A stretch of DNA of 18,785 bases from Promethearchaeia archaeon (GCA_046483985.1 JAWOCD010000068.1:1-18785), one strand, 5' to 3'. Positions 1 through 18,785 are shown, counted from the first letter of the stretch. Numbers and translations: made by a program. Notes: generated from the sequence alone by a model not told the origin.

Positions 1-1
1 G

Positions 2-184
2 TTTGAATCAAAATTTGGAATGAAAACTAAAAGATTCGTCGAGAAATGGAATGCTAAAGAAATCCCTGAACCAGAAGATCACCAACTTTTAGAAGAGTTT
101 TTAGAATGGCAAGGATTATTTGAAAGTCTTCAAGATGTTGAAAATGAGTTGAATGCGATTGAAAAGCGTATTAAAGAGAGCTGA
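2..184 (+). CDS. 5'-partial antitoxin-like protein (TumA-like partner of DUF6516/TumE)
   Basis: My translation from the window edge: FESKFGMKTKRFVEKWNAKEIPEPEDHQLLEEFLEWQGLFESLQDVENELNAIEKRIKES*. The FExKyGMxSxxF...EW pattern is typical of the small genes upstream of DUF6516 genes, and it overlaps the next ORF. Confidence 0.65.
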   Translation, partial: FESKFGMKTKRFVEKWNAKEIPEPEDHQLLEEFLEWQGLFESLQDVENELNAIEKRIKES

Positions 185-530
185 AAAAGCGTCAAGAGAT
201 TTAAATCAATTAAAGCTTCAAGATGTAAAGCTTACTCGGATTAAAATAGCTGAAAATAACCCAGAAACGGGAAATTTCAGGCTAAAAGGCTATTTTTCTG
301 AAACCGAATTTATTGAAATTTTCCAATTTTACTTATCGGGCAAGCTATTAAAGTATTCATATGTTTATATAAAGGATAATAACTCCATTTTGCGCTATGA
401 TAATGCTCCACATCATGAGCAATTCAAATCCTTTCCAGATCATAAACATATTAAAGAAAGAATTAAAGGTTTGGAAGACCCCACTTTGAAAAATTTTATA
501 GCTGAGGTATTAAAAATCAAGACAAAATGA
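153..530 (+). CDS. DUF6516 / TumE-family putative toxin
   Basis: Motif KYSYVY...ILRYDNAPHH...SFPDHKH is characteristic of DUF6516; coupled to the small upstream gene. Confidence 0.8.
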   Translation: MRLKSVLKRAEKASRDLNQLKLQDVKLTRIKIAENNPETGNFRLKGYFSETEFIEIFQFYLSGKLLKYSYVYIKDNNSILRYDNAPHHEQFKSFPDHKHIKERIKGLEDPTLKNFIAEVLKIKTK

Positions 531-633
531 GTCTAATAAATTATGCATTAATTACATCTATATTATAAAAATAAAGCAAGTAAGAGAAAAATACGATACT
601 AATTTTCCTACAAAGGAATTCACATATAAAATT

Positions 634-843
634 ATGACCGTTACTCCAACCATTAAAGAAGAGAGTTTATATTACCAATTTAAAATAAAATGTACTTGCT
701 CTGAAGATATATTCGATGGAATCAATATGGATAATTATAAACCAATTGATAAAAAAATCGTTTGTTCTAAATGTGAAAATCTTTTTAATATACCATACGA
801 TTTTTCTTGTTATTACGTTTTTGAATCAGCTAATCGTTACTGA
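634..843 (+). CDS. Small putative Zn-ribbon protein
   Basis: 69 aa with CTC and CSKC pairs (IKCTCSE...IVCSKCENLF); 3' end overlaps the convergent regulator by 18 bp. Confidence 0.5.
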   Translation: MTVTPTIKEESLYYQFKIKCTCSEDIFDGINMDNYKPIDKKIVCSKCENLFNIPYDFSCYYVFESANRY

Positions 844-1638
844 GATTACTACTTCTTTGTCTTGGGGTGATATTTTCTTAATAGAACAATTTACATCCCG
901 GTTCAAGGAATTAGCAATTGTTTGTTCAAGTACTCCTGCGACGATATAAAAATGATTGTGAAGTTTTTCGGACTTTTCAAATAAGTCGATATTGCTTAGA
1001 CAATACAAGGCCTTCTTTCCCTTAACTTTACTCTCCACAGTGGGACTTACTTCATAAATAAAATCTATAAACGAAAAAGAATCCCCTAAATATCTGAGAA
1101 AATCTTCAATAGAATCCTTTTCGTTCGGAAGGACTTTATCCGGATATTTAGAACCATAGGGAAAATTCAAATAATGCGCAATTTCCTTTCCAAAATCTTT
1201 ATATTTCTTTTTATCTGTAAATTCCTTTTTAAAAAAAGATAATAAGCCTAAATAATAATTATCCAATAATTTCTTGGGGATGAGACGTCGTTTTGTACTG
1301 GAATAGAGCGTATAAGAGCCCACTTTTTTACCGACCACCCTTTTTCTTGCTTCTAAAATCCCTAGGTATTTACTAACGGTGTTATGAGATGCATCAATCG
1401 CATTACAAATATCGGTTATAGTGGAACCAGAGGGATTTTCCAACAGGTATTCTAAGATCAGCTTTTCATAATCTCTTCGATTTCTATTTTTCTTTTGTTT
1501 ATGCTTATTCTCTTTCCATTTTCTTTTAATTCGGTAAAAATAGGACTTGCTAACTTGTTCAATCTGACTTTTGGCCTCTTTTAGTGAAATTTGGGGATTA
1601 TTCTCCAGTAGGTTTACAATTTTTTCTTTAATTAACAT
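826..1638 (-). CDS. Winged-HTH transcriptional regulator with C-terminal V4R/HNOB-like ligand-binding domain and an extra N-terminal helical (HTH-like) module
   Basis: wHTH: ILEYLLENPSGSTITDICNAIDASHNTVSKYLGILEA...VVGKKVGSYTLY. C-terminal YKDFGKEIA...HFYIVAGVLEQTI...VNCSIKKI pattern resembles the V4R/HNOB fold. Divergent from the catabolic cluster. Confidence 0.75.
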   Translation of the reverse strand: MLIKEKIVNLLENNPQISLKEAKSQIEQVSKSYFYRIKRKWKENKHKQKKNRNRRDYEKLILEYLLENPSGSTITDICNAIDASHNTVSKYLGILEARKRVVGKKVGSYTLYSSTKRRLIPKKLLDNYYLGLLSFFKKEFTDKKKYKDFGKEIAHYLNFPYGSKYPDKVLPNEKDSIEDFLRYLGDSFSFIDFIYEVSPTVESKVKGKKALYCLSNIDLFEKSEKLHNHFYIVAGVLEQTIANSLNRDVNCSIKKISPQDKEVVISVTIS

Positions 1639-1645
1639 CCTTTAA

Positions 1646-1765
1646 AAAGTCCACAAAAGTCTACTTTGATCTTAATGTGTACAGTAAGATTTATATACTT
1701 TATCATAAATTAATAGTATTAATAATAGTTAATTATCAAAGTCTACTTTCAAAAAAAGTATACCT
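1646..1765. promoter_or_regulatory. Divergent promoter region with repeated palindromic operator AAAGT-NN-ACTTT
   Basis: AAAGTCTACTTT occurs exactly at 1656-1667 and 1738-1749. Degenerate copies AAAGTCCAC (1646) and AAAGTATACCT (1755). AT-rich TATA-like stretch (TTTATATA, ~1690) lies between them. Confidence 0.7.
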
Positions 1766-1780
1766 ATTTAGTGAAACTAA

Positions 1781-2827
1781 ATGTCATTGAATCAAGAAAT
1801 TGAAACCTTTCTTAAAGAAAAAGGGGCACTTAAGGTGGGATTTGCAACACGAGAATCTTTAGAAGGTCCACCGAGTGCGGATATCACTTATGTTATACCA
1901 GAAGCACAATCTGCCATAAGTTATGCACTGCCCTTTGATAAAAAAATAATCCGAGAATATCTTAGCAAAAAAAACTTTGCACATCATGAAAAAAATAGAT
2001 TTGATTTAAATTATAGATCAGTCAAGATATCTCGTGAATTAGCTTCAATTTTAGAGGAAAAGGGATATGAAGCAAAAGCAATTTTATCAAATAATAATTA
2101 TCGAAAAGAAATCAAAAGCTGGAGAGCTGATATGCCTCCTATTTTATCACATCGATATGTTGCAGTAGCCTCAGGTGTGGGCTCCTTTGGCTGGTCGGGT
2201 AATGTTGGAATGAAAGGACGCGGTACAACTATTCTTCTTGGAACAGTTGTCACTACGGCTAAACTGGAACCTACTGATCCAATTCCTTCCGAAGAATCCT
2301 TCTGTACGAAATGCAAATTATGTACAAAAGTATGCTCTGCCAGTATGTTTGATAAAGAAAAAGCTGTTGAATTTACAATTGGCGGAAAAGAATACTCTCA
2401 CGCTCGTCGGAATGGGTATGTACGGTGCCAATATGTGTGTGGAGGTTTTACGGGGCTGCATCCCAGTGGTAAATTTTCTACCTGGTCTCCCGGCAGATTT
2501 CCAATTCCAGAGGATAATGCTAGGATCTATAAAATGATTGGTAAAGCTATGAAACGCTATAAAGATTGGCCCGATCGGACGGATGCTGATGGGGGGTATA
2601 TCAATGAAGCCGCTCCAGGTGTCAATATAAGGCTCACATGCGGGATGTGTCAAAATATCTGTTGGGGCGATCCCAAGGAAACCGCTAAAAATTATAAAAT
2701 GTTGGTTGATTCGGGATGTATTGTCCAAAAACCGAATGGAGATTTTACAGTATTACCGCCCGAAGAGGCAAAAGACTATTTTGAATCTTTACCCGAAGAA
2801 CATAGGAAACTCTATACTTTAAATTAA
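1781..2827 (+). CDS. Cobalamin-dependent Fe-S oxidoreductase, QueG / reductive dehalogenase superfamily
   Basis: N-terminal GALKVGFA; cobalamin-domain motif SHRYVAVASGVGSFGWSGN...LGTVVT; Fe-S motifs FCTKCKLCTKVC, RCQYVC and TCGMCQNIC. No Tat signal. Confidence 0.85.
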   Translation: MSLNQEIETFLKEKGALKVGFATRESLEGPPSADITYVIPEAQSAISYALPFDKKIIREYLSKKNFAHHEKNRFDLNYRSVKISRELASILEEKGYEAKAILSNNNYRKEIKSWRADMPPILSHRYVAVASGVGSFGWSGNVGMKGRGTTILLGTVVTTAKLEPTDPIPSEESFCTKCKLCTKVCSASMFDKEKAVEFTIGGKEYSHARRNGYVRCQYVCGGFTGLHPSGKFSTWSPGRFPIPEDNARIYKMIGKAMKRYKDWPDRTDADGGYINEAAPGVNIRLTCGMCQNICWGDPKETAKNYKMLVDSGCIVQKPNGDFTVLPPEEAKDYFESLPEEHRKLYTLN

Positions 2828-2859
2828 TTATATTTTAATACCTCAATAGAGCTAAAAAT

Positions 2860-4371
2860 ATGGCTAATAAGAAAAAAAATGTGCTATTTCTAATGACGGA
2901 TCAGCACCGCGCTGATCATATGAGTTGTGCCGGCAATAAAGTTCTTAACACTCCCAATTTAGACCGCTTGGCTTCAGAAGGAGTGAGATTTACTAATGCG
3001 TATTGTGCCAATCCCATGTGCATGCCTAACCGTGCAAGCATCTTTACCGGCTGTTACCCAAATGTACATCATGTTCGAAGTAATGGAATTAATTTACCGC
3101 TGAATACAGAAACATTTGTAGAATCCATGCGAAAAAAAGGATTTATTACATCAAAAATCGGGAAACCGCATTTTCAATTCTGGATCCCTCCTTACAGTCG
3201 AAAGGATAAATCCTTAGAAGCAATCCATCATTGGATGGAAACACCCGAACAAGCAAAAGAGGAGTTTCCTTTTCCCTACTATGGTTTCACTGAATGTGAA
3301 ACTACCTTAGGGCATGGAGATCTTTGTGCGGGCCATTATTTAGATTGGTTAGAAGAGCGACGTCCCGGATCAAGGGAAAAAATGAGAGAAAATCTGAACA
3401 TTAATGAATTTTTTGGTGTGCTGGGAAGAGAAACGGAACTCTCAGTTGCCGATTTCCCCACCTCATATTGTCAAGAAAGAACTATTGCCTTCTTGGAAAG
3501 ATATGCAAAAGGAAAATACGGGGATAGTCCGTTTTTTTGCTGTTGTTCCATCCCTGACCCCCATCATCCCGTCACACCACCAGGAAAATATTATGATATG
3601 TACAAATTGGAAGATATAGAACTTCCCGAAACCTATAATCATATTGAAGAGCTCTATGAGCACCCCTTTTTAGGGCAATACATTAAGAATCCCGTATTTC
3701 GTGGGGCAATGCTTCGAGAATCCACAGAAGAAGAGGTGAGGGAGTTTATCCGATTAACTTACGGTTCAATATCGCTGGTTGATGATGCCATCGGAAATAT
3801 TTTAGCGGCCTTAGAAAAATTCGGATTAGCAGATGATACGATAGTGGTATATACCAGTGATCATGGAGACTTAATGGGAGATCACGGTATGCTTCTTAAG
3901 GGGCCATCTCCTTTTGACGGAATACTAAGAGTTCCTTTGATAATAAAAGCTCCTGGAGTCACATCGCCGGCTGTGACAGATTCATTGGCAAGTTCAATCG
4001 ATTTGTGTAAGACATTAACCAAACTGGCGGGATTACGAGAACGCCATCTTGACGATTTTGTGCAAGGCAAAGATTTAACTCCTGTATTAAAGGACCCCGA
4101 AAGGTCAGTACGGGATTATTGTTATATTGAAGAAGATGAGGAGGTTGGTCCTTTAGTTATACGGTTGAGACATCTTATTACAAAAAACTATAAAATAACT
4201 ACTTATGAAAGGATGGAAAATTTCGGAGATATATATGATCGACAAAACGACCCACATGAGCTTCATAACTTATGGGATGATGAAGAATTACGATTAAAGT
4301 TACTGCAAAAAATGCATCATGCAACCTTAAAAAGTCTTTCAAAGATTCCCGAACGGCAAGCCTCCAGCTGA
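2860..4371 (+). CDS. Cys-type (formylglycine-dependent, family S1) sulfatase, cytoplasmic
   Basis: NVLFLMTDQHR, signature CMPNRASIFTG (CxPxR), GKPH, PDPHHP, TSDHGD...KGP; no signal peptide. Confidence 0.93.
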   Translation: MANKKKNVLFLMTDQHRADHMSCAGNKVLNTPNLDRLASEGVRFTNAYCANPMCMPNRASIFTGCYPNVHHVRSNGINLPLNTETFVESMRKKGFITSKIGKPHFQFWIPPYSRKDKSLEAIHHWMETPEQAKEEFPFPYYGFTECETTLGHGDLCAGHYLDWLEERRPGSREKMRENLNINEFFGVLGRETELSVADFPTSYCQERTIAFLERYAKGKYGDSPFFCCCSIPDPHHPVTPPGKYYDMYKLEDIELPETYNHIEELYEHPFLGQYIKNPVFRGAMLRESTEEEVREFIRLTYGSISLVDDAIGNILAALEKFGLADDTIVVYTSDHGDLMGDHGMLLKGPSPFDGILRVPLIIKAPGVTSPAVTDSLASSIDLCKTLTKLAGLRERHLDDFVQGKDLTPVLKDPERSVRDYCYIEEDEEVGPLVIRLRHLITKNYKITTYERMENFGDIYDRQNDPHELHNLWDDEELRLKLLQKMHHATLKSLSKIPERQASS

Positions 4372-4429
4372 AGAAAAATATACAAATCAAACCTAAAACT
4401 TTAAAAATACTATAGTGATTATTACAAGA

Positions 4430-4594
4430 ATGAAAAAAATTAAAGAGGAAAGTTTAACGGAAGAAATAAAAAAGCTCGCCATAACCCATGGCGCAAACTT
4501 GGTGGGTATTTGCTCAGCAGAATCTCTCCAAGATAAATTTAATAGAAAAAGATTCAAATATAGAAAATCAAAAAAACAATGCAAAAGAAAATGA
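4430..4594 (+). pseudogene. Truncated N-terminus of a second QueG/RdhA-like gene
   Basis: My translation MKKIKEESLTEEIKKLAITHGANLVGICSAESLQDKFNRKRFKYRKSKKQCKRK* matches the start of 1781..2827 (SLNQEIETFLKEKGALKVGFATRESLE), then becomes K/R-rich with no similarity. The stop overlaps an ATG at 4591 (ATGA). Confidence 0.65.
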
Positions 4595-5694
4595 AGTCAA
4601 GTCCATATGATGTCATCATTGATAAGATGAAAGAATATCCTAATGATATCCCTCGGGACGAAGAAGGGAATGTTTCTGAAGCTTTTAAAGAATATATCAA
4701 GTTATTTTTTACCCCCGAGGAGGCTGAAATTGCTCAGCATTTAGAGATTATGCCCTTATCCGTGAGAAAGATTGCAGAAAGACTGGGTAAAGACCGAAAA
4801 GAAACAAGGCGAATTCTGAAAGACATGGCAGATAAGGGAATAATTCAAGATATTGGAGGATTTTCCTATTTTATTACAGTTGCGCATTTGCTTAATATAG
4901 GATTTAAATATTCTGAATCATTAAAGCGTTTGGGCAAGAAAGGGGCTGAATTGTACCAGAAATTTTTTATTGAAGAGAAATATTATAAACGTTATGAATC
5001 CTCTGATAAGGGGACCTCACTTACAAGAATAGTTCCAATTGATAAGGCAATAGACCATCAATCCATCATAACAAATGCCGAGGAAATCCATAAAGTAATT
5101 GATAATTGTTTGCCTCCCATTGTTGCTACGGATTGCCCTTGTAGGAAAAGAACCGAAACCTTAGGAATTCGGGAATGTAAGGATAAATATCCTATTGAAG
5201 AATCGTGCCTACAATTGGGTCCGTTTGGGAAATATTTTCTTGACAGAGGAGAGGGGACTGAGCTAACCCGTGAAGAAGCACACAGATTAGTAGATCAGCT
5301 TGCAAAGCTAGGGTTAATTTTTACCACGGAAAATGTTGTTCAAGCAAATCACCAAATTATATGCTGCTGTTGTGAATGTTGTTGTTCTTTATTACGCGGA
5401 ATGACGCGATTTTCTGATAAAAACGAATTTTGTACCGCCAAGTCCAATTATATTTCCAAGGTGGATGAAGATCTTTGTAAGGGATGCGGAATATGCGTCG
5501 AACGATGTGTCTTCAATGCAATTTCACTAAAAAACAAAAAAGCTAATGTGGACACAGACAAATGCTATGGATGCGGTTCATGTGCGGTCACTTGCCCCTC
5601 TGAGGCAATAAAACTCTATCGAAAAGAGAGGACTCAGATTCTTGATAATTTTAAAGAGCTTACCGACACAATATATGAAGAAAATAGGAATTAA
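4579..5694 (+). CDS. Poly-cysteine 4Fe-4S dicluster protein with N-terminal HTH-like region (start may be ATG 4591)
   Basis: FTPEEAEIA...LKDMADKGII N-region; CPCR, SCLQLG, ICCCCECCC; two C-terminal ferredoxin motifs CKGCGICVERC and CYGCGSCAVTCP. Confidence 0.88.
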   Translation: MQKKMKSSPYDVIIDKMKEYPNDIPRDEEGNVSEAFKEYIKLFFTPEEAEIAQHLEIMPLSVRKIAERLGKDRKETRRILKDMADKGIIQDIGGFSYFITVAHLLNIGFKYSESLKRLGKKGAELYQKFFIEEKYYKRYESSDKGTSLTRIVPIDKAIDHQSIITNAEEIHKVIDNCLPPIVATDCPCRKRTETLGIRECKDKYPIEESCLQLGPFGKYFLDRGEGTELTREEAHRLVDQLAKLGLIFTTENVVQANHQIICCCCECCCSLLRGMTRFSDKNEFCTAKSNYISKVDEDLCKGCGICVERCVFNAISLKNKKANVDTDKCYGCGSCAVTCPSEAIKLYRKERTQILDNFKELTDTIYEENRN

Positions 5695-5714
5695 ATAGTA
5701 AAAGAGAGGATAAA

Positions 5715-7217
5715 ATGACTGAACCTATGAATGTTATATTTATAATTACCGATCAACAACGAAGGGATCATCTCAGTTGCTATGGAAATCCCACGTTAAA
5801 AACTCCTAATATCGACAGTATTGCAGAAGATGGAGTCAGATTTGAGAATTATATATGTAATACCCCCATTTGTATGCCCAATCGAGCAAATTTTTTTACA
5901 GGATGTTATCCAAGCGTGCATGGTACAAGATCAAATGGCATTAATTTAGATCCCGAATTTCCCATCATCTCAGAGATCCTAAGACAGACAGGTTATTATA
6001 CTATTTCAATAGGTAAAAATCATTGTAATTTTTTTAGTCGCCCGTCAAAGCGAGGGGTTCATTCAGATGAAAATATTATTTCATGGTTACATGGAGATAT
6101 GAACTCTGATAAGTTAGATCTTCCATGGTACGGCTATGAGGAGGTACATATGACTGTGGGACACGGTGATTGGATGGCGGGGCACTATTCAGAATGGTTG
6201 GAAAAAAAGGGGTGGGATCAACACTCTTATTCAATTGAAAATCCCCTCTGCCTAAATGAATATTATTATGAAACGGAAATGCCCGAAGAATTATTTCCCA
6301 CAAATTACATAACTAAGAAAACGGTTGAATTTCTAGAAAATTATTCTTCCAGTGGACACGCAGATAAACCATTCTTCCTACATTGTTCGTTCCCAGATCC
6401 ACATCATCCTGTTTGTCCCCCAGGAAAATACAAGGATCTATATAGCCCAGATGATATTGAATTACCAGCTAATTTTGAGGATGGTGAAAAATTACTTAAT
6501 CATGGATTTCTTGGAGAATTACTAAAAAATCCTCGATTTCGTCAATTAATCCCTCAAAAAGTATCCAAAGAGGAGGCAAAAATGTTTACAGCGCTTACTT
6601 ATGGTTCAATTTCAATGATTGACGATGGGATTGGTAAGATTTTACATGCTCTGGAAAAATCCGGAATGACAGATAATACCATGGTCATTTTTACCAGTGA
6701 TCACGGAGATATGGGAGGGGACCATGGGCTTATCCTCAAGGGCCCTGCTCATTATCGCGGGATAATTAATATGCCCTTATTATGGAAGATTCCAGGGCTC
6801 ACAAAAAAGAGTACCTATGAATCCTTGATTTCCACTATTGATTTATCGAAAACAATCTTGAATCTTTTAAGGATTAAAGAAAAATATCAATCTCCCTACT
6901 TTCAAGGATATGATTTTACACCCATTTTTGAGAACCTTAATAAACGAATCAGAAAGCAAGTTCTTATTGAGCATGATGAGGAGATAGCTAAAGATTCCAT
7001 CATGCGTCTGAGAACTTTGGTCACCGATACCTATAGATTAACTATTTATGACGGGGAAAAAAATATTGGGGATCTATTCAATTATCGGGAGGATAATTTG
7101 GAAGTAAATAATCTTTGGGATAGAAATGATGAAACACGAGACAACTTAATTGAACGACTTCTTAGAGAAATAATTAAACTAAGACCTCGTCTGCCAGAAC
7201 GTGCCGCCTATAATTAA
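5715..7217 (+). CDS. Second Cys-type S1 sulfatase, paralogue of 2860..4371
   Basis: NVIFIITDQQR, CMPNRANFFTGCYP, RSNGINL, PDPHHPVCPPGKY, TSDHGD...LKGP; collinear with the first sulfatase. Confidence 0.93.
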   Translation: MTEPMNVIFIITDQQRRDHLSCYGNPTLKTPNIDSIAEDGVRFENYICNTPICMPNRANFFTGCYPSVHGTRSNGINLDPEFPIISEILRQTGYYTISIGKNHCNFFSRPSKRGVHSDENIISWLHGDMNSDKLDLPWYGYEEVHMTVGHGDWMAGHYSEWLEKKGWDQHSYSIENPLCLNEYYYETEMPEELFPTNYITKKTVEFLENYSSSGHADKPFFLHCSFPDPHHPVCPPGKYKDLYSPDDIELPANFEDGEKLLNHGFLGELLKNPRFRQLIPQKVSKEEAKMFTALTYGSISMIDDGIGKILHALEKSGMTDNTMVIFTSDHGDMGGDHGLILKGPAHYRGIINMPLLWKIPGLTKKSTYESLISTIDLSKTILNLLRIKEKYQSPYFQGYDFTPIFENLNKRIRKQVLIEHDEEIAKDSIMRLRTLVTDTYRLTIYDGEKNIGDLFNYREDNLEVNNLWDRNDETRDNLIERLLREIIKLRPRLPERAAYN

Positions 7218-7249
7218 TTAAATATCCTTTTTTGTTCTTATAAGTTAAT

Positions 7250-7291
7250 TTATTTTTTTCTTTTATAACCAGTATCTAAAAGAATATTCAT
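7250..7291 (-). pseudogene. Remnant of VapC/PIN toxin (first residues only)
   Basis: Minus strand MNILLDTGYKRKK* starts 12 bp after the antitoxin-like gene; xILLDTG is the canonical PIN-domain N-terminus containing the first catalytic Asp. Confidence 0.6.
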
Positions 7292-7303
7292 GTTGATCGG
7301 TTA

Positions 7304-7579
7304 TTAATTTTTTGAAATCCCATATATTAATTCGTCATCTGATTTATTTAAACTGTATAATTGATAATTTTGAGCATTAGAGAGAATTCTTTTAATTTTT
7401 TCGGAATTAGGTTCTACCTCTCTCTGACCTTCTTTAATCAAGTCATTGATGTGAGCTCGGGAATATTCTAAACATTTTTTTAATATTTCTTTATCTGAAA
7501 ATTGTTTAGAATATTTTGCTTCAATAGTTTTTTTAATCTTAGCGATGATCTCTTCCGGGTCTTCCTTTATACTGGTCAT
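7304..7579 (-). CDS. Putative VapB-like antitoxin
   Basis: 91 aa; MTSIK...SDKEILKKCLEY N-region and C-terminal SDDELIYG typical of archaeal VapB-type antitoxins; followed by the PIN start motif. Confidence 0.6.
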   Translation of the reverse strand: MTSIKEDPEEIIAKIKKTIEAKYSKQFSDKEILKKCLEYSRAHINDLIKEGQREVEPNSEKIKRILSNAQNYQLYSLNKSDDELIYGISKN

Positions 7580-7891
7580 ATATTATTAATAAGGAAATTT
7601 AAATATATAATTTTATTCTAAATTTATATTCTAATTTTCTTATAAAAAATTCCAAAATAAATCAGGTATTGGGCCATTTTATAGCTGAGGTCTGAGTCTT
7701 GCTTTTGGTGCACCCATACAACATACGGCTCACTAACGGAAAAGGCTCTGGTTGATCATTCCCTTTAATAAAAAATAAATGAAACCTCGGAATTACCTAT
7801 TTGTTAAGAAAAAAGATGGCTTCATTCTAATATTATATTAAGTAAAAGTTTAATTCATTGAATTTCCAATATATTATTAAGAGAAGGTGTT

Positions 7892-8401
7892 GTGAAAATG
7901 GGAACATTAACAGAAAAAGAAATAAGCGATTTACCAAAGCGATTTGATACGGTTCCATATAATACATTTTTTAAGTTGTGGTATGCCCTTCAAAAGGCTC
8001 TTCCTGACGATGAGAAGACTAAAATCCTCACAAGAATTGGGCGTACGATTGGAAGAGAATTTGACAATTCTAATATTGAAGATATCAATGATCTTCTCTC
8101 TCGCCTGCGTAGATTTTTAGAGACGGAATGGGCGATTACTGATAACGCTAAAGTTGATATTGTAAGAGATGATGAAGGCAATGTTTCGAAAATTAGAGCA
8201 AAACAAGATAGTTGTAAGATGTGTTTTGCAAATACATATTATCGATATCACGATTACGGGACCCCATCATGTATGTTTCCGCAGGTCATGATGGGGATAT
8301 TATCAAAAGTACGGAGAAAATTAGGGTTTTCTAACCTCAGATTTGAGGGCGTCCAGAAAGGCGGGGTTGGCGAGTGTGCTATGGTATGGAACGTTAGTTA
8401 A
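7892..8401 (+). CDS. Stand-alone V4R-like (HNOB/TRAPP-Bet3 fold) protein
   Basis: ILTRIGRTIGREF helix, then CKMC, SCMFPQVMMGIL and GGVGECAMVWNV: the Cys spacing and terminal strand of V4R domains. Start at GTG 7892 or ATG 7898. Confidence 0.6.
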   Translation: MKMGTLTEKEISDLPKRFDTVPYNTFFKLWYALQKALPDDEKTKILTRIGRTIGREFDNSNIEDINDLLSRLRRFLETEWAITDNAKVDIVRDDEGNVSKIRAKQDSCKMCFANTYYRYHDYGTPSCMFPQVMMGILSKVRRKLGFSNLRFEGVQKGGVGECAMVWNVS

Positions 8402-8525
8402 AATTTTTTGTATTTTTTTCTTCAATAGACGATATACATTCTATCTTTCTTAATCTCAAAACATAAGCTATCTTTATTTCATAAACCGAAAATATAAATA
8501 GATTACATGAAATCTAATCTTAAAG

Positions 8526-8888
8526 ATGAATCTAAAACGAATAGGTATAGCAACTTTACTCGGCGGAATTTTAGGGGTTTTCTGTATTTTAGGGGCAAGT
8601 GGAAGATTAGGGGGATGGATTGGTAACGAAATCCTTATAATCGGACTATGGTACAATCGAGTTGTTATGGGACTCATAATCGGATTAGCTAGTTCCTTAA
8701 AACTAGTTAAGGACGGTAAGATGAATAAATGGCTAAACAGTATTATTAGAGGAGCGATTTTAGGTACATTTATATCCTTACAATTCTACCTGACTACCAG
8801 TTTTCTTGATTTTATGAGTTTCCTTGCGGGGATTCTCTACGGAGTTATTATTGATTTAATATCCACATTGGCTACTGAAAAATCTTAA
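8526..8888 (+). CDS. Small integral membrane protein (~4 TM), unknown function
   Basis: Four hydrophobic Gly-rich segments; WYNRVVMGLIIG and FLAGILYGVIID motifs. Confidence 0.75.
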   Translation: MNLKRIGIATLLGGILGVFCILGASGRLGGWIGNEILIIGLWYNRVVMGLIIGLASSLKLVKDGKMNKWLNSIIRGAILGTFISLQFYLTTSFLDFMSFLAGILYGVIIDLISTLATEKS

Positions 8889-9064
8889 AAATCCTTACTT
8901 TTTATTTTTTTAAATTTGGTTGCGACTGTGCCATCTAATAGTATATATTTCCTTTTTAAATTGTGGTCAATTATTAGGTTTGTTAAGTTTGATAAGTTAA
9001 AAGGGTTTATGTCTGAGGGGGGATTATCTCATATTATATTACCGAAAGGTGAACATGAAAAAAG

Positions 9065-10279
9065 ATGAAATCCCACAAAATAAACAAATATCTTACCGTC
9101 CGCTTGGAAGGCGGTAGGACGATGATTTATGTCAACGAAAAACCATTCCGCTCGTGTACCACCCTCATTCTGAATATCCCGGCGGATCAAGCGGAAGAAA
9201 CACACCAAATCAATTCCATTGACGAGGCTGCGGAGATCTACAGCGAAAGACTCGACTCGGGCAGATATGGCATCCCGCCGGAAACCGAGTTCTGGGCGCA
9301 TTGCTCCAACCTGCAAGCATGGGCGGAAAATGACTACGATACCCGCCTTCTCCACAGTAATATTGCCTTTCCGCTCCTAAAAAAGCTCGTGGAAGCCGGA
9401 GATAAAAAAGCACTCGCCGCCTATAAGGATGAGATTTTCAGCAGAGCCGAATATGGCCATATACCCACCATCAAATTTCTCATCTGCAACAAATACCTCG
9501 AATATCTCACCCGAGAAGAGCGGGTACAAATCTACGAGATGGTCCATCAATCCTTCAAGGAAGAGTTTACAAAAACAGCCACCATCAAAGATCCGCACCG
9601 ATTAGATCGTGAGGTCCACCAACTGATTACAAATGACCCGTCGCTTCCCAAACCGATGATTCAAGACTTCATTTTATCGCTCCCCGAGGAAGCCCGAACC
9701 AATCTGCTCATTTCAATTGAGTATATTCTCAGTAATCCTCCGGGTGCGGTAATATCCGACCATTTTTTCGAGGATCTCTATGCCACCCACGCCGTACATC
9801 TCGGACGACGCCCTCATTGGAAGAAAAATTGGAGGAAGTTCCTACAAAAATTGAAAGAAATGAACAAGTTTCTACCCTTCTCCATAACGATCAACAATCA
9901 GATATACAGAAGTAAAAACCAAGTTCTTGACTTATCGGATGCAGCCATAATGCGCCCAGACGAGCTGGACATCGAGCAATTAAAAGCCCTGGAAAAACTA
10001 CGCATCTTGAAGGTGCAAAACCAGAAACTCGCATCTTTCACCGGCCTGGAACCCATGAAACACCTTACGGAACTATACCTCGCCGACAACCAACTGAACG
10101 AGATTGACCTTAAGGCCCCATTAAAATATGTAAAATATTTAGACCTCAGCAATAACAATTTCACCGGCATTGACTCCTTGGAGCAATTTCCGGCACTCGA
10201 ACATCTTATCTTACAGGGTAATCCGCTGGATCATATTGACGGACTAAAAGAAAAAACGGGTTTATATATTTACTTATGA
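9065..10279 (+). CDS. LRR protein with conserved Lokiarchaeal-type N-terminal domain; C-terminal SDS22-like LRRs
   Basis: N-domain KINKYLTVRLEGGRTMIYVN...SIDE...EFWAHCSNLQAWAENDYDTRLLHSNIAFPLLKKL. About 4-5 22-residue LRRs (LTELYLADNQLNEID, VKYLDLSNNNFTGID, LEHLILQGNPLDHID). Confidence 0.88.
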   Translation: MKSHKINKYLTVRLEGGRTMIYVNEKPFRSCTTLILNIPADQAEETHQINSIDEAAEIYSERLDSGRYGIPPETEFWAHCSNLQAWAENDYDTRLLHSNIAFPLLKKLVEAGDKKALAAYKDEIFSRAEYGHIPTIKFLICNKYLEYLTREERVQIYEMVHQSFKEEFTKTATIKDPHRLDREVHQLITNDPSLPKPMIQDFILSLPEEARTNLLISIEYILSNPPGAVISDHFFEDLYATHAVHLGRRPHWKKNWRKFLQKLKEMNKFLPFSITINNQIYRSKNQVLDLSDAAIMRPDELDIEQLKALEKLRILKVQNQKLASFTGLEPMKHLTELYLADNQLNEIDLKAPLKYVKYLDLSNNNFTGIDSLEQFPALEHLILQGNPLDHIDGLKEKTGLYIYL

Positions 10280-10402
10280 GCCATTCTTGCACTCCATGGA
10301 TTTGATCCCCATTTCACGATTACTTTAATTAATCTTGCAATAAGATAATCCTGGTTGCCCACTCATCTTTTCGATGCTATAAACCCACAAATTTTAAATT
10401 AT

Positions 10403-10432
10403 TGAAATCTCTGAAATCTCTGAAATCTCTGA
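10403..10432 (+). repeat. Short tandem repeat (TGAAATCTC)x3.3
   Basis: tgaaatctc tgaaatctc tgaaatctc tga read directly. Confidence 0.85.
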
Positions 10433-10510
10433 CCCATTTAGGTCCCTATTGATGAGACTAATGATGAACATCTGAATTTAGAGATCAAGAAAGCACTTTA
10501 GCATAAAAAT

Positions 10511-10577
10511 TGTATTTTTCTTCCAACCGCCGCACTAAATCTCGCTCCTCGAGGAACACCATTACTGGGAGAAAAAA
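10511..10577 (-). pseudogene. Internal fragment of an ICMT/PEMT-family gene, paralogous to 18341..18407
   Basis: Ungapped match of 53/67 nt by my count. Translates FFLPVMVFLEERDLVRRLEEKY vs FYLPIMILVEERDLVRRFGKKY in the intact gene. Confidence 0.8.
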
Positions 10578-10784
10578 TCGATTTTATCACTTAGCCCTTT
10601 CATAAACTCATATATTAATGAATTCAGAAATATTAATTATTATTGACCTGGAGAATCCTTTTAAAAAAACAGAAATCATTAGATTATACTAATTTTTAAT
10701 AGTCCAATTGTTTTTATAATTATAGAGATAAATTTAAAAAGAGATAGATAGATATAAGTATCCAATTAATCTAAAGGAATAATA

Positions 10785-10985
10785 ATGTCTGCGTTCATTA
10801 ATCCAAAAGTATTGAAATGGGCTAGGATCAAAGCCGGGTATTCAATTGAGGAGGCGGCAAAATCGTATGTAAGTCCCGAAAAGTTAAGAAAAGCAGAAAA
10901 AGGGGAAGAACATCTTACATTCAAACAATTCAATCTCCTTAACGGAATAGCAAAAATTTTTTCAAAAGGAAAAAATCCATTTTAA
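10785..10985 (+). pseudogene. XRE-family HTH; probably the truncated N-terminus of an XRE-ImmA/IrrE metallopeptidase fusion
   Basis: INPKVLKWARIKAGYSIEEAAK...EKGEEHLTFKQ matches the INPxxLxWAR...ExG...T.xQ start of XRE-IrrE proteins. Similarity stops after TFKQ and no HExxH domain follows. Confidence 0.6.
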
Positions 10986-11165
10986 AAATATCCAAATAAC
11001 AATGCTAAATAACAAGATCCTTTGTCCCTAATTTTGTCAAGTTTGTTACCCCATAATTGCAGCTTAGTGATCTTAGCAAATAAGGCGTTTCGTAACAATT
11101 TAAAACAGAGTAAAATATATGAATTATAATAATAATTAAAAATTAAAAGAGAGTGAAATTAATTT

Positions 11166-11765
11166 ATGAATCGTGATGATTATTTAAAAATATATTTGGC
11201 ACTAAGAACGGCAGATCCAAGATATGCTACGGCTGCGATCGCAACTTTACGTTTAGATATGAATAGAAATTTAGGTGAGGAAATTCAGAAGCAGATAATA
11301 ACCGAGGGTAATTCTATTAGCATAAATAAAAACGATTTTGATAATATCCCCTTAGAAATCCAAAACGGTTACTTCTCGTACCTCATGATTGAGGGGGGAT
11401 TGGATCCCGAAAATCTAAATGCTGTCACTCATCTCCTTCGTGATATTTTCCTGCCAATTGATCAGGACGATGACGGGTCTGAGGACCAGTTAATTCAGAC
11501 TTACCAAGAGTATTTAGATGAAGAAGATTACAGCAATGCGAGAATAATTTCTAATAAACTTCTTGCGCGGGCACTTAGAAATCAAGACCAACCTCTTGCG
11601 AGAGATGCAATAAATATGACATTGGAGGCATTAAATCAATGGCCAAGGGCTAGAAATAATCGGGGATATGAATTCGAGCAAAATAATTGGATTAGAGATA
11701 ATATTCAAGACTTGATGCGTACAGTCGATGGAGCCACACAAATAATGGAAACAAGCATTGATTAA
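11166..11765 (+). CDS. Hypothetical acidic helical protein
   Basis: 199-aa ORF preceded by an AT-rich promoter-like region and GAGAGTGA; no motif I recognise. Confidence 0.7.
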   Translation: MNRDDYLKIYLALRTADPRYATAAIATLRLDMNRNLGEEIQKQIITEGNSISINKNDFDNIPLEIQNGYFSYLMIEGGLDPENLNAVTHLLRDIFLPIDQDDDGSEDQLIQTYQEYLDEEDYSNARIISNKLLARALRNQDQPLARDAINMTLEALNQWPRARNNRGYEFEQNNWIRDNIQDLMRTVDGATQIMETSID

Positions 11766-11891
11766 TTGGGTTTATATATGTTTGCATTATAGAGAGACCT
11801 TGTACTTTAATTCTATCATAAACCTTATCACCGACAATAAAGGAAAGCCCTGTAGGTCGAGTTTATATTCCTAAGACCAATTAAAAGAACC

Positions 11892-11992
11892 CTATCGACT
11901 TGGAGATTCCCTAAAAACCTTATATCATCCTACTTTTAATCTTTAATTTAAGCCATGTTAATGAAGAAGCTAAACCTTTTCTTAACTATTCT
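11892..11992. repeat. Diverged direct repeat, copy 1 (copy 2 at 17391..17491)
   Basis: Ungapped 74/101 nt by my count (ctatcgactt...aatttaagccatg...ttaacta.tct); weaker similarity continues to ~12124 vs ~17612. Confidence 0.8.
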
Positions 11993-12155
11993 ATTGTTTG
12001 GAGACTGTTAAATTAGAGAAGGATTATTTAGCATTTTTATGTTCTATTAAGATGCTAAAATTCGGAAATCTTATGATATTAACCACCCTCTTAATAAAGC
12101 AGAACCTTCACATAAGGTTTAATATTCCCTCCCACACGCGAAAGATTTATTATGT

Positions 12156-12275
12156 TTAACTCCAATTGCATAATATATAGCTTTTAACTAACTTTTTTAG
12201 CAAGGGAAAGGCAATATTCCTATGCAATATTCTTGTATCATAGTTATAATCGACCCACGCTTGAAGATTTGAACA
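12156..12275 (-). pseudogene. Start-less fragment of the conserved LRR-family N-domain core
   Basis: Minus-strand frame CSNLQAWVDYNYDTRILHRNIAFPLLKKLVK(SYILCNWS*); no ATG back to the in-frame stop at 12351-12353. Confidence 0.88.
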
Positions 12276-12276
12276 A

Positions 12277-12372
12277 TCTTTTGATATATTATATATAGTG
12301 TTTGAGTTTATTAATGTTTGGATTCCCGGGAGACGTTTTACACTACTCTTTCACTTACGATTAACATAAGAA
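12277..12372 (-). promoter_or_regulatory. Duplicated upstream/promoter region, copy 1 (copy 2 at 17241..17339)
   Basis: 12277-12324 vs 17241-17288 match at 45/48 nt (tcttttgat.tattata.at.gtgtttgagtttattaatgtttggatt); looser match continues (ggag.c.ttttacac...ataagaa). Confidence 0.8.
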
Positions 12373-12424
12373 GTTTTACTTAAGCAAGATGAGCCGCTCT
12401 AACACCCCAAGAGTTATAAGTGCC

Positions 12425-13210
12425 TTAGCCATCGTATGCCTCAAGAAACGCTCTAAAGATTTCCGCGGCTTGCCCTCTCAAAATTCTTGTCCCCCGTCCA
12501 AGCACGGTGGTATCAAACGGCCATTCAATCTGTTCTAAAATGTCTGGCAGAATTTCCCAATTCGTATTATCCGTGAACTGAAGCGCTTTTCGAAATAATC
12601 GACTCTCCGAAACACTTCCTGCCGCTATAACAGGCTTAAGATCGGTCCGTATGACGTGAAAATTATGAAGAATTCGCTCCGGAACGGCGTGGTAATCAAG
12701 GCTTTCTCCGCTGAACCGATAATCAAACACCTCTTCAATTATAAAATAGCCGACTAAAAACTTACCCAAGACCTTCCGTTGAATTGGTCGCGCCAGGGTC
12801 ATATAGAAGGCCAGCATATCATTCTTTCGTAATTCGGATAAGGTCTTTGCTTTATTATTAGAACCCTCTCCGTAGGTGCAAGTTATGAATTCGGGGTCGT
12901 AATGCGGGATATATGACCGGATCGGCGCGCCGAGATATATCCTATTTTCCAAAAAGTCCCCCAGTGTCGTGAGATTCGGATATTCTGGCCACTTTTCAAC
13001 CTCAATGTGCTCGTAGGTTCGTATATCATACTTGTTATTTATCAATCTTTTATGGACGTAGAGGATATTGCCCAGTTTCTTGACATCAGCTTGTTTCTTG
13101 AGTGAAAACTCTGGAATGGGAATATAGTGAAATCTCCCATCATCCATCACGGGGGAATATTGCCGTCCCGAAGAGGATTCGATTCCAATCGGAAATATGG
13201 CTACCTTCAT
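12425..13210 (-). CDS. Nmad3-like (nucleotide modification associated domain 3) protein
   Basis: SPVMDDGRFHYIPIPE, PHYDPEF..CTYGE, L.KNDMLAFY.TL, FLVGYFIIEEV and HNFH match the Nmad3 motif order (SP..DG.F..IPIPE / H.DP.F / TYG / L..GD.L.FY / GY / N.H). Confidence 0.75.
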   Translation of the reverse strand: MKVAIFPIGIESSSGRQYSPVMDDGRFHYIPIPEFSLKKQADVKKLGNILYVHKRLINNKYDIRTYEHIEVEKWPEYPNLTTLGDFLENRIYLGAPIRSYIPHYDPEFITCTYGEGSNNKAKTLSELRKNDMLAFYMTLARPIQRKVLGKFLVGYFIIEEVFDYRFSGESLDYHAVPERILHNFHVIRTDLKPVIAAGSVSESRLFRKALQFTDNTNWEILPDILEQIEWPFDTTVLGRGTRILRGQAAEIFRAFLEAYDG

Positions 13211-13249
13211 TGTCTTACCCTCGTGTTTCCGTTTATGTTATACCTTTTG

Positions 13250-14653
13250 TCATTTCTTTTCATTATTATCGGCCCCCTTTTTTTGCTGTTCGCGCCTTGC
13301 ATCTTGTCTCTGTGGGTGCCCTCCATTTTTAAAAAAACCTATGAGTGGATACATAGGATTGGTGAGTAAGAATTCCACGTCCTTGATCTTTGAGGTAAGG
13401 AATTGTTTCTTTTTGGAGCTTTCGAAGGTCCGTTCCCGTACTTGCGTATATAAACGTAATGCGTGCTCATAATGGATTTTTCCCTTTTCCAAGATCTCGC
13501 CGTATTCCTCCATTCTACCCCCTTGAGGACCTTCTCTCCCAAGTTCATAACAATCTGCCAGTGCATGATGAACTTCCGCGTGCTCCAAAGCGGGAAGGTC
13601 GCATTCTCCCTCATCTTGAAGAGCAAGCAATCGTTCCAGATACTCCCTGCTTTTCTCGTATTCCCCTAATTCATAATGCAAATACCCGAAGGTGCGCAAC
13701 CTGTCGACTTCGCATTCCGGACACAATGCCTCAGATAAAACCTTCCGTAACGGCGTCACCGTACCGGAAATCCGTTTTCTGATGTATTGCATCTTTTCTT
13801 TATAACACTCCGGTATGGCCTTCTGCTCAAATGAACGCACATAGAACAGATAAGACCTCATCAACGAATGCCGCCATTGAGCCTTGCCCTTCTTTTTTAA
13901 CTCCTTCGAGCTAATGCCCGCCGATAGCTTATCATAGGCTGCTGCTAAGGTTTGATAGATGCCAGCCCACCGCAGTTCGGAAAAGGTTATATCATGCTGT
14001 TCGCAGAAGTCAATTAAGTCAAGATAATATTCTACTGCTTTTAGGTATTTCCCTTCTTTCAACTTATAATATGCATAGCATTCCATTTTAAACCACCGCT
14101 TCTCGAACCCACGCTTTAATTTACACACTTCATCAATAAACCGAAATACATTCCTAAAATCCCCTTTCAGCTCAAAAAACCTTATTTTGGCTAAATAAAA
14201 ATCTTTTAAAATCGACTTATCGAGACGCATATCGTGTTTAGTGATCAATCGCTCCACTGTTTCCAAAAGATCTTCAACCTTCTCCAAGTCTGCGTTCTCA
14301 TCTAAATCTATCAAATTTATACAAATCCCCAAGTAACTCATTATGAGACCGGACCGATAACCATTTTCTCTATAAATCTCCAATCCCTCTCGGTAGAACC
14401 GAAGAGACTTAGGGAAATTTCCTATTTTATAATAAGCACGTCCTAGCAACTCATAAATTCGTCCTTGGATAAACCAGACGGGAATCTTTTCACCCCTGGA
14501 CTGCACATATTCGCCGTGTTTCCCACTATACGTTTTTAGCTCGCCAGATAGATAGGAAACTAACTCCTTTAATTTCCCTTGTGATAAATACTCGTCCATT
14601 TGAGCGGAGATTTCTTCTAACATGCCCAATTTTTTTTTTGTTTTCAAATTCAT
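13250..14653 (-). CDS. Tetratricopeptide-repeat protein
   Basis: TPR-like units IYELLGRAYYKIGNFPKSLRFYREGLEIY, YYKLKEGKYLKAVEYYLDLI, LRTFGYLHYELGEYEKSREYLERLLAL, VHHALADCY; 39 bp upstream of the Nmad3-like gene, same strand. Confidence 0.8.
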   Translation of the reverse strand: MNLKTKKKLGMLEEISAQMDEYLSQGKLKELVSYLSGELKTYSGKHGEYVQSRGEKIPVWFIQGRIYELLGRAYYKIGNFPKSLRFYREGLEIYRENGYRSGLIMSYLGICINLIDLDENADLEKVEDLLETVERLITKHDMRLDKSILKDFYLAKIRFFELKGDFRNVFRFIDEVCKLKRGFEKRWFKMECYAYYKLKEGKYLKAVEYYLDLIDFCEQHDITFSELRWAGIYQTLAAAYDKLSAGISSKELKKKGKAQWRHSLMRSYLFYVRSFEQKAIPECYKEKMQYIRKRISGTVTPLRKVLSEALCPECEVDRLRTFGYLHYELGEYEKSREYLERLLALQDEGECDLPALEHAEVHHALADCYELGREGPQGGRMEEYGEILEKGKIHYEHALRLYTQVRERTFESSKKKQFLTSKIKDVEFLLTNPMYPLIGFFKNGGHPQRQDARREQQKKGADNNEKK

Positions 14654-15084
14654 ATTTTCATATCCCTCTTGAAAAATTCTTGCCTTACATTATGTATTAA
14701 TCAACACGACTATAAAAATGTTTACCTACAAGAAAAACCCCTTTATTTTTCGAGAACATCAGAGAGATTGGAGAGAACCGTCCCGCCAGTCATTAACCAC
14801 GACTTTTACCCGGTAAAAAATTCCGGCTCAAGGAAGTGAACCGAAAATTCTTGTCTTCAGCAAGCCGATTCTATTAATATCCTTAGCTGAATCACACGCT
14901 GGGAGAAATGAAGAAAATCGATCGGGAAAAAATTCAGAGCGTGCACTCTCGAGCCCCCTCTTATTTACTATGGATTTTACAAAAATAAAAGTCATAGAAA
15001 AGTAGAAAAAATAAAAAGGGGTTATTTTTGGGTAAGTTGGTTGGGTTTTCAACCATGAACTTTGGATGCACCTTTCAAGAGAAC

Positions 15085-17211
15085 TCAGCCTTGAACTCTG
15101 CGAAAATGGCGGAATCTTCTCCTTCGAACTGACCGTGGTCGATGCCTAGCGTCCATATTCTGTAAATCTAAGCCGCTGAGGCCTTCTAAATTTTCGATGG
15201 ACTGGGGGATTGTTGAGATGTTATTATAGCCCAGTCGCAGAGAACGCAAAGAAGTCAATTTTGCTATGGATTCCGGAAGATTCGTCAGCTTATTATTCGC
15301 TAGGTCACATCGTCTAAGGTTTGTAAGGTCTCCAATTGAATCGGGAATGGATGTCAATTTATTATACCTCAAATATAGCCGATTGAGTTTCTTTACTGTA
15401 GTAATGGTGTTGGGTAGTATCGAGATTCTATTATATCCAAGAAACAATTTATGTAACGATGCTAGGTTACCCATCGATTTTGGTAATGCGGTGAGGTTAT
15501 TCTCATTGAGGTCAAGCAAATAAAGTGAACTACAATTCCCGATGGTTTCTGGAACTCTTTTCAAGTAATTCCTCTCTAGAAAGAGCTCATAAAGGGAGGT
15601 TAGCTTCCCTATTGAGGAGGGAAGGCTCTTTAATTTATTCTCTCCCACATCCAGCTGTTCAAGTCGTTTCAGGTTCCCGAGAGACTCCGGAAGTTTCACT
15701 AGTTTATTATTGGTCAAATTAAGCCTTTTGAGAGAGTGTAACTTACCGATAGAGTTTGGAAGACTCATCAATTTACAATCATTCAGTTCGAGGCTCACAA
15801 GTGTTGTTAATTGTGATATCGATTCTGGAAATTCGGAAATACTATTTCTGCTTACATCTAAGTGATGCAAGGATTGAAGGAATCCGATTGATTTAGGCAG
15901 ACGAGAGAGGCAATTATCTCTGAGATCCAAGCCGATGAGACATTCTAATTGTGATAGAGACTCCGGCAAGCAGATAATACGGTTATTGTTTAGTAACAGA
16001 TTTCTGAGTGAGGTAAGATTTCCGATAGACTCCGGTAACTCCGTGATGGTATTATCCATCAAATTGAGGCTGATGAGAGAACTGAGTGTTCCAAGGGACT
16101 CGGGAACCGTCGAGATATGATTATGTTTAAGGCATAATTCTCTAAGCGAGGTAAGCTGAAAAATGGAATCGGGAATCTCTGTCAATTGATTCCGTTCCAA
16201 TCTCAGCTCTTGAAGGCTGCTAAGTTTCCCAATCGAGTCCGGAAGGTCCTTTATCTCGCAGTTATAGAGCCCCAGTCCGACGATGGTACCATCTTCCACA
16301 ACAAAACCACACTGGGTATACCGAGAAATCTCAGATTGTAACCTCAATTTTTTACCGGTAAGCTTTTCAAGCTCGAAAACTACATTGATCTCTGCCTTGG
16401 AAAGCCCCAAGATATCAAATACCTTCCGTTTATATTTCTTGGAGAGAAAGGAAAAACATCCTTTTTCTAATCCAACATGGATAATATAAGCTCTGGGTTT
16501 TTTATCGGATAAGTAATCAAGGAGCAACTCTTGCAAAACCTCTTTAAAGGCATCGCTTGATTTTGTTTCCGACTGGAGTAACATTAAGATCAATTTTTCT
16601 TTGTCCATATCTTGCTTCATTAAATCGAGTTGATCGCGTAAAAGGTCTTGCGCTTTTTTGTTTCCCTTTACTGACCAATATCCCAAAAACGATATAAGCG
16701 CCTCTGAATTTTCTTCTCTTAACTTCTCTAAATCTAAAGATCCGAGGATGATATTGATCTGTTTTTTTTTTAAATAACCCAAGTACCCTTCATTTTCAAG
16801 AAAGCGCCGTACTATACGATTCCCACGCAGATAACGCTCCATGATCTCACGCCTGAACACCCGCTCTGCCTCTTTGCATCTCGCCTCCGTCAGCTCCTTA
16901 AGTAAAGGAAATGCTAGGTTCCTATGCAGCAGCTTGGTATCGTAGTTGTTCTCTACCCATGCTTGTAGATTCGAACAATGCCCCTTGAATTCCATTTCAG
17001 GAGAAATTTCAAGCTTTCGATATTCACTTGTTCGGTCTTGCTGCTCTATATCATCGATGGATCGTATCTCATCGTACTGTTCCAAGTTGTTTACATTTAG
17101 ATGAAATACGAGGTACTTGCATTGACGAAAAAATTTTCCATTCACATAGATATTCGTTTCTCCACTTTCCAATTTAACGGTAAGATACTCATTTATTTTA
17201 TATGTTTTCAT
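15085..17211 (-). CDS. LRR protein with the same conserved N-terminal domain and ~16-17 tandem 23-aa LRRs
   Basis: N-domain KINEYLTVKLESGETNIYVNG...EFKGHCSNLQAWVENNYDTKLLHRNLAFPLLKEL; LRR consensus LPxSIGxLxxLxxLxLxxNxLxx; Arg-rich C-terminal tail. Confidence 0.92.
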   Translation of the reverse strand: MKTYKINEYLTVKLESGETNIYVNGKFFRQCKYLVFHLNVNNLEQYDEIRSIDDIEQQDRTSEYRKLEISPEMEFKGHCSNLQAWVENNYDTKLLHRNLAFPLLKELTEARCKEAERVFRREIMERYLRGNRIVRRFLENEGYLGYLKKKQINIILGSLDLEKLREENSEALISFLGYWSVKGNKKAQDLLRDQLDLMKQDMDKEKLILMLLQSETKSSDAFKEVLQELLLDYLSDKKPRAYIIHVGLEKGCFSFLSKKYKRKVFDILGLSKAEINVVFELEKLTGKKLRLQSEISRYTQCGFVVEDGTIVGLGLYNCEIKDLPDSIGKLSSLQELRLERNQLTEIPDSIFQLTSLRELCLKHNHISTVPESLGTLSSLISLNLMDNTITELPESIGNLTSLRNLLLNNNRIICLPESLSQLECLIGLDLRDNCLSRLPKSIGFLQSLHHLDVSRNSISEFPESISQLTTLVSLELNDCKLMSLPNSIGKLHSLKRLNLTNNKLVKLPESLGNLKRLEQLDVGENKLKSLPSSIGKLTSLYELFLERNYLKRVPETIGNCSSLYLLDLNENNLTALPKSMGNLASLHKLFLGYNRISILPNTITTVKKLNRLYLRYNKLTSIPDSIGDLTNLRRCDLANNKLTNLPESIAKLTSLRSLRLGYNNISTIPQSIENLEGLSGLDLQNMDARHRPRSVRRRRFRHFRRVQG

Positions 17212-17240
17212 TTATTTCAGGCCCTCTGAATTTTATTGGT

Positions 17241-17339
17241 TCTTTTGATGTATTATACATCGTGTTTGAGTTTATTAATGTTTGGATTTTTAGGAGGCAT
17301 TTTACACCGATCTCTCTTTAATACTTACTACTATAAGAA
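17241..17339 (-). promoter_or_regulatory. Upstream/promoter region of the 708-aa LRR gene (copy 2 of the duplicated element)
   Basis: Minus strand reads AATCCAAACATTAATAAACTC (BRE/TATA-like) about 60-75 bp upstream of the ATG; near-identical to 12277..12324. Confidence 0.7.
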
Positions 17340-17390
17340 AATATCTGTCAAAAAAGCGAAGAAGAGCGCCAAAAATCCATGGAAAGTACT

Positions 17391-17491
17391 CTATCGACTT
17401 AGATATTTCCCGAAAACTTTACATTCCCCCACATCCTATCTTGAATTTAAGCCATGCAAATGGACAATTTAAAGCTTCAATTAACTACTCT
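17391..17491. repeat. Diverged direct repeat, copy 2 (copy 1 at 11892..11992)
   Basis: Same alignment as copy 1 (74/101 nt, ungapped). Confidence 0.8.
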
Positions 17492-17720
17492 TTAGCGCTT
17501 GTGGACCTAGCAAAAGAAGAGCATTAGATTTCCATAATTCTTGATGAAAACTCAATTTTCAATAAAATCTGGACCGCCCTTTCCAAAGTTTTGTCGGACA
17601 AAAGATTTAATAGGAGACGGGGGTGTATTTTTATTTAGTCAAATACTGATTTAGGATTTTCCTCCTAATATAACAGCTGGTATATTTAAACTAGATGCCG
17701 TTTCAAAGATTATTTGAATT

Positions 17721-17822
17721 ATGCTTTTTGTCAACTTGAGTCAAGCTTTAGAAGCAAGTAACCAAGGAAAGACCTATAACCATGAACAAGTAAAGGAACA
17801 ATCTCGAAAATGGTTACAATAA
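17721..17822 (+). pseudogene. C-terminal remnant of a ParD-type antitoxin
   Basis: MLFVNLSQALEASNQGKTYNHEQVKEQSRKWLQ* matches the GL.D..xG..xSHEEVK.R..KW tail of antitoxins preceding RelE/ParE genes. An in-frame TGA at 17715 cuts off the N-terminus; overlaps the toxin start. Confidence 0.6.
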
Positions 17823-18088
17823 AATGGACTGAACCTGCAAAAGAAGATCTTAAGGAGATTATTGACTATTTATCCCAAGATTCATCCCAATATGGGGAAT
17901 ACTTTCGATATAGAGTTTTTGAAGAAATTGAAAATATTAGAGACTTTCCTCTAATGGGAAGGATTAATCTTATCCAGTTAAAGAAGAACTGGAGCGACAA
18001 AGAGATCAAGTATCCGAATATTTCACATCTTTTGAGAATCTTTTTGTGGAACTCACTAGAAAAGAGCAACACTATGTTACCCAACTAA
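17810..18088 (+). pseudogene. RelE/ParE-family toxin, truncated after ...FPLMGRI (~17965)
   Basis: IKWTEPAKEDLKEIIDYLSQDS...FPLMGRI is canonical; the expected (V)PE...RE...YRIIY half is absent and replaced by unrelated sequence. Confidence 0.72.
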
Positions 18089-18138
18089 CATATAAATGGA
18101 AGCCAGATGTCCTTCCTAAGAAAAGCATAACCAAATAA
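17968..18138 (+). pseudogene. Start-less 3' fragment of an unidentified gene joined to the ParE breakpoint
   Basis: Open frame SYPVKEELERQRDQVSEYFTSFENLFVELTRKEQHYVTQLTYKWKPDVLPKKSITK* begins where ParE similarity ends, in a different frame. Confidence 0.4.
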
Positions 18139-18147
18139 CTCAGTGAT

Positions 18148-18228
18148 TTAAATTCCAACCTTTTTGGCATAATTTCGCAAAGATTTCTCATCTGAAGTCA
18201 TTAGATTTCTATATTCTAAAGCCAGTCT
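18148..18228 (-). pseudogene. Possible C-terminal remnant of a PIN/VapC toxin
   Basis: RLALEYRNLMTSDEKSLRNYAKKVGI* resembles the PIN C-terminus LA...L.T.D..L...A...GI. Confidence 0.4.
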
Positions 18229-18272
18229 TAAAAAAATATTTGTCCATTATGAGGAAAATTATGAATATTATC

Positions 18273-18785
18273 TCAATTGTTTTTCCTTTTCTTTTTATTG
18301 AACTTCGGGAAGAGTGCCCCCGTGTTCCTTTTATATTCCGTGTATTTTTTTCCGAACCGGCGCACTAAATCCCGTTCTTCGACAAGAATCATTATTGGGA
18401 GATAAAAAAGAACATAAACTACTAAAACAACGAATAGAAATAAAGAATTCACTAATAAAGCCAATGCGGGAAACATGGGAAATTCCCCTAAAGCTTGCGG
18501 GTGGCGAATATATCGATAAATCCCTCCGAATAATTCAGTATCGGGAGATGGGGAAGAAGATTCCGCTCCGGCGTCTTTCATTCCGAGAAACATGATGAGC
18601 CCGCCTATACTTAAAATAATAGCTCCAATCACCAAGCTTATCCACGCAGAAGGGAAAATTGAACAACTCAGAGAACGCACGGGAAACCACCACCATAAAA
18701 CAATATTTCCAAGACAAATAAACTCAAAAACCATAGCAACGGCCCGAAATTTACTACAAATATCCCATGCGCTTTTATCCCAAAA
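18273..18785 (-). CDS. Isoprenylcysteine carboxyl methyltransferase / PEMT-family membrane methyltransferase, 5'-partial
   Basis: GGIYRYIRHPQALG and EERDLVRRFGKKYTEYKRNTGALFPK motifs; the frame stays open past ATG 18734 to the window end. Confidence 0.88.
   Translation of the reverse strand, partial: FWDKSAWDICSKFRAVAMVFEFICLGNIVLWWWFPVRSLSCSIFPSAWISLVIGAIILSIGGLIMFLGMKDAGAESSSPSPDTELFGGIYRYIRHPQALGEFPMFPALALLVNSLFLFVVLVVYVLFYLPIMILVEERDLVRRFGKKYTEYKRNTGALFPKFNKKKRKNN

What the first reader, a model, noticed from the sequence alone, without database searches (positions are those of the whole stretch)
9065..17211. Modular LRR family: constant uncharacterised N-domain with interchangeable recognition modules
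Seen: two genes share a ~150-aa N-domain (KIN.YLTV.LE.G.T.IYVN...F..C...SID...EF..HCSNLQAW.EN.YDT.LLH.N.AFPLLK.L...EI..R...G......FL....YL.YL). They then diverge completely: different helical middles, ~5 SDS22-like 22-aa LRRs in one and ~16-17 23-aa LPxSIGxL LRRs in the other. A third, fragmentary copy lies between them. I recall this domain as expanded in Lokiarchaeia and lacking an assigned function. Inference: a constant docking or effector domain (conserved Cys, His-Cys and His could bind metal or be catalytic) joined to variable LRR sensors. This is the logic of F-box/LRR adaptors or NLR-like intracellular receptors, here in a region full of TA and defence relics.
Basis: partly seen in the sequence, partly recalled or inferred. 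Interest (0 to 1): 0.7.

Follow-up and report, generated by a model that had tools for sequence, protein, structure and literature searches.

The report
Uncatalogued shuffled domain of Lokiarchaeia
Two leucine-rich-repeat genes and a gene relic in this Loki-type Asgard archaeal contig share a real, strongly conserved 150-residue domain that is in no domain or structure database. One archaeal order has copied it onto thousands of repeat proteins, and it most likely docks them onto a common partner, possibly a ubiquitin-like protein.

Summary
Gene A (9065-10279, +) and gene B (15085-17211, -) share a 150-aa N-terminal domain (47% identity, E 2e-38) and then diverge. A has about 5 LRRs of 22 aa; B has 16-17 LRRs of 23 aa. 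A 35-aa relic lies at 12183-12287 (-).

The domain ("HCSN", after its invariant motif) has no Pfam, NCBIfam, PADLOC, PDB-sequence or fold match. This genome holds 12 full copies. Related genomes hold 1-28, and public data hold 2,745 clusters at 50% identity. In the genomes sampled it is confined to one Asgard order. Partners include LRR (about half), TPR, WD40, Ras-like GTPase and gelsolin; it also occurs alone. So it is not an LRR cap.

Function is unproven. My best reading is a constant docking head. The only specific partner lead is an 84-aa diglycine ubiquitin-like protein. HCSN genes lie beside it 12 times more often than chance, and co-folding gave weak support (0.35 against 0.00 for controls). 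Against this, 69 unselected HCSN loci had no such neighbour and no fusions were found.

The NLR-like and defence readings are unsupported. Earlier windows of this scan noted the same domain on other DNA.

The parts
9065..10279 (+). Gene A, 404 aa: HCSN domain, then a helical middle, then about 5 SDS22-like 22-aa LRRs
   Evidence: ORF and translation. Pfam LRR_4/LRR_8 match residues 330-395, and there is no Pfam hit on residues 1-280. RNA-library contigs lie on it with 0 mismatches.
9071..9517 (+). HCSN domain of gene A (residues 3-151)
   Evidence: Alignment A1. Profile match E 7e-67. AlphaFold model with pLDDT 87 and pTM 0.79: four strands followed by seven helices.
9911..10276 (+). LRR module of gene A (residues about 283-404)
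   Evidence: Pfam. A 22-residue period at residues 334, 356 and 378, plus degenerate repeats upstream.
15085..17211 (-). Gene B, 708 aa: HCSN domain, then a helical middle, then 16-17 LRRs of 23 aa (LPxSIGxL type), then a basic tail
   Evidence: ORF and translation. Pfam LRR_14 at E 1.9e-58. Its closest paralogue lies on contig C128, with 66% identity in the domain. RNA-library contigs lie on it with 0 mismatches.
16762..17205 (-). HCSN domain of gene B (residues 3-150)
   Evidence: BLASTP 47% identity to gene A, E 2e-38. Profile match E 2e-68.
15142..16299 (-). LRR module of gene B (residues about 305-690)
   Evidence: Exact 23-residue period from residue 310 to 655. Pfam. NCBIfam matches to LRR effectors fall below their cut-offs.
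12183..12287 (-). Relic of a third HCSN gene: 35 codons covering the core motif (profile positions 77-111 only), 138 bp downstream of the Nmad3 gene
   Evidence: tblastn gives 75% and 72% identity over 32 aa. Profile E 1.5e-15. The rest of the domain is absent in all frames.

Best explanation
Genes A and B are two of 12 paralogues in this genome that carry an undescribed, order-restricted domain of about 150 residues. I call it HCSN. It consists of a four-strand beta meander, then helices bearing the near-invariant motif EFWGHCSNLQAW..Y, then a HEAT-like helical unit.

I read it as a constant docking head. The variable part (LRR, TPR, WD40, gelsolin or GTPase) picks a target. The HCSN head, through its invariant polar surface, ties that target to one shared partner. 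This is the logic of F-box or SOCS-box substrate receptors.

The best candidate for the shared partner is the Ubl, the highly conserved 84-aa ubiquitin-like protein ending in Gly-Gly, or its conjugation machinery.

Shown: the domain, its copy number, its shuffling, its conservation and its lack of known relatives. Inferred: docking. Tentative: the ubiquitin-like partner.
For: **Constant head with variable partners**
- There are 12 copies in this genome with LRR (two classes), TPR, GTPase+TPR+LRR, zinc-finger or no partner.
- Of 87 representatives of 50% clusters, 40 carry LRR, 7 TPR and 3 Ras. The rest have no Pfam domain.
- WD40, gelsolin and other partners also occur.

**A conserved polar surface rather than only a hydrophobic core**
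- Over 350 domain instances, N7, W86 and Y91 are 100% conserved.
- D53 and S81 are 99%, C31 and H79 97%, C80 96%, H97 92%.
- Paralogues are otherwise only about 50% identical.

**No operon partner**
- No recurrent neighbour appears at the 12 loci of this genome.
- None appears at 69 loci from 25 genomes. This fits a factor that acts in trans.

**The ubiquitin-like protein lead**
- Of 24 Ubl sites in the family that always carries HCSN, 9 have an HCSN gene within 0.2-4.3 kb, against 0.72 expected.
- By my count these fall into at least 4 different gene arrangements, in 5 genera. They include paralogous Ubl genes directly upstream of an HCSN gene on the same strand.
- Two further Ubl-like/HCSN pairs were found.

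**Co-folding of gene A's domain with this genome's Ubl**
- The tool's verdict was 'weak support'. The three runs scored 0.40, 0.15 and 0.35 (median 0.35), and the best of 3 controls scored 0.00.
- That mark was reached by 58 of 80 solved complexes and 2 of 110 mismatched pairs. At 0.60 or under, only 7 of those 80 solved complexes reached it, and so did both mismatches that passed.
- The runs share at least 31% of their contacts, and the partner's pLDDT is at least 80.
- My own alignments were used, so these counts hold only roughly.
Against: - None of 69 unselected HCSN loci (848 kb) has a Ubl gene nearby.
- By my reading of the ORF starts, six of the nine adjacent genes belong to one subfamily: a membrane anchor, then HCSN, then a C-terminal part that is SDS22-like LRR in the one I scanned. 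Conserved gene order among kin therefore explains part of the enrichment. Collapsed to 4 independent arrangements, P is about 0.006.
- No Ubl-HCSN fusion was found among 33 longer Ubl-containing proteins.
- The Ubl is present in sister genomes that lack HCSN, including two closed genomes.
- The co-fold pass is in the range where the tool says passes are more often wrong than right, unless the guess was already likely.
- In this genome the Ubl locus has no HCSN gene on its 7.3-kb contig.
- Nothing excludes an enzymatic role for the invariant Cys, His and Asp.
Confidence: 0.4

Rival explanations
1. Catalytic head. HCSN is an enzyme, for instance a ligase or protease for the ubiquitin-like protein, working through the invariant Cys31, His79 and Asp53. 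The LRR or other repeats choose the substrate, as in bacterial LRR-NEL or XopL-type ligases.
For: C31 (97%), H79 (97%), D53 (99%), S81 (99%) and N82 (97%) are conserved over 350 instances. The same Ubl adjacency and weak co-fold apply. LRR plus a small novel catalytic domain has precedent in IpaH/SlrP and XopL; that rests on established knowledge, not on a test here.
Against: No sequence or fold match to any known ligase, protease or other enzyme. C80 and H97 are replaced in individual paralogues of this genome. The conserved Cys and His could equally hold a structural zinc. I had no model coordinates to check whether these residues lie together.
Confidence: 0.15
2. Small-GTPase module. HCSN binds or regulates the many Ras/Rab-like GTPases of these archaea, as an effector, GAP or GEF-like head. 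The LRR and TPR parts act as scaffolds, as in SHOC2 or ROCO proteins.
For: GTPase-HCSN fusions exist: one in this genome, a 776-aa GTPase+HCSN+TPR+LRR protein, and, by my count, 13 to 15 of the 120 best longer hits. The genome has 72 Ras-family matches. Ras-like genes are the commonest neighbour class, in 9 of 69 loci. Gene B's LPxSIGxL LRR class is the one used by SHOC2, RSU1 and ROCO proteins (established knowledge).
Against: Only 3 of 87 cluster representatives carry a GTPase. The 15 neighbouring GTPase ORFs in 848 kb are about what their genomic density predicts, roughly 10 by my estimate. GTPase fusions are also compatible with an adaptor head, as in Rab40-SOCS box and RhoBTB. Binding was not tested.
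Confidence: 0.15
3. Structural or self-association module. HCSN is only a folding cap or an oligomerisation head for solenoid proteins, with no specific partner.
For: Its C-terminal roughly 50 residues are a helical-repeat unit that recurs in tandem in some proteins. Nineteen proteins carry two full copies. The only fold resemblances are weak ones to helical repeats, best Z 4.3 with rmsd 2.9 over 71 aligned residues. The N-terminal position dominates.
Against: The many invariant polar residues are unusual for a mere cap. The domain occurs with non-solenoid partners (GTPase, gelsolin), at C-termini, and alone as a complete 200-aa ORF on an 82-kb contig. In genes A and B it sits 130-155 residues away from the first LRR.
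Confidence: 0.15
4. Conflict system. HCSN is the effector or signalling head of NLR-like intracellular sensors used against viruses or mobile elements.
For: Copy number swings from 1 to 28 between related genomes. Relics and copies interrupted by stops are frequent. Three tandem copies sit on one contig. The family is confined to one order. A TumE toxin-like ORF and an Nmad3 gene lie in the window.
Against: Neither gene has a STAND or other switch NTPase. PADLOC returned nothing for genes A and B or the eight neighbouring ORFs scanned. The domain has no match in the viral structure library. No recurrent nuclease, toxin or other effector neighbour was found.
Confidence: 0.1

Closest known systems
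F-box proteins (FBXL = F-box+LRR, FBXW = F-box+WD40) and SOCS-box/BTB adaptors (including Rab40 and RhoBTB)
   Same: A small constant domain, usually N-terminal, is joined to interchangeable LRR, WD40 or other recognition modules, and sometimes to a small GTPase. The family is large and multi-copy. There is a genomic link to a ubiquitin-like protein.
   Different: No sequence match to F-box, SOCS-box or BTB. HCSN is about three times larger than an F-box and starts with a beta meander. Skp1 and cullin were not looked for. Partner binding is unproven. The family is restricted to one archaeal order.
Bacterial LRR E3 ligases (IpaH/SspH/SlrP NEL family; XopL)
   Same: LRR recognition module plus a lineage-specific non-RING domain with a conserved Cys. 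Gene B's LRRs score against the SlrP, SspH2, XopL and XopAE models.
   Different: Those matches cover only the LRRs and fall below the curated cut-offs. The NEL and XL-box domains are C-terminal, are unrelated in sequence, and belong to secreted effectors. HCSN is N-terminal and apparently cytoplasmic.
HEAT/ARM-type alpha-solenoid repeats
   Same: The last roughly 50 residues form a helix-turn-helix unit that recurs in tandem in some family members. The only structural neighbours are helical-repeat proteins.
   Different: The matches are weak (best Z 4.3, rmsd 2.9, 71 residues aligned) and cover only the C-terminal half. The beta meander and the HCSN helix have no counterpart.
ROCO proteins (LRR-Roc-COR)
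   Same: LRRs of the LPxSIGxL class combine with a Ras-like GTPase in some family members, such as the 776-aa protein on contig C96.
   Different: The domain order differs: GTPase, then HCSN, then TPR, then LRR. No COR domain was found by Pfam. Most members, including genes A and B, have no GTPase.

Membership tests
Leucine-rich repeat proteins | Tandem LxxLxLxxN/CxL repeats recognised by the Pfam LRR models | tested here: met
   Gene A matches LRR_4 at E 4e-13. Gene B matches LRR_14 at E 2e-58. Periods of 22 and 23 residues.
LRR N-terminal cap (LRRNT-type) | A short module that abuts the first repeat and is found only with LRRs | tested here: not met
   HCSN ends 130-155 residues before the first LRR. 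It also occurs with TPR, WD40, GTPase and gelsolin, and alone.
F-box substrate receptors | An F-box motif of about 48 aa detectable by sequence (Pfam F-box models) | tested here: not met
   No F-box family appears even at E up to 10 for any of the 12 domains or for the whole proteins.
F-box substrate receptors | Three-helix F-box fold that binds Skp1 | tested here: inconclusive
   Fold searches gave no clear match of any kind. Skp1 was not searched for in the genome.
NLR/STAND sensors | A central P-loop NTPase (NACHT or NB-ARC) between the effector head and the repeats | tested here: not met
   No NTPase domain in genes A or B by Pfam. No PADLOC hit.
NEL (IpaH/SspH/SlrP) LRR ligases | A C-terminal NEL domain with a catalytic Cys | tested here: not met
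   NCBIfam SlrP and SspH2 matches cover only LRR residues and score 111 and 37 bits, against cut-offs of 1113 and 1243. There is no domain after the LRRs.
ROCO | A Roc GTPase followed by a COR domain | tested here: not met
   Neither is present in genes A or B. Roc-like GTPases occur in a minority of relatives, and COR was not among the 25 families shown of 37 matched.
Zinc-binding or Cys-His catalytic domain | The conserved Cys and His residues lie together in space and bind metal or form a triad | not testable with these tools
This needs the structure and metal analysis.
Asgard gelsolin '1DGelX' (PMC7444086) | One gelsolin domain followed by the published 'domain X' | tested here: inconclusive
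   A gelsolin+HCSN protein exists in a relative (L065:8518-9789; gelsolin E 2e-4). The paper gives no sequence and describes its domain X as a predicted coiled coil. This genome's own gelsolin protein has a different tail with no HCSN.

The most novel reading that the evidence does not exclude
HCSN is the substrate-receptor or ligase head of a Lokiarchaeal ubiquitin-like modification system. On this reading, the unexplained LRR, TPR and WD40 expansion in these Asgard archaea would be a repertoire of target selectors for an 84-aa Gly-Gly protein. It would be an archaeal invention parallel to F-box or NEL ligases, built on a fold with no known relative.
Probability: 0.2. Interest if true: 0.85.

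Novelty: new variant of a known kind. Interest (0 to 1): 0.55.

Why it matters
A 2026 survey states that Asgard LRR proteins are enriched as in eukaryotes, are annotated only as 'LRR', and have unresolved function.

This domain sits on about half of a sample of such proteins in one Lokiarchaeial order and also on TPR, WD40, GTPase and gelsolin proteins. It is therefore a single experimental handle on a whole network: find what the HCSN head binds, and many orphan proteins gain a context.

If the partner is the ubiquitin-like protein, this would be an independent archaeal solution to substrate targeting.

The significance is limited in two ways. The family was found only in one order in the genomes sampled, so it says little directly about the ancestor of eukaryotes. 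Its function is also still inferred.

Tried and rejected
**Searches for a known relative of the domain, all empty**
- Pfam at E up to 10 gave only scattered single hits with E of 0.02 or worse.
- A PDB sequence profile search gave a best E of 0.38.
- Foldseek against PDB gave a best E of 2.3.
- VIA-align against 48,161 chains gave a best Z of 4.3 (rmsd 2.9, 71 aligned residues), all helical-repeat noise.
- The viral structure library gave a best E of 0.5.
- The ESM Atlas found only unnamed Promethearchaeota clusters, and no named cluster.
- Two literature searches and the papers read found no description of the domain.

**Search for an operon partner, empty**
- All-against-all clustering of neighbours at this genome's 12 loci and at 69 loci gave nothing above what abundant families predict.
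- AAA/Cdc48-like genes (4 loci) and actin genes (3 loci) recur. In two loci, and the same may hold in a third, they lie beside one orthologous HCSN gene. I did not pursue this as a family-wide link.

**Search for Ubl-HCSN fusions, none found**
- Twelve further loci around Ubl-like matches, seven of them inside ORFs of more than 600 aa, held no HCSN in the same ORF.
- Thirty-three longer Ubl proteins held none.

**Other dead ends**
- Phyletic profiling of Ubl against HCSN is uninformative, because the Ubl is nearly universal in the order.
- The published gelsolin 'domain X' could not be equated with HCSN.
- Parts of the window without RNA-library contigs (about 12,000-14,800) say nothing either way.
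- dN/dS on LRR faces was not attempted. The closest paralogue pair is only 66% identical even in the conserved domain, so I judged the pair too diverged.
Full report
**What is in the window**

The window is a whole 18,785-bp contig (C124) of a 4.06-Mb, 128-contig genome. Gene A (9065-10279, +, 404 aa) and gene B (15085-17211, -, 708 aa) are intact ORFs. Their first 150 residues align at 47% identity (72/153, E 2e-38), and the rest gives only weak LRR-to-LRR matches.

Pfam sees nothing in the first 280-300 residues of either gene. Gene A has SDS22-like LRRs at its C-terminus. Gene B has a long LRR_14/LRR_8 array. Gene B's repeats keep an exact 23-residue period from residue 310 onward, giving 16-17 repeats. 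Gene A has 3 strict and about 2 degenerate 22-residue repeats.

Between the two genes, at 12183-12287 (-), lies a 35-codon relic of the domain's core motif. tblastn gives 75% and 72% identity, and the family profile gives E 1.5e-15 over positions 77-111. The rest of the domain is missing in every frame.

**Size and spread of the family**

tblastn and ORF extraction find 12 full copies plus the relic in this genome. I aligned them as A1. Mean column identity is 63%, and invariant residues include N5, C29, D51, H77, S79, N80 and W84 in the numbering of gene A's domain.

A profile search of 1.84 billion cluster representatives finds 2,745 clusters at E of 1e-3 or better, and 1,771 at 1e-30 or better. 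Word-indexed searches find more than 3,100 longer and 928 short proteins. All named ones are Asgard MAG proteins, mostly Promethearchaeota or Lokiarchaeota.

In species-representative genomes the pattern is as follows.
- The window's own family has the domain in 24 of 24 genomes, with 1-28 matches each.
- Sister families of the same order have it patchily: 4 of 11, 1 of 1 and 4 of 4. Two closed genomes lack it.
- In an even sample of the phylum, 14 of 15 genomes of the window's family had it. None of the 105 genomes from 26 other families did; two of these belong to a sister family of the same order.

So it was not found outside the order in the genomes searched, although some submitters' labels name other Asgard groups. 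Short fragments and copies with internal stops occur in several genomes. One contig holds three tandem copies. This points to gene birth and death.

**The domain itself**

AlphaFold2 with a 57-row alignment gives a confident model (pLDDT 87, pTM 0.79). It has four short strands (residues 2-28), two short helices, a long helix (72-88) that carries EFWxHCSNLQAW, and then four to five helices.

No library holds a relative.
- Pfam, even at E of 10
- NCBIfam
- PADLOC
- PDB sequences
- Foldseek against PDB
- VIA-align against 48,161 chains: best Z 4.3, rmsd 2.9, 71 residues, helical repeats only, below the level the tool itself calls meaningful
- viral structures
- named ESM Atlas clusters

The last roughly 50 residues behave as a repeat unit. 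Many relatives show extra partial matches to profile positions of about 100-151, and one paralogue here has two extra copies.

Over 350 domain instances, conservation is as follows.

| Residue | Conserved in |
|---|---|
| N7, W86, Y91 | 100% |
| D53, S81 | 99% |
| C31, H79, N82, Q84 | 97% |
| C80 | 96% |
| H97 | 92% |

So many fixed polar residues in paralogues that are otherwise about 50% identical argue for one shared ligand or reaction. I could not get model coordinates, so whether the Cys and His residues form a metal site or a triad is open.

**Partners**

This genome's copies are joined to several kinds of partner.
- 22-aa LRRs
- 23-aa LRRs
- TPR
- a Ras-like GTPase plus TPR plus LRR (776 aa)
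- unrecognised or, by eye, zinc-finger-like N-terminal heads
- nothing at all (a complete 200-aa ORF on an 82-kb contig)

In an 87-protein sample of 50% cluster representatives, 40 have LRRs, 7 TPR and 3 a Ras domain. The rest have no Pfam domain. WD40 and others appear, and a gelsolin fusion. The domain is N-terminal in 273 of 354 instances, internal in 60 and C-terminal in 21. Nineteen proteins carry two copies. It is therefore neither an LRR cap nor tied to one partner.

**Looking for what it works with**

Neighbour clustering found no recurrent operon partner at this genome's 12 loci. It found none at 69 loci (848 kb) from 25 genomes either. The commonest neighbours are Ras-like GTPases, in 9 loci. 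That is roughly what 72 such matches per genome would give by chance.

Earlier notes of this scan on other genomes pointed to a ubiquitin-like gene, so I tested that lead here. This genome has an 84-aa ubiquitin-like gene ending QAGGI. It sits next to a 65-aa proline-tailed ORF and a winged-helix gene; Pfam confirmed the winged helix in the homologous gene of a relative. The Ubl is 75-96% identical across the order, apart from one 60% paralogue.

I fetched up to 8 kb on either side of 39 Ubl sites and scanned them with the HCSN profile. In the family that always has HCSN, 9 of 24 sites carry an HCSN gene 0.2-4.3 kb away. From copy number and genome size, 0.72 were expected.

The naive Poisson P is 8e-8. 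Kin share gene order, so I collapsed the cases to about 4 distinct arrangements, which gives P of about 0.006. The arrangements include paralogous Ubl genes lying 200-400 bp upstream of an HCSN gene on the same strand, in three genera. Two more Ubl-like/HCSN pairs turned up in one genome.

Six of the nine adjacent genes form one subfamily with an N-terminal membrane anchor; the one I scanned has SDS22-like LRRs.

Co-folding gene A's HCSN domain with this genome's Ubl gave 'weak support'.
- The three runs scored 0.40, 0.15 and 0.35 (median 0.35), against a best control of 0.00.
- That mark was reached by 58 of 80 solved complexes and 2 of 110 mismatches. At 0.60 or under, only 7 of those 80 reached it, and so did both passing mismatches.
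- The runs share at least 31% of their contacts, and the partner's pLDDT is at least 80.
- My own alignments were used, so these counts are rough.

The evidence against the Ubl link is substantial.
- None of the 69 unselected HCSN loci has a Ubl.
- No fusion exists among 33 longer Ubl proteins, or in the loci fetched around further Ubl-like matches, several of them inside very large ORFs.
- The Ubl exists in genomes that lack HCSN.
- In this genome the two are not neighbours.

The Ubl link is therefore a lead with modest support, not a finding.

**Other readings**

- *NLR-like or defence role.* This lacks the defining NTPase and any PADLOC match. The window's 'defence relics' amount to a TumE toxin-like ORF and an Nmad3 gene.
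- *GTPase link.* This rests on a minority of fusions.
- *Purely structural or self-associating head.* This is not excluded and could not be tested, because only one complex job was allowed.
- *Enzymatic head.* This is compatible with the invariant Cys, His and Asp.

**Expression**

Short contigs from salt-lake metatranscriptome libraries of two studies lie with no mismatches on both genes. They cover 9088-9590 and 9919-10202 in gene A, and 15120-15270 and 16495-17138 in gene B. This is consistent with transcription but does not prove it, since DNA can be present in such libraries.

**Verdict**

Its modular logic resembles F-box or SOCS-box adaptors, but it fails every sequence test of membership in a known family, and the fold tests were inconclusive. 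Function remains inferred. I put 0.4 on a constant docking head with the Ubl system as the best candidate partner. The same domain was already noted by this scan in other genomes and in another piece of this genome.

Noticed in passing
G000 contig C70 (locus L082: 3960-4214 -, 4424-4621 -, 4910-6283 +): A trio of genes: an 84-aa ubiquitin-like gene (ends QAGGI), a 65-aa coiled-coil ORF with a proline-rich tail ending PEPFRF, and a 457-aa winged-helix plus zinc-ribbon protein. Ubl and proline-tailed ORF recur together at 14 of 39 sites, and the winged-helix gene is there in all seven of those loci whose ORFs I listed. The Ubl is 75-96% identical across the order, apart from one 60% paralogue.
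   Followed up: partly
G000 contig C101 about 109318-115526; L139; L143: An actin gene lies a few kb from an HCSN gene in three genera, here the most divergent paralogue of this genome. In two of the three loci an AAA/Cdc48-like gene is there too.
   Followed up: partly
L065:8518-9789 (+): A 423-aa protein with one gelsolin domain followed by an HCSN domain, next to a paralogous Ubl gene. It may or may not correspond to the published Asgard '1DGelX' class.
   Followed up: partly
window 153-530 (+): A 125-aa ORF matches the TumE toxin family (PF20126, E 1.8e-17).
   Followed up: no
window 2860-7217 (+): Two sulfatase genes (503 and 500 aa) flank a 371-aa protein that combines a winged-helix/MarR-like head with two 4Fe-4S ferredoxin motifs.
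   Followed up: no
window 12425-13210 (-): An Nmad3 (nucleotide modification associated domain 3) gene lies immediately upstream of the HCSN relic, with a 467-aa TPR protein (13250-14653, -) before it. This cassette may have displaced most of the third HCSN gene.
   Followed up: no
window 18273-18734 (-): A 153-aa membrane methyltransferase of the PEMT/ICMT family, the class that methylates prenylated cysteines of small GTPases in eukaryotes.
   Followed up: no
P0346, P0369: The same ubiquitin-like domain is fused to a Roadblock/LC7 domain (PF03259) in metagenomic proteins.
   Followed up: no
G009 contig C159, 3988-7279 (+): Three HCSN genes in tandem (349-363 aa each), an apparent recent local duplication.
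   Followed up: no
window 10785-10985 (+): A 66-aa ORF that looks, by eye, like an XRE-type helix-turn-helix remnant, in an AT-rich gap downstream of gene A. PADLOC gave no hit, and Pfam was not run on it.
   Followed up: no
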